Shown here one piece after another: positions 1 to 64,000 of a stretch of 64,000 bases of DNA. Source of the DNA: Actinomycetota bacterium (lineage in GTDB: Bacteria; Actinomycetota; Actinomycetes; S36-B12; UBA5976); NCBI GenBank assembly GCA_009923495.1, contig RFTJ01000005.1, positions 39,321-103,320 on the forward strand, given 5' to 3'. Positions within the stretch are counted from its first letter, which is position 1. Each line of letters starts with the position of its first letter. The notes below the pieces were generated by a model, which was not told the DNA's origin, did not search any database, and saw nothing but the letters and a program-made list of their open reading frames with translations. The position numbers were made by a program, and so were the translations under genes.

Positions 1-572
1 TTTTTGTAGTTCGCCATAGGCTCGCCCATGCCCATAAACACGATATTGTTTACTCGGCCAACTCCACCAGCGATTTCATCATTAGCCAAAGCCCGCGCGC
101 CAACCATGATCTGTTCGACAATTTCTGCGGTGGAAAGATTACGAGTCAGGCCATTTTGACCAGTGGCACAAAATGGACAGTTCATTCCACAACCGGCTTG
201 TGACGATATGCACATAGTAACCCGCTCTGGGTAACGCATCAACACGCTCTCAACCAAAGCGCCATCAAAGAGTTTCCACACTTGCTTAACTGTGGTGCCA
301 CCGTCACAATCCAAAGTCTTCACTGAAGTTAACAGTGGTGGAAACAACTGAGCTGCAACATCACCACGCAACTCAGTAGGAATATCTGTCCACGACATAG
401 GATCATCGGATAGCCGACCAAAGAATTGCCGTGAAATTTGATCTGCTCGGAAAGCTGGCAGTCCGAGTTCGACTACTTTTTCCTTGCGCTCGGCAACTGA
501 TAAATCCAGCCAATGAGTTGGCGGCTTCTGGCGCTTTGGCGCAACCATAATTAACTCACCGGGTTCAAGCAT
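1..572 (-). CDS. rlmN: Radical-SAM rRNA/tRNA adenine-C2 methyltransferase RlmN, N-terminal ~190 aa (3' end outside window)
   Basis: Not in the ORF track because it runs off the left edge. Hand translation of the minus strand from ATG 572..570 gives [71 protein letters not shown]... and, in the same frame, [36 protein letters not shown]...[12 protein letters not shown]. It has the CxxxCxxC radical-SAM motif and the LPxFRxxQ N-terminus typical of RlmN. It lies downstream of cdsA as in other actinobacteria. An alternative start is ATG 548. Confidence 0.85.
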
Positions 573-598
573 GTCTTCAGCCTATTGGCTTTGGCAGG

Positions 599-1426
599 TT
601 AAACAAATAAACCGAATAGTAGCCAGGCAACGGCAGCATTTAATACTAAAGAATCCAGTCGGTCCATAATGCCACCGTGACCTGGAATTAATTGAGACAT
701 ATCTTTAATGCCGATGTCTCGCTTGATCATGGATTCGATCAGGTCGCCAAAAGTTGCCGTAACGGCCAATACCGCACCAACAATCGCACCTTTCCACCAA
801 GATTGCTCGAAGAGCAGGTGCCAGATAGCAATACCAATTGCAATTTCAAGCACGATAGCCCCGATTAGTCCCTCCCATGACTTCTTAGGTGAAATCTTTG
901 GCGCTAACGGATGCTTGCCAAAAAAGATCCCGACAAAGTAGCCGCCGATGTCTGCGCCAATTGTTAGCAAGACCAAGGCAAAAACTTTTTTAGCGCCATC
1001 CTCTTGAGCGGCCAAAAGAACGGCGAAACTTGCAAGAAGTGGCGCATAACTAATAATGAATATTGTTTTGCTTGCGTGTGATACGTAATCTTCTTGACCC
1101 GAAAATAACCTTGCTACCAGGACAAAGCCGATAGAAATTACAAAAGCGCCAAGAAGCCATTGCGGTCCACCAAAATAGGCCGATAACACCAAACTCGGCG
1201 CACACAACAATAGGACTTTGCGTAATGGCGCCGGCAGGTCAGTTGAAATTGCCCGAGCCAATTCGACTACCGCCAGCATCATGACAAAAGCGACTAATAG
1301 CGCAAAGACCACGGGCTTGAACCAAATACTTGCTGCAAAAATGGAAAAAAGTGCGACCCCAACCACAGTTGCAACGGGTAGATTTCGGCCCGCTCTGCCG
1401 TAACCAGTATCGGCTTGTTCGCTCAT
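599..1426 (-). CDS. cdsA: Phosphatidate cytidylyltransferase (CDP-diglyceride synthase)
   Basis: 275-aa polytopic membrane ORF with the C-terminal family signature SMIKRDIGIKDMSQLIPGHGGIMDRLDS. It sits in the frr-cdsA-rlmN context. Confidence 0.93.
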   Translation of the reverse strand: MSEQADTGYGRAGRNLPVATVVGVALFSIFAASIWFKPVVFALLVAFVMMLAVVELARAISTDLPAPLRKVLLLCAPSLVLSAYFGGPQWLLGAFVISIGFVLVARLFSGQEDYVSHASKTIFIISYAPLLASFAVLLAAQEDGAKKVFALVLLTIGADIGGYFVGIFFGKHPLAPKISPKKSWEGLIGAIVLEIAIGIAIWHLLFEQSWWKGAIVGAVLAVTATFGDLIESMIKRDIGIKDMSQLIPGHGGIMDRLDSLVLNAAVAWLLFGLFV

Positions 1427-1429
1427 AAC

Positions 1430-1987
1430 CTAAACCTCAAGAAGTTCAGACTCTTTATTCTTGAGCAGATCATCAATAGAACTAACGAACTTGCTCGTGA
1501 GTTCCTCAAGTGCTTTTTCGGCACGGGCTACATCGTCCTTGCCTGCATCGCCATCTTTACTTAGTTTCTCAAGCGCCTCTTTAGCGCTTCGGCGAATATT
1601 TCGCAACGATACGCGAGCTTCTTCTGCTTTAGCCTTAGCAACTTTTACATATTCCTTGCGTCGCTCTTCGGTTAGCTGAGGAAATGAAACTCGAATCACA
1701 TTTCCGTCATTTGTTGGATTTACGCCCAAGTCAGAATCTCGGATTGCTCGCTCAACTGAGCCCATCGCGCTCTTGTCGAATGGGGTTACCACTGCCATGC
1801 GAGCTTCTGGCGTTTGAATCGAGGCAACTTGCTGAATAGGGGTTGGCGAGCCGTAATAATCCACCATGATTTTGCTAAATATTGCCGCTGAGGCGCGACC
1901 AGCACGGATTGTGGTGAAATCTTCACGCGCTACTTCAAGCGCCTTAGTCATTTTCTCTTCAGCGTCTAACAAAATGTCATCAATCAT
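1430..1987 (-). CDS. frr: Ribosome recycling factor
   Basis: 185-aa ORF of typical RRF length and sequence (…[39 protein letters not shown]…), located between pyrH and cdsA. Confidence 0.95.
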
Positions 1988-2002
1988 GATGCCCTCTCCG
2001 GA

Positions 2003-2803
2003 TCAGGAACTAACTATTGTGCCGATTGATTCACCGTGAACCGCTCGAGCAATGTTGCCATCTTCTAATAAATTGAAAACCACAATCGGCAGATTGTTAT
2101 CTCGACACAAACTGATTGCAGTTGCGTCCGCAACTTTTAAGTTCTGGGCCAACACGTCGTCGTGCGTTAAATCTGAGTAGCGAAGCGCATTTGGATTTGT
2201 TCGCGGGTCACTGTCATAGACACCATCCACGCCCTTGGCCATCAAGACAACTTCGGCGCCGATTTCCAATGCTCGTTGCGCGGCGCACGTATCGGTACTG
2301 AAATAAGGGGCGCCCAAGCCTGCACCAAAAATCACCACGCGACCCTTTTCCAAGTGACGCTGTGCCTTGCGGGGAATGTAAGGCTCTGCCACTTGGCTCA
2401 TGGGAATCGCAGTTTGCACCCGAGTTTCTATGCCTTGCTTTTCCAAAAAGTCTTGCAAGGCTAAGCAGTTCATTACTGTACCCAACATGCCCATGTAATC
2501 TGCACGAGCCCGATCCATGCCTCCGTCTGAAAGTTGAGCTCCGCGGAAGTAATTTCCACCGCCAATCACGATGGCAACTTGCCGGCCTTCGCGAACCACA
2601 CCAGCTACTTGTCTGGCAATGTCACGAACTACTTCTGGGTCAACTCCAAGTTTGCCGTCGCCAGCGAATGCTTCGCCGGAGAGTTTCAGGAGCACTCGAT
2701 TCCAACCTCTTACTGGCACGGACGACCAACCAGTAGGGCTGCCTTGGGATTGCGATGAAGTCACGCCTCTATCTTGCCGTATGGCAAAGCAAAACCGCGC
2801 CAC
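2003..2803 (-). CDS. pyrH: UMP kinase
   Basis: UMP kinase core [11 protein letters not shown]…[13 protein letters not shown]…[16 protein letters not shown]. The ORF-track start (GTG 2803) adds about 35 N-terminal residues. An in-frame GTG at 2764 is a possible true start, so the start is uncertain. Confidence 0.9.
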
Positions 2804-2855
2804 ACTCCCCCAAAATTGTTACGGGCGCGGGCGCGGCTTAATTTTTGCTTAGGAG

Positions 2856-3668
2856 TTAAGCGCCAATCTCGAAACGGGTAAACCCAGTGACTGAGGTGCC
2901 AGCCTCATCAAGAATCTGCTTGACAGTCTTTTTATTATCGGTGACCGAAGACTGTTCCAGTAGAACATTTTCCTTGAAGAAGCCATTTACCCGACCTTCA
3001 ACAATCTTTGGTAATGCAGCTTCTGGCTTGCCTTCTTCTTTGGCAGTCTCTTCTGCAATACGCTTCTCGTTGTCCACGACTGAATCTGGAACTTCATCGC
3101 GAGTTAGGAAAGTTGGGCGCATAGCGGCAATCTGCATCGCCACTGAGCGAGCAACCTCTTCATCGCCAGAGTACTGAACCATTACACCAACTGCTGGTGG
3201 CAAGTCAGAAGCGCGGCGGTGTAGGTAGAGTGCGACGTCACCATCGTGAAGTGCGACTCGGCCCAACTCAAGCTTTTCGCCAATGACGCCAGCGCGACTT
3301 TCGATTTCTGCTCCTACGGTCGCACCGTTTGCCAGTGTCAATCCAAGGACTGCTTCATGGTCTGCATTCTTTGTACTGTTTACCAGTGCAGCGATCTCTG
3401 AAGCCAAAGACAGGAATTCACTGCTCTTAGCCACGAAGTCAGTTTCGCATAGCAGTTCAACGAGCGCTAAGCCATCTGCGGCAACTAGGCCAGCTGATGT
3501 TTCACGCTCAGCACCGCGCTTTGCAGCTTTGGCGGCACCAGAAATGCGAAGAATCTCTACGGCTTTATCGAAATCGCCTTCTGCCTCTTCAAGTGCTTTC
3601 TTACATTCCATCATTCCGGCTGAAGTCGCATCGCGAAGCTTCTTTACATCAGCGGCTGAAATTGACAT
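2856..3668 (-). CDS. tsf: Translation elongation factor Ts
   Basis: 270 aa with the EF-Ts N-terminal motif [34 protein letters not shown], immediately downstream of rpsB. Confidence 0.95.
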
Positions 3669-3732
3669 GTGTTATTGATCCTTAACTGTTGTTTGAATAC
3701 TTGATAAATCGGTAACTTGAGTGGGCCGGAAA

Positions 3733-4563
3733 TTATTCGGCTGTTGTTTCGGCCACAACTTCGGCAGATACCTCGGCAGGTGCTGCATCAGTGCTTGCTG
3801 AACCTTCAAGAAGTTCCTTTTCCCATTCGGCCAGTGGCTCAACGTCAGCTTCGGTTCCTGCTTCGGCAGCGCCTGACCGGGCAAGCAAACCTTCAGCAAT
3901 TGCGTCTGCGATGACACCAGTAAGTAGGCCAACTGCACGAAGTGCATCGTCGTTGCCTGGAATCGGGAAATCAACTACATCTGGATCGCAATTGGTGTCC
4001 AAAATACCAACAACGGGGATATTTAGTTTGCGTGCTTCGGAAACGGCTAAGTGCTCTTTGTTGGTATCGACTACCCAGATGATGCTCGGCACTTTACGCA
4101 TGTCTCGCAATCCACCTAGTGAGGTAGCTAACTTTTCCTTTTCACGAGAAAGCACTAGAAGTTCTTTCTTAGTTAGGCCAGATGCGGCAACGTTTGTGAA
4201 ATCCATCGCTTCTAGTTCTTTGAGGCGGGCAATGCGCTTTGATATGGTCTGGAAGTTAGTGAGCATTCCACCAAGCCAGCGATGATTAACATACGGCATA
4301 CCAACCCGAGTCGCTTGCTCAGCAATTGCCTCTTGTGCCTGCTTCTTTGTTCCAACAAATAGAACAGTTCCGCCGTTAGCGACAGTTTCTTTAACGAAAG
4401 CATGTGCGCGATCGATGTAGGAAAGTGACTGCTGCAAGTCGATGATGTAGATGCCATTACGCTCAGTGAAAATGAAGCGCTTCATCTTTGGGTTCCAGCG
4501 ACGAGTCTGGTGACCGAAGTGAACACCGTTTTCGAGTAGCTGGCGTGCTGAAATTACAGCCAT
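3733..4563 (-). CDS. rpsB: 30S ribosomal protein S2
   Basis: S2 core [27 protein letters not shown]…. I trimmed the ORF-track start (4596) to ATG 4563, which has AAGGAG 7 nt upstream. The C-terminal tail is Ala/Glu-rich. Confidence 0.93.
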
Positions 4564-4843
4564 GATTCTTCTCCTTTTGAGCAAGCTTGCGCTCACTCCA
4601 TTGCGGTTTGTGCACTAGCGGTTGCTAATGCCCTAAGGTTCGGCGTTCCCGTCCACCTTGATTACTCAAGGACCGATGGTCTGGTGCGCCACAGTTGAAC
4701 CTGTGAAGTCACTCGTTGAACAAGTGCTTGACCTAGTTTAGAGGGGTTTTTGTCGGGCGCAAAACCCTAGGCCACAGGCAGACCCTGTCCACAATCTGCA
4801 ATCGTTGGCTCAATCGACTTGCTCTGCGATAAACAATCTATTT

Positions 4844-5428
4844 ATGTCCAAAAAGCTTGTTTTGCCTATGTTGATTGGGTTATTGACGACCTGCTTGCTC
4901 TGGCTTGCCGGCCAGAGTCAGGCTCAGCCCAAACCATACTGGCGGTTGCCACTAAATCAGGATCTTGAAATTACCAGAAGTTTTTCACCGCCAACACCGA
5001 ATTGGCTACCAGGGCATCGAGGAGTTGACCTAATGGCCCGAACTGGGCAATCAGTTTTTGCGCCAACTTCTGGTCAAGTTACATTCGTTGGCGACCTAGC
5101 CGGACGGGAAGTTTTAGTGCTAAAACATGGAGATGTTCGTTCCACTTATGAGCCCGTGCAGTCAAATTTGCGAGTCGGAGATCTGGTGAATCGCGGTTCA
5201 CTGATTGGTCAGCTTCGATGTGGCAAATCACACTGCTGCACGCTAGGTCATGTCACCTGTCTACATTGGGGTTTGCGGCGCGGCCTCAAATATCTAAATC
5301 CGCTCAGCAGACTCGAAATCGAGGTTACGTTAATTCCGCTTACAAAAAATCTAGCTAGGCACGGGGATGCGCCTGTTCAAAGACTGCGCGCAGTCGTTCC
5401 ATGGATACATGCGTATAAAGTTGCGTAG
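4844..5428 (+). CDS. Secreted/membrane-anchored M23 family metallopeptidase
   Basis: M23 motifs PGHRGVDL (HxxxD) and CLHWGLR, plus an N-terminal hydrophobic signal MSKKLVLPMLIGLLTTCLLWLAG. I trimmed the start from TTG 4805 to ATG 4844. The last 74 nt overlap the 3' end of xerC on the opposite strand. Confidence 0.75.
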   Translation: MSKKLVLPMLIGLLTTCLLWLAGQSQAQPKPYWRLPLNQDLEITRSFSPPTPNWLPGHRGVDLMARTGQSVFAPTSGQVTFVGDLAGREVLVLKHGDVRSTYEPVQSNLRVGDLVNRGSLIGQLRCGKSHCCTLGHVTCLHWGLRRGLKYLNPLSRLEIEVTLIPLTKNLARHGDAPVQRLRAVVPWIHAYKVA

Positions 5429-6275
5429 TTGCCAGGCTAGCGTGGCCAAGCATTTCTTGGACTGCTCTAATGTCGGCTCCGCCTTCGAGTAAGTGCGTCG
5501 CAGCCGAATGGCGCAAACCGTGTGGACTTAAGTCGGGAGCCCCGCCAAGACTTTGCAACACCTCGTGCACCATGGTGCGCACAACGCGTTGATCAATTCT
5601 TTTTCCGCGAGCACCCAAAAATACTGCGTTACCACTTTCCATCTTGGTCAATTCTGGACGTGCTTGCTCAAGATACTTTGCTAGTGCTGTGCTGGCAGCC
5701 GTGCCAAAGGGCACTACGCGCTGCTTATTACCTTTACCTATCACTCGGAGTGTCCTGCGACTTTGATCAATATCAGAAATGTTGAGTCCAACTAATTCGC
5801 CGACTCGAATACCTGTTGCGTAGAGCAGTTCCAAAATCGCCACATCTCGCACGTGAACTGGCGATTCGTCATCAGCGCGAAGTAGCGCAAGGTCCATTGC
5901 ATCAGTTGCTTGGGACTGCGCAAGTACGTGTGGCAGTTTTTTACCAACCTTTGGAATTACCAGTGCACTTGCTGGGTCGGAATCAATTATTTTGGTTCGA
6001 TGAGCCCAGGCAAAGAATGCTCTTATGGCGGTAGCTCGCCTGGCGATAGTGGCTGAACTTAATCCAGATGTTCGCTGCTGAGCCAACCAGCCGCGCAATT
6101 CAAATATTCCAACATCTGCTACGCGAGCGCAGTGCGCAGATTGGGCGAATTCGAAAAAACTGTGAATGTCTTTGCGGTAGGCAGCAATTGTATTTGGACT
6201 TCTACCCTGCTCTAATTCGACATATTGCAAGAATCGTGCGCAAGCAGAATCAAATTCCTGCAATTTCTCGGTCAC
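5355..6275 (-). CDS. xerC: Site-specific tyrosine recombinase XerC
   Basis: 306 aa. It has the Xer-type N-terminal core-binding domain (…RSPNTIAAYRKDI…) and the catalytic C-terminus HGLRHSAATHLLEGGADIRAVQEMLGHASLATTQLYTHV. Confidence 0.9.
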   Translation of the reverse strand: MTEKLQEFDSACARFLQYVELEQGRSPNTIAAYRKDIHSFFEFAQSAHCARVADVGIFELRGWLAQQRTSGLSSATIARRATAIRAFFAWAHRTKIIDSDPASALVIPKVGKKLPHVLAQSQATDAMDLALLRADDESPVHVRDVAILELLYATGIRVGELVGLNISDIDQSRRTLRVIGKGNKQRVVPFGTAASTALAKYLEQARPELTKMESGNAVFLGARGKRIDQRVVRTMVHEVLQSLGGAPDLSPHGLRHSAATHLLEGGADIRAVQEMLGHASLATTQLYTHVSMERLRAVFEQAHPRA

Positions 6276-6322
6276 TGTCCCACCCTGACAACATCAAACT
6301 AAAATTGCAAGCATTGAACCCC

Positions 6323-6358
6323 AAAAAAATAGTGGCCAAGCAAACCTTGGCCACTATT
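6323..6358 (-). terminator. Rho-independent terminator downstream of the TM2-domain gene
   Basis: Perfect 13-bp stem, AATAGTGGCCAAG (6328..6340) with CTTGGCCACTATT (6346..6358), and a 5-nt loop. The plus-strand A-run at 6323..6329 reads as a T-run on the minus strand. Confidence 0.75.
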
Positions 6359-6371
6359 TTGTCGCTTAAAA

Positions 6372-6662
6372 CTAGATGGTAGTCACATTCCTGGTGCGGA
6401 ACTGCAGTGGCCGTCCTTGTGCATCTGGCAGGTTTCCAGTGATTAGCAGGACGAAATCAATCAGTGCCCAGATTCCGCAGCCACCGAAAGTTATCAGTTT
6501 CAAAATACCCAATGCGGTATAGCCGAGATAGAACCGGTCAACGCCAAAAACTCCCAGCAACCAAGATAGAACTGATGCAACCACAAAGTCCTTAGGCGGC
6601 GCCTGAAAATTGTAGGTTGGCTGCATTGGTGGAGGGGGAAATGGTGAATTTGTCTCTGACAT
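6372..6662 (-). CDS. TM2 domain-containing small membrane protein
   Basis: 96 aa with a Pro-rich N-terminus, then two TM helices carrying the TM2 hallmark GVFGVDRFYLGYTALGILKLITFGGCGIWALIDF. Confidence 0.7.
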   Translation of the reverse strand: MSETNSPFPPPPMQPTYNFQAPPKDFVVASVLSWLLGVFGVDRFYLGYTALGILKLITFGGCGIWALIDFVLLITGNLPDAQGRPLQFRTRNVTTI

Positions 6663-6741
6663 GAAAGTCTCCTAAAAAATTTCTCAAAACGAGTTATCGG
6701 CTATTTTACAAGGAGTGCCAACAAAATTAGGGAATTTAGCC

Positions 6742-7599
6742 TCAACGAAACAGCAAATTTGGATTGGGCAATAATTTTGCATTGCCTGTGAAGATTTCTT
6801 GGTTAGTCCCAGCCGAACTCGCCGAGGTAATCGGACCAGGTACGCCCCACACTTGCCGACCAATCGCATTTGCCCAGTTAGATGTTGATAAGGCGCCAGA
6901 ACGCAACGCTGCCTCAACAACAACGGTTTGGCGGCCAAGTGCTGCAATGATGCGGTTGCGCACCAAGAAATTCTGTTTCCGTGCCACAGCGCCTATGGGA
7001 GCCTCACTAACAACCGCGCCACTTGCTGTGATTCGCTCGAGCAACCCCTGATGCGCACTCGGATAAGCGATATCTACACCGCACGCAAGTACGGCGATGG
7101 TTTGGCCGTTAGCAGCAAGCGCACCACGATGCGCTGACGCATCAATGCCAAATGCAGCACCGGAAACTACACATTGATCCAGATCAGCAGCTAATGTCCC
7201 GATCTCGCTGGCGATTCGTTGGCCATAGGCAGTAGCTGCTCTTGCGCCAACAACGGAGATTGAGTTCTGGACTACATCTGCCAGATTCACTTTGCCGGTT
7301 ACCCACAGCCCTATTGGGGCAGCAAAATCAAGGTCAGAAAGTTGCTCCGGCCAGTCAGCGTCTGTGGGCGTGATGAACTTAGCGCCACATTTTTCGGCTG
7401 ATGCAAGAACTCTCGGAATTTGCAGGACAGCATCGCTAATTCGCTGAACTATTACTTTCGGGCCAAAGCCAGCAAGCCAGCGATTGACAGATTCGGCAGC
7501 ACCAAACTGGGCAACCTCTTGGCCAATTCGTTCATCTCCAGGTAATTGCAGAGAACAGATCGCAATTCGTGCAGTTTGATCATCGGCTACTACGTCCAT
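6742..7599 (-). CDS. dprA: DNA-processing protein DprA (short form)
   Basis: DprA Rossmann core: SVVGARAATAYG…VVSGAAFGIDASAHRGALAANGQTIAVLACGVDIAYPSAH…VVSE…FLVRNRIIAAL…VVVEAALRSGALSTSNWA. It overlaps the upstream comM-like gene by 10 nt. At 285 aa it is shorter than many DprA proteins. Confidence 0.85.
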   Translation of the reverse strand: MDVVADDQTARIAICSLQLPGDERIGQEVAQFGAAESVNRWLAGFGPKVIVQRISDAVLQIPRVLASAEKCGAKFITPTDADWPEQLSDLDFAAPIGLWVTGKVNLADVVQNSISVVGARAATAYGQRIASEIGTLAADLDQCVVSGAAFGIDASAHRGALAANGQTIAVLACGVDIAYPSAHQGLLERITASGAVVSEAPIGAVARKQNFLVRNRIIAALGRQTVVVEAALRSGALSTSNWANAIGRQVWGVPGPITSASSAGTNQEIFTGNAKLLPNPNLLFR

Positions 7600-9104
7600 A
7601 AAGCACCGGCATCACGAAAAAATAGGGCTTGTTCTAAATCGGATTTCTCAGGCGGGCCACCTTGGCGTAAATCGGAAATAGTCCACGCAATGCGAAGTAC
7701 GCGATCAATGCCGCGAGCAGAATATCCACCACAGGTTTGACGAAGATAGCGCATTGCCGAATTGGTAATGGGAAAATCTTTTCGCAACACTGGCCCAGGT
7801 AGTTCTGCATTCGTTTTCCAGGGCAGATTGGAAAATCTTGCCCGCGCCTGGGCTCTAGCAGCCAATACTCTGGACTTAACTTGTGCTGTGTTCTCAACCT
7901 GCACATCAGATTCAAAATCTGCCATCGTTGGCTTGGATAGCGCTACTCGCAAATCTATTCGATCTAAAAGTGGTCCGGAAAGCCGAGCGAAATATTTTCT
8001 TCGCACCTGAACTGTACAAGTGCACTGGTCGCCTAAATCAACGTACATTCCGCATGGACAAGGATTTGTAGCTAGGACCAACTGAAATCTTGCAGGTAAT
8101 TTTGTGTTGAATTCAGCGCGCGATAATACAACTTCGCCAGATTCAAGTGGCACTCGTAATGCATCCAGAACTGTTCGATTAAATTCGGCGGCTTCATCTA
8201 AACAAAGCACACCGCCATGGGCCAGAGTGACCATGCCAACTCGCACCTGCCTTGACCCGCCGCCAATTAGAGACGTTGTAGTTGCACTGTGGTGGGGTGC
8301 GAGAAACGGTGGAGTACGAATCAAGCCTTGGGCTGGGTTAAGATAGCCAGCGATTGAATGGATTCCAGTCACTTCCACGGCAAGCTCATCACTTAGTTCT
8401 GGCAATAAACCTGGTAGCCGCGAGGACAACATGGTTTTACCTACACCAGGACTGCCAACCATTGCCAAATGGTGCCCACCGGCAGCGGCAATCTCTAGGG
8501 CTAATCGGGCATCAGTTTGCCCTCGAACATCTGCTAAGTCGGGAATTTCAACAGGGTCAACTGGCGGGACCTCAATCTGCTGGACTTCGAATGGTTCCCC
8601 TTTATAAAAAGCAACCGCATCAGATAGTGAACTAACACCAACAACCTTCAAATTTGGTACGAGTCTGGCTTCGGCAACCTGCGAATGAGGTAGCACGAGG
8701 GTGCTTATGCCATAGTTGCGTGCAGCCATGGCTGCAACTAAAACGCCCCTTACTTCATTGATCGACCCATCGAGTGAGAGCTCACCAATCGCTGCGACAT
8801 CTAAGCGCTGGGGTATTTGTTCGTGGGCGGCTAATAATGAAAGTGCTATGCCCAGATCTAACATGGCACCACGTTTTTGCACTGAAGCTGGTGACAATCC
8901 CACGGTGATTCTGCGCTCGCCCGGCCAATTAAGGCGTGAATTTTGAATGGCCGCTCGCACTCGATCTCGCGATTCGCCCACTGCAGTGTCCGCAAGTCCA
9001 ACCAAAGTTAAACCAGGTAAGCCCTGACTCAAGTAAGCCTCAATCGTGACGATTAGACCAGTAACGCCATTAATGATTGCGCCATGCGCCCGGGCCAGAC
9101 TCAT
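7590..9104 (-). CDS. YifB/ComM-family Mg-chelatase-like AAA+ ATPase
   Basis: 504 aa. It has a Lon-like N-domain, a Walker A motif MVGSPGVGKTM, GVLCLDEAAEF, and a C-terminal ChlI-like region. It sits in the conserved yraN-comM-dprA trio. Confidence 0.9.
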   Translation of the reverse strand: MSLARAHGAIINGVTGLIVTIEAYLSQGLPGLTLVGLADTAVGESRDRVRAAIQNSRLNWPGERRITVGLSPASVQKRGAMLDLGIALSLLAAHEQIPQRLDVAAIGELSLDGSINEVRGVLVAAMAARNYGISTLVLPHSQVAEARLVPNLKVVGVSSLSDAVAFYKGEPFEVQQIEVPPVDPVEIPDLADVRGQTDARLALEIAAAGGHHLAMVGSPGVGKTMLSSRLPGLLPELSDELAVEVTGIHSIAGYLNPAQGLIRTPPFLAPHHSATTTSLIGGGSRQVRVGMVTLAHGGVLCLDEAAEFNRTVLDALRVPLESGEVVLSRAEFNTKLPARFQLVLATNPCPCGMYVDLGDQCTCTVQVRRKYFARLSGPLLDRIDLRVALSKPTMADFESDVQVENTAQVKSRVLAARAQARARFSNLPWKTNAELPGPVLRKDFPITNSAMRYLRQTCGGYSARGIDRVLRIAWTISDLRQGGPPEKSDLEQALFFRDAGALWT

Positions 9105-9463
9105 TGACCGATGTCCACGATGTGGTGAATTTTGGGTGATGTTAAATCAGTGGCAAGTATTGCAATCACATCAAATCGCATACTATGGTGCGAAACTTTG
9201 TGCTCACAAAGCCAATTAAGAGCGGCTGCGCGCAAGTGCGTTAATTTAGCTGGAGTCACAGCTTCAGCTGGAAAGCCCCGACTTGTACTTCGACGGGTCT
9301 TAACTTCGCAAAAAACTAAGGTGTGCTCTGTCAGCGCAACAATATCCAATTCGCCCGAATTACTGCGCCAGTTTCGAGCCAGAATCACAAAGCCCTGGTC
9401 AACGAGATACTCAGCAGCTAGTTGTTCGCCAAATGCGCCTAGTTCTTTTGTGGAGAGGGACAT
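9101..9463 (-). CDS. yraN: YraN family (UPF0102) endonuclease-like protein
   Basis: 120 aa with the family pattern GAFGEQLAAEYL…GELDIVA…LVFCEVKTR. It overlaps the next gene by 4 nt. Confidence 0.85.
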   Translation of the reverse strand: MSLSTKELGAFGEQLAAEYLVDQGFVILARNWRSNSGELDIVALTEHTLVFCEVKTRRSTSRGFPAEAVTPAKLTHLRAAALNWLCEHKVSHHSMRFDVIAILATDLTSPKIHHIVDIGQ

Positions 9464-9533
9464 TGCCTTAGGATGGCAAATTTGCTGGTTCCGGAATTGC
9501 CCTACTTCGCTTCTGTTAAGTAAAACTTGCTGT

Positions 9534-9570
9534 GAAAAACTTAAAGCCCACCAGCGTCCTGGTGGGCTTT
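9534..9570 (-). terminator. Rho-independent terminator of the RTX-repeat gene
   Basis: Perfect 12-bp stem, AAAGCCCACCAG (9543..9554) with CTGGTGGGCTTT (9559..9570), and a 4-nt loop. On the minus strand it is followed by AAGTTTTTC. Confidence 0.75.
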
Positions 9571-9583
9571 AGTTTTGGATTAG

Positions 9584-10663
9584 TTAATCGTCACGTTCTT
9601 TACTGTCACGATCTTTTGAATCGGATGAATCGCGAGAATCTTCATCTCTGTCGCCTGAGTCAAGGTGCTTACGGTCATGACCCGCACTTCCCTTTATTCG
9701 ATCTGATCCTTCGTTGCCATCAAGTTCATCATCGCCATCGCCACCATCAAGAGAGTCATCTCCAGCGCCACCATTTAACTTGTCATTACCTGCGTTGCCC
9801 GTCAAAGTGTCGTTGCCGGCATTGCCGTTCAAAGTGTCATCACTGTCGCTGCCATAGAGTTTGTCCGCGCCGTCGTTACCGTTAATCAGGTCGGTGCCAG
9901 CGCCACCTGTTTCAGTGTCGTTGCCGGAATTGCCATTTAGCGTGTCATTACCATTGCCGCCAAGTTCGGTGTCATTGCCATTGCCACCGTTGACAACGTC
10001 ATCACCATCGCCACCGTCAATGCTGTCGTTGCCATCGCCACCGTCAATTGAATCCTTACCCGAGCCACCATTAACTTTGTCATTTCCTTCGCCAGCTGAA
10101 AGTGTGTCATCACCATCTTCACCGTTGACAGTGTCGTTTCCTGATGCAGTACTTACAGAATCATTGCCGGTCCCGCCAGCTACAACATCGTTGCCTTCGC
10201 CACCAGTTATTGCATCATTGCCGTCGCCACCGATGATTACATCGTTACCGCTATTGCCATCGACAGAATCATTGCCAGTGCCGCCATTTAATGCATCGTT
10301 GCCATCCTGGCCAGAAACCTTGTCAGCACCATCGCCGGCATTGACCACATCATTTCCTGATCCGGAATCAATGGTGTCGTTTCCCCCATTTCCAGATACC
10401 GTGTCATTGCCAGCACCTGAGTTGATGGTGTCGTTGCCGTCTGAATCACAGATGACATCATTGCCATTTCCTGAATTCACTACATGGTCACCGGTTCCAG
10501 TCACCACAATTACGTCGTTTCCGTTTGTTCCGTTTATCGTTGGCGCACTCGAGGTGATTGTTGCCGTGACTCCGTTGCAAGTGGCAACTGCTGCATGTGC
10601 TGTGATGCCAGTTTGCACAGTAGCTAGTGCAGTTATGGCCACTATTCCTAAAACTTTTTTCAT
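9584..10663 (-). CDS. Sec-exported protein composed almost entirely of RTX-type (hemolysin-type Ca2+-binding) nonapeptide repeats
   Basis: 359 aa. It has an N-terminal signal peptide MKKVLGIVAITALATVQTGITAHA, then roughly 30 consecutive G-x-G-N-D-x-[VIL]-x-G units (hand count), then a highly charged tail DRKHLDSGDRDEDSRDSSDSKDRDSKERDD. Confidence 0.85.
   Translation of the reverse strand: MKKVLGIVAITALATVQTGITAHAAVATCNGVTATITSSAPTINGTNGNDVIVVTGTGDHVVNSGNGNDVICDSDGNDTINSGAGNDTVSGNGGNDTIDSGSGNDVVNAGDGADKVSGQDGNDALNGGTGNDSVDGNSGNDVIIGGDGNDAITGGEGNDVVAGGTGNDSVSTASGNDTVNGEDGDDTLSAGEGNDKVNGGSGKDSIDGGDGNDSIDGGDGDDVVNGGNGNDTELGGNGNDTLNGNSGNDTETGGAGTDLINGNDGADKLYGSDSDDTLNGNAGNDTLTGNAGNDKLNGGAGDDSLDGGDGDDELDGNEGSDRIKGSAGHDRKHLDSGDRDEDSRDSSDSKDRDSKERDD
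9658..10531 (-). repeat. Tandem 27-nt-period coding repeats (RTX nonapeptides)
   Basis: The GGNGNDT-type units recur every 9 codons across most of the CDS. The long mirror ORF on the plus strand (9861..10679, SLP-rich) is a by-product of this periodicity. The boundaries are approximate. Confidence 0.8.
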
Positions 10664-10804
10664 GACTAACTACTCCTAGACGGGTTGAGGTACTGCTCTC
10701 AACTTAGGCGAAAGTCAGCCAAAAAGCAGGTTGAAGGCATCCAAAAATGATCCAAAATTTAGCAAAATTTAGCGATAAGAATATTTGGCTAACGAGAGTA
10801 AAAG

Positions 10805-11098
10805 CTAGTCAGCGCCTAGTAGTTCCTCGATATTTACATCCTTGAAGGTCAAAATCCGTGCTTGTTTCACAAATCTGGCCTGCCCGTACAAATCCCATAC
10901 CCAGGCATCCAGAATCGTTAAATCGAAATAAACATCTCCTGAGTCATTGGTGCAGACCTTCAAGTCGTGGCCATTAGCCAAATACATTCGGCGCTCGGTG
11001 TGAATTATGTAGCGATATGCGTGAACTAAATCGCCATAAGATTCGTAAAGGTTTAACTCAAGTTCAGTTTCTTTACGCTCTAATTCTTCAGCACTCAT
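10805..11098 (-). CDS. DUF2469 family protein (conserved actinobacterial)
   Basis: 97 aa beginning MSAEELERKETELELNLYESYGDLVHAYRYIIHTERRMYLAN. It has the length, sequence style and position (next to rnhB) of the actinobacterial DUF2469 protein. The family assignment is from memory. Confidence 0.7.
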   Translation of the reverse strand: MSAEELERKETELELNLYESYGDLVHAYRYIIHTERRMYLANGHDLKVCTNDSGDVYFDLTILDAWVWDLYGQARFVKQARILTFKDVNIEELLGAD

Positions 11099-11108
11099 AC
11101 TTCCTAGC

Positions 11109-11771
11109 CTATGCCCCAGCCGACGATGACAGGCTCCACGACTTACGGTGATATTCGGTTAGTCCAACTTCACGAATTGCTGTCATATGTTTAGCGGCGC
11201 CGTAACCAACATTTGAGGCCCAGCCATACTGGGGAAAGGTTAACGCAAGTTTTTGCATATATTCGTCGCGTTCGACTTTGGCAAGGACACTTGCAGCCGC
11301 TACTGAAGCACAACTTGCATCGGCTTTAATCTTGAGCGTTACTGGCAAATCTATGCTTGGGATGTCAATTGTGAATAGGTCGGATTCTTTGCCTTGCAGC
11401 CAGTTGTGCTTGCCATCAAGAATTATGTGGTTGGGCTTGATTGCCAACCCTGAATACGCTCTTGTCCATGCAAGGCGAAGGGCATTTATTATTCCGATTT
11501 CATCTATTTCGGCAGCGGTGGCTGAGCCAACCGCGCATGATTTGGTCCACTGCTTTATTGCTAGGTAATTTTCTAAGCGCGCTTTGGCGCTCATCTGCTT
11601 GCTGTCCCGTAATTGTGCTGGTGGTTGAGCTACGTCTACATCAATTACTGCTACACCCACGCTTACCGGTCCAGCTAAAGCGCCACGGCCAACTTCATCA
11701 ACGCCAGCGACAAACTTAACTCCTTGAGTGAACAACAAATGTTCTTCAATCAAGGATGGCGCGACTGACAT
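11109..11771 (-). CDS. rnhB: Ribonuclease HII
   Basis: RNase HII active-site region VAGVDEVGRGALAGPVSVG…DSKQ…. I trimmed the start to ATG 11771..11769, which overlaps the lepB stop by 1 nt (TAATG). The ORF-track start is 11807. Confidence 0.9.
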   Translation of the reverse strand: MSVAPSLIEEHLLFTQGVKFVAGVDEVGRGALAGPVSVGVAVIDVDVAQPPAQLRDSKQMSAKARLENYLAIKQWTKSCAVGSATAAEIDEIGIINALRLAWTRAYSGLAIKPNHIILDGKHNWLQGKESDLFTIDIPSIDLPVTLKIKADASCASVAAASVLAKVERDEYMQKLALTFPQYGWASNVGYGAAKHMTAIREVGLTEYHRKSWSLSSSAGA

Positions 11772-12415
11772 TAGCGCTCGATGCCACCGATTCGATCGAG
11801 TGGCCATATCCGCACTGAAACTCTGCCCACTACATCTTTTAATGGAACCATGCCATTGTTCAGGTCTAGATGGAATCTTGAATCTTCCGAATTGCCACGG
11901 TTGTCACCCATAACAAATACATGGCCGTCAGGAACTAGCACGCTGAAGTCAACTTGGTTAGTGCTCGATCCTGCCCGTATGTAGGGCTCATCAATCCCTT
12001 CACCATTTCGCACGATGCGCCCTTTGGTATCGCAACACTGAATTTGATCTCCGGCCACACCAATAACGCGCTTCACTAGATCCTTGCCTGAATTAGCTGG
12101 AACAATGCCGACATACTGCAGGAAGTGTCCAAGCTTTCCGCTGTAGGGATTGGTGTATCCAACGCCCAGCCAACTGCTTGGGTCATGAAAAACAATGACA
12201 TCGCCCCGGTTAACACCAGTAATTTTTGTCGAAATTTTGGAAACCACAATTCGGTCGTTGATCTGCAGAGTACTTTCCATTGACGCACTCGGAACATAAA
12301 ACGCTTGAAAAATAAAAGTGCGAACCAAGACTGAAAGCACCAAAGCCGAGACAAGGACGACTGCAGTTTCGCGGAGAAAACCACCCGGCTTTTTAGTCAT
12401 AGTTCTGCTTTCCAT
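11771..12415 (-). CDS. lepB: Signal peptidase I (bacterial P-type, Ser-Lys dyad)
   Basis: 214 aa with an N-terminal TM anchor, the catalytic Ser box YVPSASMESTL, the Lys box DLVKRVIGVAGD, and GDNRGNSEDSR. Confidence 0.92.
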   Translation of the reverse strand: MESRTMTKKPGGFLRETAVVLVSALVLSVLVRTFIFQAFYVPSASMESTLQINDRIVVSKISTKITGVNRGDVIVFHDPSSWLGVGYTNPYSGKLGHFLQYVGIVPANSGKDLVKRVIGVAGDQIQCCDTKGRIVRNGEGIDEPYIRAGSSTNQVDFSVLVPDGHVFVMGDNRGNSEDSRFHLDLNNGMVPLKDVVGRVSVRIWPLDRIGGIER

Positions 12416-12514
12416 TTACTAAGTAATTATTCCGTAATGGACAGGTAAATGCAGGAAACCGAGTAACTAGTGAGTAACTAATTGCCAATCCCAAACAGTC
12501 GCCTGGGATTCAAA

Positions 12515-12865
12515 TTAGGAGTTTTCGCGCTTTTCGCGAATTTTGGCAGCCTTGCCACGAAGATCGCGCAAGTAGTACAACTTCGCACGGCGCACATCGC
12601 CACGGCTGACGAGTTCGATTTTCTCAACGATTGGTGAATGTACTGGAAAGGTGCGCTCAACACCAGTTCCAAAGCTAACCTTGCGAACTGTGAAAGTCTC
12701 GCGAACGCCACCGCCATGGATGCGGATTACGATGCCCTGAAAAATCTGAATACGTGAGCGGTTGCCTTCAATAACGCGAACGTGCACTTTGACGGTGTCA
12801 CCGGCGCGGAAGTCAGGAATATCGCTGCGAAGTGAAGCGGAATCTAGATCGTCTAAGTAATGCAT
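12515..12865 (-). CDS. rplS: 50S ribosomal protein L19
   Basis: L19 core …[29 protein letters not shown]…[19 protein letters not shown] trimmed the start from 12907 to ATG 12865, which has GGAG upstream. Confidence 0.93.
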
Positions 12866-13024
12866 AACTACTCCAGGAGACATGTCGCCGCAGGTCGCAT
12901 ACCTCAATAAAGGTCTTGCCCGATGTTCGTTATCAACTTTGTTAGCGACTCCCCTACGGCAGAGGTGCTAGTTGCAACTATCTGAGTTTGCCATAAACCG
13001 CTAGTTTGCGCCAAATTCGGGAAG

Positions 13025-13714
13025 TTATTTGCCTAAATCTGGACGGTTCTGCGCTGTACGCTGCTGTGCTTGAGCGAGTCGCCAGGCTGCAATCTTGGCG
13101 TGATCGCCAGAAGTTAGAATTTCGGGAACCACCAAGTCGCGCCAACTAGGTGGTCGAGTGTAGACCGGACCTTCGACTAAATTCTCCATAGCGCCTTCTG
13201 CGAATGAGTCGTCTTGAAAACTTTGTTCGTTGCCTAAAACGCCAGGGACTAATCGCACCATAGCCTCAATCATGGCCAACACTGCTACTTCGCCCCCGGC
13301 TAGGACATAGTCTCCGATAGAAACTTCCATCACTTTGACTCTGGTGGCGTAGTGTTCTGCTACTCGTGAATCAATCCCCTCGTAGCGACCACAGGCGAAA
13401 ACCACATGTCCGGCGCCTGAAAGTTGCTGCGCCACTTTTTGATCAAAAACCTTTCCCGAAGGAGTTGGAATTACCAGAATCGAATCTGGTTGCACTAACT
13501 CATCAAGCACTTCACCCCAAGGCTCTGGTTTCATGACCATGCCTGGCCCACCACCATAAGGGGTGTCGTCAACGGTGTGATGTTTGTCATAGGTATGGCT
13601 TCGCAAATCGTGAATTGCAACTTGGAGTAGACCATCTTGCGTAGCCTTGCCAATTAGTGACAATTTCAATGGCTCAAAGTATTCAGGGAAAATGCTAACG
13701 ACATCAATCTGCAT
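13025..13714 (-). CDS. trmD: tRNA (guanine37-N1)-methyltransferase
   Basis: [24 protein letters not shown]…[14 protein letters not shown]…[11 protein letters not shown]…[12 protein letters not shown] trimmed the start to ATG 13714, which overlaps the rimM end by 11 nt. Confidence 0.93.
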
Positions 13715-14246
13715 CAGCTTCACCTCGGACAACTTCTGCTTCGGAATCATCCAATAAACCTGGTGGCGGATTTAACGTGACAATACCGGCCAGGATATCA
13801 ATTTCTGGAACTATTTGTTTCACAAATGGAACCAAAACTTCATTTCCAGGTTCCGCCACAATGGCCAATAAATCTTGAGCAGGCAAATGAACAACTTCAC
13901 TCACTTTTCCAACAGTCGAACCGTCAACCAACTTGGCAGTTAGACCGATGAGTTGATGATCGTAAAACTCGTCTGGATCAGTGGGTAACTGTAGTGGATC
14001 AACATCGATTGATAACTCGAGAGATTTTATTTCATCAGCCATTGTTCGATCATCTATGCCGACGAAATGGACCACGAATTTCCCGCTATGCCACTTGGTT
14101 GAAGCCACCGTTAGGGTTCGTTTGTTGCTCGTCGTGAGGTTACTTCCTTGGGCAAAGCGAATCTCTGGTTCATCTGTAAATGGTTCAACAAATACGTCGC
14201 CACGAACCCCATGGGCTCGACCGATTCGCCCGACAACGAGCAGCAT
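13704..14246 (-). CDS. rimM: 16S rRNA processing protein RimM
   Basis: 180 aa beginning [27 protein letters not shown], with a PRC barrel C-terminal half. It sits in the rpsP-KH-rimM-trmD order. Confidence 0.9.
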
Positions 14247-14249
14247 TAA

Positions 14250-14486
14250 TTAGCGCTCGTCAACGTCGAGAATATCTATACGCACATTACCTTTTGTAGA
14301 AATTGCGTTTAGTACTGTGCGCAGTGCGGAAGCGGTACGACCAGCCTTACCAATTACTCGACCCATATCTTCTGGATTAACTTGAACTTCCAGTGTTGTG
14401 CCGCGACCTTGACGTTCGCGGACAACAACGTCATCTGGATAATCAACTATCCCGCGAACGAGATGTTCTAAGGCATCGTCAAGCAT
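14250..14486 (-). CDS. KH domain RNA-binding protein (YlqC-like)
   Basis: 78 aa with the KH GxxG loop VIGKAGRTASALRTVL, in its conserved position between rpsP and rimM. Confidence 0.85.
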   Translation of the reverse strand: MLDDALEHLVRGIVDYPDDVVVRERQGRGTTLEVQVNPEDMGRVIGKAGRTASALRTVLNAISTKGNVRIDILDVDER

Positions 14487-14489
14487 GGA

Positions 14490-15080
14490 TTAAGCCTCTT
14501 CAGCAGGTGCTTCTTCGGCGACAACTTCAACAACTGGAGCCTCTTCGGCGGCAGGTGCTTCTTCGGCTGGAGCAGCAACTTCTTCGGCAGGTGCTTCTTC
14601 GGCTGGAGCAACAACTTCGGCATCTGTTACCTCAACTGCTGGCACTTCTTCAATTGCTTCTACTGCGGCAACTTCTGCTTCGGTAACTTCAACTTTTGGC
14701 TCAGCCTTTGGCTTAATAGTTGGAGTGCGTGGCTCATCAGCAACTGCCAATACAGTCGCAGCGAAGTTGTCGAGTTTGCTGGTCTTGGCCTCGGCAACTT
14801 TTAGTGTGCCTTCAGCGCCTGGCAGGCCCTTGAATTTTTGCCAATCGCCAGTAATTTTCAATAGGGCAAGCACTGGCTCAGTTGGCTGAGCGCCAACGCC
14901 TAACCAATACTGGACCCGCTCAGAGTTAATCTGAATAAGACTTGGTTCTTCTTTTGGATGGTACAAACCGATTTCTTCTATTGCACGGCCATCGCGTGCG
15001 GTACGCGAGTCAGCAATGACCACGCGGTACTGGGGATTACGAATTTTGCCGAGACGCTTGAGCTTGATCTTTACAGCCAC
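14490..15080 (-). CDS. rpsP: 30S ribosomal protein S16 with a long low-complexity C-terminal extension
   Basis: N-terminal S16 domain [42 protein letters not shown]…, followed by about 80 residues rich in A/E/V/P (…[37 protein letters not shown]). Confidence 0.92.
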
Positions 15081-15256
15081 GAAATTTATTTCTCCTGAGT
15101 ATGGTTTGAACGGTTTTGCGGTTCATGTGGGGCAAGAACTGCGCAACAATTCGGATGAATCCGCAAAAAGACACAGGTAGAGGGCCGGCGCTTTAGGCGG
15201 GATTACTTGAGATAGTCTGCCAGATTTCGGGCAATCAGTGAAATCAGGGCCGAAAC

Positions 15257-16759
15257 TCAGTGGGGACCGAGTAAATCTTTAAAGGCGCTAGGTAATTCAG
15301 TAAGTTCATTCGCCGGTGATTCTGGGCTAATGCCAGCTGCCTCGGCGGCTCGCTTCGCTGGGTTTCCTGAACGCTTTGCTCCTTTTCCGGGCTTCTTTTT
15401 GCTAGTTGCTTGTCGGACAGGTAAGCCTGGCATCGCTGGAATGCCAGGCACCGATCCACCCTTGGCCATCTGCTTCATAACTTTTTGCGCCTGACTAAAT
15501 CGGTCAATCAAGCCATTCACATCGCTAACTTGCGTGCCCGAGCCTCGGGCGATTCGAGCGCGACGCGATCCGTTCAGAATCTTTGGATCATCACGTTCGG
15601 ACGGAGTCATGGACGAGATGATTGCGGTCACCCGATCAATCTCGCGATCGTCAATGTTTTCAATCTGCTTTTTCATGTCGCCCATGCCAGGCATCATTCC
15701 CATGATTTTTGACATCGAGCCAAGTTTTTTCATTTGCTTCATTTGTTCCATGAAGTCGCTCAATGTGAAGTTATCGCCTGATTGAAGTTTAGCTGCCAGT
15801 TTTGCAGTTTGGTCTTCATCAAATGTTGCTTCAGCTTGCTCTATGAGGGTTAAAACATCGCCCATGTCAAGAATGCGTGATGCCATCCGATCTGGATGAA
15901 AAATCTCAAAGTCGGTTAACTTCTCACCAGTTGATGCGTACATTATTGGTCTATTTGTTACGGTTGCCACTGAAAGTGCAGCACCACCACGAGCATCGCC
16001 ATCAAGTTTGGTTAGTACAACTGCATCAATTCCGATTTGCTCAGCAAAAGTCTGCGCCGTGTTAACCGCGTCCTGACCAGTCATTGCGTCAATTACGAGC
16101 AGAGTTTCTGTTGGCCCAGCTTCATCACGCACTTTGGCTAGTTGCGCCATCAATTCGTTATCAATACTTAAACGACCAGCTGTATCAACAATTACAACGT
16201 CGTGAAGTTTCTGCTTTGCAAATGCGATACCGTCTCGAGTAACTTGAACTGGATCGCCCACACCATTGCCCGGCTCTGGTGCATACACCAAAGTGTTGGC
16301 TTGTTCTCCAACAATTTTCAATTGATCTACAGCATTTGGTCGCTGTAAGTCGGCAGCAATTAACATCGGTTGATGCCCCTGGCTGCGCAGATGCAGCGCC
16401 AACTTTCCAGCAAGAGTAGTTTTACCAGCGCCTTGCAAGCCCGCAAGCAGAATTACGGTTGGTGGAGTTTTTGCCAACCGCAGTCGACGCGTTTGGCCCC
16501 CGAGAATTTCAACTAATTCTTCATTGACTATTTTTACTATTTGTTGCGCCGGATTTAGCGCAGCGGATACTTCAGCTCCTAGTGCTCGCTCTTTGACCCG
16601 AGAACAGAATGGACGTACGACTTCAAGAGCAACGTCAGCATCTAGTAGCGCAATGCGAATTTCACGAACGGTTTCATCGATGTCCGATTCGGTGAGTCGG
16701 CCTTTTCCCCTAAGTTGCTTAAAGGTTGCCGACAATCTGTCAGATAGCGATGCGAACAT
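15257..16759 (-). CDS. ffh: Signal recognition particle protein Ffh
   Basis: 500 aa. NG domain with GLQGAGKTT, DTAGR and TKLDGD, a Met-rich M domain (MGMMPGMGDM), and a basic tail. Confidence 0.95.
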   Translation of the reverse strand: MFASLSDRLSATFKQLRGKGRLTESDIDETVREIRIALLDADVALEVVRPFCSRVKERALGAEVSAALNPAQQIVKIVNEELVEILGGQTRRLRLAKTPPTVILLAGLQGAGKTTLAGKLALHLRSQGHQPMLIAADLQRPNAVDQLKIVGEQANTLVYAPEPGNGVGDPVQVTRDGIAFAKQKLHDVVIVDTAGRLSIDNELMAQLAKVRDEAGPTETLLVIDAMTGQDAVNTAQTFAEQIGIDAVVLTKLDGDARGGAALSVATVTNRPIMYASTGEKLTDFEIFHPDRMASRILDMGDVLTLIEQAEATFDEDQTAKLAAKLQSGDNFTLSDFMEQMKQMKKLGSMSKIMGMMPGMGDMKKQIENIDDREIDRVTAIISSMTPSERDDPKILNGSRRARIARGSGTQVSDVNGLIDRFSQAQKVMKQMAKGGSVPGIPAMPGLPVRQATSKKKPGKGAKRSGNPAKRAAEAAGISPESPANELTELPSAFKDLLGPH

Positions 16760-16800
16760 ACCGCAATTCTATCTAGGCTGTAGGCGACAAGCTTAGGCCA

Positions 16801-19140
16801 TCAAGTCACTGAATTGCTTAGCTCAAGAGCATCCAAAATAGTGGACCGCACTTCCTGAGCGCGTGCTGGAGTCAGATGAGCGCCACCTGCCGTCTTTTCA
16901 ATCACATAGAAGACATCCACTGCTTCTGATCCTAAGGTTGCAACACGGGCTGCGATAATGTCGACATTCACTGCTGAGATTGCGCCAGCCACGATTCGCA
17001 ATAGGCCAGGGAAATCGTGAGCTCGCACTTCAATCACGGTTGCGCGCGCCGAAACATCCTCGAGGATTTTTACTTGTGCTGGAGGGTAGGTGAACCCAGC
17101 GCCAAGCATATCTTGTCGCCGACGCTCTAGTCGGGCAGAAACATCCAACTGTCCATTCAAAATCAAACCAAGATCTCGAGCGATTTCCTGAATGTCTGGC
17201 ATGTCGCCATACTGTGGGGTCACACCCCAAACACTGACCGCCCGCTCGCCAACTGTTTGTGTAGTTGCGGTTCTAACACTTAACTGATGGAGCGCCAATA
17301 CCCCAGCACAAGCAGCAAGTAAACCCGTGGCATCGGGAGCCGAGATTGTTATTGTTGGCAGGCTGGACATTGAATCGAGCAAAACTTCAATGTCTCCTGA
17401 CGCACCGACCTCGAGGCGCTCTGGATCAAGTTCTGGTGGTGGTGGAATCTCATCTCCCCTAAGTACGGCATGAACTCGACTAACCAAATCCGAAATAAGC
17501 GAAAGTCGCCATTCTGATGAGACTGCTGGTCCCGTGGCGCGTGAATCTGCCTCTGTCAAAGCGTGCAGCATTTCAAGGAAATCGTGTTCCTGCACAATTT
17601 GAGCCACAAAATTTATCGTCGCATCATCTTCGGGGTCACGCTTAGTTGCGACGTCTGGAAGCAGCAGGTGATGCTCCACCATCTTGACTAAGGTGGCAGA
17701 TTCACTGTCGTCGAAACCAAGGCGCTGGGCAATCCCTGGCATGATCTCAACACCGACTTCGGTGTGGTCACGATCTTGAGCTTTGCCGATGTCATGAAAC
17801 AGCGCACCAATTAAGAGTAAGTCTGGCCGAGCAACACGTCTGGTCATGGTTGAAGCATTGATCGCAGTTTCGACTAAGTGTCTGTCAACCGTGAAAACAT
17901 GCAGTGGGTTATGTTGTGGTGCTGACCTGACAACCGCCCACTCTGGAATCAAACGATTAAAGATTTCAAATTGATCAAGTGCCTCCCAGACTGGCAGCGC
18001 CAACCTACCAGCGCCGATTAACGAAACCAGAGCCTCTCGGGCAGCTCTTGGCCATGGGGTTGGCATAGGTGCGGATTCACTTGCTAATCGATTCACCGTT
18101 TCTGGTTGCAAGCGCAGGCCGTGTTGGGCAGCAGCGGCGGCGGCCCGAAGCACCAATACTGGATCGGTACTGGGGTCTGCCGTTTTAGCCAGCACCACTT
18201 CTCCATCGCGGACCATAACACCAGGTGCCAATGGTGTCTCATCACTCATTACCGGCACAACTACTTTGCGTCGCAGTATTCCCTTGCGCTCAGTTACTCC
18301 TTGATGCTTGACTCGGTGCCAAGTTAGCTCAGAAATGTAACTGATGGTACGGCCGGCACTCGAAACTTGGCGAAGTAAAGCATCATCAGATTCAATTTCT
18401 AAAAGTTCGGCAACTGCGGCCTGCTCCTGCAAAGTTAACCGATCACTCGGTCGGCTGGTGACTAGGTGCAGGGCATCACGCACGTCGAGTAAGAATGCAT
18501 AAGCGCTGGCTAAACCTGTTTGGTCAACTTCGGCTATTCCTGTTGCGGCAACGCCATTGAGGATGCCTAAATCACGTAATCCACCGAACGATTCTTTTAA
18601 ATCAGGTTCCAGAAGGTGGGCAAGTTCGCCATTTCGAGTTATTCGATCTTGAACATAGCTTCGCAGTCCCGGTAACCTCTTCTGGCCCATTGCCCGCCAG
18701 TCTGCCAGAACCTGCTCCTTGAGTTTCTCGCAAAGAGATTCGTCGCCATAAACAGTGCGCGCATCAAGTAAGCCCAGAGCGACCTTTAAGTCATCAGCCG
18801 CCATGGTGCGGGCTTGGGCAACAGTGCGCACCGAGTGATCTAATTTCATTCCCTCATCCCAAATCGGATACCACAATTTGTTTGCGACTTGGGGAATCAA
18901 ATTTGGATTAGCTGACGGTGGCACTAGCAGCACTAGATCCAGGTCGCTACCTGGAGCTAATTCACCTCGACCATAACCGCCAACAGCGACAACAGCCCCG
19001 CCTAACTGACTAACACCAGCCGCTTGAGCTAGCTCCTTAATCCAACTATCTGTTAAAGCTAGGAGTTCGCTACGCCGCTTGGCACTTGGCTTGATTTTCT
19101 GAGCTAAAAACTCTTTTCGCTGATTCGAAAACTCGCCCAC
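16801..19140 (-). CDS. glnD: [Protein-PII] uridylyl/adenylyl-transferase GlnD
   Basis: 779 aa. Nucleotidyltransferase motif VAVGGYGRGELAPGSDLDLVLL, HD domain LFHDIGK, and two C-terminal ACT-like regions. It lies downstream of amtB-glnK. Confidence 0.92.
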   Translation of the reverse strand: MGEFSNQRKEFLAQKIKPSAKRRSELLALTDSWIKELAQAAGVSQLGGAVVAVGGYGRGELAPGSDLDLVLLVPPSANPNLIPQVANKLWYPIWDEGMKLDHSVRTVAQARTMAADDLKVALGLLDARTVYGDESLCEKLKEQVLADWRAMGQKRLPGLRSYVQDRITRNGELAHLLEPDLKESFGGLRDLGILNGVAATGIAEVDQTGLASAYAFLLDVRDALHLVTSRPSDRLTLQEQAAVAELLEIESDDALLRQVSSAGRTISYISELTWHRVKHQGVTERKGILRRKVVVPVMSDETPLAPGVMVRDGEVVLAKTADPSTDPVLVLRAAAAAAQHGLRLQPETVNRLASESAPMPTPWPRAAREALVSLIGAGRLALPVWEALDQFEIFNRLIPEWAVVRSAPQHNPLHVFTVDRHLVETAINASTMTRRVARPDLLLIGALFHDIGKAQDRDHTEVGVEIMPGIAQRLGFDDSESATLVKMVEHHLLLPDVATKRDPEDDATINFVAQIVQEHDFLEMLHALTEADSRATGPAVSSEWRLSLISDLVSRVHAVLRGDEIPPPPELDPERLEVGASGDIEVLLDSMSSLPTITISAPDATGLLAACAGVLALHQLSVRTATTQTVGERAVSVWGVTPQYGDMPDIQEIARDLGLILNGQLDVSARLERRRQDMLGAGFTYPPAQVKILEDVSARATVIEVRAHDFPGLLRIVAGAISAVNVDIIAARVATLGSEAVDVFYVIEKTAGGAHLTPARAQEVRSTILDALELSNSVT

Positions 19141-19165
19141 AGTAACTCCTTTCTAAAACTGACCC

Positions 19166-19212
19166 AAAAAAACAGGTGGCACTCGTGACATCAGTCGTCT
19201 CGAGTGCCACCT
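19166..19212 (-). terminator. Stem-loop plus T-run between glnK and glnD (intra-operon terminator/attenuator)
   Basis: Perfect 12-bp stem, AGGTGGCACTCG (19174..19185) with CGAGTGCCACCT (19201..19212), and 3 further inner base pairs. On the minus strand it is followed by GTTTTTTTGGG. Confidence 0.7.
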
Positions 19213-19220
19213 GAAATTAC

Positions 19221-20908
<1,688 letters not shown>

Positions 20909-21013
20909 TAGTCCTCCACTAATGTGCTTAGCAACTCTTCCCCTTGTGGCTAAAGCGCTAAATACGAATAAAACTACGACAGCGCTGTCGATACGCCTAT
21001 CTTTAATGGGTTG

Positions 21014-21052
21014 TGTTGCGCAAAGTGACTTGAAATGTTTCCCGCGTGTTAC
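21014..21052 (-). promoter_or_regulatory. Candidate GlnR box upstream of amtB
   Basis: The minus strand reads GTAAC-acgcgg-GAAAC-atttcaa-GTCAC-tttgcg-CAACA, 106-144 nt upstream of the amtB start. It resembles the actinomycete GlnR a-site/b-site consensus gTnAc-n6-GaAAc-n6-GtnAC-n6-GAAAc, which I recall from Streptomyces work. One spacer is 7 nt and the last b-site is degenerate. Confidence 0.4.
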
Positions 21053-21224
21053 AAAGTATTAATCAATGTTAATAATCCGCCAGTTTGATGACCCAAAGCA
21101 AGGAAGTTGCGAGGTTGGTAGCCGACTTCCCTGCCCACTACTTGCCTAAAACCATTTTTGTCGGGGGAAATATCTAGGATTGACATAACAATACGGTTTC
21201 GAATTGCAAAAGCGAAAGGTCATC

Positions 21225-22382
21225 ATGGCTACTCAAATTGCACCACCCCAGAAAGAGCTCTTTTGGTTTCGGCCGGTAGGCAGATCCATACTCGGTGTGC
21301 TGGCCATTTTGTCGCTCGGATATTTTCTCGGTCCACTGATTGGCAGTGTGCGCCGGGCAGCTAAAACACCTGCATATTTAATTACCTTACTTCTTGGTTT
21401 GTGGATGATAAAAATCTTTAATCTCGGAACCCAAGGCGCGGTGATGTTCGGTGTCGTACTTGGATTTATGGCGCTATTTACTAGGCAGCTAGTTCCACCC
21501 GCAATTGAAGCTTCAGTTGAGTTCCATCTGCAACAAACAACTTCAGACCTAGCTTCTTTTGCACTTCCTGAAGCCGATGGCAGCGGCAATGCAATTTCAT
21601 ATTTCTTTAAGGCCAAAGCTCAAGTCGTGGCAATTGAACGGGCACAACGGGCTCGAGTTGATGGCATAAACACCTTTTATCGTGATGTCGAGACTTTCAA
21701 AACTAGTTTTCCTGAGATTGAATTCGGCCAAGATACCGATTCCGAAGAAACACTTTTGACAATCGACGGTTGCGAACTTTTTGAACCGCGAAAGGGGCCA
21801 ACAGTTACTCAGCGTGAGACTCGCTCTGGTGGTCGTCCATTCATAGGAACCAAAGTCGGACCACTTTTCGTCGGTGGAGCTGGTGGATCAACTAGTCATT
21901 CAACTTCAATAACTACTCCAGCTGAAGACATTGTGCAATCAGTTGACTCAGGCGCTTTAATAGTCACTTCACGTGGTATTTCGTTTGTCGGCAGCAAGTA
22001 CACAAGGCATAGCGAATTCAAATCACTTATTGCTGCCCAAGGTGAATACGACCGAATGACATTTGCAGACAGTAAGAAAACCACGATTTGGGGTGCAGTA
22101 TTTCCATCAAGAGTAGACATGTGGATGGTGAATGCAATTATCGGCGCGGTAGATGAACTGAGCGATCGCAAACTAGACACTTCAGGGAAGGCCTCAGTTG
22201 AGGAAATCAAATCTGCGCTCAAAGGCGCTTTTGATGCGACTGTTTCAATGTTGGGAGATTTCTACAAGACTGCTAATGCTGAATTTGAAGCTGCCAATAG
22301 CCAGTTACGCGAGTACCACCGGGTTTACCCAAATCAAGTTGCCCTGCCAAGCTCGCCAGCTACCCACAATCAGTTAGCCTGA
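21225..22382 (+). CDS. Hypothetical membrane-anchored protein (3 predicted N-terminal TM helices plus a ~290-aa soluble domain)
   Basis: I trimmed the ORF 21204..22382 to ATG 21225, which has GAAAGG upstream. Hydrophobic segments are SILGVLAILSLGYFLGPLIG, AYLITLLLGLWMIKIF and GAVMFGVVLGFMALF. I recognise no family motif in the rest. Confidence 0.6.
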   Translation: MATQIAPPQKELFWFRPVGRSILGVLAILSLGYFLGPLIGSVRRAAKTPAYLITLLLGLWMIKIFNLGTQGAVMFGVVLGFMALFTRQLVPPAIEASVEFHLQQTTSDLASFALPEADGSGNAISYFFKAKAQVVAIERAQRARVDGINTFYRDVETFKTSFPEIEFGQDTDSEETLLTIDGCELFEPRKGPTVTQRETRSGGRPFIGTKVGPLFVGGAGGSTSHSTSITTPAEDIVQSVDSGALIVTSRGISFVGSKYTRHSEFKSLIAAQGEYDRMTFADSKKTTIWGAVFPSRVDMWMVNAIIGAVDELSDRKLDTSGKASVEEIKSALKGAFDATVSMLGDFYKTANAEFEAANSQLREYHRVYPNQVALPSSPATHNQLA

Positions 22383-22397
22383 TTTCACGATTGCAGG

Positions 22398-23483
22398 TTA
22401 AGCAAGGAGTCCAGCGACAAATTCTGCTGGCTCGAATACCGCAAGATCATCTGGCCCTTCCCCAAGGCCGACTAATTTCACCGGCACACCAAGCTCCTGC
22501 TGCACGGCTACTACGATGCCACCTTTTGCCGTGCCATCTAGTTTTGAGAGCACAACACCTGTGACGGGCACAACTTCGCTAAAAACTTTTGCTTGAATTA
22601 ATCCATTTTGACCAGTAGTGGCGTCAATTACTAAAAGGACTTCGGCGATCGGTCCACGCTTTGCACACACCCGATATACCTTGCCCAACTCGTCCATCAA
22701 ACCTTGTTTGGTATGTAACCGACCCGCAGTATCGATTAGAACCACATCTACTTCCTGTTCGTAGCCCTTAGTTACTGCATCAAAAGCAACAGAACCTGGA
22801 TCACTACCTTCAGCGCCTCGAACTACAAGCGCACCAACTCGATCGCCCCAAGTTGCTAACTGATCGGCTGCTGCGGCTCGAAATGTATCGGCAGCACCAA
22901 GCAATACTTCTTTGTCTTGATTTGAAATGAATTTGGCCAGCTTGCCGGTGGTTGTGGTTTTACCGGTTCCATTGACTCCAACTGTGAGCACAACGGCAGG
23001 AATGGTTTGACTTCGAGTGAGTTGGAGTGTGCGATCTAATCCACCATCCACAACTTTCACTAATTCGGTTCGGGCTAGATTAAATAATTCGTCAGCATTA
23101 GAAATGTTTTCGCTGCGAACAATTCGCTTCAGACCAGCAACAAACTCGGATGCAGCCTGCGCTCCCATGTCAGCCATGATCAAGGCATCTTCGAGCTCCT
23201 GCCAGGCATCTTCATCAATTGCGGAACGATTAAACACTGATCGAAAAATGCTGGTCAGTGATCCGCGGGACTTGCCAAAGTCATCCGCGGCAGATTTCTT
23301 GCTCGAATTAGATGTGACTGACTGCGATACTGGTGCCTCAACCAGACTTTCAGGATGGTCAGCACCCTGAATAGATTCTGCAGTCTTACCGCTTTTTTGG
23401 CTTCGCGCCCGAAGCACGAAGAAAAGCACGGCTGCAACTAAGCCGACTGTGGCAATAATTATGACCAGGGCGTTGGTGTTCAT
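22398..23483 (-). CDS. ftsY: Signal recognition particle receptor FtsY
   Basis: 361 aa with an N-terminal TM/acidic region and an NG domain carrying GVNGTGKTTT, DTAGR and SKLDGT. Confidence 0.95.
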   Translation of the reverse strand: MNTNALVIIIATVGLVAAVLFFVLRARSQKSGKTAESIQGADHPESLVEAPVSQSVTSNSSKKSAADDFGKSRGSLTSIFRSVFNRSAIDEDAWQELEDALIMADMGAQAASEFVAGLKRIVRSENISNADELFNLARTELVKVVDGGLDRTLQLTRSQTIPAVVLTVGVNGTGKTTTTGKLAKFISNQDKEVLLGAADTFRAAAADQLATWGDRVGALVVRGAEGSDPGSVAFDAVTKGYEQEVDVVLIDTAGRLHTKQGLMDELGKVYRVCAKRGPIAEVLLVIDATTGQNGLIQAKVFSEVVPVTGVVLSKLDGTAKGGIVVAVQQELGVPVKLVGLGEGPDDLAVFEPAEFVAGLLA

Positions 23484-23530
23484 TCGGCTGCGCTTTCACC
23501 AGAAGGACTATTAACTAAAGACTAAACCTG

Positions 23531-26500
23531 TTACACCAATGCGGAGTCATCAGGTTGTTCTTCCCGAACAATCCGCTGACTAATGACATGAGTTACGCCA
23601 TCTCCGCGCATAGATACGCCATACAAAGCATCTGCAATCTCCATTGTGTGCTTCTGGTGCGTAATGATAATCAACTGCGAACTGGACTTAAGGTCAGCCA
23701 AAATGTTCAGTAGGCGAAGCATATTTACTTCATCGAGTGCAGCCTCGACCTCATCAAGGATGTAGAACGGGCTTGGCCGAGCCTTGAAAAGTGCAACTAA
23801 GAATGCCACCGCTGTGAGCGATTGCTCGCCACCGGAAAGCAATGACAATCTACGGAAATTCTTGCCCGGTGGTCGGGCCTCAATTTCAACGCCAGAATTA
23901 AGCAGATCTTCGGGGTCGGTCAGGCGCATCCGAGCTTCACCGTCTGGGAACAGTCCAGCAAACACTTGCTTAAACTCTTTTTCAGTATCAGCAAAAGCTC
24001 GAGCGAACACTGTTTGGACCCGCTCGTCAACATCTTTTATAACGGTTAGCAGGTCATTTCGAGACCGGCGTAGATCCTCAAGTTGTTCACCCAAAAACTT
24101 ATGCCGTTCTTCCAAGGCGGAGAATTCTTCAAGTGCTAGCGGGTTAACTTTGCCCAGTAACGCTAGCGAACGTTCAGCAGTGGCCAACCGAGATTCCTGC
24201 TGACTTCGAACATAAGGGTAAGGTTGCGGATCTTCATCAACCTCTTCATCGCCTGGTGCAGGTGGACTCGGTGGCACTAATACCGTCGGGCCATACTCAG
24301 TCAATAAGTCATCTGGCGAGACGCCATACTCTTCAATTGATCGATTCTCGAGATTTTCGATTCGCAAACGCTGTTCTGCTCGCGCTACCTCGTCACGATG
24401 CACAGTATCAGTCAATACTTCTAAGTCAGCAGTAAGCACGCGAATTCGATCACGTACTGAACGAACTTCTGACTCTTGCTCAGTCTTTGCGGTAGCAGCC
24501 TTCTCCCGTTCCCGTTGCGCTTGCTCAATGGATGCGCCTAAAAGTGCAAGTGCGCTCTCGCTGGCAACGACCACCGCACCAGCTGTTTGTGCTTGGCGAC
24601 GGCGTTGTTCGCGCAATTCAATTGCTCGGGCTCGGGTAGTGCGTTCAACATGTGCTGCGTGTTCGAGTTGTTCAATCTGTAATTCAAGGGCAGAAAGTCG
24701 TTCTTCGCCGGTGCGCAATGCTAATCGCGCGTCGAGTTCAATCTGGCGCACAGCAGTTGCGGCACTGGCTAGGGCCTCTCTGGCAGATTCATCCAAAGCC
24801 GAGTCATCGGCTGGCTCTTGCTGAGCGGAAGTTAGTCGAGCTTGTAAATCATTAACTACCCGAAGATCGTCTTCGCGCGCCTTCATCGCTGAATCCATAG
24901 CAGCTGCCAAGCGGTCCGCTTCGCCCGTCGCACTTCGAACTACAGACTGCAGGCTGCCAAGCTGCTCTGCGATAGCAGCCATATTTGCGTCTGACTCGTG
25001 CAGGCGATCCAGTGCGTGGCCTACCACGATAACCGCTTCAGCATGAACTTGCAGGGCTGAAGCAACGTTGAACTTTGTTCGATCAAGTTCATGCGCTGCT
25101 GATTCCAAACGAACACGGGCTTCATCGACAGCAGCCTGTAGTTCGATAAGTGACTGCGCTCCGTGCGTTCCACCTTGGACTAAGCCAAGGCTGTAAAGGT
25201 CTCCGCCTCGAGTGACTGCGGTCAAATTCGGATTGCTGTTTGTAATGGAAATTGCTTCCTCGCGAGTCTGTACTGCTACTACTCGAGCCAAAAGGTTGGC
25301 CAATGTTTTATGCAAATCTGAATCGCAGCGAATTAAATCAATTGCGTAACGCTGTCCTGCGGCTAACGGAGGCCAAACCGCAGTTTCCGACAGATCCTGA
25401 CCAACAACAACTAAAGTTGCCCGACCAGCTTCATCGCGGTGCAACATTTGTATTGCCTGCTGGGCTGCATCTGGCGAAGCAACAGCAATTGCGTCAGCCG
25501 CGCTACCTAGTGCAGTTGAAATCGCCAGTTCCCAGCCAGATTCAATCTGCATCAACGCGGCAACGGAGCCTAAGATTCCCGACATGGAATTGCTAGCTGC
25601 CAAAATTGCAGCGCCGCCATCGCGACGGGACATGCCTTGCTCTAGTGCTTCGAGTCTGGCAGCTGCAGCAGTTCGCTCCTTTTCGGCTTCAACTTCACGA
25701 CTGCGAGCATTAGCCAAAGTTAATTCAGCATTTGCCAGAACGGCCTGTGCCCGTTCGTAACTGTCATCGAGATTTACCTCGCCCTCATCGAGACCGGCTA
25801 CTTGACCTTCAATTACGGCAAATTCTCCGGCGGCCTGCGCTGCTTGTTCTCGTGCAGTGGCCAATCGACTAGCAAGGCGCTCAATTTCTGAGGTGCGAGT
25901 TTCCACTCTTGAAGTAGCGGCAGCAACCTGTCCAGCTAGTCGCGCCAGTCCCTCGCGACGATCGGCGATAGTGCGAGCTGCTTGCTGTAAGCGTGCGTCT
26001 TCTGCAGCCAATGCAGACTCCGCAGAAACTCGCTCATTGATTGCAGCAGTAAGAGCTGTCCGCTCTTCACCAACTTTTGCGTTTAACGCTTCAAGTGCTA
26101 CGCGTAACTCGGACGCCTCACGATCAATCTCCTCGGGATCTCGACCTGGAGGTACTTCTTCCTCTTGTGCTTGTCCTAATCGCACCCGTTCACGGGCCAA
26201 TGCCAAGGTGGAGCGAAGGCGTTCTTGTAATGCACCTAATTGATAGAAGGTGTGTGAAGCCTGCTCAACCAAGGGATTCGCCTGGGTGATGGCAGCATCC
26301 AGAATCGCTTCCCGTGCTTTAGCAGCAGTTAGTTCGCTCTCAACCTCTCGACGACGTTCTCGCAAAGCAGTCTCGTCTGCGATTTCAGCGTCCAAAGCCT
26401 CACGCAATTGGGTTAAATCGTCAGCAAGTAGCCGCAGTCGTGCATCGCGCACATCAGACTGAATTACATTCGCTCGACGGGCGACCTCCGCTTGGCGACC

Positions 26501-27115
26501 CAATGGCTTTAGCTGGCGCCTAAGTTCATTTGTTAAATCCTCAAGCCGAGTTAAGTTTGAATCCATTGCTGCTAGTTTGCGTAATGCCTTTTCTTTGCGC
26601 TTACGGTGTTTTAGAACGCCGGCAGCTTCCTCGATGTAGCCTCGATGTTGCTCTGGGGTTCCTAGCAAAATTTCCCGAAGTCGGTTTTGGCCAACGATGA
26701 CATGCATCTCGCGACCGATTCCAGAGTCGCTAAGCAATTCTTGGATATCTAAAAGTCGGCAGGCAGTTCCGTTGATTGCATATTCTGATCCACCATTTCG
26801 AAACATGGTGCGCGAAATAGTTACTTCGGTGTAGTCAATGGGTAATGCGCCATCAGTATTGTCAATGGTCAGCAATACTTCAGCACGACCTAATGGAGCG
26901 CGTCCCTTTGAGCCCGAGAAGATTACATCTTCCATCTTTCCGCCGCGCAGTGACTTAGCGCCTTGTTCACCCATTACCCAGGCGATGGCATCTACCACGT
27001 TTGATTTACCAGAACCGTTAGGGCCAACTACGGCAGTAATACCGGGCTCAAAATTTAGCGTCGTTGACGAAGCAAACGACTTAAAGCCGCGGATGGTAAG
27101 ACTCTTGAGGTACAC
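23531..27115 (-). CDS. smc: Chromosome segregation protein SMC
   Basis: 1194 aa. N-terminal Walker A VVGPNGSGKSNV, long coiled coils with a central hinge, and C-terminal LSGGEQSL and FYILDEVEAALD. Confidence 0.96.
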   Translation of the reverse strand: MYLKSLTIRGFKSFASSTTLNFEPGITAVVGPNGSGKSNVVDAIAWVMGEQGAKSLRGGKMEDVIFSGSKGRAPLGRAEVLLTIDNTDGALPIDYTEVTISRTMFRNGGSEYAINGTACRLLDIQELLSDSGIGREMHVIVGQNRLREILLGTPEQHRGYIEEAAGVLKHRKRKEKALRKLAAMDSNLTRLEDLTNELRRQLKPLGRQAEVARRANVIQSDVRDARLRLLADDLTQLREALDAEIADETALRERRREVESELTAAKAREAILDAAITQANPLVEQASHTFYQLGALQERLRSTLALARERVRLGQAQEEEVPPGRDPEEIDREASELRVALEALNAKVGEERTALTAAINERVSAESALAAEDARLQQAARTIADRREGLARLAGQVAAATSRVETRTSEIERLASRLATAREQAAQAAGEFAVIEGQVAGLDEGEVNLDDSYERAQAVLANAELTLANARSREVEAEKERTAAAARLEALEQGMSRRDGGAAILAASNSMSGILGSVAALMQIESGWELAISTALGSAADAIAVASPDAAQQAIQMLHRDEAGRATLVVVGQDLSETAVWPPLAAGQRYAIDLIRCDSDLHKTLANLLARVVAVQTREEAISITNSNPNLTAVTRGGDLYSLGLVQGGTHGAQSLIELQAAVDEARVRLESAAHELDRTKFNVASALQVHAEAVIVVGHALDRLHESDANMAAIAEQLGSLQSVVRSATGEADRLAAAMDSAMKAREDDLRVVNDLQARLTSAQQEPADDSALDESAREALASAATAVRQIELDARLALRTGEERLSALELQIEQLEHAAHVERTTRARAIELREQRRRQAQTAGAVVVASESALALLGASIEQAQREREKAATAKTEQESEVRSVRDRIRVLTADLEVLTDTVHRDEVARAEQRLRIENLENRSIEEYGVSPDDLLTEYGPTVLVPPSPPAPGDEEVDEDPQPYPYVRSQQESRLATAERSLALLGKVNPLALEEFSALEERHKFLGEQLEDLRRSRNDLLTVIKDVDERVQTVFARAFADTEKEFKQVFAGLFPDGEARMRLTDPEDLLNSGVEIEARPPGKNFRRLSLLSGGEQSLTAVAFLVALFKARPSPFYILDEVEAALDEVNMLRLLNILADLKSSSQLIIITHQKHTMEIADALYGVSMRGDGVTHVISQRIVREEQPDDSALV

Positions 27116-27208
27116 GCAGGTCTTCCTGATCGGGCCAGCGGGGAATCTAGCGATGTGCGACTTTCAGTTTACCGTGCCCGCTGGTCAATCTTTAGAAACG
27201 GCAGGCAC

Positions 27209-28072
27209 TTAGCTGACTGTGGATAACTGTTGACACTTTGGGCAGCTAAAGGATGAGCGGTTCATAAAGTGGTCCCGAACTATCGGCCGGCCACATCGAC
27301 TGCAGGGCTCATCCTCTCGTCCGTAGGCATTAAGGTCGCGGGAAAAATAGCCACTCTCACCGTTCACATTTACATAAAGGGCATCAAAAGAGGTGCCGCC
27401 TACGGCCAATGCATCTCGCATCACACTTTGCGCACTGGTAAGAAGTAGGTCCAATTTTTGTTTGCTTATTGAGCTGGCAGGGGTAGCCCAATGAATTTTG
27501 GCTAACCAAAGTGCCTCGTCGGCGTAAATATTTCCAATGCCGCTTACCAGAGTTTGGTCAAGCAAAATCCGTTTGATTTGAGTTGGCTTCTTGCGAATCG
27601 CAGCAATGCACTCTTGCTTATCCCATAGTGGGTCTAATGGATCTTGGGCAATGTGGAATGCAGATTCTGGAACAATGATTCCACGCGCATCAGGACCTAG
27701 TTCCTCGACATTCATCCAGCCAAAAGTTCGCTGATCAACAAAGTGCACCGCGTTCTCACCTTCAGTAAACACACAGCGCACCCGTAAATGCTTCTCGGGC
27801 TTAGCGGTTATCGGTTGGATTAACACTTGGCCGCTCATACCTAGATGAGTCACCAGCGCCTGGCCATTATCCAAAACCAGCCAAAGGAATTTGCCACGTC
27901 TATTTGTGTCGATGATCGATCGTCCTGACAGCCTTGCCGCAAATTCTCGAGCACCTCCGATTTGCCTGCGGACTGCGCGGGGATGCCTGGCGGTTGCTTT
28001 CGAAATAGTTTTGCCGACTACATATTCATGGATGCCCCGGCGTACAACTTCAACTTCGGGCAACTCGGGCAT
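27209..28072 (-). CDS. mutM: Formamidopyrimidine-DNA glycosylase
   Basis: 287 aa with the N-terminal catalytic MPELPEVE, an H2TH region, and a C-terminal zinc finger CSRCGRPI…SFSCPKCQ. Confidence 0.93.
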   Translation of the reverse strand: MPELPEVEVVRRGIHEYVVGKTISKATARHPRAVRRQIGGAREFAARLSGRSIIDTNRRGKFLWLVLDNGQALVTHLGMSGQVLIQPITAKPEKHLRVRCVFTEGENAVHFVDQRTFGWMNVEELGPDARGIIVPESAFHIAQDPLDPLWDKQECIAAIRKKPTQIKRILLDQTLVSGIGNIYADEALWLAKIHWATPASSISKQKLDLLLTSAQSVMRDALAVGGTSFDALYVNVNGESGYFSRDLNAYGREDEPCSRCGRPIVRDHFMNRSSFSCPKCQQLSTVS

Positions 28073-28093
28073 GTCTGTAATGTACCCGTGAAA

Positions 28094-28789
28094 TTACTTT
28101 TCGGCGTGTTCAGCCTTGAGTTCGGCGTACGCACTAGCAGCGGCAAGTTGCTCCGCCTCTTTCTTGTTTGAGCCAGTTCCGTGACCGTAGAGACGCTCAC
28201 CAAGAACCACTTGGGCATGGAACATCTTTTCGTGATCCGGTCCCTGTTCAGTAATGGAGTATGCGGGTACTCCTACTCCTAATTCAGCAGTAAGTTCTTG
28301 CAACGAAGTCTTCCAGTCAAGACCCGCGCCTAGTGATTGAGCTTGCTCAAGTAAATAAGCAAAATTGCCTAAGACAAATGACTTAACTTCAGCCAATCCA
28401 TTGCTCAAGTAGATTGCGCCAATCACTGCCTCTACGGTGTCAGCAAGTATTGAGGACTTGTCGCGGCCACCTGTGGCCTCTTCACCTTTACCTAGTAAAA
28501 GATAATCTCCTAGGCGTAATTCGCGAGCAACGGAAGCGAGTGCGCGAGCATTAACAACAGCTGAGCGCATTTTGGCCAATTGACCTTCTGGTAAATCCTG
28601 ATGTTCTTGGTAAAGAAAGTCTGTGATTATGATGCTTAAGACTGAGTCGCCTAAAAATTCCAGTCGCTCATTAGTTGGGATTCCACCTGATTCGTATGCA
28701 AAAGATCGATGGGTGAGAGCAAGTGCTATCAGTTGTTCGTCAATTGATAATCCGAGCCGAGCGAATAAATCGTCGTACGACGCAGACAT
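28094..28789 (-). CDS. rnc: Ribonuclease III
   Basis: RNase III signature [11 protein letters not shown] and a C-terminal dsRBD (…[15 protein letters not shown]…[14 protein letters not shown]). I trimmed the start from 28888 to ATG 28789 because the upstream stretch is occupied by rpmF. Confidence 0.92.
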
Positions 28790-28793
28790 GAGA

Positions 28794-28967
28794 TTAGACG
28801 CTGAGAACCTGACGCTTGTCGTAGGTGCCACAAGTTGTGCAAGCGGTGTGCTGCAACTTAGGTGCACGGCAACGATCACAGGTAGCAAGATTTGCTGCTG
28901 TGGTCTTCCATGCAGAACGACGATGACGTGTGTTGCTGCGTGAAGTCTTACGCTTTGGAACGGCCAC
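28794..28967 (-). CDS. rpmF: 50S ribosomal protein L32 (Zn-ribbon, C+ form)
   Basis: Not in the ORF track (57 aa, GTG start). Hand translation gives (M)[56 protein letters not shown]. It has the canonical L32 N-terminus and CxxC…CxxC, in the conserved yceD-rpmF-rnc order. Confidence 0.9.
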
Positions 28968-29008
28968 TTTACGCCTTCCTTTTCTTCCTAAATTGGGCTT
29001 TTGCCCCT

Positions 29009-29581
29009 CTAATCTTGGCTTCTAGGCTCGGGTCTGGTCAAATCGGCAAGTGCAGACCACCTCGGATCTGTAATTTCATGCTGATGTTCGGGCTGTTCAT
29101 TGAGATTCTGGCCACATTCGACACAGAGGCCAAGGCAGTCAGACTTACAAAGTGGCTGGATTGGCAGGGCTAGAACTACCGCATCACGCAGTAACGGCTC
29201 GAGATCGATTAAATCGTCCTCGACTTTGAGAACATCTTCGTTATCTAACTCGTCCTCAACTACCCGGCCACGATGATCGGTATCTGGGTACTCATAGAGT
29301 TCCTGCAGATCAACTTCTAAATCGTATGAAAGTGGCTCGAGGCATCGCGAACATTCACCGGTCACTGTCACTAGAGCAGTGCCAGTTACAAGCACACCTT
29401 CCATTACCGACTCCAGCCGAAGGTCGAATTCAACTTCCGAATCTTGAGCCACGCTTATTACGCCAATTCCCAATTCCTCAACCAAAGTCACATTAAAAGT
29501 CTTGGTTTTCATTGCTCCAGCTCGGCGACCCAAATCACGAACGTCTAGTACTAAGGGAACATGTGGGTCTAATGAAGTCAT
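29009..29581 (-). CDS. YceD/DUF177 family protein
   Basis: 190 aa acidic protein with paired Cys motifs CSRCLEP…CKSDCLGLCVECGQNLN, immediately upstream of rpmF. Confidence 0.85.
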   Translation of the reverse strand: MTSLDPHVPLVLDVRDLGRRAGAMKTKTFNVTLVEELGIGVISVAQDSEVEFDLRLESVMEGVLVTGTALVTVTGECSRCLEPLSYDLEVDLQELYEYPDTDHRGRVVEDELDNEDVLKVEDDLIDLEPLLRDAVVLALPIQPLCKSDCLGLCVECGQNLNEQPEHQHEITDPRWSALADLTRPEPRSQD

Positions 29582-29591
29582 CTCGGGTCCT

Positions 29592-30071
29592 CTACGCCTG
29601 AGCGGTGAATTTATTTTTTAGTGCCTCTTGGACAGCTACTGGCACCAAGCCTGAAACATCACCATTAAATTTGGCGACTTCTTTAATCAAGCTTGAGGAA
29701 AGAAAGCTGAATTCAGGATTCGTCGCCACGAAAAATGTATCAACGCCAAGTGTTGAATTCATCTGCGCCATTTGTAGTTCGTAATCAAAATCCGAAACGG
29801 CTCGTAGTCCTTTAACGATTGCTTTGATATCGTGATTAGCGCAGTAATCAGCCAAAAGTCCTTCGAAGGTATCCACAACAATGTTTGAATAATCCGCGGT
29901 GCATTCGCGAAGCATTGCTACTCGTTCATCAATTGAGAACAAGCCAGACTTAGTGCTATTAATCAAGACTGCAACAGTGACGTGATCAAACTGATCGGCT
30001 GCGCGAGCGAATACATCAAGGTGTCCATTTGTTACCGGGTCAAATGACCCCGGACAAACTGCTTTACGCAT
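29592..30071 (-). CDS. coaD: Phosphopantetheine adenylyltransferase
   Basis: 159 aa beginning MRKAVCPGSFDPVTNGHLDV…, with SSSLIKEV near the C-terminus. Confidence 0.95.
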   Translation of the reverse strand: MRKAVCPGSFDPVTNGHLDVFARAADQFDHVTVAVLINSTKSGLFSIDERVAMLRECTADYSNIVVDTFEGLLADYCANHDIKAIVKGLRAVSDFDYELQMAQMNSTLGVDTFFVATNPEFSFLSSSLIKEVAKFNGDVSGLVPVAVQEALKNKFTAQA

Positions 30072-30079
30072 AAGACCTC

Positions 30080-30655
30080 CTACACCTCTACTCTGTCAGG
30101 TGCATAGACTCCATACCAAATTCCCGTATCGCCATAACTTTTTTGCGCGTATTCATGTATTGAATCCGGCCAAGCCAGTGTCGACTTAGCACTGCGCTCA
30201 ACAACTATGAATGCCTCTTGGGAAAGCCATTTGTTGTTGGCTAAACCTGAAATCACATCAACCAATGCCGAGTTTGGCAATGCATAAGGCGGATCTAAAA
30301 AAACTAGGTCATAAGGCCCAGAATTTGGCGGATTTGAAGTGGAGACCGAAACATCCACTTTGCTGATTACCGCTCGCTCTTGATTCAACTCCTTAATATT
30401 TGCCGCTATGCAATCTGCAGCAGAAGCGTCCTTTTCAATAAATGTGCACTGCAGCGCACCGCGCGACATTGCTTCAAGGCCCATCGCACCAGAGCCCGCA
30501 TACAAATCGAGCACCTTTGTTCCGGCAAAGTCACCAAGTGCGTGCTGCACCGTTGAAAATACCGCTTCCCGAACTCGACTTGATGTTGGTCGGGTAACAG
30601 ATGCCGGGACAATCAACCTTCGGCCTTTGTGTCGCCCGCTAATAATTCGTGTCAT
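30080..30655 (-). CDS. rsmD: 16S rRNA (guanine966-N2)-methyltransferase
   Basis: 191 aa with MTRIISGRHKGRRL…RPTSSRVREAVF…VLDLYAGSGAMGLEA…VFLDPPY (the DPPY motif). Confidence 0.9.
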   Translation of the reverse strand: MTRIISGRHKGRRLIVPASVTRPTSSRVREAVFSTVQHALGDFAGTKVLDLYAGSGAMGLEAMSRGALQCTFIEKDASAADCIAANIKELNQERAVISKVDVSVSTSNPPNSGPYDLVFLDPPYALPNSALVDVISGLANNKWLSQEAFIVVERSAKSTLAWPDSIHEYAQKSYGDTGIWYGVYAPDRVEV

Positions 30656-32817
30656 GATTTCTTCACAAACTCCGCACGGCTCGCAACTAATGCAGTTACT
30701 GCTCGAGCTAGTGCTGGTTGGTTTTCCAAGTTTGGATCGGTCTGCACTATCGCTTGGGCCAGTTCACGAGCTTGTTCTAGCAATGGGGCATCTGCGATGA
30801 TGCTCACTAATTTCAAACTGGAATGCACACCTGATTGCTCACGACCCAGCACATCACCCTCGCGACGTTGCTCTAAATCAAGCGCTGCTAATTCAAATCC
30901 ATCTGTGGTGGATGCTACAGCAGCAAGCCGCGCTCGAGCTGGACTGTACTGACTTGATTCAGTAACTAATAGGCAAAGGCCAGGTAGAGAGCCACGACCA
31001 ACACGACCGCGCAATTGATGTAATTGGCTAATACCAAATCGATCTGCATCCATAATCACCATTGTTGTTGCATTGGGGACATCGACACCAACTTCAATAA
31101 CAGTGGTTGAAATCAGGACTTCAATTCCATCTGGACTGCTCGGTCCAGCAGTAAATCGCTGCATCACTGCATCTTTATCGGCCGGCGACATTTGTCCATG
31201 CAAGGCGCCAACGCGCAAATCTGCAAGCGGTCCTGTAGTTAGTTCGTTAAATAGATCTTCCAAAGCAACGGCAGGGCGACTTTTAGCTTCAGCGTCCTTG
31301 TCCTGCTGACTGGCGATGCGCGGCACAACGATATAAACCTGATGGCCCTGAGTCACTTCCTCGCGGATTCGTTGCCAAGCTCGCTCTAAGTGTGCGGGTT
31401 TCTCTGCCGCCGCAACTACGTGAGTGGTTATTGGCTGACGACCTTTAGGTAGTTCGGTCAAAGTGGAGACGGCTAGAGCGCCAAAGGCCGTCATTGCAAC
31501 AGTGCGCGGAATTGGTGTTGCGGTCATTACTAAGACATGTGGCCTGCGTTCGGTTCCAGCTTTAGAAACTAGGGTGGCCCGTTGCTCAACGCCAAATCGA
31601 TGTTGTTCGTCAATGACGACAAGGCCCAAGTCAAAAAAATCTACTCGGTCTTCTAATAGTGCATGAGTACCAATGACGATGCCTGCTTGGCCGCTCGTGA
31701 TATCCAGCAGAGCTTTGCGTCGTTGCGCGGTATTTAACGATCCCGTGAGCAAAGTTACTCCGGTTGCGCCTTCGGCAGCCCCGAGTTCGCCTGCCCTTGC
31801 AAGCGGTCCAAGTAAGTTAGTGACGGCCCGATAATGTTGCATTGCCAATACTTCTGTTGGCGCAAGTAGAGCCGCCTGTCCCCCGCTATCTACCACAGTG
31901 AGCATTGCTCGAACAGCAATAACGGTCTTCCCACTACCGACTTCACCCTGGAGAAGTCTGTGCATTGGATGGCCAGTTGCAAGTTCAGCAGCTAACGTCT
32001 CTGCCACTTCAACCTGACCTTGGGTTAATGAGAATGGCAAACTTTGGTCAAATGAATCAAGCAATCCGCCAACTTTTGGAGTTCTGGCTATTGCTGGCCA
32101 CTTGGCATCTTCATACCTTTGTTGCGCCAAAATGATTTGCAAAGCTAGCGCTTCATCCCATTTGAGGCGCAGCTTCGCCTGCTCCAACTCTGCAGTACTT
32201 GTTGGTTTATGAATTGCCTTGAGACTCGTTTTCAGATCAAGTAGATCGTGAGCAACTAACACATCTTCAGGCAACGGTTCGTCTAGGTCGCCTAGTTTGA
32301 GCAAAACTGACTCGACACATCGAGCAATGGTCCAGGTTGGCAGTTTTTTTGTTGCCGAATAAACCGGCAAGAATTGCTCTGCGTAATCATCGGCCGAAAT
32401 CTGGGTAAATTCACCTAATAGCTCGTAATCAGGGTGGGTCAATTGACGCTTGTTATTGAAGACCGAAACTTGGCCGGCAAACAACCCGCGTTTGCCCGGA
32501 GTCAGCTCTTTTTCTCGCCAATGCTGGTTGAAAAACATTAACGTCAGTTGACCCGTTCCATCACTAATGACAACTTCCTGGCGATTACCAGGCTTTGATT
32601 GATTCCGCAGAGACTTAAAAGTGACAACTTCCGCCTGTACGGTTACATGCTCACCTATTTCTAAACTATTCAAGTTAGTAAGTGCGCCACGTTGTTCATA
32701 CCTTCGCGGGTAGTGGCGTAATAGATCTTCCACAGTGTTCATGCCAAATTCAGAGTTCAATAGGTCAGCAGTCTTTGCCCCGATTACTGTAGAAAGTGGT
32801 TCAGCTAATTCAGTCAT
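30652..32817 (-). CDS. recG: ATP-dependent DNA helicase RecG
   Basis: 721 aa with a wedge domain and helicase motifs LLQGEVGSGKT, VVIDEQHRFGV, MTATPIPRT and QLHQLRGRVGRG. Confidence 0.95.
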   Translation of the reverse strand: MTELAEPLSTVIGAKTADLLNSEFGMNTVEDLLRHYPRRYEQRGALTNLNSLEIGEHVTVQAEVVTFKSLRNQSKPGNRQEVVISDGTGQLTLMFFNQHWREKELTPGKRGLFAGQVSVFNNKRQLTHPDYELLGEFTQISADDYAEQFLPVYSATKKLPTWTIARCVESVLLKLGDLDEPLPEDVLVAHDLLDLKTSLKAIHKPTSTAELEQAKLRLKWDEALALQIILAQQRYEDAKWPAIARTPKVGGLLDSFDQSLPFSLTQGQVEVAETLAAELATGHPMHRLLQGEVGSGKTVIAVRAMLTVVDSGGQAALLAPTEVLAMQHYRAVTNLLGPLARAGELGAAEGATGVTLLTGSLNTAQRRKALLDITSGQAGIVIGTHALLEDRVDFFDLGLVVIDEQHRFGVEQRATLVSKAGTERRPHVLVMTATPIPRTVAMTAFGALAVSTLTELPKGRQPITTHVVAAAEKPAHLERAWQRIREEVTQGHQVYIVVPRIASQQDKDAEAKSRPAVALEDLFNELTTGPLADLRVGALHGQMSPADKDAVMQRFTAGPSSPDGIEVLISTTVIEVGVDVPNATTMVIMDADRFGISQLHQLRGRVGRGSLPGLCLLVTESSQYSPARARLAAVASTTDGFELAALDLEQRREGDVLGREQSGVHSSLKLVSIIADAPLLEQARELAQAIVQTDPNLENQPALARAVTALVASRAEFVKKS

Positions 32818-33731
32818 GATTCGCTTAACTGACCTGCTAATGAAGTGGTTGTAATCATTGATACTGCTCCGAGAGATTCTGCAACATCTAATACTCGTGA
32901 CACTTCATCAGTATGTATGTGCACTTTGAACTCCGGCGTAATCCCAGCGATAGTTATCGACTCGCCTAACTCAGCTAATGCGACTCGAAGTTGCTCGCGC
33001 GCATCTTTGCTGGTTGTTAATAGAAAAGTTAACTCAAAGCTAGGGCCGACATATTCGATCAGTGGCGGTAAGTTGGTTCGCTCGTGCATGAATGAAATAT
33101 TCACCTGATGGTTGTTGTAAAAGCTTGAAACCGATTCATGAAATAGCACTAAGACACAAGCTCCTGCATCTACTACTTGCGCATTCTGCAACTGCGCCAA
33201 CTGACTAGTGGTACGTAGTAGTGCAGATTTGGCCACATGGGTGACATCACCCAGATAGGCGAACAATTCAAATGTTGGCCGTACTTTAGCTACTGCTTGT
33301 GCGACGCTCAGGATTGTGCCGTCAGAAGGATTGAGCACTGCTTCAAAAGCACATTTTGCCGCCGATTGTAATCCCGCATACCAGTTAGCCACATCAGCTT
33401 GATCGCCGACAGCCATGGCCAGGCCACGAAAATACTCAGCCAAGATGGTGCCTGAGTTGCCACGGGCATTCGCACTTGCGAATTGAGCAAACTGGCGAAC
33501 AGTTAGGGTGAGGGACTCTCGGTCCACAGGATTAGCCGACAATCCCATGATTCCGGCCTGAACGGTTAACAAGGAATTGGTTCCAGTATCCGAATCAGGA
33601 ACAGGAAATACATTCAGGGCATTAATCTCGGACTCTCGTAATTCAAGTTGGTCGGCAAAGATTTGCAGTATCTGCAGAAAATCACTGGTCAAAATCCGAC
33701 CAACATCATGGGCGGATGGGCTTGCAGACAC
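32814..33731 (-). CDS. DAK2 domain-containing protein (short YloV-like)
   Basis: 305 aa with the DAK2 phosphate-binding motif [13 protein letters not shown]…NARGNSG. It overlaps recG by 4 nt. It is shorter than the roughly 500-aa homologues I recall. Confidence 0.75.
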
Positions 33732-33874
33732 ACACCAAGATTACCGTTTCCTTAGGAAATCTAGGCTTGGCGCAACATGAGCAACTCGGTGCGAACACCT
33801 TGAGTTGGTATTTCCCTTGCCCGACAGGTACAGTTGTGGGGCTAGTTAAATCATTATCCGCAAGGAGTTTCATC

Positions 33875-34063
33875 ATGGCTGCTAACTGCGATGTCTGTGG
33901 CAAAGGCCCAGGCTTTGGTCATGCCATTTCACATTCACACCGTCGCACCAAGCGTCGTTTCAATCCCAACATTCAGACCGTTCGCGCCCTAGTTGGTAAG
34001 ACCCCTAAGCGTTTGAACGTATGCACTTCCTGCATCAAAGCGGGCAAGGTTGCACGCGCATAA
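33875..34063 (+). CDS. rpmB: 50S ribosomal protein L28 (C+ form)
   Basis: [40 protein letters not shown]…[15 protein letters not shown] trimmed the start to ATG 33875, with AAGGAG at 33862..33867. Confidence 0.93.
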
Positions 34064-34075
34064 CTACTAAATCTT

Positions 34076-34106
34076 AAAAAGCCCCGCCTCGTGCGGGGTT
34101 TTTTAA
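34076..34106. terminator. Bidirectional rho-independent terminator between convergent rpmB and thiL
   Basis: AAAAAGCCCCGC-ctcgt-GCGGGGTTTTTT is a GC-rich stem flanked by an A-run and a T-run, so it can terminate in both directions. Confidence 0.85.
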
Positions 34107-34135
34107 TTGCTGATTTCAAGTCACAATAATTTAAA

Positions 34136-35080
34136 TTAACTAAAGTGAGTCCAGCCTGTGGCGGTGATTTCCTCGCCATCTAAACTGACACCTTCTCCAG
34201 TGCTGACTGAACCAATGATTACCCAACCAGGTGGCACATCCAACGCACTGGAAAATGTTGCAACGAAGGCATGGTCTTCACCGCCTTGTAGCACCCAAGT
34301 AAGAGCATCTCCGTTGAAAGCAGAGGCCATAGCCTGAAGCTCCTCGGTTACTTCAAGTTTGTCTGATTCAATGTTGATCGCCACAGTGGATGCCCTGGCT
34401 AGGTGGCCAACATCAGCAATCAATCCGTCGCTTACATCAATCATCGAGTTAGCGGCCAAAGCAGCTTTGGCCAGTTCATAAGGAGGCTCCGGTACTCGAT
34501 GTGCACTGACAATTGACTTTGGTGAACGAAATCCACGTGAAAGCATGAGCAAGCCAGCCTGGGCATATCCGAGACGACCGGCAACTGCAACTACATCTCC
34601 AACTTTTGCACCCGATCGGGTGATTGGCTTTGCTGCTTGGAGTTCGCCAAAGGCACTGATAGTGATCATTACTTGATCCGCTTTGACTACATCGCCGCCG
34701 ATCACTGAAGCGCCAACTAGTTCCGCTTCATGTTTTATGCCATCGGCCAGTTCTAGCACCCATTGAACTTTAGTCTCTGCTGGAATGGCTAGGCCCACCA
34801 AAAAATACTTTGGATCTCCACCCATGGCAAAAATATCTGCCAAATTAACAGCAACGCTTTTGCGACCAATCTCAAATGCCGTTGACCAGTCAAGGCGGAA
34901 ATGTACGCCCTGCACCAAGACATCTAGACATGAGACCACGGGCTTGTCCGCAAGTGTCACCGCGGCATCATCACCATTTGGTGTGATGATTGTGTCAGTT
35001 TCTACATTGCCCAGGCGCTCACTTATGGCTGCAATTAGCGCAAACTCACCAAGTTCGGCAACGCTTTGCTGGATGTTCAC
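34136..35080 (-). CDS. thiL: Thiamine-monophosphate kinase
   Basis: 314 aa with AIR-synthase-like N- and C-domains, GEFALIAAI…GDDAAV…DVLVQGVHF…ADIFAMGG. Confidence 0.88.
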   Translation of the reverse strand: MNIQQSVAELGEFALIAAISERLGNVETDTIITPNGDDAAVTLADKPVVSCLDVLVQGVHFRLDWSTAFEIGRKSVAVNLADIFAMGGDPKYFLVGLAIPAETKVQWVLELADGIKHEAELVGASVIGGDVVKADQVMITISAFGELQAAKPITRSGAKVGDVVAVAGRLGYAQAGLLMLSRGFRSPKSIVSAHRVPEPPYELAKAALAANSMIDVSDGLIADVGHLARASTVAINIESDKLEVTEELQAMASAFNGDALTWVLQGGEDHAFVATFSSALDVPPGWVIIGSVSTGEGVSLDGEEITATGWTHFS

Positions 35081-35138
35081 ACCTTAACGGTATCGGGGAT
35101 CGAGGGTAGACGAGTTAGTTAGGTCGGATTTCTATAAA

Positions 35139-35600
35139 GTGGATAGCGTGAAGCAAGGCATCGTCTGGACAATCGCTGGACTTTTGCTTTTCACTGCCTG
35201 CGCAGATTCTAAAGTGGAAATTACGGCACCCACGCCAGATAACCAAGCGCGGGAAATTTGCGCACATTTTCTTGGCCGAGTTCCAATGAAGGTTGCCGAT
35301 AAAAGCAAGCGTGATGTCAACGGGGATTCAGCTCTCACTGCAGCTTGGGGCAATCCAGCAATCACGTTGCGCTGTGGGGTATCTGAGCCAGCAAATATGA
35401 CACCCGCATCACAATTAGTATCGGTCAATGAAATCGACTGGTTCCCACAGGAACTAAGCGCAGGCTGGCGCTTCACCTCAACGAACACTTCGGTTCGAGT
35501 CGAAGTTAGTGTCCCGAAAGAATTTCAACCAGAAGCAAATGCATTGGTGGATTTAACCACGAGTTTGCGGCCTCTAATAATCTCTGCTTCTGCCGAGTAG
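35139..35600 (+). CDS. DUF3515-like lipoprotein
   Basis: 153 aa with a lipobox-like LLLFTAC. The pattern …C..FLGRVP…AAWGNPAITLRCGV…W…V.VSVPKE fits the actinobacterial DUF3515 family usually found next to thiL/ddl. The family assignment is from memory. It starts with GTG and its 3' end overlaps ddl by 27 nt. Confidence 0.6.
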   Translation: MDSVKQGIVWTIAGLLLFTACADSKVEITAPTPDNQAREICAHFLGRVPMKVADKSKRDVNGDSALTAAWGNPAITLRCGVSEPANMTPASQLVSVNEIDWFPQELSAGWRFTSTNTSVRVEVSVPKEFQPEANALVDLTTSLRPLIISASAE

Positions 35601-36695
35601 TTGACTAGAGTTATTGCCGCGGCGCAGAGCGTCCGAAATAAGTTCATCAATCAAATTCGGGTATTCAATTCCACTTTGGGCCCACATTCTGGGAAACATT
35701 GAAATCGCAGTAAAGCCAGGCATCGTATTGACCTCATTCACAATAAGTTCGTTGGCCACGAGAAACAGGTCTACTCGGGCTAATCCGGCGCAATCCATCA
35801 TTGTGAAGACAGAGGTAGCCAGCTCCTGTGCCTGCTGATGAATTGATTCAGGAAGTTGTGCCGGGACTATCAGCTGAGCTGAATCATCAAGGTACTTTGC
35901 CTCATAGTCGTAGAACTCATGTTTGCCCTGCACCACAATCTCGGCGCAGACACTTGCTCGTGGACCCGTTGGACTATCCAGAACTCCACATTCAATTTCG
36001 CGAGCATTCTCCAAGCCTGCCTCGATTATTACTTTGGGGTCGTGAATTCGAGCTGCTTCAATTGCGACAACTAGATCAGATGGAGATTTAACTTTTGAGA
36101 TGCCGACACTTGAGCCGGCGCGACATGGCTTAACAAATAACGGATAGGTCAGTTGATTGACTCGAGCAATGGATCCATCGAAGTCACTCTGCCACTGTTC
36201 GTCAGTAATCACCTCATACTGACCAACCGAAAATCCTGCTTCGTACAAGATCGTCTTTAGATACGCCTTGTCCATGCAGGCGGCCGACGCGAAGACACCA
36301 GAACCCACATAAGGTACCCCAGCAGATTCTAAAATTGCCTGAATCGTGCCATCTTCGCCATATGTGCCGTGCAGCACCGGGAAAACTACATCAACTGGAA
36401 TCGATACGACCGAATCTTGATCGCTAATTTCAAGTGTGGGCTGGCCAGCAACTGAAACTAGTTGGACACTTTGACTGGTCGCTTGAACCACTGGTTCTTG
36501 GGCCGCGGTCATTGCAAGTAGCGGACTCGATAGCTCTATGGGAACCCATTCGCCCGCTTGGGTAATGCCAACTGGGATGGGCTCGAACTTGGTTTGGTCA
36601 ATCTCTCGCAGGACACTTCCTGCCGAAATGCACGAGATGGTGTGCTCATTGCTGATTCCGCCAAATAGCACGACCACGCGGGTGCGATTTTCCAT
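35574..36695 (-). CDS. ddl: D-alanine--D-alanine ligase
   Basis: 373 aa with VVVLFGGISNEHTISCISAG…VFPVLHGTYGEDGTIQ…FVKPCRAGSSVGISKV…NEVNTMPGFT. Confidence 0.95.
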   Translation of the reverse strand: MENRTRVVVLFGGISNEHTISCISAGSVLREIDQTKFEPIPVGITQAGEWVPIELSSPLLAMTAAQEPVVQATSQSVQLVSVAGQPTLEISDQDSVVSIPVDVVFPVLHGTYGEDGTIQAILESAGVPYVGSGVFASAACMDKAYLKTILYEAGFSVGQYEVITDEQWQSDFDGSIARVNQLTYPLFVKPCRAGSSVGISKVKSPSDLVVAIEAARIHDPKVIIEAGLENAREIECGVLDSPTGPRASVCAEIVVQGKHEFYDYEAKYLDDSAQLIVPAQLPESIHQQAQELATSVFTMMDCAGLARVDLFLVANELIVNEVNTMPGFTAISMFPRMWAQSGIEYPNLIDELISDALRRGNNSSQLLGRSRDY

Positions 36696-36747
36696 GAGTC
36701 CACGCTAGCCGATGTGCTCTAGTTTCATAGGCACTACTCTCTTACCT

Positions 36748-37887
36748 ATGAGCAATTCGTCGCAGGAACCGGAATTCACTATTGATACGCTCGCCGTGCA
36801 TGCAGGGCGCCCTGAGCGCACCCCAGACGGTTCCATTAATCCTCCAATCGTCCCGTCTAGCACTGTGCATGCTGGTGGTCCAATTGGTTACTTGCGACAT
36901 GGCAATGAAACTTTCGAAGCACTTGAGACAACAATTGGCGCAATTGAAGCTGGCACTGCAACTGTTTTTGCCAGTGGCATGGCTGCCGCTAATGCGGTTT
37001 TTGATTTGGTGCCACTTGGTGGCGTGATTGTTGCTAGCAAACACTCGTACGCAGCAGTTGGAACGCGACTAAATGAATTAGCCCAGCGCGGTCAGATTGA
37101 ATTGCGGTTAGTTGATGTAACCGACCAAGCAGATATCGCAGCTAAGATTTCGGGTCCTGACAAGCCTGCCAATTTAGTCTGGATTGAAACGCCAACTAAT
37201 CCGCTACTAGAAATTTGCGACATTGCGGCAACTGCCAAGCTCGCCCATAAAGTTGGTGCGCTACTTGCAGTTGATAGCACGTTCATGACTCCCGCGCGCC
37301 AGCGTCCGCTCAACCTCGGCGCCGACATCGTAATGCATAGTGTCACCAAAGGCCTGTCTGGTCATGCCGATCTGCTGATGGGAGCAACAATTGCCAAGGA
37401 CGCCGAAGTGGCCAAGCAACTTCACGGCCGTCGAACCATTCTTGGCGCAGTGCCGAGTGTCTTTGATACATTCTTAGCGCTTCGCGGAATTCGCACACTG
37501 ACCGTGCGCATTGATCGCGCAGAGGCAAATGCCAAGGTCTTGGCTCAGCTACTATCTGAACATCCAAAAGTCTCTAAGGTTTACTACCCAGGCTTGGCTA
37601 GTCATCCAAATGCCGATGTTCATACAACGCAAGCCAGTGGTCCAGGCTTCATCATTTCATTCGAAGTCGGTAACTCGGCTAGTGATGCTGACCGAGTATG
37701 TGAATCAACCAAAATCTTGGCGAATGCAACATCGCTAGGTGGCGTTGAATCGCTGCTGGAACGCCGTCGTCGTTGGACCCATGAAAATCAAGATGTGCCC
37801 GAAAACCTGATCCGAGTATCAGTCGGCATCGAGGATGTTGAAGATTTGTGGTCTGATCTCAAGCAAGCTATCGAAGTTTTACCTTAA
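36748..37887 (+). CDS. Cys/Met-metabolism PLP-dependent enzyme (cystathionine gamma-synthase/beta-lyase family)
   Basis: PLP-lysine motif HSVTKGLSGHADLLMG, and the family C-terminus LGGVESLLE…IRVSVGIEDVEDLWSDL. I trimmed the start to ATG 36748. The exact reaction cannot be assigned from sequence alone. Confidence 0.8.
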   Translation: MSNSSQEPEFTIDTLAVHAGRPERTPDGSINPPIVPSSTVHAGGPIGYLRHGNETFEALETTIGAIEAGTATVFASGMAAANAVFDLVPLGGVIVASKHSYAAVGTRLNELAQRGQIELRLVDVTDQADIAAKISGPDKPANLVWIETPTNPLLEICDIAATAKLAHKVGALLAVDSTFMTPARQRPLNLGADIVMHSVTKGLSGHADLLMGATIAKDAEVAKQLHGRRTILGAVPSVFDTFLALRGIRTLTVRIDRAEANAKVLAQLLSEHPKVSKVYYPGLASHPNADVHTTQASGPGFIISFEVGNSASDADRVCESTKILANATSLGGVESLLERRRRWTHENQDVPENLIRVSVGIEDVEDLWSDLKQAIEVLP

Positions 37888-38102
37888 ATTTGGCGATGTT
37901 TCCTGTCTAATTAGGAAAATTTGCCGCAGATTTTTTGAGAAGCAACGGGCTCGAATTCGTAAATTACAGCGACTTCTTTTCAAACTAAGTACGCCTCTTG
38001 TGAGGTCAAGAAAAGACATTGACTAAACAAAGCAAATGGGTTGCGAGCCTTTTTGATTGTCGGAATAATATCGTCAGTCAAAAGTTTTAGATAACCGTCA
38101 GG

Positions 38103-38564
38103 ATGGCAATGAAAAACCTAAAAGACCGAACCATGTTCGTTTTATCAATCGGTGTAGTTATCGCTCTAATCCTTGCCATAACTGGCGACTACATAATCTC
38201 TGGTCTCGAGACCAGCACTACCGGCGAAGCCCAAGAAGTTTCCTCTGACGTGATGAAACTAGCTCAGACTGCACTTGGTGGCGTAATTGGTGTCCTTGGC
38301 GGCTATTTCGGCGCGAAAGCAGGTAGAGATAATGAGCAAGGTCCCGAACAGGCTGCCTTGGTTGGCAAAATCGTGACCATTCTGGCTATTGGCACAATGT
38401 CCGCAGTGTGTTTGGCAATCATTGGAGACTATGTGACTGCCGCCATGGAGACGACTATTACCCGCCAGCCCCAGGATGTTTCGTCAGCAGTGATGACACT
38501 GGTTCAAACTGCGCTTGGTGGTGTCATCGGAATCATTGGAGCTTACTTTGGCGCAAATGAGTAA
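38103..38564 (+). CDS. Hypothetical 4-TM membrane protein made of two tandem homologous halves
   Basis: The halves AITGDYIISGLETSTTGEAQEVSSDVMKLAQTALGGVIGVLGGYFGA and AIIGDYVTAAMETTITRQPQDVSSAVMTLVQTALGGVIGIIGAYFGA align without gaps. I recognise no family. Confidence 0.6.
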   Translation: MAMKNLKDRTMFVLSIGVVIALILAITGDYIISGLETSTTGEAQEVSSDVMKLAQTALGGVIGVLGGYFGAKAGRDNEQGPEQAALVGKIVTILAIGTMSAVCLAIIGDYVTAAMETTITRQPQDVSSAVMTLVQTALGGVIGIIGAYFGANE

Positions 38565-38576
38565 TTAGCGCTAGCT

Positions 38577-40358
38577 TCAAGAATCCAATAACTGCTCGGA
38601 AATTTCGAGCCATTTATCTTCAAGTTCAGACTTTTGGGATTTGAGTTCGGTTAGTTGTGGCGAAAGTTCACCGATTTTCACAAAGTCCGTCGCGTGAACT
38701 TCCATCTGTTCAAGCAACTGCTTGATCGAGGTATCAGCCTTGGCAATTGACCGTTCAATTTTGGCCAATTCTTTCTGCAGCTCACGCACTGCCCCGCCAC
38801 TGAGTTTCTCTTTCATAGGCGACTGATCGGCCACAGATGATTCTTGGTCTTGCAACGCTCGCAATTCCAAAAACTCATCCAAGCCACGGGGCAGATCCCG
38901 TAATCCCCCATCACCCATTACGCCGACAAATCGGTCACAGACCCGCTCAAGAAAATAACGGTCGTGCGAGACAACGAGCAATGTGCCAGGGAAACTATCA
39001 AGTAAGTCTTCAAGGCTGGCAAGAGTCTCAACATCGAAATCATTTGTCGGCTCATCCAAAATCAAGACATTCGGCCCACCCATAAGTAACCGCGTTAACT
39101 GAAGTCGTCTTCGTTCACCGCCGGATAAATCCCCTACTGGTGTCCACTGCGCTTCACTAGCGAAACCAAGTCGTTCACATAGTGACGAGGCACTAAGTTC
39201 TTTACCTTTACCAATTTCAACTCGAGCAGCAACTTGCTCAACTGCCTCAAGGACGCGCCAAGTGGGATTAAGTTCTTCAAGATGTTGCGACAGAAAGGCC
39301 GGCTTAACGGTTACGCCCGTCACTAACTTGCCTTGAGATAATTCAAGTTGGCCAGTTAACACGCGAAGCAAGGTTGTTTTGCCGGCACCATTAACGCCTG
39401 CAATCCCAATTCGATCACCCGGACCAACATTCCAATCCAGATGGTCAAATAGATTGCGTTCACCCAAAGTCACTCGGGCGTTATGCAGTTCGTAAACCGT
39501 GCGACCAAGTCGTGCGTTGGCAAATGCCAATAGTTCAACGTTGTTGCGCGGTGGTGGCTCGTTGGCGATTAGTTCGTTTGCGGCATCAATTCGAAACTTC
39601 GGCTTAGAGGTTCTGGCCGGTGCACCTCGGCGCAGCCAAGCCAGTTCCTTTTTGATTAAGTTATTGCGCTTTTGCTCTTCAACCGAGGCTTGTCGCATTC
39701 GCTCGGCCTTTGCCAAAACAAACGCTGAGTAGCCGCCGTCGTACTCTTCGACCTGCCCGTTAACCACTTCCCAGGTGCGATCACTTACTTCATCCAAGAA
39801 CCAACGGTCGTGGGTAACTACTGCCAAGGCCAGATTGCGCCGAGCTTTCAAATGTTGTGCCAACCAAGCAACAGCTTCTACATCAAGATGGTTAGTTGGT
39901 TCATCAAGCAGTAGCACATCCAAATCGCTGATTAGAAGTTTTGCCAAGGCCACTCGGCGTCGTTCACCGCCGGAAAGTGGTCCCATTGTTCGAGTTAAGA
40001 TTTGTTCGCCAAAACCGCCAAAGAGGCCAGTCAGTACATCACGAACTGCAGCGCTTGTTGCCCACTCGTGATCTGACTGATCGCCTAAGACAACATCTCG
40101 AACGGTAGCAGCGGGATCGGCACTATCAACCTGATTTAACGTACCAACCACAATGTTGTTTGCCTGCGAAACCCGACCGCTATTTGGAGTGTCATCGCCA
40201 GCCATTACTTTCAACAGTGAGGACTTGCCGCCACCGTTTCGGCCAACGATACCGATCCGAGAAAATTCGGCCAAGCCAAGCGATACCTGATCTAGGACAG
40301 CGCCTTTTCCATAATCGAGCGAAACATTCTCGATGTTAATTAGATTGCGCGGTGCCAC
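38577..40358 (-). CDS. ABC-F family ATPase (no TM domain, C-terminal coiled coil)
   Basis: 593 aa with two ABC cassettes (GRNGGGKSS/LSGGERRR/LLLDEPTNHLD and GVNGAGKTT/LSGGERRR/LILDEPTNDFD), an inter-domain linker, and a helical tail. Confidence 0.9.
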   Translation of the reverse strand: MAPRNLINIENVSLDYGKGAVLDQVSLGLAEFSRIGIVGRNGGGKSSLLKVMAGDDTPNSGRVSQANNIVVGTLNQVDSADPAATVRDVVLGDQSDHEWATSAAVRDVLTGLFGGFGEQILTRTMGPLSGGERRRVALAKLLISDLDVLLLDEPTNHLDVEAVAWLAQHLKARRNLALAVVTHDRWFLDEVSDRTWEVVNGQVEEYDGGYSAFVLAKAERMRQASVEEQKRNNLIKKELAWLRRGAPARTSKPKFRIDAANELIANEPPPRNNVELLAFANARLGRTVYELHNARVTLGERNLFDHLDWNVGPGDRIGIAGVNGAGKTTLLRVLTGQLELSQGKLVTGVTVKPAFLSQHLEELNPTWRVLEAVEQVAARVEIGKGKELSASSLCERLGFASEAQWTPVGDLSGGERRRLQLTRLLMGGPNVLILDEPTNDFDVETLASLEDLLDSFPGTLLVVSHDRYFLERVCDRFVGVMGDGGLRDLPRGLDEFLELRALQDQESSVADQSPMKEKLSGGAVRELQKELAKIERSIAKADTSIKQLLEQMEVHATDFVKIGELSPQLTELKSQKSELEDKWLEISEQLLDS

Positions 40359-40485
40359 GGCAAATGCCTTTCGTTAAAGTCCATTGTGCCGTATCGAAGG
40401 GTAAGTCCTAATCCTTTAACGAGCGGAAACAAGCGCCCGCAACAAAGTTCGGCAACTTAAACGACTGCAAATTTTACGAGACGAC

Positions 40486-41271
40486 TTAAGCCTCGGACAT
40501 TACCTCAACATGCACTTTGCCCTGCTCGGCTAAACGAGCGGCGCGCTCGGCACGACGACGAGCAACTTCTTCAGTTGCTGCATCAATCGTCGCCTGATCA
40601 AGTGGCGCGTTCTCAACCTTGGAAACACCGTGGTACTTCTTGATGTAGGCATCTAGATTGTCGCCTGATTCCCATGAAGTGATGAGGCAGTAACGAACTG
40701 CATCACCCTGATGCCACACTGCATGCCACAAACGCTGAGTGTCAATGATGACCTGAGTGCCAGCTGGCAATGGGATGCGAGTTTCAGTTGATGGATCGTC
40801 ACGATCTTCGCGAAGAATCATCACTGAATCAGGATTGTCGGTCAAGTTAAAGAAGCCACGAACAATCCAGCCAGTGCCTTCTGGATTAAGACGGTTGTTG
40901 TCGTCGATGTGCAAGTTGTAGATGCAGTCTGCATAGGCATTTGGCTTAAGTTCAATGACTCGGCAACGGCCAATATTCGAGCCTGGCTCTTCAGCACGGG
41001 CTTTCAAGATTGGAGCAACGGCAATATTGTCTGGCACCCAGACACCATCTTTGTCGGTCTTTGGTGGAGTGTGATTCCAAAAGCCATCGCATTCCATGTC
41101 TCCATACGCGGATGCGAGCGGAGCAAACCTGGTATCACCCGATGACTTCCAGTCAACGAATGTTAGATCCAACCATTCTTTTGGATCCTGTGACTGGTCA
41201 TAACTGTCTAAGACTACATATCCGGTTTCTTCTAGGATTTCGAGTTTGGTGTAGGACACGGGGAACTCCAT
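40486..41271 (-). CDS. Hypothetical protein, possibly a cupin-fold Fe(II)/2-oxoglutarate-type oxygenase
   Basis: 261 aa with a candidate facial triad, NLHIDDNN (HxD) and LWHAVWH. The basic/helical C-terminal tail is EEVARRRAERAARLAEQGK. The assignment is tentative. Confidence 0.35.
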   Translation of the reverse strand: MEFPVSYTKLEILEETGYVVLDSYDQSQDPKEWLDLTFVDWKSSGDTRFAPLASAYGDMECDGFWNHTPPKTDKDGVWVPDNIAVAPILKARAEEPGSNIGRCRVIELKPNAYADCIYNLHIDDNNRLNPEGTGWIVRGFFNLTDNPDSVMILREDRDDPSTETRIPLPAGTQVIIDTQRLWHAVWHQGDAVRYCLITSWESGDNLDAYIKKYHGVSKVENAPLDQATIDAATEEVARRRAERAARLAEQGKVHVEVMSEA

Positions 41272-41387
41272 TTCTCTGCCAACGAATTAGGCGATGACCA
41301 TTTATGCCATCGCTAGTAACTTTAGTCGCATAGATTGAAAAATGCCTGAAGTGGCACCACTCTTGCGGTCTGTGTTTTCAAGAAAAA

Positions 41388-42608
41388 TCAAGATTTTGCC
41401 GAGGAATCACGCATCCCGAACGGCTGACCATATTCAGCATCCATCATGTTTAAAAATGGCACTGCATCAAAGTAATCGGGACTCAATACTCCTGTTCCCT
41501 GCCAGTCACCACGATGCAAAAGCTCCAATGCGATTACTGGATTGATGGCTGTTTGCCAAACAACGGCTTGAGTTTGATATTCGCGCATCGTCCAGTCATT
41601 GTCAGCAACGTGATACAGATAAACCTCGCGCGGATTTCCATCCTTGCCAATTCCTGTGATCCAAGTTCCAGCACAAGTCTTTCCAGACATCCGGTCCCCG
41701 ATTTTTGCCGGATCTGGCAGAACGGCAGCAACTAAATCACGTGGTGAAACTTTTTGGCCGTTGACCGTAACTGGCTCAGTGCTATCGAGTCCCAATTTAT
41801 GCAAAGTGTTCAGAATCGAGATGAATTCACTTCCAAGGCCAAATTTAAAAGTGACCTTGTTGCACTTGATAAATCTTGGGATTGACACCACTTCTTCATG
41901 CTCAACATTTACGCACTCAACAGGTCCAATGCCATCGGGGAAATCAAAGACTTCAGGTTCAGAAAATGGCTCGGTAGTGAACCAGCCTTGGTTGCTTGTC
42001 CAGATGATTGGCGGATTCAAACACTCCTCAATCGTGGTCCAAATTGAAAACGACGGGGCAAACTCGTACCCAGAAACCGTTATGTTCGAGCCATCTCGAA
42101 TTCCAATTTCGTCAATATCGCTGAACAGATGGTCGGATGCATACTTTGCAAAAATATTCGCCAGACCCGGTTCTACCCCGATGCCGACCAATGCAAGCAA
42201 GCCTGCATCTTGCCATTTTTGCGTTTGCTCCCACTGCTCGTCGCCAAGTTTTACACCTGTCTGATGGAAGGGATCTGTCGGATGTGGTTTCGACAAGCTC
42301 ATTGCGGTGTCTAAATAATGTGCGCTAGCTGAAAATGCTCCATTGAAAATGGAAATTACAAAACGTGGATCCACTGCATTTAGCACATGCGTTATTCGGT
42401 GCGCTTTACAAAGTGAACTCACTTCATAGGCATTCGAAGCATCAATTTGCTCCGCCACAAATCTGGAATCTTTCAGTTCTGCAATAACTGTCTCGGCTCG
42501 TTGCCGGTCGTAGTCAGCAAGGACCCAAGATTCAAAGAAATTTCGACGCTGTGCAATTTTCGTGGCTGCACTACCAACTCCACCAGCGCCGATGACCAGC
42601 ACTCTCAC
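41388..42608 (-). CDS. Saccharopine dehydrogenase family NAD(P)-binding protein
   Basis: 406 aa with the N-terminal Rossmann motif MRVLVIGAGGVGSAATK…ADYD. Its length and layout fit the saccharopine/carboxynorspermidine dehydrogenase family. The substrate is unknown. Confidence 0.7.
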   Translation of the reverse strand: MRVLVIGAGGVGSAATKIAQRRNFFESWVLADYDRQRAETVIAELKDSRFVAEQIDASNAYEVSSLCKAHRITHVLNAVDPRFVISIFNGAFSASAHYLDTAMSLSKPHPTDPFHQTGVKLGDEQWEQTQKWQDAGLLALVGIGVEPGLANIFAKYASDHLFSDIDEIGIRDGSNITVSGYEFAPSFSIWTTIEECLNPPIIWTSNQGWFTTEPFSEPEVFDFPDGIGPVECVNVEHEEVVSIPRFIKCNKVTFKFGLGSEFISILNTLHKLGLDSTEPVTVNGQKVSPRDLVAAVLPDPAKIGDRMSGKTCAGTWITGIGKDGNPREVYLYHVADNDWTMREYQTQAVVWQTAINPVIALELLHRGDWQGTGVLSPDYFDAVPFLNMMDAEYGQPFGMRDSSAKS

Positions 42609-42715
42609 GGTTTACCTCGATACCGGCACCATATTTGGATGCCTCAACGGACGATTGGTCCTAGTTTAATTGGATTTCCCAGAATTAGTCGGCAATCGAA
42701 TCAGCGAAGAATTGA

Positions 42716-43675
42716 CTATCGGAATGGACAGGGATCGGCAGGTGTTTGCGGTACAAACCCAGCCGGAAAGCCCCCGACACCTTGAGTATCAAAACTGTAT
42801 GGAGTTCCCACGGGATTTCCATGAATTGTCCAAGTTGTGATTAGCGTGATGTCCAACTTCTTGATCAGCAAAGTGTTGATGGTTGGCGCAGCAGACATGT
42901 AGGTAACTCCGAGCCCACCATTCATCTTGACGACATACTCTGAATCCATGCGAGTATGCATGGCCGGATACCAAACCAGATAAATGGCATCGTCAGTTCC
43001 AAGAAGATTGGTGTACCAACCGGTTGCACCTTCCAATTGGGATAACGAGGTAGCACACGGAGCTGGTGGCTCGACCATCTGGCTCATTTTTACTGAATTC
43101 TTCAGGTTCAGAAATTTTCCAGCAACCAATCCATCAGTTGACAGAGAATCGAACTTCCAACGAATCAAATCAGTGTCATTTATGCTATCCGCGGGTGAGA
43201 AATTATTGACCTTGCCAAGGAACTGAGTCCCAACAAATGGCTGAACCATCGTGCTAGTTGGCACATAAAGAACTGGCGTTAAAGATACGACTCGGGACTT
43301 TTTTAACTTCGCCTTAAAAATGTACTGCGCTGCCTCAGGCTTGCCGGATAGACCTGCAGGTACCAATTTCGCTGAAAAGGATGTCCGCTTATTCCTGCGA
43401 TCAAATAAAGTCCCTAAAGAATCAGAGCCTGACTCGCCAACAATTACGATTCCGTATTTTGCAGTTTTGCTATCCGAAGGAAAATTGATTGCCGGCTTTG
43501 ATGGATAAAACTTGGTACAGGTTGGCACGGAAACTTTTCCAACTTTTACGCTTTTACCCATGCGCTTGCACGGACTTTCGGTTTTGGCCTGACTGTTAGC
43601 CGGCCCCAGACAGGAAATAGCAATGACTAGTAATGTCATTAAACCGAGTGAGCGCTTCATAATTACAGCGTACAT
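42716..43675 (-). CDS. Hypothetical exported lipoprotein
   Basis: 319 aa with signal peptide MKRSLGLMTLLVIAISC (lipobox-like AISC). An alternative ATG lies at 43660. I recognise no family motifs. Confidence 0.55.
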   Translation of the reverse strand: MYAVIMKRSLGLMTLLVIAISCLGPANSQAKTESPCKRMGKSVKVGKVSVPTCTKFYPSKPAINFPSDSKTAKYGIVIVGESGSDSLGTLFDRRNKRTSFSAKLVPAGLSGKPEAAQYIFKAKLKKSRVVSLTPVLYVPTSTMVQPFVGTQFLGKVNNFSPADSINDTDLIRWKFDSLSTDGLVAGKFLNLKNSVKMSQMVEPPAPCATSLSQLEGATGWYTNLLGTDDAIYLVWYPAMHTRMDSEYVVKMNGGLGVTYMSAAPTINTLLIKKLDITLITTWTIHGNPVGTPYSFDTQGVGGFPAGFVPQTPADPCPFR

Positions 43676-43704
43676 AACTAGCTAACTACTTCTGTGCGGT
43701 TTGA

Positions 43705-44718
43705 TTATTCGTGTTCTTTATGGCCGGTCTCGGACCGAGTTGAACGAGCCATAAAGGCTTGCAACACTTCAGATGGACTCTTGCCGTGGTGAATCACATT
43801 CACTACCTGTTCAGTAATTGGCATGTCCACTTTGTATCGTTTAGCTAGTTCCAGTAGCGGACCACAACTCTTAACACCTTCAGAAGTGGTCTTAGTTGCA
43901 ATCTCGGCTTCTTCGATGGTCATGCCTTCACCTAGGTAAACTCCGATGGTACGGTTGCGCGAGAGCGGCGACTGGCAGGTAGCAATCAGGTCACCAACGC
44001 CAGATAATCCAGAGAAAGTGTAAGCGTGTGCACCTAGGGCTACGCCTAGTCGAGATAGTTCGGCCAAGCCACGTGTCATAATTGCCGCTTGCGAGTTCTC
44101 GCCGTAGCCCAATCCAACTGCCATGCCATTTGCCAGTGCAATAACATTCTTCAGTGCGCCAGCTAATTCCACGCCAAGTACATCAGTGGTGTAGTAGGGG
44201 CGGAAATATTCTGTAGTGCACGCATCTTGGACTTTACGAGCAGAGTCTTCATTCACACAGGCAACAGTGGTTGCTGCAGGCTCACGAGCAGCAATTTCAT
44301 GAGCCAGATTTGGTCCAGAAACTACGGCAATGCGATCTACTGAAATATTCGCAACTTCAGCAATCACTTCACTCATGCGCTTAGAGGTGCCAAGTTCAAT
44401 GCCTTTGATCAGCGAGACTGCGACCGCATCACTTGGAATGAGTGAGCCCCACTCTTCTAGGTTTGACCGCAGAGTTGGCGAAGGTAACGCAATGACTACA
44501 AGCTCAGCATTTTTCAAAGCCTCACTTGGCACATCAGTTGCGCAAATATTCTGCGGCAACACAAGTCCGGGATGATAGAGAGCATTCGTTCGCTGCTCGT
44601 TCACTTCACTTACGATTTCAGCAGACCGGGTCCAGAGCACCACATCGCAGCCAGCGTCCGCCAAGATCATGGAAAATACGGTTCCCCAAGAACCAGCACC
44701 CATTACGGCAACTTGCAT
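43705..44718 (-). CDS. gpsA: NAD(P)H-dependent glycerol-3-phosphate dehydrogenase
   Basis: 337 aa with MQVAVMGAGSWGTVFS…SGPNLAHEIA…KNVIALANG. Confidence 0.95.
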   Translation of the reverse strand: MQVAVMGAGSWGTVFSMILADAGCDVVLWTRSAEIVSEVNEQRTNALYHPGLVLPQNICATDVPSEALKNAELVVIALPSPTLRSNLEEWGSLIPSDAVAVSLIKGIELGTSKRMSEVIAEVANISVDRIAVVSGPNLAHEIAAREPAATTVACVNEDSARKVQDACTTEYFRPYYTTDVLGVELAGALKNVIALANGMAVGLGYGENSQAAIMTRGLAELSRLGVALGAHAYTFSGLSGVGDLIATCQSPLSRNRTIGVYLGEGMTIEEAEIATKTTSEGVKSCGPLLELAKRYKVDMPITEQVVNVIHHGKSPSEVLQAFMARSTRSETGHKEHE

Positions 44719-45474
44719 TTAGGCCTCGCCCTTTTCGTCGGAAGGTTTCTTGTTCAAGGCTACGCGTCGGTCAAAGACTGTTGTGGGAGGTGGCTCATTT
44801 CGCAGTTCGGAAAGCAACTCGGTGATTGCTGCCATGATTCGTTCCGTTGCCAGCTTGAGATTTTCAGCAGTCACTGGCTGGTCTAGTAGATCAGATAAAT
44901 CAACAGGTGGACCAGCAAGGATGCGCATGGTCTTTCTTGGAAAAAATTTCGGAAGCTTTCCACCCTGCGGAGCAAGGACTTTCTCGGGCCCCCATTGCGC
45001 TGCTGGAATAACTGGCGCTCGAGTAGCCAAAGCGATTCGAGCTACACCATTTTTGGCCGTCATTGGCCAAAGATTTGGATCGCGAGTCAACGTGCCTTCT
45101 GGGTAAATGATGATGCACTCACCTTGATTAACTGCCGCGATAGCCGAGTGCAATGATGATGCAGCATCAACCGAGCCACGATGCACTGGAATTTGACCGG
45201 CACTTTTTAGAATCTTGCCAATTACTGGGATTTTGAAAATTTCCGCTTTGGCTAAAAATCGAACCGGCCGGCCCTGATCATTGCAAAAGTGCGCTGCCGC
45301 AAATGGGTCAAACCAAGAAAGGTGGTTCATGGCCAAAATGGCGCCACCTGGGCGCTGCAGATTTTCGCCACCACGCCAGTCGCGCTTAGTGAGTAATTGC
45401 AGTGGAGGTCGCAATAGAGCTTTAACAACCTGATACCAAGCACCAGGCTTGGACTGTGGTTTTGTTTTACTCAT
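44719..45474 (-). CDS. plsC: 1-acyl-sn-glycerol-3-phosphate acyltransferase
   Basis: 251 aa with acyltransferase motifs NHLSWFDP (HxxxxD) and IYPEGT. It abuts gpsA with no gap. Confidence 0.88.
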   Translation of the reverse strand: MSKTKPQSKPGAWYQVVKALLRPPLQLLTKRDWRGGENLQRPGGAILAMNHLSWFDPFAAAHFCNDQGRPVRFLAKAEIFKIPVIGKILKSAGQIPVHRGSVDAASSLHSAIAAVNQGECIIIYPEGTLTRDPNLWPMTAKNGVARIALATRAPVIPAAQWGPEKVLAPQGGKLPKFFPRKTMRILAGPPVDLSDLLDQPVTAENLKLATERIMAAITELLSELRNEPPPTTVFDRRVALNKKPSDEKGEA

Positions 45475-45498
45475 AGTGAAATCCTTGCATACCTAAAG

Positions 45499-45536
45499 TA
45501 ATCGGGCTCGCAGGGTTACCCCTACGAGCCCGATTA
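45499..45536 (-). terminator. Stem-loop downstream of hup (probable terminator)
   Basis: 12-bp stem, TAATCGGGCTCG with CGAGCCCGATTA, plus inner pairs. The T-run on the minus strand is weak (CTTT). Confidence 0.45.
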
Positions 45537-45547
45537 AATAGGTCGCT

Positions 45548-45826
45548 TTACTTACCTGAAACCTTCTTCTTGAATTCTGCGCCTGCGCGGAACTTTGGCA
45601 CTGAGGTTGCTGCAATCTGGACGGTAGCGCCAGTCTGCGGATTGCGACCTGTGCGAGCTGCGCGGTCTGACTTCTCAAAGATGCCGAAGCCGGTGAGTGA
45701 AACCTTGTCACCTTTAGCAACTGCATTGGTGATGCTTCCGAATACAGCGTCAACTGCTGCGGTAGCATCCTTCTTGCTGATGTCAGCTGCTGCTGCTACT
45801 GCATCAATAAGTTCTGCCTTGTTCAC
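45548..45826 (-). CDS. hup: DNA-binding protein HU
   Basis: 92 aa, MNKAELIDAVAAAADISKKDATAAVDAVFGSI…GFGIFE…RTGRNPQTG. It has a GTG start with GGAGG 6 nt upstream, and lacks the long Lys/Ala tail of mycobacterial HupB. Confidence 0.93.
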   Translation of the reverse strand: MNKAELIDAVAAAADISKKDATAAVDAVFGSITNAVAKGDKVSLTGFGIFEKSDRAARTGRNPQTGATVQIAATSVPKFRAGAEFKKKVSGK

Positions 45827-46087
45827 GTGGAACCTCCATAGTTACCCGAGGCCCTGGCCCCGATTTTGTGGGTCATCCCCGACGGGAGCCGGCGATGTCT
45901 TGCTTGAACCGGACTTCCCCGCCCGGTTCAAGAATGACTTTACGCACCAAACACAAGGGTTTTAGCAGCAACACGCCGTAAAAAACGATAAAAATCGCCA
46001 ACTTTCGGGATTTTTGGGCAATTTAGACCGTTTTCTGCCGATTTTGGACAGTCTCCTGCAAATCCTCAGTCGGGCAAAACCTAACGA

Positions 46088-47020
46088 CTAAGCGATAAAT
46101 TCTGCTAGTTGCTGGGCAGTTGGTGGATTACACCCAGCTTGAGTGCAGTTGTATGCCGAAGCAAATACCGCATCGTGAACTACTGAGTAAAGCAGTGTTC
46201 GATCATTGCGCAGTTCGGGTGGAAGTTCCAACAATCCACCGGCTAGCCAACCGAAAAAGGTGTCACCTGCGCCGACCGTATCTGAAACCTTGATTTTAGG
46301 TGCGGCAATCGAGAATAAGTTCTCACCACTGGCGAAAATTGTGACTCCGCTAGCACCTTGGGTCAGTGCTACCAGATCTGGCCCCCGCAGACTTAACTCT
46401 TTAGCTGCCTGGGTGGCGGTGGCTCCTGGCGCCCACCACAGCAGATCTTCGTCCGACACTTTTATTACGGTGGCAATATCAATCCACGTTGAGTAAGTCA
46501 GTCGGAGCTTAGCTTCATCAAGTTCAGCAAAAGCGCCAGATCTAACATTTAAGTCGTAAAAAATTGGCAACCCTTGTTCTTTCTTTTGAGTCGCCCAGTC
46601 CAGCAAGACCTGCGCCCCTGGCGGAAAAACGCTGGCCATTGAACCAGTCATGATGCCATCGCAATTTTTTGGAAGTGGAAGAGAAATTTCATCTGCGGTC
46701 CAATGCCAATCAGCGCAGGAAAGTAACTCGCCATAGTTGAAGGTTGGATGGCCAGTTTCATCCTTGGTGATGGTTATTACTAATGCTGGTTGGGTGGCAT
46801 CAATACTGTTAGCCACCGATACTCCTTGTGAAGCAATGAATGATTTTAAGAATTGCCCATTTTCATCGACCGAATACCGCGCCCGCAAATCTACTTGCGC
46901 GCCAAACCTGGCAAGGGCTAGAGCTTGGTTGGCGGCACAACCGCCAGGCACCTTCTGGATGGCCCCATCGCTCATGACACAGTCCAAAACGACTTCACCG
47001 AGAATGGTTATGGCCACCAT
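46088..47020 (-). CDS. PfkB family carbohydrate kinase
   Basis: 310 aa with an N-terminal GG motif (VPGGCAANQA) and the C-terminal ATP/anion-hole motif DTVGAGDTFFG. The sugar specificity is unknown. Confidence 0.8.
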   Translation of the reverse strand: MVAITILGEVVLDCVMSDGAIQKVPGGCAANQALALARFGAQVDLRARYSVDENGQFLKSFIASQGVSVANSIDATQPALVITITKDETGHPTFNYGELLSCADWHWTADEISLPLPKNCDGIMTGSMASVFPPGAQVLLDWATQKKEQGLPIFYDLNVRSGAFAELDEAKLRLTYSTWIDIATVIKVSDEDLLWWAPGATATQAAKELSLRGPDLVALTQGASGVTIFASGENLFSIAAPKIKVSDTVGAGDTFFGWLAGGLLELPPELRNDRTLLYSVVHDAVFASAYNCTQAGCNPPTAQQLAEFIA

Positions 47021-47028
47021 TTAGTTGC

Positions 47029-47619
47029 TTAGGAGCTAGTTGTGGGCTTGAAGGCTGGGCGCTTTGTTTCGAAGTCGGCAATCTGATCGACATGGCGCAT
47101 AGTTAGTCCTACATCATCTAAGCCTTCAAGTAACCGCCAGCGCACATAGCTATCAACTTCGAATTTTGCCGAAATGTCTCCAGCGGTAACCATTGACTTT
47201 TCTAAATCTACTGTTACGTGAGTTTCTGGATTTGCCTCTACCAGTTCCCACAAGCGTTCAACGACATCCTGCTCAACTACTGCTGTGAGCAAGCCTTGCT
47301 TACCTGAGTTGCCACGGAAAATATCTGCAAAGCGCGAGGAGATAACCACCTTGAATCCGTAGTCCATCAGCGCCCATACTGCATGTTCTCGACTAGAACC
47401 CGTTCCAAAATCTGGACCTGCGACCAAGATGGTTGCATTGGCGTATTGCGGTTGATTAAGAACAAATGCTGAATCCTTGCGCCACGCAGCAAATAAGCCG
47501 TCTTCAAAACCGTGGCGAGTGATTCGCTTTAAGTACTCGGCTGGAATGATTTGATCGGTGTCAACATTGCTTGCTCGTAGCGGTGCTGCAATGCCAGAGT
47601 GAACTGTGAACTTGTCCAT
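47029..47619 (-). CDS. leuD: 3-isopropylmalate dehydratase small subunit
   Basis: [31 protein letters not shown]…[14 protein letters not shown] trimmed the start from 47766 to ATG 47619, which is 4 nt after the leuC stop. Confidence 0.93.
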
Positions 47620-47623
47620 GGAA

Positions 47624-49051
47624 TTAACCAACCTTAACTTCGAGGTCTGCTGGCGAAGAAAGCGTGCCGCGAAGTGCAGTAGCAGCTGCCACTTGTGGTG
47701 AAACCAGATGAGTGCGACCGCCTGGACCTTGACGACCTTCAAAGTTGCGATTTGAAGTTGAGGCACTGCGTTCGCCCGGTACCAGCTTGTCGGGGTTCAT
47801 GCCCAAACACATTGAACAACCCGCTTCACGCCAATCGGCACCAGCTTCAATGAAAATCTTGTCTAGCCCCTCTTCCATGGCAGCTAGGCGAACCTTCACT
47901 GAACCTGGAACTATCATCATGCGCACACCTTCAGCCACTTTATGGCCTCTGATGATTGCGGCCGCGGCCCGCAAATCTTCAATGCGCCCATTGGTGCAGG
48001 AACCGAGGAATACGGTATCAATCTTGATGTCTTTGATTGGAGTTCCTGGGGTGAGAGCCATGTAATCAAGCGCTTTTATTGCTGCTGCTTTTTCAGTCTC
48101 ACTATCGAAATCTTCTGGTGATGGAACAACGCTAGACAGTGGGACGCCTTGCCCTGGATTTGTTCCCCAAGTAACAAATGGACTCAAGGCAGTGGCATCA
48201 ATAAGGACTTCTGCGTCGTAACGGGCATCAGCATCAGATGGCAATGTCCGCCAGTATTCAACAGCAGCATCCCAATCTGCGCCTGATGGAGCATGCTCTC
48301 GACCCTTGATGTAATCGAAGGTTGTTTCATCTGGCGCAATCATGCCTGCGCGAGCACCGGCTTCAATACTCATATTGCAAATAGTCATTCGAGCTTCCAT
48401 TGATAGGGCCCGAATCGCTTCACCGCGGTACTCAATTACGTAACCTTGTCCACCGCCAGTTCCAATTTTGGCAATGATGGCCAGAATCAGATCTTTTGCT
48501 GTGACATCTGCTGGCAACAATCCGTTTACGGTAATTGCCATGGTCTTAAACGGCTTTAGCGGCAAAGTCTGGGTTGCTAAAACATGCTCAACTTCGCTTG
48601 TGCCGATCCCAAAAGCTAAGGCGCCAAATGCGCCGTGTGTTGAAGTGTGTGAGTCGCCACAGACGATTGTCATACCCGGCTGAGTTAAACCTAGTTGCGG
48701 GCCAACCACATGCACAATTCCCTGCTCCTTGTTTCCAAGTGAGAATATTGGCACTCCAAATTCAGCGCAGTTTTTGCGAAGGGCATCAACCTGCGCCCGA
48801 CTTACTGGATCGGCTATCGGAAGCAAGATGTCTGCCGTTGGCACATTGTGATCTTCAGTAGCTAAGGTGAGGTCGGGTCGGTGCACCGGACGACCAGCGG
48901 CTCGAAGGCCATCAAAAGCCTGTGGACTTGTGACTTCGTGTACTAAATGAAGGTCGATGAAAAGTAAGTCGGGTTCGCCCTCAGCCTTTCGGACCACATG
49001 GTCATTCCAAACCTTTTCAGCAAGTGTGCGACCCAATTCAAACTCCTTCAA
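47624..49051 (-). CDS. leuC: 3-isopropylmalate dehydratase large subunit
   Basis: 475 aa aconitase-family protein with [14 protein letters not shown]…FLGSCTNGR…GCSMCLGMN. Confidence 0.95.
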
Positions 49052-49082
49052 TCAAAATTCCAGAATAGATTCGGAATTTCGT

Positions 49083-49155
49083 AGCCCCGACGGGATTCGA
49101 ACCCGCGCTACCGCCTTGAGAGGGCGGCGTGCTAGGCCACTACACAACGGGGCCC
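49083..49155 (-). tRNA. tRNA-Glu (anticodon CUC)
   Basis: Hand fold of GGCCCCG-TT-GTGT-AGTGGCCTA-GCAC-G-CCGCC-CTCTCAA-GGCGG-TAGC-GCGGG-TTCGAAT-CCCGT-CGGGGCT-A. It gives a 73-nt cloverleaf with a G1:U72 wobble, as in other actinobacterial tRNA-Glu. No CCA is encoded. Confidence 0.9.
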
Positions 49156-49184
49156 TAGCGTGCATCGCCATCCTCACCAAGGGC

Positions 49185-49256
49185 TGGGGTACCTGGACTC
49201 GAACCAAGACTAACTGAACCAGAATCAGTTGGGCTGCCAATTACCCCATACCCCAT
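49185..49256 (-). tRNA. tRNA-Gln (anticodon CUG)
   Basis: Hand fold of TGGGGTA-TG-GGGT-AATTGGCA-GCCC-A-ACTGA-TTCTGGT-TCAGT-TAGT-CTTGG-TTCGAGT-CCAGG-TACCCCA-G. It is 72 nt and encodes no CCA. Confidence 0.9.
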
Positions 49257-49311
49257 GGGCTTTGGTCTAGCGACTTAGTGAGTCTACCTGAGAGAGATAG
49301 TAGGTGCGAAA

Positions 49312-50796
49312 TTAGTCACTGACTGCCTGACCGATGCGGGCAAGAGCCCGATCTTTACCCAGAAGTTCCAGTGACTCAAAAAGTGGTGGTGAGACCCTGC
49401 GTCCTGTCACGGCGACACGTACTGGGCCGAATGCAAACTTGGGTTTTAATCCAAGTTTTTCAATTAAGGCAACCCGCAATGCCTGTTCGATATTTTCGGT
49501 ATTCCACAGCGTAATTTGTTCAAGTGCTTGTTGTGCGGCATGAAGTACTGGCTGTGCCTCGGCGGTTAAAACTTTTTCAGCTTCCTCTGGATCAACTGCG
49601 AAAGCGGGACTTCCCGGTTCGTCGTAATACAGAAAGCCAAGCATGCCTACGCCCTGACGAAGGGTTTCCATCCGCTCTTGCACTAGCGGAATTGCCTTGG
49701 CCAAAGTGTCTAGTTGATCGCTAGTTGGATCAGTTAAGAAGACCCCGGCCTGCTTTAAATATGGAACCAAGCGAGCGGCCAAATCTTCTGGCGCTATTGC
49801 TCGCATCCACTCGCCATTAATTGCTGTGCACTTTCGCAAATCAAATCGGGCTGGATTGGCATTGACCCGACTTACTTCAAAAACGTCTGCCATCTCTTCT
49901 TTGGAAAAGAACTCGCGATCCTCACCAAACGACCAGCCCAGCAACGCTAGGTAATTAATAAGTCCCTCGGGAAGATAGCCTTCTGTGCGATACATCAACA
50001 AGCTTGACTCTGGATCACGCTTAGATAATTTCTTATTGCCTTCACCCATCACATACGGCAAGTGTCCATACTGTGGGCGTTCACCCTTTGCGATGCCAAG
50101 TGCAGCTAGCGCATCAAATAGTGCGAGCTGCCTTGGCGTCGAACTCAATAAATCCTCGCCGCGAAGCACATGTGTTATTTCCATAAGCACGTCATCTACT
50201 GGATTAACCAATGTGTAAAGTGGCTCACCAGTTGCTCGAACAATGACGTAATCAGGAACATGTTCAGCAGCAAAAGTGACTTCGCCACGAACTAAGTCAA
50301 TCCAAGTGAAGTCGGTATCGGGCATTCGGAAGCGGACAACTGCACTTCGGCCTTGTTCCTGGAATTTAGCTTGATCCTGAGCGGTGAGTGTGCGACATTT
50401 GCCATCGTAACCCGGAGTCTTGTTGGCCGCTTTTGCTTGTTCGCGCCGTTCTTCAAGTTCTTGCGGAGAACAGTAGCAACGGTATGCATAGCCACCCGCA
50501 ACTAACTTATGTGCGACATCGGCGTAAATATCCATGCGCTGCGACTGCCGATACGGTGCAAATGGACCACCAACTTCAGGTCCTTCATCCCAGTCCAAAC
50601 CAAGCCACCGCAATGAATCTAAAAGGTCTTGGTAGGACTGTTCACTATCGCGTGCTGAATCGGTATCTTCAATTCGAAAGACAAAAGTTCCGCCAGTGTG
50701 GCGAGCATAAGCCCAGTTGAAAAGTGCGGTGCGCACCATACCAACATGCGGATTACCAGTTGGCGAAGGGCAAAATCGAACTCTTACCTTAGTCAC
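49312..50796 (-). CDS. gltX: Glutamate--tRNA ligase
   Basis: 494 aa with the class I HIGH region [22 protein letters not shown] and the KMSKS-type KLSKR. Confidence 0.95.
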
Positions 50797-50808
50797 AAAT
50801 ATTTCCTA

Positions 50809-51576
50809 TCAGTTGCGGGCAACTACTGGATTGGTCAGCGTTCCGATTCCTTGAATGGTCACACTCACACTATCGCCAGCGACAATTGGGCCAACGCCAG
50901 CAGGTGTGCCAGTCAAAATTACATCACCCGGGATTAAGGTCATGACCTTCGAAATCCAAGAAACCATTTCGTAAACACCTCGGATCATCTCTTTGGTGTT
51001 GCTACTCTGCTTCACTTCATCATTTACTTCGCAGGTGATAGCCAACGTGTCTGGATCGAGTTCGGTTTCAATCCATGGGCCTAGCGGGCAAAAAGTATCG
51101 AAGCCCTTGGCCCGAGTCCACTGCTTGTCTTTAGTCTGCAGGTCACGAGCCGTTACATCATTTGCGCAGGTGTATCCGAAAATTACTTCACCGGCTCGCT
51201 CAACTGGAACATCTTTGGCAACCGCACCAATCACAACTGCAAGTTCTGCTTCGTAGTGAACTTCTTGCGACTGCTCGGGCAAGACAATGGAATCTTGATC
51301 AGCAATCACACTGGTGTTTGGTTTGAGAAAAATCACCGGTTCTTCTGGCACCGAACTATTCATTTCTGCGGCATGATCCGCATAATTTTTGCCAACACAG
51401 ATTATTTTGCTCGGAATAGTCGGGGCTAAAACCTTCAGCTCGTCAAGCTCAACGGCTACCCCAACAAAATCTGGTTCGCCCCATGGTAACCCCCGAAATA
51501 GTGCGACCTGGGTTCCTTCAAGTACTCCGTAAACCGGGGTTTCAGTATTAGGAATCATCACTCGAACAAAGCGCAT
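50809..51576 (-). CDS. Fumarylacetoacetate hydrolase family protein
   Basis: 255 aa. The FAH-fold C-terminal pattern is …[16 protein letters not shown]…PVIFLKP…[11 protein letters not shown]…DVTARD…[12 protein letters not shown]…[16 protein letters not shown]. Confidence 0.85.
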
Positions 51577-51610
51577 GTTCTAACCCTATCGGGCAAGTTG
51601 ACCTAATGAA

Positions 51611-53194
51611 TTAGTTCTGGTGGCCCAAAAGTCCGTACGTGATGGCATCTTCCAGCGCTAGCCACGATGCCGCAATCACATTCTCATGGACTCCTACGGT
51701 ATTCCAACGCTTGGTGCCTTCGGCCGTTTCAATCAAAACCCGGGTGACCGCTCCAGTGCCCTGACCGCCATCCAAGATTCGGACCTTGTAATCAACAAGC
51801 TCAAGTGATGCAAGTTCGGGGAATCGTTGGATTAGCGCAGAACGCAAAGCATTGTCTAGCGCATTCACCGGGCCATTTCCAGATCTAGTTTCACTAATGA
51901 TCTCATCACCAAAGCGCACATTTACTGTGGCATCACTTACGACGGAGCCGTCAGCGAGTTGTTCAGTTACGGCCCGCCAAGAATCGACGGTGAACTTATG
52001 CGTGTCGGTTCCCGTTAACGCACTTTGCAGTAATAGTTCGAATGATGCATCGGCGGCTTCGAATGACCAACCGCGTGCCTCAAGATTTTTTACTTTCTCA
52101 ACAACTTCACTTATGGCCGCTGGATTTGTCGACAAGTCGTAACCAAGTTCACGGCCTTTGAGTTCAATCGATGCCCGACCAGCCATTTCAGTAACCAAAA
52201 CTCGCATGTCATTGCCAACCACTGCAGCGTCAATATGGTTGTAGAGCTCGTGATTCACTTTGAGGGCACTGGCATGAAGTCCAGCTTTATGCGCAAAGGA
52301 AGAAATGCCAACATACGGCTGGTGCGTATCAGGGGTGAGGTTCGCGATTTCAGCAATTGCATGGGAAACCCGGACCATTTCTTTAAGTGCACCTTCGGGT
52401 AGCACCGCGACGCCCAGCTTTAATTCAATATTTGCAACCACCGAGAATAAATCTGCGTTGCCAGTTCGTTCACCATAGCCATTGGCGGTGCACTGTGCAT
52501 GAGTTGCCCCAGCCTCAATTGCGGCGATCGTATTTGCAATTGCGCAGCCTGTGTCATCCTGACAGTGAATACCGAGCCGAGCACCAGTTCGGGCCAAAAC
52601 ATCTTTGACAATTGTGTGAATGCCAGTTGGCAGCATGCCACCATTAGTGTCACAGAGCACTGCCACATCAGCACCTGCATCAATTGCAGCCATTACTGCT
52701 GCCACACCGTAATCGGCATCGTGTTTATAGCCATCAAAGAAGTGTTCAAAGTCAACGAATACCCGTCGACCTAGCGAAGTAAGCAAAGAAACCGTGTCTG
52801 AAATCATGGCCAAGTTTTCTTCGCGAGTAGTCTTTAGCGCCTGCTCAACATGCCAGATGTCACTCTTGGCCACCAATGTGATAACTGGTGCCTGAGAATC
52901 AATTAAGGCTTGAACTTGGGGATCCTCGGTTGCGCTTATTCCAGCTTTTCGCGTTGCACCGAAGGCAACTAGCTTGGCGTGTTTTAGTTCGACCTCACCG
53001 GCAGCCATTCTGGCAAAAAATTCAGTATCTTTAGGCAGCGCACCTGGCCAACCGCCTTCAATGAATCCAACTCCAAATTCATCTAGCAACTTGGCTACTG
53101 CAAGTTTGTCCTCAACCGAGTAGGTAATTCCTTCGCGCTGAGCTCCATCGCGCAAAGTTGTGTCATAAACATGGAAGTCGTCTGATAACGGCAC
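51611..53194 (-). CDS. cimA: Citramalate synthase-type LeuA/CimA family enzyme
   Basis: 527 aa with VYDTTLRDGAQREGITYSVEDKLAVAKLLDEFGVGFIEGGWPGALPKDTEFF. The IEGGWPG…PKD motif and the length resemble the CimA subgroup rather than LeuA. It also has a C-terminal LeuA-dimerisation-type domain. Substrate specificity is inferred. Confidence 0.7.
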   Translation of the reverse strand: MPLSDDFHVYDTTLRDGAQREGITYSVEDKLAVAKLLDEFGVGFIEGGWPGALPKDTEFFARMAAGEVELKHAKLVAFGATRKAGISATEDPQVQALIDSQAPVITLVAKSDIWHVEQALKTTREENLAMISDTVSLLTSLGRRVFVDFEHFFDGYKHDADYGVAAVMAAIDAGADVAVLCDTNGGMLPTGIHTIVKDVLARTGARLGIHCQDDTGCAIANTIAAIEAGATHAQCTANGYGERTGNADLFSVVANIELKLGVAVLPEGALKEMVRVSHAIAEIANLTPDTHQPYVGISSFAHKAGLHASALKVNHELYNHIDAAVVGNDMRVLVTEMAGRASIELKGRELGYDLSTNPAAISEVVEKVKNLEARGWSFEAADASFELLLQSALTGTDTHKFTVDSWRAVTEQLADGSVVSDATVNVRFGDEIISETRSGNGPVNALDNALRSALIQRFPELASLELVDYKVRILDGGQGTGAVTRVLIETAEGTKRWNTVGVHENVIAASWLALEDAITYGLLGHQN

Positions 53195-53195
53195 C

Positions 53196-54386
53196 TTAAA
53201 CCACCCGATGCATCCAGTTATGTTTATCTTCTGCTCTGCCTGTTTGAATATCTACCAAAGCTTGACGAAGTTTCATCGTGATTTCTCCGGGCTCACCATC
53301 GGCGATGGTCCAGGAGCCGCTGTTTTTACTTTGGACCCGGCCTACTGGCGTAATCACAGCAGCTGTTCCGCAGGCAAAGGTTTCAGATATTTCTCCGCTC
53401 GCGCAACCTTCGCGCCACTGCGCCACAGAAATAGCTTCTTCAGAAACTGGAAAGCCTAAATCACTGGCCAAACTCAATAGCGAATCGCGGGTAACTCCTG
53501 GCAATAAAGTTCCAGTCAATTTCGGCGTGGCGATTCTTGCTCCAGCACCAGTTCCATAAATGAAGAACAAGTTCATGCCACCCATTTCTTCAATGTAAGT
53601 GCGCTCGATGGCGTCTAGCCAAACAACCTGATCGCAACCTTGCGTAGCAGCCTCTGCTTGCGCCACCAAACTTGCCGCATAATTGCCAGCACACTTAGCC
53701 TCACCCGTGCCACCTGGCGCGGCCCGAACAAAATCGTCTGAAATCCAGACGGAAACCGGCTTAACGCCTTGTGGGAAATACGCTCCAACGGGCGAGGCTA
53801 GCAAAACATACGTCACATGAGTTGATGGGCGAACGCCGAGTGCATCCTCGGACCCAAATTCAAGCGGGCGCAAATAAAGTGACTTTTCTGGACCTTCTGG
53901 AACCCATTCTTGATCCTGTCGGACTAAAGCTTCAATTGAGCCGAGAAATAAATCTGTTGGCACAGGTGGAAGTGCTAGGCGAAATGCCGAACGCTGAAAT
54001 CTGAGAGCATTGGCCTCTGGGCGAAAGAGGTAAATTCCACCATCTGCATGTCGGTACGCCTTAAGTCCCTCGAAAATTGATTGGCCGTAATGCAACGCGT
54101 TAAGTGCAAATCCACCAACCTGCATTGAACCGGAAACCAATTGAGCTTGCTGCCAACCACCATCGGCGGTCCAAACTGCCCGAACGATATTGTCGGTGAA
54201 GTACTTACCAAAGCCGGGATCTTCGAGAATTTTGGCTCGCTCTTGATCAGAAACTGGATTTGGATTGGGGTTTACCTGAATTTCTGAAACTGCGCTCAGT
54301 CGGTCATTAACTGGGTAAACCTGCGCACCCGAAGCGGCCACAGCAGCAGCCGCGACATCTAAATTGGAGTGAACAGTTTCAGTCAT
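53196..54386 (-). CDS. ilvE: Branched-chain amino acid aminotransferase
   Basis: 396 aa class IV aminotransferase with EDPGFGKYFTDN…LHYGQSIFEGLKAY…GTGEAKCAGNYAASL…LPGVTRDS. The N-terminus may be over-extended. Confidence 0.9.
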   Translation of the reverse strand: MTETVHSNLDVAAAAVAASGAQVYPVNDRLSAVSEIQVNPNPNPVSDQERAKILEDPGFGKYFTDNIVRAVWTADGGWQQAQLVSGSMQVGGFALNALHYGQSIFEGLKAYRHADGGIYLFRPEANALRFQRSAFRLALPPVPTDLFLGSIEALVRQDQEWVPEGPEKSLYLRPLEFGSEDALGVRPSTHVTYVLLASPVGAYFPQGVKPVSVWISDDFVRAAPGGTGEAKCAGNYAASLVAQAEAATQGCDQVVWLDAIERTYIEEMGGMNLFFIYGTGAGARIATPKLTGTLLPGVTRDSLLSLASDLGFPVSEEAISVAQWREGCASGEISETFACGTAAVITPVGRVQSKNSGSWTIADGEPGEITMKLRQALVDIQTGRAEDKHNWMHRVV

Positions 54387-54405
54387 AAGTACACGCTACT
54401 AGTTT

Positions 54406-55449
54406 TTAGGCAGTAACGGCAGTGGCTAATGCGTCACCAATCGCACTAGTAGACCTAACGGAGCTTCGGCTGGCTAGGTCAGCGGCAACTGCAGACTCTA
54501 CTTTCTGAGCCGCGGCAGTCTCGCCGATGTGGTCAAGAAGCATTGCAACACTCAAAACTGTTGCTGTTGGATCTGCTTTACCCTGGCCCGCGATATCTGG
54601 CGCACTGCCATGAACTGGCTCGAACATGCTTGGGTTGGTGCGACTCGGGTCAATGTTGCCACTAGCTGCCAATCCAATTCCGCCGGCAATTGCTGCGCCA
54701 ATGTCGGTAATGATGTCGCCAAATAGATTGTCGGTGACAACAACATCAAATCGCTCGGGCTGAGTAAGGAAGAACATGCTTGCGGCATCAACATGGCAGT
54801 AGTCGGTTTCAACTTCCGGGAATTCGGCAGCAACTTCGTTGAACGTGCGCTGCCACAAATCGCCACCATAAACCAAGACGTTTGTTTTGTGAACCAGTGT
54901 TACTTTGCCACGACGCTTGGTTGCGCGAGCGAAGGCGTCGCGAATTATGCGCTCGGCACCAAATCGAGTGTTGATGCTCACTTCGGTTGCGACTTCCTGT
55001 ACCGTGCCTTTACGTAACGAACCACCGGCACCGACATACGGTCCCTCAGTTCCTTCGCGACAAACAACAAAGTCGATGTCCTTCGGGCCCTTACCAGCAA
55101 GCGGCGATTGCACTCCAGCGAAAAGTTTGACTGGGCGCAGATTCACATGATGATCGAGTAAGAATCGAAGTGGTAGCAAAACTCCGCGCTCAAGCACTCC
55201 TGGTGGAACGGATGGATCGCCAATTGCACCGAGCAAAATGGCGTCATGGCCCTTTAGCTCCGAAACAACAGAATCAGGCAAAGTCTCGCCAGTGGCGTGA
55301 TAACGACGAGCACCTAAGTCATATTCATTGGTGCTAATGCTCAAGTTTGCAAAGGAAGCGACTGCATAAAGGACCTTGAGTCCTTCAGTCACAACCTCGG
55401 TTCCGATGCCGTCGCCTGGAATTACTGCAAGTTTGATGTCTCGTGCCAT
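54406..55449 (-). CDS. leuB: 3-isopropylmalate dehydrogenase
   Basis: 347 aa with [11 protein letters not shown]…LLGAIG…[30 protein letters not shown]. Confidence 0.93.
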
Positions 55450-55545
55450 GCGTTCAAGATTATCGGTCGCGGGCTAGAACTGAAAAACCGCTGATTCTAG
55501 AAATGAATTTTTCGCAAATGCCAGAATGCTGATAGCCTAAAACCA

Positions 55546-55587
55546 ATGTACGTGAGCCTGCTCCTTCGCAGCCGCGACGAGGCCTAA
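55546..55587 (+). CDS. leuA leader peptide (MYVSLLLRSRDEA)
   Basis: The hand-found 13-codon ORF ATG TAC GTG AGC CTG CTC CTT CGC AGC CGC GAC GAG GCC TAA has three consecutive Leu codons. It lies 85 nt upstream of leuA and overlaps the 5' arm of a terminator hairpin. Confidence 0.6.
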   Translation: MYVSLLLRSRDEA

Positions 55588-55620
55588 AAGTCGGTCCACT
55601 CGTCGCGGAGTTTTTGTTGT
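55572..55620 (+). terminator. Transcription attenuator (terminator hairpin) in the leuA leader
   Basis: Perfect 10-bp stem, CCGCGACGAG (55572..55581) with CTCGTCGCGG (55599..55608), followed by AGTTTTTGTTGT. It lies 52 nt upstream of the leuA ATG. Confidence 0.7.
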
Positions 55621-55641
55621 GCCGAGCCTTTGTCCCCATAA

Positions 55642-57420
<1,779 letters not shown>

Positions 57421-57565
57421 TTGGGCCAAGGTTTTGCAAAGAAGAAACGGTGACCAACAAATAATCGGCTCCGGTCTCTACAAACTTTCCAAGTAGGCAC
57501 TTACTGTAAGTCTTTCGTGAGCAAACTGTGATTGATTGGTGAATTCTGGTAAATAACTTCGTCTT

Positions 57566-58753
57566 ATGACACAGAGCCTAGTTAACAGAACCCGCGAAAC
57601 ATCCACACCAAATCTAGGCAAAATTGCCATCCTGAGTACTTATCCACCAACGGAATGTGGGATAGCAACATTTGCTAAATCTTTAGAGTCAGCACTCTTG
57701 GCAAACGGCCAAGCGGTGGACATCGTGCGGCTAACTAATGGTGAATCCAAACCATCGCCTGCAAATGTAGTTGCAGATCACAACGGACAGCAAGACCTTG
57801 CAGCTACCTGTGAATTGCTTAATAGTTATGACCACGTTTTGATTCAGCATGAGTTCGGTATTTTTGCTGGCAACGATGGCGAAGAAGTCACTGACATTAT
57901 TGATGGGCTGTCCGTGCCGGTCTCGGTTGTCTTGCACACAGTTTTAACTGAACCAACTTTGAATCAACGGACAATTCTCAACCATATTGCCAAGAATTCA
58001 GATGCCCTGATCACCATGACCCAAACTGGTAAAGCGAAGTTGATTGCCAACTACGCTGCCAACGTCGCCAATGTGCACGTAATCGGCCATGGCGCTCGAG
58101 CTATTCACAGCAAACTGGTTGAGCAAGCGAACCAAGTCAAGCGACCACGAATTCTCACTTGGGGTTTGATTGGGCCAGGAAAAGGAATCGAGTGGGCAAT
58201 TGATGCGTTAGCCATCCTGACAGATTTAGACCCCAAACCTGAATACATAATTGCTGGCCAAACTCATCCGCACGTTAAACAACGAAGTGGTGAAAGTTAC
58301 CGCCACTGGCTTAGAGATCGCATCGCCCGACAGAACCTAACTGGCAGCGTATTTTTTCTCGACCACTATCTCACAGAACCTGAACTTGATGATTTAATCG
58401 CCACTGCTGATATCGTCTTATTGCCCTACGATTCGGTTGAACAGGTCACCTCTGGCGTGTTGGTCGAGGCAGTCGTTGCTGGAGTGCCCATAGTAGCGAC
58501 AAATTTTCCACATGCGCGCGAAGTGCTTTCAGACAATTCCGGTCTATTAGTAAATCAAAAGGATGCCATCGGTATTGCTTTGGCGATTCGGGCCATTCTG
58601 ACTAGTAAGAATCGGGCCGATGCTATGCGGTCGCGACTTCGCCGGAAATCACCTGGCTTTCTGTGGCCAGAAGTCGGCCGAAGATACCTAGATGTGCTTT
58701 CAGGACTGGCTGATTCATCTGACCTTAAATCCGGACAGAAATTAGTTGGGTAG
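57566..58753 (+). CDS. Glycosyltransferase family 4 (GT-B fold)
   Basis: 395 aa with an N-terminal IAILSTYPPTECGIATFAKSL and the C-terminal GT1/GT4 pattern LLPYDSVEQVTSGVLVEAVVAGVPIVATNFPHAREVL (E-x7-E-like). It has no signal peptide. Confidence 0.8.
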   Translation: MTQSLVNRTRETSTPNLGKIAILSTYPPTECGIATFAKSLESALLANGQAVDIVRLTNGESKPSPANVVADHNGQQDLAATCELLNSYDHVLIQHEFGIFAGNDGEEVTDIIDGLSVPVSVVLHTVLTEPTLNQRTILNHIAKNSDALITMTQTGKAKLIANYAANVANVHVIGHGARAIHSKLVEQANQVKRPRILTWGLIGPGKGIEWAIDALAILTDLDPKPEYIIAGQTHPHVKQRSGESYRHWLRDRIARQNLTGSVFFLDHYLTEPELDDLIATADIVLLPYDSVEQVTSGVLVEAVVAGVPIVATNFPHAREVLSDNSGLLVNQKDAIGIALAIRAILTSKNRADAMRSRLRRKSPGFLWPEVGRRYLDVLSGLADSSDLKSGQKLVG

Positions 58754-58762
58754 ACAAAATTA

Positions 58763-59791
58763 ATGGCTCTTAACTACTCTCATTTGATTTCGCTCACTGA
58801 CACCGTAGGAATATTTGAACATGCAAAATACAACAAAGCTAGATTGGACCACGGTTACTGCGTTGATGATGTTGCTCGAGCATTGCTCTTAATTGAGCGT
58901 AATCAGCCAGATGACTCGATTGTCTTGAATCTGCGGCACATTTACTTTGACTTCCTTCGACAAGCGCAGAGTCCCGATGGCGCATTCATCAATCGTCGCG
59001 ACATCGCTGGCAACTGGAACGGTGAACCAGAAGTTTCGGATCATTGGGGTCGAGCCTTGTGGGCGTTGGGAGCAGCATTCGCCTATGACCAAGACCGGGA
59101 CATTGCCTACGAAGCTTTGCAACGATTCGAGTTAGGCGTTCAAAATCGCAGTGCGCATTTACGAAGTATGCTTTTCGCATCATTAGGCGCTTCAACCATA
59201 CTTGAGATTGATCCTGACAATCAGCCAGCAACGCGATTGCTTCGATCGACTACTGATCGAATAGACGCCCTGAGCCAAAGTGCTACACCACAGGAAAATT
59301 GGCCCTGGCCAGAACCGCGTTTGACATATGCCAATGCGATTTTGCCTGAAGTCTTAATTTTGGCAGGAACTCATTTGGACAATTCGGCTTATTTGACATT
59401 GGGTATTGAGTTGCTCAGCTGGCTGCTCAAAATTGAATCAGCAGCTTCACATTTTTCGGTAACGCCAACAAACGGCTACGGACCAACCGAACAACGAAGT
59501 ACCTTTGATCAGCAGCCTATTGAAATTGCCGCACTAGTTGATGCCTGTAGTTCCGCTTACAAAGTGACTAACGACCCGGTGTGGTTGGCTTATATTGCCC
59601 GAGGTGCAAACTGGTTTTCTGGGTCAAATGATTCAAAAACCATGATGTACGACCCGCTAACTGGCGCTGGCTTTGATGGCCTTACTGCTACTGGGCGTAA
59701 CCATAACCGTGGAGCCGAATCGACAATTGCCTACCTATCCGTGATGGATCAGTACCAACGCCAGTTAATGAGGCAACATGTCTTTAGTTGA
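58763..59791 (+). CDS. Hypothetical cytoplasmic protein, helix-rich (possibly alpha/alpha-toroid-like), middle gene of the GT4/GH130-like operon
   Basis: 342 aa. It starts 9 nt after the GT4 stop and its 3' end overlaps the next gene by 14 nt. Notable motifs are GIFEHAKYNKARLDHGYCVDDVARALLL, HWGRALWALGAAF and GAESTIAYL. I cannot name a family with confidence. Confidence 0.5.
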   Translation: MALNYSHLISLTDTVGIFEHAKYNKARLDHGYCVDDVARALLLIERNQPDDSIVLNLRHIYFDFLRQAQSPDGAFINRRDIAGNWNGEPEVSDHWGRALWALGAAFAYDQDRDIAYEALQRFELGVQNRSAHLRSMLFASLGASTILEIDPDNQPATRLLRSTTDRIDALSQSATPQENWPWPEPRLTYANAILPEVLILAGTHLDNSAYLTLGIELLSWLLKIESAASHFSVTPTNGYGPTEQRSTFDQQPIEIAALVDACSSAYKVTNDPVWLAYIARGANWFSGSNDSKTMMYDPLTGAGFDGLTATGRNHNRGAESTIAYLSVMDQYQRQLMRQHVFS

Positions 59792-61301
59792 GCGTACGAG
59801 TGTATTACTACGACCGAATCCAGCCCGAGTACTGGCACGATTGTTCATTCCGGGTGAAGAGTACTTAATAGCTGGAACTAGCAGAGCTAAAGACGTTGTC
59901 GCCCGGTGTCTGAGCTTGTCAGAATTAGCGGTGCAAGAAACTCTGACTGCAACTTTGGCCAAGTATGGATATCGGCATCGAGATCTAGAGGGGCAACTTT
60001 TAACGCATTACAGCGCTGTTGAAAATTGGGTTGACACCAAAGGCACACCTATTTCTCAAGAGCGCAAATTATTAATTGGCGCTTACTTCACACAAGAATA
60101 TTCATTTGAATCAGCCGCCTATTTCAATCCATCAATTGTTGCGCATCCCGATCAATCAGGTTTAAGTTCGGGCTACCTGCGCATCATCATGAGTGTGAGA
60201 GCAGTTGGCGAAGGTCACATATCTAGTTTGGTATTTCGTAGCGGCATCATCAACCCCATTGGTGAAATCCTGATTGATTCCAGCCCGCATTACGCAACCA
60301 CCCATGCTCTGCGAAATTCAATCTTAAATAACCGAGTGGTTCGGCAAAGCGCGATAGAGAGTGGACTTGATTCAGAACGACTAGATTTAGTATTGGGCTT
60401 GTTGCCTAATCAGTTCACGCCAGCGGATTTAGAAGTCGCCCTAGCCCAAGTAATTCCAGCACAACAGTCTCAATCAACAGTGGATCATGTTCGTTCAGTG
60501 CTTCAGAATATTGTGCAAAACGGTTACGAGCTGACCTTTGATAAGCGCACGCCTATAAGCGAGCAAGTGCTTTGGCCAACTTCGCCTGATGAGCGTAGAG
60601 GAATTGAGGATGCCAGGTGGGTAAAATTTACCAACCCGGACTTCACCACTAAGTACCTTGCCACTTATACGGCTTACGATGGTCAATCTGTTTCTACTCG
60701 AGTGTTTGAAACTGAGGACTTTCAAAAATATTCTTCAACAAACCTCACGGGTAAGGCCATCACAAATAAGGGTGTTGCGCTGTTTCCGCGAACAATAAGT
60801 GGCAAATATCTGGCACTATCCAGATGGGATCGAGAATCAAATTCAATCGCTTATTCAGAGGATGGATACCACTGGCAAGATGCGACCACAATTCAGGTGG
60901 CAACTCAGCCATGGGAGATCGTGCACATCGGAAATTGTGGGTCACCATTAGAAACTGACCTAGGTTGGATAGTAATAACACATGGCACTGGCCCGATGCG
61001 CGAATACTGCCTTGGTGCGATTCTGCTCGATCTTGAGGATCCTACGAAAATAATCGGTCGTTTGTCTCGCCCATTACTATCGGCAAACGCAGAAGAGCGA
61101 AATGGTTATGTGCCAAATGTAATCTACTCATGCGGCGGACTAATCCATAATGAAACCTTGTTCTTACCCTATGGATTTAGTGACACCGGTACCAGAATTG
61201 CCACGGTGAAAGTCAATGAACTTCTTGACACATTGCTTAACAACGGTCCAGAAAATGTAGATGTCGACTTGTCAACTGACTCAATGATTCACACACATTA
61301 A
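59778..61301 (+). CDS. GH130-like (DUF377/beta-mannoside phosphorylase-like) protein with a ~200-aa N-terminal extension
   Basis: 507 aa. The C-terminal half, KGVALFPRTISGKYLALSRWDRESNSIAYSEDGYHW…IGNCGSPLETDLGWIVITHGTGPMREYCLGAILLDLEDPTKIIGR…GYVPNVIYSCGGLIHNETLFLPYGFSDTGTRIATV, matches the five-bladed propeller pattern of GH130 as I recall it. I do not recognise the N-terminal domain. Confidence 0.65.
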   Translation: MSLVERTSVLLRPNPARVLARLFIPGEEYLIAGTSRAKDVVARCLSLSELAVQETLTATLAKYGYRHRDLEGQLLTHYSAVENWVDTKGTPISQERKLLIGAYFTQEYSFESAAYFNPSIVAHPDQSGLSSGYLRIIMSVRAVGEGHISSLVFRSGIINPIGEILIDSSPHYATTHALRNSILNNRVVRQSAIESGLDSERLDLVLGLLPNQFTPADLEVALAQVIPAQQSQSTVDHVRSVLQNIVQNGYELTFDKRTPISEQVLWPTSPDERRGIEDARWVKFTNPDFTTKYLATYTAYDGQSVSTRVFETEDFQKYSSTNLTGKAITNKGVALFPRTISGKYLALSRWDRESNSIAYSEDGYHWQDATTIQVATQPWEIVHIGNCGSPLETDLGWIVITHGTGPMREYCLGAILLDLEDPTKIIGRLSRPLLSANAEERNGYVPNVIYSCGGLIHNETLFLPYGFSDTGTRIATVKVNELLDTLLNNGPENVDVDLSTDSMIHTH

Positions 61302-61328
61302 TTTCTAAACTCGAATTGCGATTGCTGG

Positions 61329-62042
61329 CTAGCTAGCAATCACTAATTCCTGAGCCAGTTCGTCGGCTTCCATTCCCAGTTTGTAGCCAAATCCTCGGAC
61401 GGCAACTGCAATTGTCGGACCTCCGTGTTCGCGAATCTTGCTGCGCAATCGGGAAAGGTGCGATTCAAGTACATGGCCACCACAATGCCAGCCATCCCAG
61501 ACCCGTACCATCAACTCATCGCGCGAATGAACGCGTTTGGGTTTTTCCATCAGCACCGTTAATAGATCAAATTCAATTCTGGTTAGCGACACTTCTTGTC
61601 CATAGATGGCAGCCGTACGCTCTTCCAGATCAAGCAGAATTGGTCCCACTCGTAACTGGGAAACTGGCAATACTTCCTCGAGATTTCGGCGCAACAGTGA
61701 CTTCACCCGAGCAACCAAAACTCGGGGAAAAAATGGCTTGGCCATGTATTCGTCTGCCCCAGCTGCAAATCCAGTTAGCTGATCAATTTCATCAACCCTT
61801 GAGGATAGAAACAAGATGAGCACATTGCGAACACTCTTCAAGCGCCGGCACAATTCATAGCCATCCATGTCCGTATTACGGGCACTAATAATGACCAAAG
61901 CAGGCTGATGATTATGAAAGGTCTGAATCGCTTCTCGACCAGATTCAACCGCAATGGTGCTAAACCCTTCGGCTTGCAAAGTTGAAGCAACTAATGAACT
62001 TAGTTCCTTATCGTCATTAACAATGAGTATCTGGGGAAGCAC
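61329..62042 (-). CDS. OmpR/PhoB-family response regulator with a non-canonical receiver (phospho-acceptor Asp replaced by Ser); no adjacent histidine kinase
   Basis: 237 aa. The receiver has ILIVNDDKE (acidic pair), LVIISARNTDMDG (aligning to the canonical LVLLDLMLPGMDG), LFLSS, and MAKPF (Lys conserved). The winged-helix output has LTRIEFDLLTVLM…RVW…SHLSRLRSKI…IAVAVRGFGYKL. Confidence 0.85.
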   Translation of the reverse strand: MLPQILIVNDDKELSSLVASTLQAEGFSTIAVESGREAIQTFHNHQPALVIISARNTDMDGYELCRRLKSVRNVLILFLSSRVDEIDQLTGFAAGADEYMAKPFFPRVLVARVKSLLRRNLEEVLPVSQLRVGPILLDLEERTAAIYGQEVSLTRIEFDLLTVLMEKPKRVHSRDELMVRVWDGWHCGGHVLESHLSRLRSKIREHGGPTIAVAVRGFGYKLGMEADELAQELVIAS

Positions 62043-62285
62043 TGCACTGCCTTTCTCTTTTTATTTTGACTTCATCCGAATTGAAAACCTCGGCTTTAAA
62101 TATTCACCTTAGGAATAAGTTGCGGTCGTGTTGCAGAAAACTCACAGAAACAGGAGTTAGCACTATGGCTAGCGTCCTGACAGAAATCTCAAGCAAATTG
62201 TGAGCAAAACTTCAGCACCTTGCCAGACAGCACTGGTGTTATGAAAACTAATCGCAATTCTGCGAACTAAAAGGAGAAAATCAGT

Positions 62286-62939
62286 ATGCCGAAAGCAAGC
62301 ATTCGAAATACCCGATCGCTGCGACTAGTTCTTATGGGACTTATCGGAGCATCATTAATGGCAGTTGTAGGAGTTGGCACTTTTGCTGGACTAAATGCAA
62401 CAGCTTCAGCAAGTCACTCAGCTAGTGCCGGAACCTTGTCACTGACAAGTGCAAATCGTGGAGTTGGCTTTAGTCAGAGTGTGTCTAACCTCGCACCTGG
62501 TGATGTAGTTAATCGTTATGTGAACCTCACAAATGGTGGCAGTCTCGACGCAAAGTCTTTGTCACTGAAAATAACTTCAACTGGTACAGCAAGTCTGATT
62601 ACCAATGGTGTAGCACCAGTAACTACCAAAGCAGTCACAGTTACGGTTAACTCCTGCACGGGTACTTGGACAGTAGCTACAGGTGTTTGTAGTGGAACGG
62701 TACAGAGTGAAATATCTGCTACTCCGCTGTCTACATTCGCGACAGCACAAGATTTCGCAGCAAATCCAACTCTGGCCTCACTAGCAGGCCTGAATTTGCA
62801 GATCAAGGTCACTTTGCCAGATCAGGACGAGACCACTACTGATGGAACTCCTCCAGCTAACACTGTGCAGAACGGTTCAGTGAATCTGTCGTATTTGTTT
62901 TACGAAGCGCAGCGAACCTCCACCACAACCAATAGTTAA
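62286..62939 (+). CDS. Exported TasA/camelysin-like protein with a SipW-type signal peptide
   Basis: 217 aa with AAGGAG 8 nt upstream. The N-terminus is RLVLMGLIGASLMAVVGVGTFAGLNATASASHSASAGTLSLTS…, then NLAPGDVVNRYVNLTNGGSLDAKSL… and …NTVQNGSVNLSYLFYEAQ. This resembles the TasA/CalY layout of GTFA-type signal, AGTLxL, PGD…N.GSLD, and a Q-rich C-terminal strand. Confidence 0.7.
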   Translation: MPKASIRNTRSLRLVLMGLIGASLMAVVGVGTFAGLNATASASHSASAGTLSLTSANRGVGFSQSVSNLAPGDVVNRYVNLTNGGSLDAKSLSLKITSTGTASLITNGVAPVTTKAVTVTVNSCTGTWTVATGVCSGTVQSEISATPLSTFATAQDFAANPTLASLAGLNLQIKVTLPDQDETTTDGTPPANTVQNGSVNLSYLFYEAQRTSTTTNS

Positions 62940-62954
62940 TTTGCAATAGACAAT

Positions 62955-62990
62955 GAGGCTGTGAGCTGGGTAAAACCTGCTCACAGCCTC
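62955..62990 (+). promoter_or_regulatory. Intercistronic 12-bp stem-loop between the two exported-protein genes
   Basis: GAGGCTGTGAGC (62955..62966) pairs perfectly with GCTCACAGCCTC (62979..62990) across a 12-nt loop. No T-run follows. The RBS GGAGGTG of the next gene starts 6 nt downstream. Confidence 0.65.
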
Positions 62991-63006
62991 TACCCGGAGG
63001 TGAGTA

Positions 63007-63591
63007 ATGTTTGAATATTCAAAGAGAGATTCCGCAAGAAATAGTTTTGCGTTGCTCGCATTCTCAATTCTCTTTACTTTCACCGCCTCGCTTTGTAATC
63101 CGAGTTTGGCTGCAGTGAAAGGTACTTCGAGTAAAGCCCAGGTAGTAACCAGTACCGGCTGGGGGGCATATTTGGCACCGGCGGGATCAACGCCTAGTCC
63201 GGGACCTTATGTGAATACTTGGATTGCGACCCCTGGAACTCAATTGGCATATCTAGATTTGCTCAATCCGAACACCGTTGCGCTATCTGGAGTGAACTTC
63301 AATCTAAGTTCAGTCGAGCCAAACAGTTCTCGACAAAACGTACCCAGGGTCACTTTCGATGTATGCGTAGGCGCTACCTGGAATGCAACGACTGACACTT
63401 GTTCAGGCACCATCACAAACTTGGGCACTAGTACTGGCGGAACTGTTAACAGTTCGATTGTGATAGGCGCAAACGCGCGCCTCTCCGTTCGACTCACAGT
63501 AGGTAAGACAACCAAAATCTCCTGGACCACCACAATCAATGTTTTAACTGGCAGAGCTCAGGTTCGAGCGGCAATCACAACTAACTCATAA
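63007..63591 (+). CDS. Exported hypothetical protein, diverged paralogue/partner of the TasA-like protein
   Basis: 194 aa with GGAGGTG 7 nt upstream and an N-terminal hydrophobic signal FALLAFSILFTFTASLCNPSLAA. It shares with the upstream protein a Cys-pair motif (DVCVGATWNATTDTCSGTI versus NSCTGTWTVATGVCSGTV) and the C-terminal ending TTNS. Confidence 0.6.
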   Translation: MFEYSKRDSARNSFALLAFSILFTFTASLCNPSLAAVKGTSSKAQVVTSTGWGAYLAPAGSTPSPGPYVNTWIATPGTQLAYLDLLNPNTVALSGVNFNLSSVEPNSSRQNVPRVTFDVCVGATWNATTDTCSGTITNLGTSTGGTVNSSIVIGANARLSVRLTVGKTTKISWTTTINVLTGRAQVRAAITTNS

Positions 63592-63606
63592 CTAGAAGGA
63601 AAATAT

Positions 63607-64000
63607 ATGTATAGGTCAAAAACAAAAACAAGACTAGGAAGGCGAGCAGTAGCCAATGAACAAAGAACCATACTTGCCGCAATCACCCTTTTTCTTTTAA
63701 TGGGCATAGCTTTAACGAGTGTGGCCAGCGCCACTTACATCATGGTCAAGCAGATTCATTTCTCTCGTGTTCTTTCCGACAGCATGAAGCCTGAATTTAA
63801 GCGCGGAGATTTACTGCTAGTTAAGCCAGTCGACAGACTTTCGTTAGAAAAAGGTGACATTGCAGTGTTGCCTATTCTTGGGGAGCCAGGATCTCAGTTT
63901 GCGCACCGAATCATTAATGTTGAGCGAACCAACAACACAGTTCAGGTGCAAACTAAGGGAGACGCTAATCCAGTTATTGATCCATGGAAGTTAACAATTA
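63607..64000 (+). CDS. Signal peptidase I, ER/archaeal (SipW-like) type, 5' part (runs off the window)
   Basis: Not in the ORF track. Hand translation from ATG 63607 (GAAGGA upstream) gives MYRSKTKTRLGRRAVANEQRTILAAITLFLLMGIALTSVASATYIMVKQIHFSRVLSDSMKPEFKRGDLLLVKPVDRLSLEKGDIAVLPILGEPGSQFAHRIINVERTNNTVQVQTKGDANPVIDPWKLTI…. It has a TM anchor, the Ser box SDSMKP, and the His box AHRI and TKGDAN typical of the Ser-His (SipW/Sec11-like) class. Confidence 0.75.
   Translation, partial: MYRSKTKTRLGRRAVANEQRTILAAITLFLLMGIALTSVASATYIMVKQIHFSRVLSDSMKPEFKRGDLLLVKPVDRLSLEKGDIAVLPILGEPGSQFAHRIINVERTNNTVQVQTKGDANPVIDPWKLTI

Follow-up and report, generated by a model that had tools for sequence, protein, structure and literature searches.

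At the end of the window, by which we mean the whole stretch of 64,000 nucleotides of actinomycetotal DNA analysed here, three co-oriented genes encode a TasA-family major subunit precursor (P1, or T when other genomes are considered), a divergent TasA-superfamily paralogue (P2, or P) and a SipW-like signal peptidase (P3, or S). The features of the locus are:

61329..62042, minus strand: divergently transcribed response regulator of the OmpR/MtrA family, 237 aa, assigned by profile matches
62043..62285, plus strand: upstream intergenic region of 243 nt, including the P1 ribosome-binding site
62286..62939, plus strand: P1 (T), TasA-family major subunit precursor, 217 aa
62286..62387, plus strand: predicted P1 signal peptide, residues 1-34, ending G-x-G-T-F-A, in register with TasA
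62388..62420, plus strand: predicted P1 donor strand, residues 35-45 (GLNATASASHS), by homology to TasA residues 28-38
62655..62690, plus strand: conserved P1 Cys pair, C124...W128...C135, all three residues invariant in 200/200 family members
62955..62990, plus strand: intercistronic RNA stem-loop with 15-nt arms and a 6-nt loop, an inverted repeat lying 16 nt past the P1 stop
63007..63591, plus strand: P2 (P), divergent TasA-superfamily paralogue, 194 aa
63607..>64000, plus strand, from the ATG: P3 (S), SipW-like ER/archaeal-type signal peptidase I, 131 of its 184 aa inside the window
63781-63783, 63904-63906 and 63961-63963, plus strand: P3 catalytic residues Ser59, His100 and Asp119, from the SEC11 alignment

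The three plus-strand open reading frames lie where the initial annotation had placed them and each has a ribosome-binding site: AAGGAG (62271-62276) for P1, GGAGGTGA (62996-63003) for P2 and AGAAGGAA (63594-63601) for P3. They are real genes and not chance open reading frames, because P1 has 402 homologues at E ≤ 1e-3, the P2 family comprises 140 representative clusters in an exhaustive search and the identical trio is found on at least 21 public contigs. The operon had been thought to continue past the edge of the window. On an identical public contig (L001), the sequence beyond position 64000 shows a peptidase gene of 555 nt (184 aa) that is the last of the operon, the next gene lying on the opposite strand. 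Upstream of P1, a consensus scan detected no sigma-70-like site on the plus strand, the predicted RNA fold of 62043..62285 is unremarkable (z-score -2.7), and an Rfam search of 61900-64000 returned no riboswitch or known RNA. Glycosyltransferase and GH130 genes adjoin the module, and its location is a strain-variable junction, with alternative continuations starting 7 nt past the stop codon of the peptidase gene.

P1 belongs to the TasA family. It matches PF12389 (Peptidase_M73) with 45.1 bits (GA 22.5, E 1.3e-11) over residues 15-99, that is the N-terminal 85 residues only, and the same domain is found on most of the listed P1 homologues. When the P1 family profile was compared to the PDB, TasA (5of1/8aur) was matched at both its N- and C-terminal ends (E 4e-7). 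The AF2 model of mature P1 (pLDDT 85.2, pTM 0.81) points to the same family: the cryo-EM TasA fibre chain 8aur_A was its sole Foldseek match in the PDB at E ≤ 1e-3 (E 3.7e-7, prob 1.00, TMq 0.66), and the monomeric TasA crystal form 5of2 resembled the model less well than the fibre form did (TMq 0.47). The equivalog models for the Bacillus proteins scored far below their cut-offs (NF046066, TasA, 30.3 bits for P1 against 450; NF046067, SipW, 48.9 bits for P3 against 190), and P1 and P3 are therefore distant relatives of these proteins, not orthologues. The residues that are 100% invariant in the P1 family are P71, G72, D73, L104, C124, W128, C135, P178, E182 and Q195. Exactly two cysteines are present in 80/83 T proteins and 65/72 P proteins from the loci surveyed below, and a C124-C135 disulfide probably closes a hairpin of the P1 fold. 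A second candidate TasA-like gene, the open reading frame 38103..38564, gave a weak match to the P1-family HMM (E 8.7e-5); it encodes a small internally duplicated membrane protein, and the match was thus dismissed as a signal-peptide/TM artefact.

All of the P1 motifs that had suggested a TasA-like N-terminus (VGVGTFAGLNATASA, AGTLSLTS, NLAPGD and NGGSLD) were found, and the two N-termini indeed align in ungapped register: GGGTWA/AFND in TasA is opposite GVGTFA/GLNA in P1 and TWA/AFNDIKSKDATFASGTLDL is opposite TFA/GLNATASASHSASAGTLSL (slashes mark the cut, predicted in P1). The mature N-terminus of TasA is residue 28, and its residues 28-38 are an experimentally defined donor strand (PMC9674648); by homology, P1 residues 35-45 may play the same role. 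At the -1 position of the P1 cut, Ala is found in 48/49 and 193/200 family members, and the cleavage region together with the first six mature residues is near-invariant (L+2 in 49/49 and A+4 in 48/49; L36 in 196/200, N37 in 150/200, A38 in 198/200 and T39 in 171/200). Residues 1-18 of the mature monomer model are coil (pLDDT 56-72). Cleavage had initially been placed at ASA/S. However, this site is not conserved in the P1 family whereas A34/G35 is, and a cut at ASA/S would remove the predicted donor strand. We thus prefer TFA/GLNAT: from the aligned sequences, P1 is likely cut between Ala34 and Gly35, at the position that matches the TasA cleavage site. The specialised signal-peptide models did not recognise these proteins: the SipW-dependent model TIGR04088 gave 13.6 bits for P1 residues 1-55 against 19 and did not match P2, and the 'alternate-type signal peptide' models returned no match for either N-terminus.

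P2 proved more elusive. It has no Pfam or NCBIfam match, 71 members of its family showed no consistent match to Pfam, and its sequence profile retrieved nothing from the PDB even at E ≤ 10. Its AF2 model (pLDDT 87.6) had no Foldseek match in the PDB at E ≤ 1e-3, the highest TM scores being with the TasA fibre (0.49), AbpA (0.42) and the Saci_0406 thread (0.40), none of them significant by E-value. Profile-profile comparison, where alone the link is visible, indicates that the features common to P1 and P2, namely a Cys pair (C124/C135 in P1, C120/C132 in P2) and a TTNS C-terminus, reflect true homology (hhalign 97.4%, E 1.4e-11; mature parts 96.4%, E 1.1e-9). By this comparison P2 is a very divergent P1 paralogue. 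It was also considered as a TapA and rejected, having no Pfam/NCBIfam match, no PDB sequence match and homology to P1 instead. The P2 signal peptide ends in a canonical A-x-A (predicted cut A35/A36), and the N-terminal extension of P2 is poorly conserved. P2 is most likely a sub-stoichiometric minor subunit, serving as initiator, cap or tip.

P3 is, on sequence criteria, an ER/archaeal-type signal peptidase I, as its SDSMKP and AHRI boxes had suggested. It matches TIGR02228 with 65.4 bits as the window fragment and 67.7 bits at full length on L001 (cut-off 51.85), and the full-length protein, with 22.6 bits, does not reach the cut-off of the bacterial Ser-Lys model TIGR02227 (47) and has no Ser-Lys dyad. 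Its best PDB sequence matches are SEC11C and SEC11A (SDSMKP opposite SGSMEP, AHRI opposite VHRV, KGDAN opposite KGDNN). The alignment with human SEC11A/C assigns S59, H100 and D119 to a Ser-His(-Asp) class of catalytic residues, in columns that are invariant in 75-76 of 76 actinobacterial homologues. The housekeeping Ser-Lys LepB is encoded elsewhere in the window, on the minus strand at 11771..12415 (TIGR02227, 148.9 bits against 47).

The three genes form a conserved module. Of 80 non-redundant genome loci across Actinomycetota, 69 contain the full trio, in the order T-P-S in 49 and S-T-P in 20, and the loci that do not have the complete trio are mostly cut by contig ends; the P2 gene is syntenic with T in 71/80. 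The module is common; its carriers include soil genera (e.g. Arthrobacter, Amycolatopsis, Actinosynnema and Lentzea) and also uncultured freshwater lineages. Among the cultured carriers are Arthrobacter sp. FW306-04-A (NZ_CP084559.1), Actinosynnema pretiosum DSM 44132, Tessaracoccus antarcticus JDX10 and Amycolatopsis iheyensis. The stem-loop at 62955..62990 is unusually stable (-34.3 kcal/mol, z -5.8, with 0/200 shuffles equally stable) but lacks a U-tract, and a consensus scan did not flag it as a terminator. Most of the 79 loci compared carry a similarly strong hairpin 3' of T (median -25.5 versus about -16 kcal/mol in controls; paired comparison to six control regions, Wilcoxon p 5e-11 to 4e-9). 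The hairpin is conserved after the major-subunit gene, and we propose that it acts as an attenuator or a 3' stabiliser that would set an excess of major over minor subunit. The divergent regulator best matches OmpR/MtrA-type models, all under equivalog cut-offs (MtrA, 178.9 bits against 300), and its receiver is atypical: Ser53 replaces the phospho-acceptor Asp (LVIIS opposite LVLLD of MtrA 2gwr). Regulators of this family are found within 5 kb of the module in 44/80 loci, with Asp in the acceptor column in 37 and Ser, Gly or His in the freshwater relatives. The Asp-less OmpR-type regulator is a candidate switch of the module.

In Bacillus biofilms the textbook protein scaffold is the TasA fibre, now viewed as one of the branches of a filament superfamily that spans bacteria and archaea and relies on donor-strand exchange. 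The kind of system found here is already known, a recognisable biofilm-fibre type; we know of no experimental study of a TasA-type module in Actinomycetota. Like B. subtilis tapA-sipW-tasA, the module consists of three co-oriented genes and combines a predicted TasA jelly-roll subunit, its putative donor-strand region in ungapped register, with a Ser/His/Asp signal peptidase that has N- and C-terminal hydrophobic segments. It differs by its gene order (T-P-S or S-T-P) and by its partner, a TasA paralogue instead of TapA. Mature P1 is also shorter than TasA (183 versus 234 aa), lacks the C-terminal tail of TasA and possesses an invariant Cys pair; to our knowledge, the TasA sequence of B. subtilis contains no Cys. 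The start or end of the fibre is the province of the unrelated TapA in B. subtilis and of a second TasA paralogue in B. cereus and C. perfringens. These last two systems (sipW-tasA plus calY, and sipW-bsaA-bsaB-bsaC) resemble ours in having one SipW-type peptidase, two TasA paralogues and no TapA. However, P2 is too divergent for any Pfam/NCBIfam model, and no von Willebrand protein, sortase or type IV pilus genes are found near the module. In C. perfringens, BsaA polymerises and BsaB does not (PMC11580942). The Asn-Glu-Lys isopeptide triad of BsaA has candidate counterparts in P1, N37 (150/200), K115 (177/200) and the invariant E182. However, the Asn-Lys pair is not conserved family-wide and the two positions are uncoupled, and a BsaA-type isopeptide lock is not supported as a family feature. 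The archaeal AbpA pili (7ueg), the Saci_0406 thread (7pnb) and AbpX are likewise built of donor-strand-complemented jelly-roll subunits, and archaeal filaments give the next-best TM scores of the P2 model; P1 itself falls in the bacterial TasA family PF12389, outside the AbpA/AbpX clusters. A TIGR02228 signal peptidase also adjoins AbpX, whose two Cys are predicted to be disulfide-bonded (bioRxiv 10.64898/2026.01.04.697558); the peptidase of AbpX loci is a ten-TM form, whereas P3 has the ordinary two hydrophobic segments. Actinobacterial homologues had been supposed to be catalogued by signal-peptide models only. In fact, NCBI names them 'TasA family protein' and PF12389/TasA homologues in Actinobacteriota have been noted (PMC9245690; bioRxiv 10.64898/2026.01.04.697558).

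We consider it likely that the three genes constitute a module for a secreted TasA-type fibre assembled by donor-strand exchange. The family, fold and catalytic-residue evidence supports the initial reading of a TasA-like subunit, a partner and a SipW-like peptidase; from this evidence we infer that P1 may form a fibre, the structure models being those of monomers. P1 would be exported via Sec and cleaved by P3, acting as a dedicated membrane peptidase (Ser59, His100, Asp119). The cut, after G-x-G-(V/T)-(F/W/L)-A at Ala34/Gly35, would leave the segment x-L-N-A-T-A on mature P1, and by homology to TasA 28-38 this segment may enter the jelly-roll of the following subunit as a beta-strand, so that P1 would polymerise head-to-tail outside the cell. 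The Cys124-Cys135 disulfide would probably stiffen the P1 hairpin, and P2, with its P1-like core, Cys pair and T-T-N-S end, may start or end the fibre. The RNA hairpin 3' of the P1 gene could limit read-through or stabilise the upstream mRNA, and P1 would thus be made in excess over P2 and the peptidase. As a counterpoint, a biofilm matrix is not what one would expect of the host, which probably belongs to a planktonic freshwater lineage with streamlined genomes.

Could P1 and P2 be secreted through the dedicated peptidase and yet remain soluble or wall-associated monomers (adhesins, binding or antimicrobial proteins)? TasA too has a stable, self-complemented monomeric form (5of1/5of2; PMC9674648), the locus encodes no assembly factor beyond P2, and the probably planktonic, streamlined host (GC 46-52% per 4-kb segment; Nanopelagicaceae relatives; PMC12817590) would fit such a role. 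However, the near-invariance of the first six mature residues fits poorly with a disordered tail and coincides with the TasA donor-strand position, and the best structural match of the P1 model is the fibre conformation; we regard this possibility as unlikely. It is also rather improbable, in our estimation a shade more so, that P1 and P2 build a two-dimensional surface layer or sheath, or an appendage for attachment to particles or algae, and not a biofilm matrix. The superfamily does include surface threads, bundling pili and the lattice-forming AbpX, and the glycosyltransferase/GH130 neighbours and the strain-variable junction are typical of surface-structure islands, while P1 and P2 have no anchor signal: neither carries an LPXTG motif or a C-terminal TM segment, and both end in TTNS without a hydrophobic tail. 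The assembly chemistry would in any case be identical, only the higher-order product being different, and that lies beyond the reach of sequence. A motif scan of the window ORFs above 150 aa found no sorting signal, which argues against a sortase-assembled Gram-positive pilus.

The Peptidase_M73 label of PF12389 is the sole argument for P1 being a camelysin-type metalloprotease. P1 has no HExxH and no conserved His (mature P1 contains a single His, H44, in a variable stretch), and the structurally characterised members of PF12389 are fibre subunits. The protease reading was consequently rejected for want of a conserved His or metal-protease motif, and we hold it to be highly improbable.

The donor-strand fibre that we favour invites a bolder proposal, which we find doubtful as a whole: in streamlined planktonic freshwater Actinomycetota (relatives including Nanopelagicaceae MAGs), a minimal T-P-S module would build a disulfide-stabilised cell-surface fibre by donor-strand exchange, with the hairpin fixing the subunit ratio and a phosphorylation-independent orphan regulator controlling expression. 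As the module lies at the edge of a strain-variable island, the fibre would then be a phage or grazer target or decoy, not a biofilm matrix. If true, this would give these abundant free-living cells, supposedly bare, their first proposed appendage.

This study defines a compact conserved module in which the major subunit is accompanied by a paralogous minor subunit that had no annotation and by a dedicated peptidase, with a hairpin following the major-subunit gene; cultured carriers exist in which its predictions can be tested. Should planktonic freshwater Actinomycetota prove to have the fibre, our view of their cell surface would have to change.

Three plus-strand genes, encoding P1 (the TasA-family predicted major subunit), its partner P2 and the SipW-like signal peptidase P3, probably constitute a donor-strand fibre module, T-P-S by the labels of the three families in related loci. 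The reading frames, each with a ribosome binding site, were found as the initial annotation had described them, with every motif it quoted:

62271, plus strand: purine-rich Shine-Dalgarno sequence of P1, AAGGAG
62286..62939, plus strand: P1 ORF, 217 aa
62955-62990: stem-loop with 15-nt arms, 16 nt past the P1 stop codon
62996, plus strand: purine-rich Shine-Dalgarno sequence of P2, GGAGGTGA
63007..63591, plus strand: P2 ORF, 194 aa
63594, plus strand: purine-rich Shine-Dalgarno sequence of P3, AGAAGGAA
63607, plus strand: ATG of the P3 ORF, which the window edge cuts at residue 131
L001:9169-9175 and L006:6181-6187, just beyond the window end: the 7 nt after the P3 stop codon

The operon had been thought to continue past the window edge with more genes. 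L001, a 19-kb ENA contig identical over the module region, runs beyond the window end and gives the full-length P3 (184 aa); the next gene, of the YaaD family, lies on the opposite strand, so P3 is the last gene and the module is exactly three genes. Four independent assemblies (L002-L005) break 7 nt past the P3 stop codon (TAAAGGGCAG), and L001 and a further contig, L006, are wholly different from that same base onward. What lies next to the module is therefore a strain-variable region or genomic island. At least 21 public contigs encode this exact P1 protein; among them is an NCBI MAG named 'Actinobacteria bacterium' (GCA_009927365.1), whose annotation calls the protein 'hypothetical'. Because the nearest genome relatives are freshwater actinobacterial MAGs, Candidatus Nanopelagicaceae among them, and the G+C content of the window (46-52%) resembles that of cultivated Nanopelagicales (40-51%, PMC12817590), we infer that it belongs in or near Nanopelagicales.

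The assignment of P1 is borne out by the Pfam TasA/camelysin model PF12389 (45.1 bits, cut-off 22.5), and a profile of 49 P1 homologues found B. subtilis TasA in the PDB (E 4e-7) through one matching stretch at either end of the domain. The residues that are 100% invariant across 200 family sequences are P71, G72, D73, L104, C124, W128, C135, P178, E182 and Q195. A disulfide probably joins the two Cys, in keeping with exported proteins of Actinobacteria, in which disulfides are favoured; AbpX likewise has two proximal Cys. P1 also carries the residues of a BsaA-like Asn-Glu-Lys isopeptide triad (N37, E182 and K115); N37 and K115 vary independently across the family, so its members do not in general share a covalent lock. 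A C-terminal T-T-(N/G)-S is common to the P1 and P2 families, and the C-terminus of TasA turns ordered in the fibre (PMC9674648). Elsewhere in the window, a plus-strand gene (38103-38564) encodes a 153-aa protein with two near-identical halves and hydrophobic segments in each (…ITGDYI…GLETSTTGEAQEVSSDVMKLAQTALGGVIG…); its match to the P1 family HMM is weak (E 8.7e-5) and probably spurious.

The likeness to TasA extends to the predicted fold: the AlphaFold2 model of mature P1 (pLDDT 85.2, pTM 0.81) had as its sole significant PDB neighbour the cryo-EM TasA fibre subunit (8aur_A, E 3.7e-7, TMq 0.66), and the monomeric crystal form of TasA, 5of2, scored lower (TMq 0.47). That P1 and P2 are secreted monomers which do not polymerise is in our view unlikely, and it is quite unlikely that what they build is, instead of a matrix, a surface layer or appendage. 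The 'peptidase M73' label would make P1 a metalloprotease; no conserved His was found among the 200 family sequences, so the label is no sign of protease activity here and this reading is highly improbable.

SipW cuts TasA after Ala27, and in the fibre residues 28-38 act as the donor strand (PMC9674648). The HMM alignment sets P1 Gly49 opposite TasA Gly42, which gives an ungapped register (TasA GGGTWA↓AFNDIKSKDATFASGTLDL versus P1 GVGTFA↓GLNATASASHSASAGTLSL). This region is almost invariant in the P1 family: Gly at -6 (44/49), Gly or Ser at -4 (45/49), Phe, Trp or Leu at -2 (48/49), Ala at -1 (48/49), Leu at +2 (49/49), Asn at +3 (40/49), Ala at +4 (48/49) and Thr at +5 (43/49). Cleavage had been placed at ASA↓S (Ala42↓Ser43); because that site is not conserved in the family and its use would strip off the predicted donor strand, cleavage is predicted instead at Ala34↓Gly35, which would keep the strand on the mature protein. 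Such a cut must fall upstream of a more canonical A-x-A, and this may be why a dedicated peptidase is needed. The P2 signal peptide ends in a canonical A-x-A: 52/71 family members have Ala at -3, and 64/71 have it at -1. An extension of 16 weakly conserved residues separates this motif from an almost invariant Trp.

P3 does belong, as proposed, to the ER/archaeal Ser-His class: it passes TIGR02228 (67.7 bits, cut-off 51.85) and fails the bacterial Ser-Lys model (22.6 bits, cut-off 47). Among PDB sequences it is matched best by human SEC11C and SEC11A, with SDSMKP, AHRI and TKGDAN aligned to SEC11 SGSMEP, VHRV and TKGDNN, and 75-76 of 76 homologues from actinobacteria keep Ser59, Met60, Pro62, His100, Arg101, Gly118, Asp119 and Asn121 unchanged. 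The housekeeping LepB (11771..12415, minus strand) is a clear TIGR02227 member.

P2 matched nothing in Pfam or NCBIfam. A word-based search returned only 8 homologues; an exhaustive HMMER search gave 140 representative clusters, nearly all of 175-200 aa. None of 71 members had a consistent Pfam domain, and the family profile found nothing among PDB sequences. Profile-profile comparison with the P1 family gave 97.4% probability (E 1.4e-11, 137 columns), and 96.4% (E 1.1e-9, 86 columns) without both signal peptides, the alignment spanning the Y-x-(D/N)-L-x-N-x-G strand and the C-x-G-x-W...C-x-G-T Cys pair. The confident AlphaFold2 model (pLDDT 87.6) had no significant Foldseek match; its three best TM scores were to 8aur_A (0.49), AbpA 7ueg_A (0.42) and Saci_0406 7pnb_A (0.40), all donor-strand filaments of the TasA superfamily. 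On this evidence P2 is a strongly diverged P1 paralogue and not TapA, the unrelated B. subtilis partner. The chances that it serves as initiator or cap are about even.

The stem-loop after P1 is stable (-34.3 kcal/mol, z -5.8) and lacks a U-tract, and a terminator scan made no call there. We surveyed 79 non-redundant loci for their best 45-nt hairpin within a 100-nt stretch around the T stop codon, with six control regions from the same loci (two inside T, one each inside P and S, after P and after S). The median energy was -25.5 kcal/mol versus about -16 in the controls, and pairing with the controls showed the T-stop hairpin to be more stable in 57-63 of 69-79 cases (Wilcoxon p 5e-11 to 4e-9), in both gene orders. 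At the equivalent position across Actinomycetota (L007-L086) the structure recurs with unrelated sequences. Pilus operons usually make an excess of the major subunit, and the hairpin is read as a putative attenuator or 3' mRNA stabiliser that would have this effect.

Scanning one genome per GTDB species turned up 107 relatives, and 80 loci were returned; their record titles are actinobacterial except for two loci, which come from a single MAG deposited under the name 'Acidobacteria bacterium'. Carriers include Actinosynnema, Lentzea, Amycolatopsis, Actinokineospora, Umezawaea, Saccharothrix, Prauserella, Arthrobacter, Pseudarthrobacter, Tessaracoccus and Acidimicrobiales, and MAGs of Nanopelagicaceae, Frankiaceae and Mycobacteriales. 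HMM labelling of six-frame ORFs in 80 non-redundant loci (74 scan loci + L001) gave the order T-P-S in 49 and S-T-P in 20; 11 were incomplete, about half of them cut by contig ends. The major-subunit gene or the T-P pair is duplicated in L081 (S-T-T-P) and L067 (second T-P pair, other strand), and S-T occurs without detectable P in Acidimicrobiales (L064, L065) and in MAG loci L082, L084 and L086. Beyond the trio, just one neighbour recurs: an OmpR-family response regulator, at most 5 kb away in 44 loci. Here it is a divergently transcribed OmpR/MtrA-family protein (61329-62042, minus strand) with no adjacent histidine kinase and with Ser53 where MtrA has the phospho-acceptor Asp; this position is Gly or Ser in close relatives and His in six other freshwater loci, and Asp is retained in the other 37 module-linked regulators. 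Directly upstream, between leucine and isoleucine-valine biosynthesis genes, lie a GT1 glycosyltransferase gene and genes for a 342-aa protein without Pfam match and a GH130 family protein (57566-61301), the latter two overlapping by 14 nt; this group and the fibre module may be one surface-related insertion.

Systems that combine a TasA-family subunit with a SipW-type peptidase are well known. B. cereus has one peptidase with two TasA paralogues and is not known to have TapA. The same layout is found in C. perfringens (PMC11580942). PF12389 had been noted in Actinobacteriota (PMC9245690), a 2026 preprint placed Actinomycetota sequences in the central TasA cluster (bioRxiv 10.64898/2026.01.04.697558), and NCBI names actinobacterial homologues 'TasA family protein'; our literature search turned up no experimental paper on any member from actinobacteria. 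What is new is the conservation of the trio across the phylum, the conserved hairpin after the major-subunit gene, the presence of the module in streamlined freshwater lineages and the recognition of the partner family as a TasA paralogue, which could be defined as a new family of the TasA superfamily, marked by its invariant Cys pair and the ending T-T-N-S.
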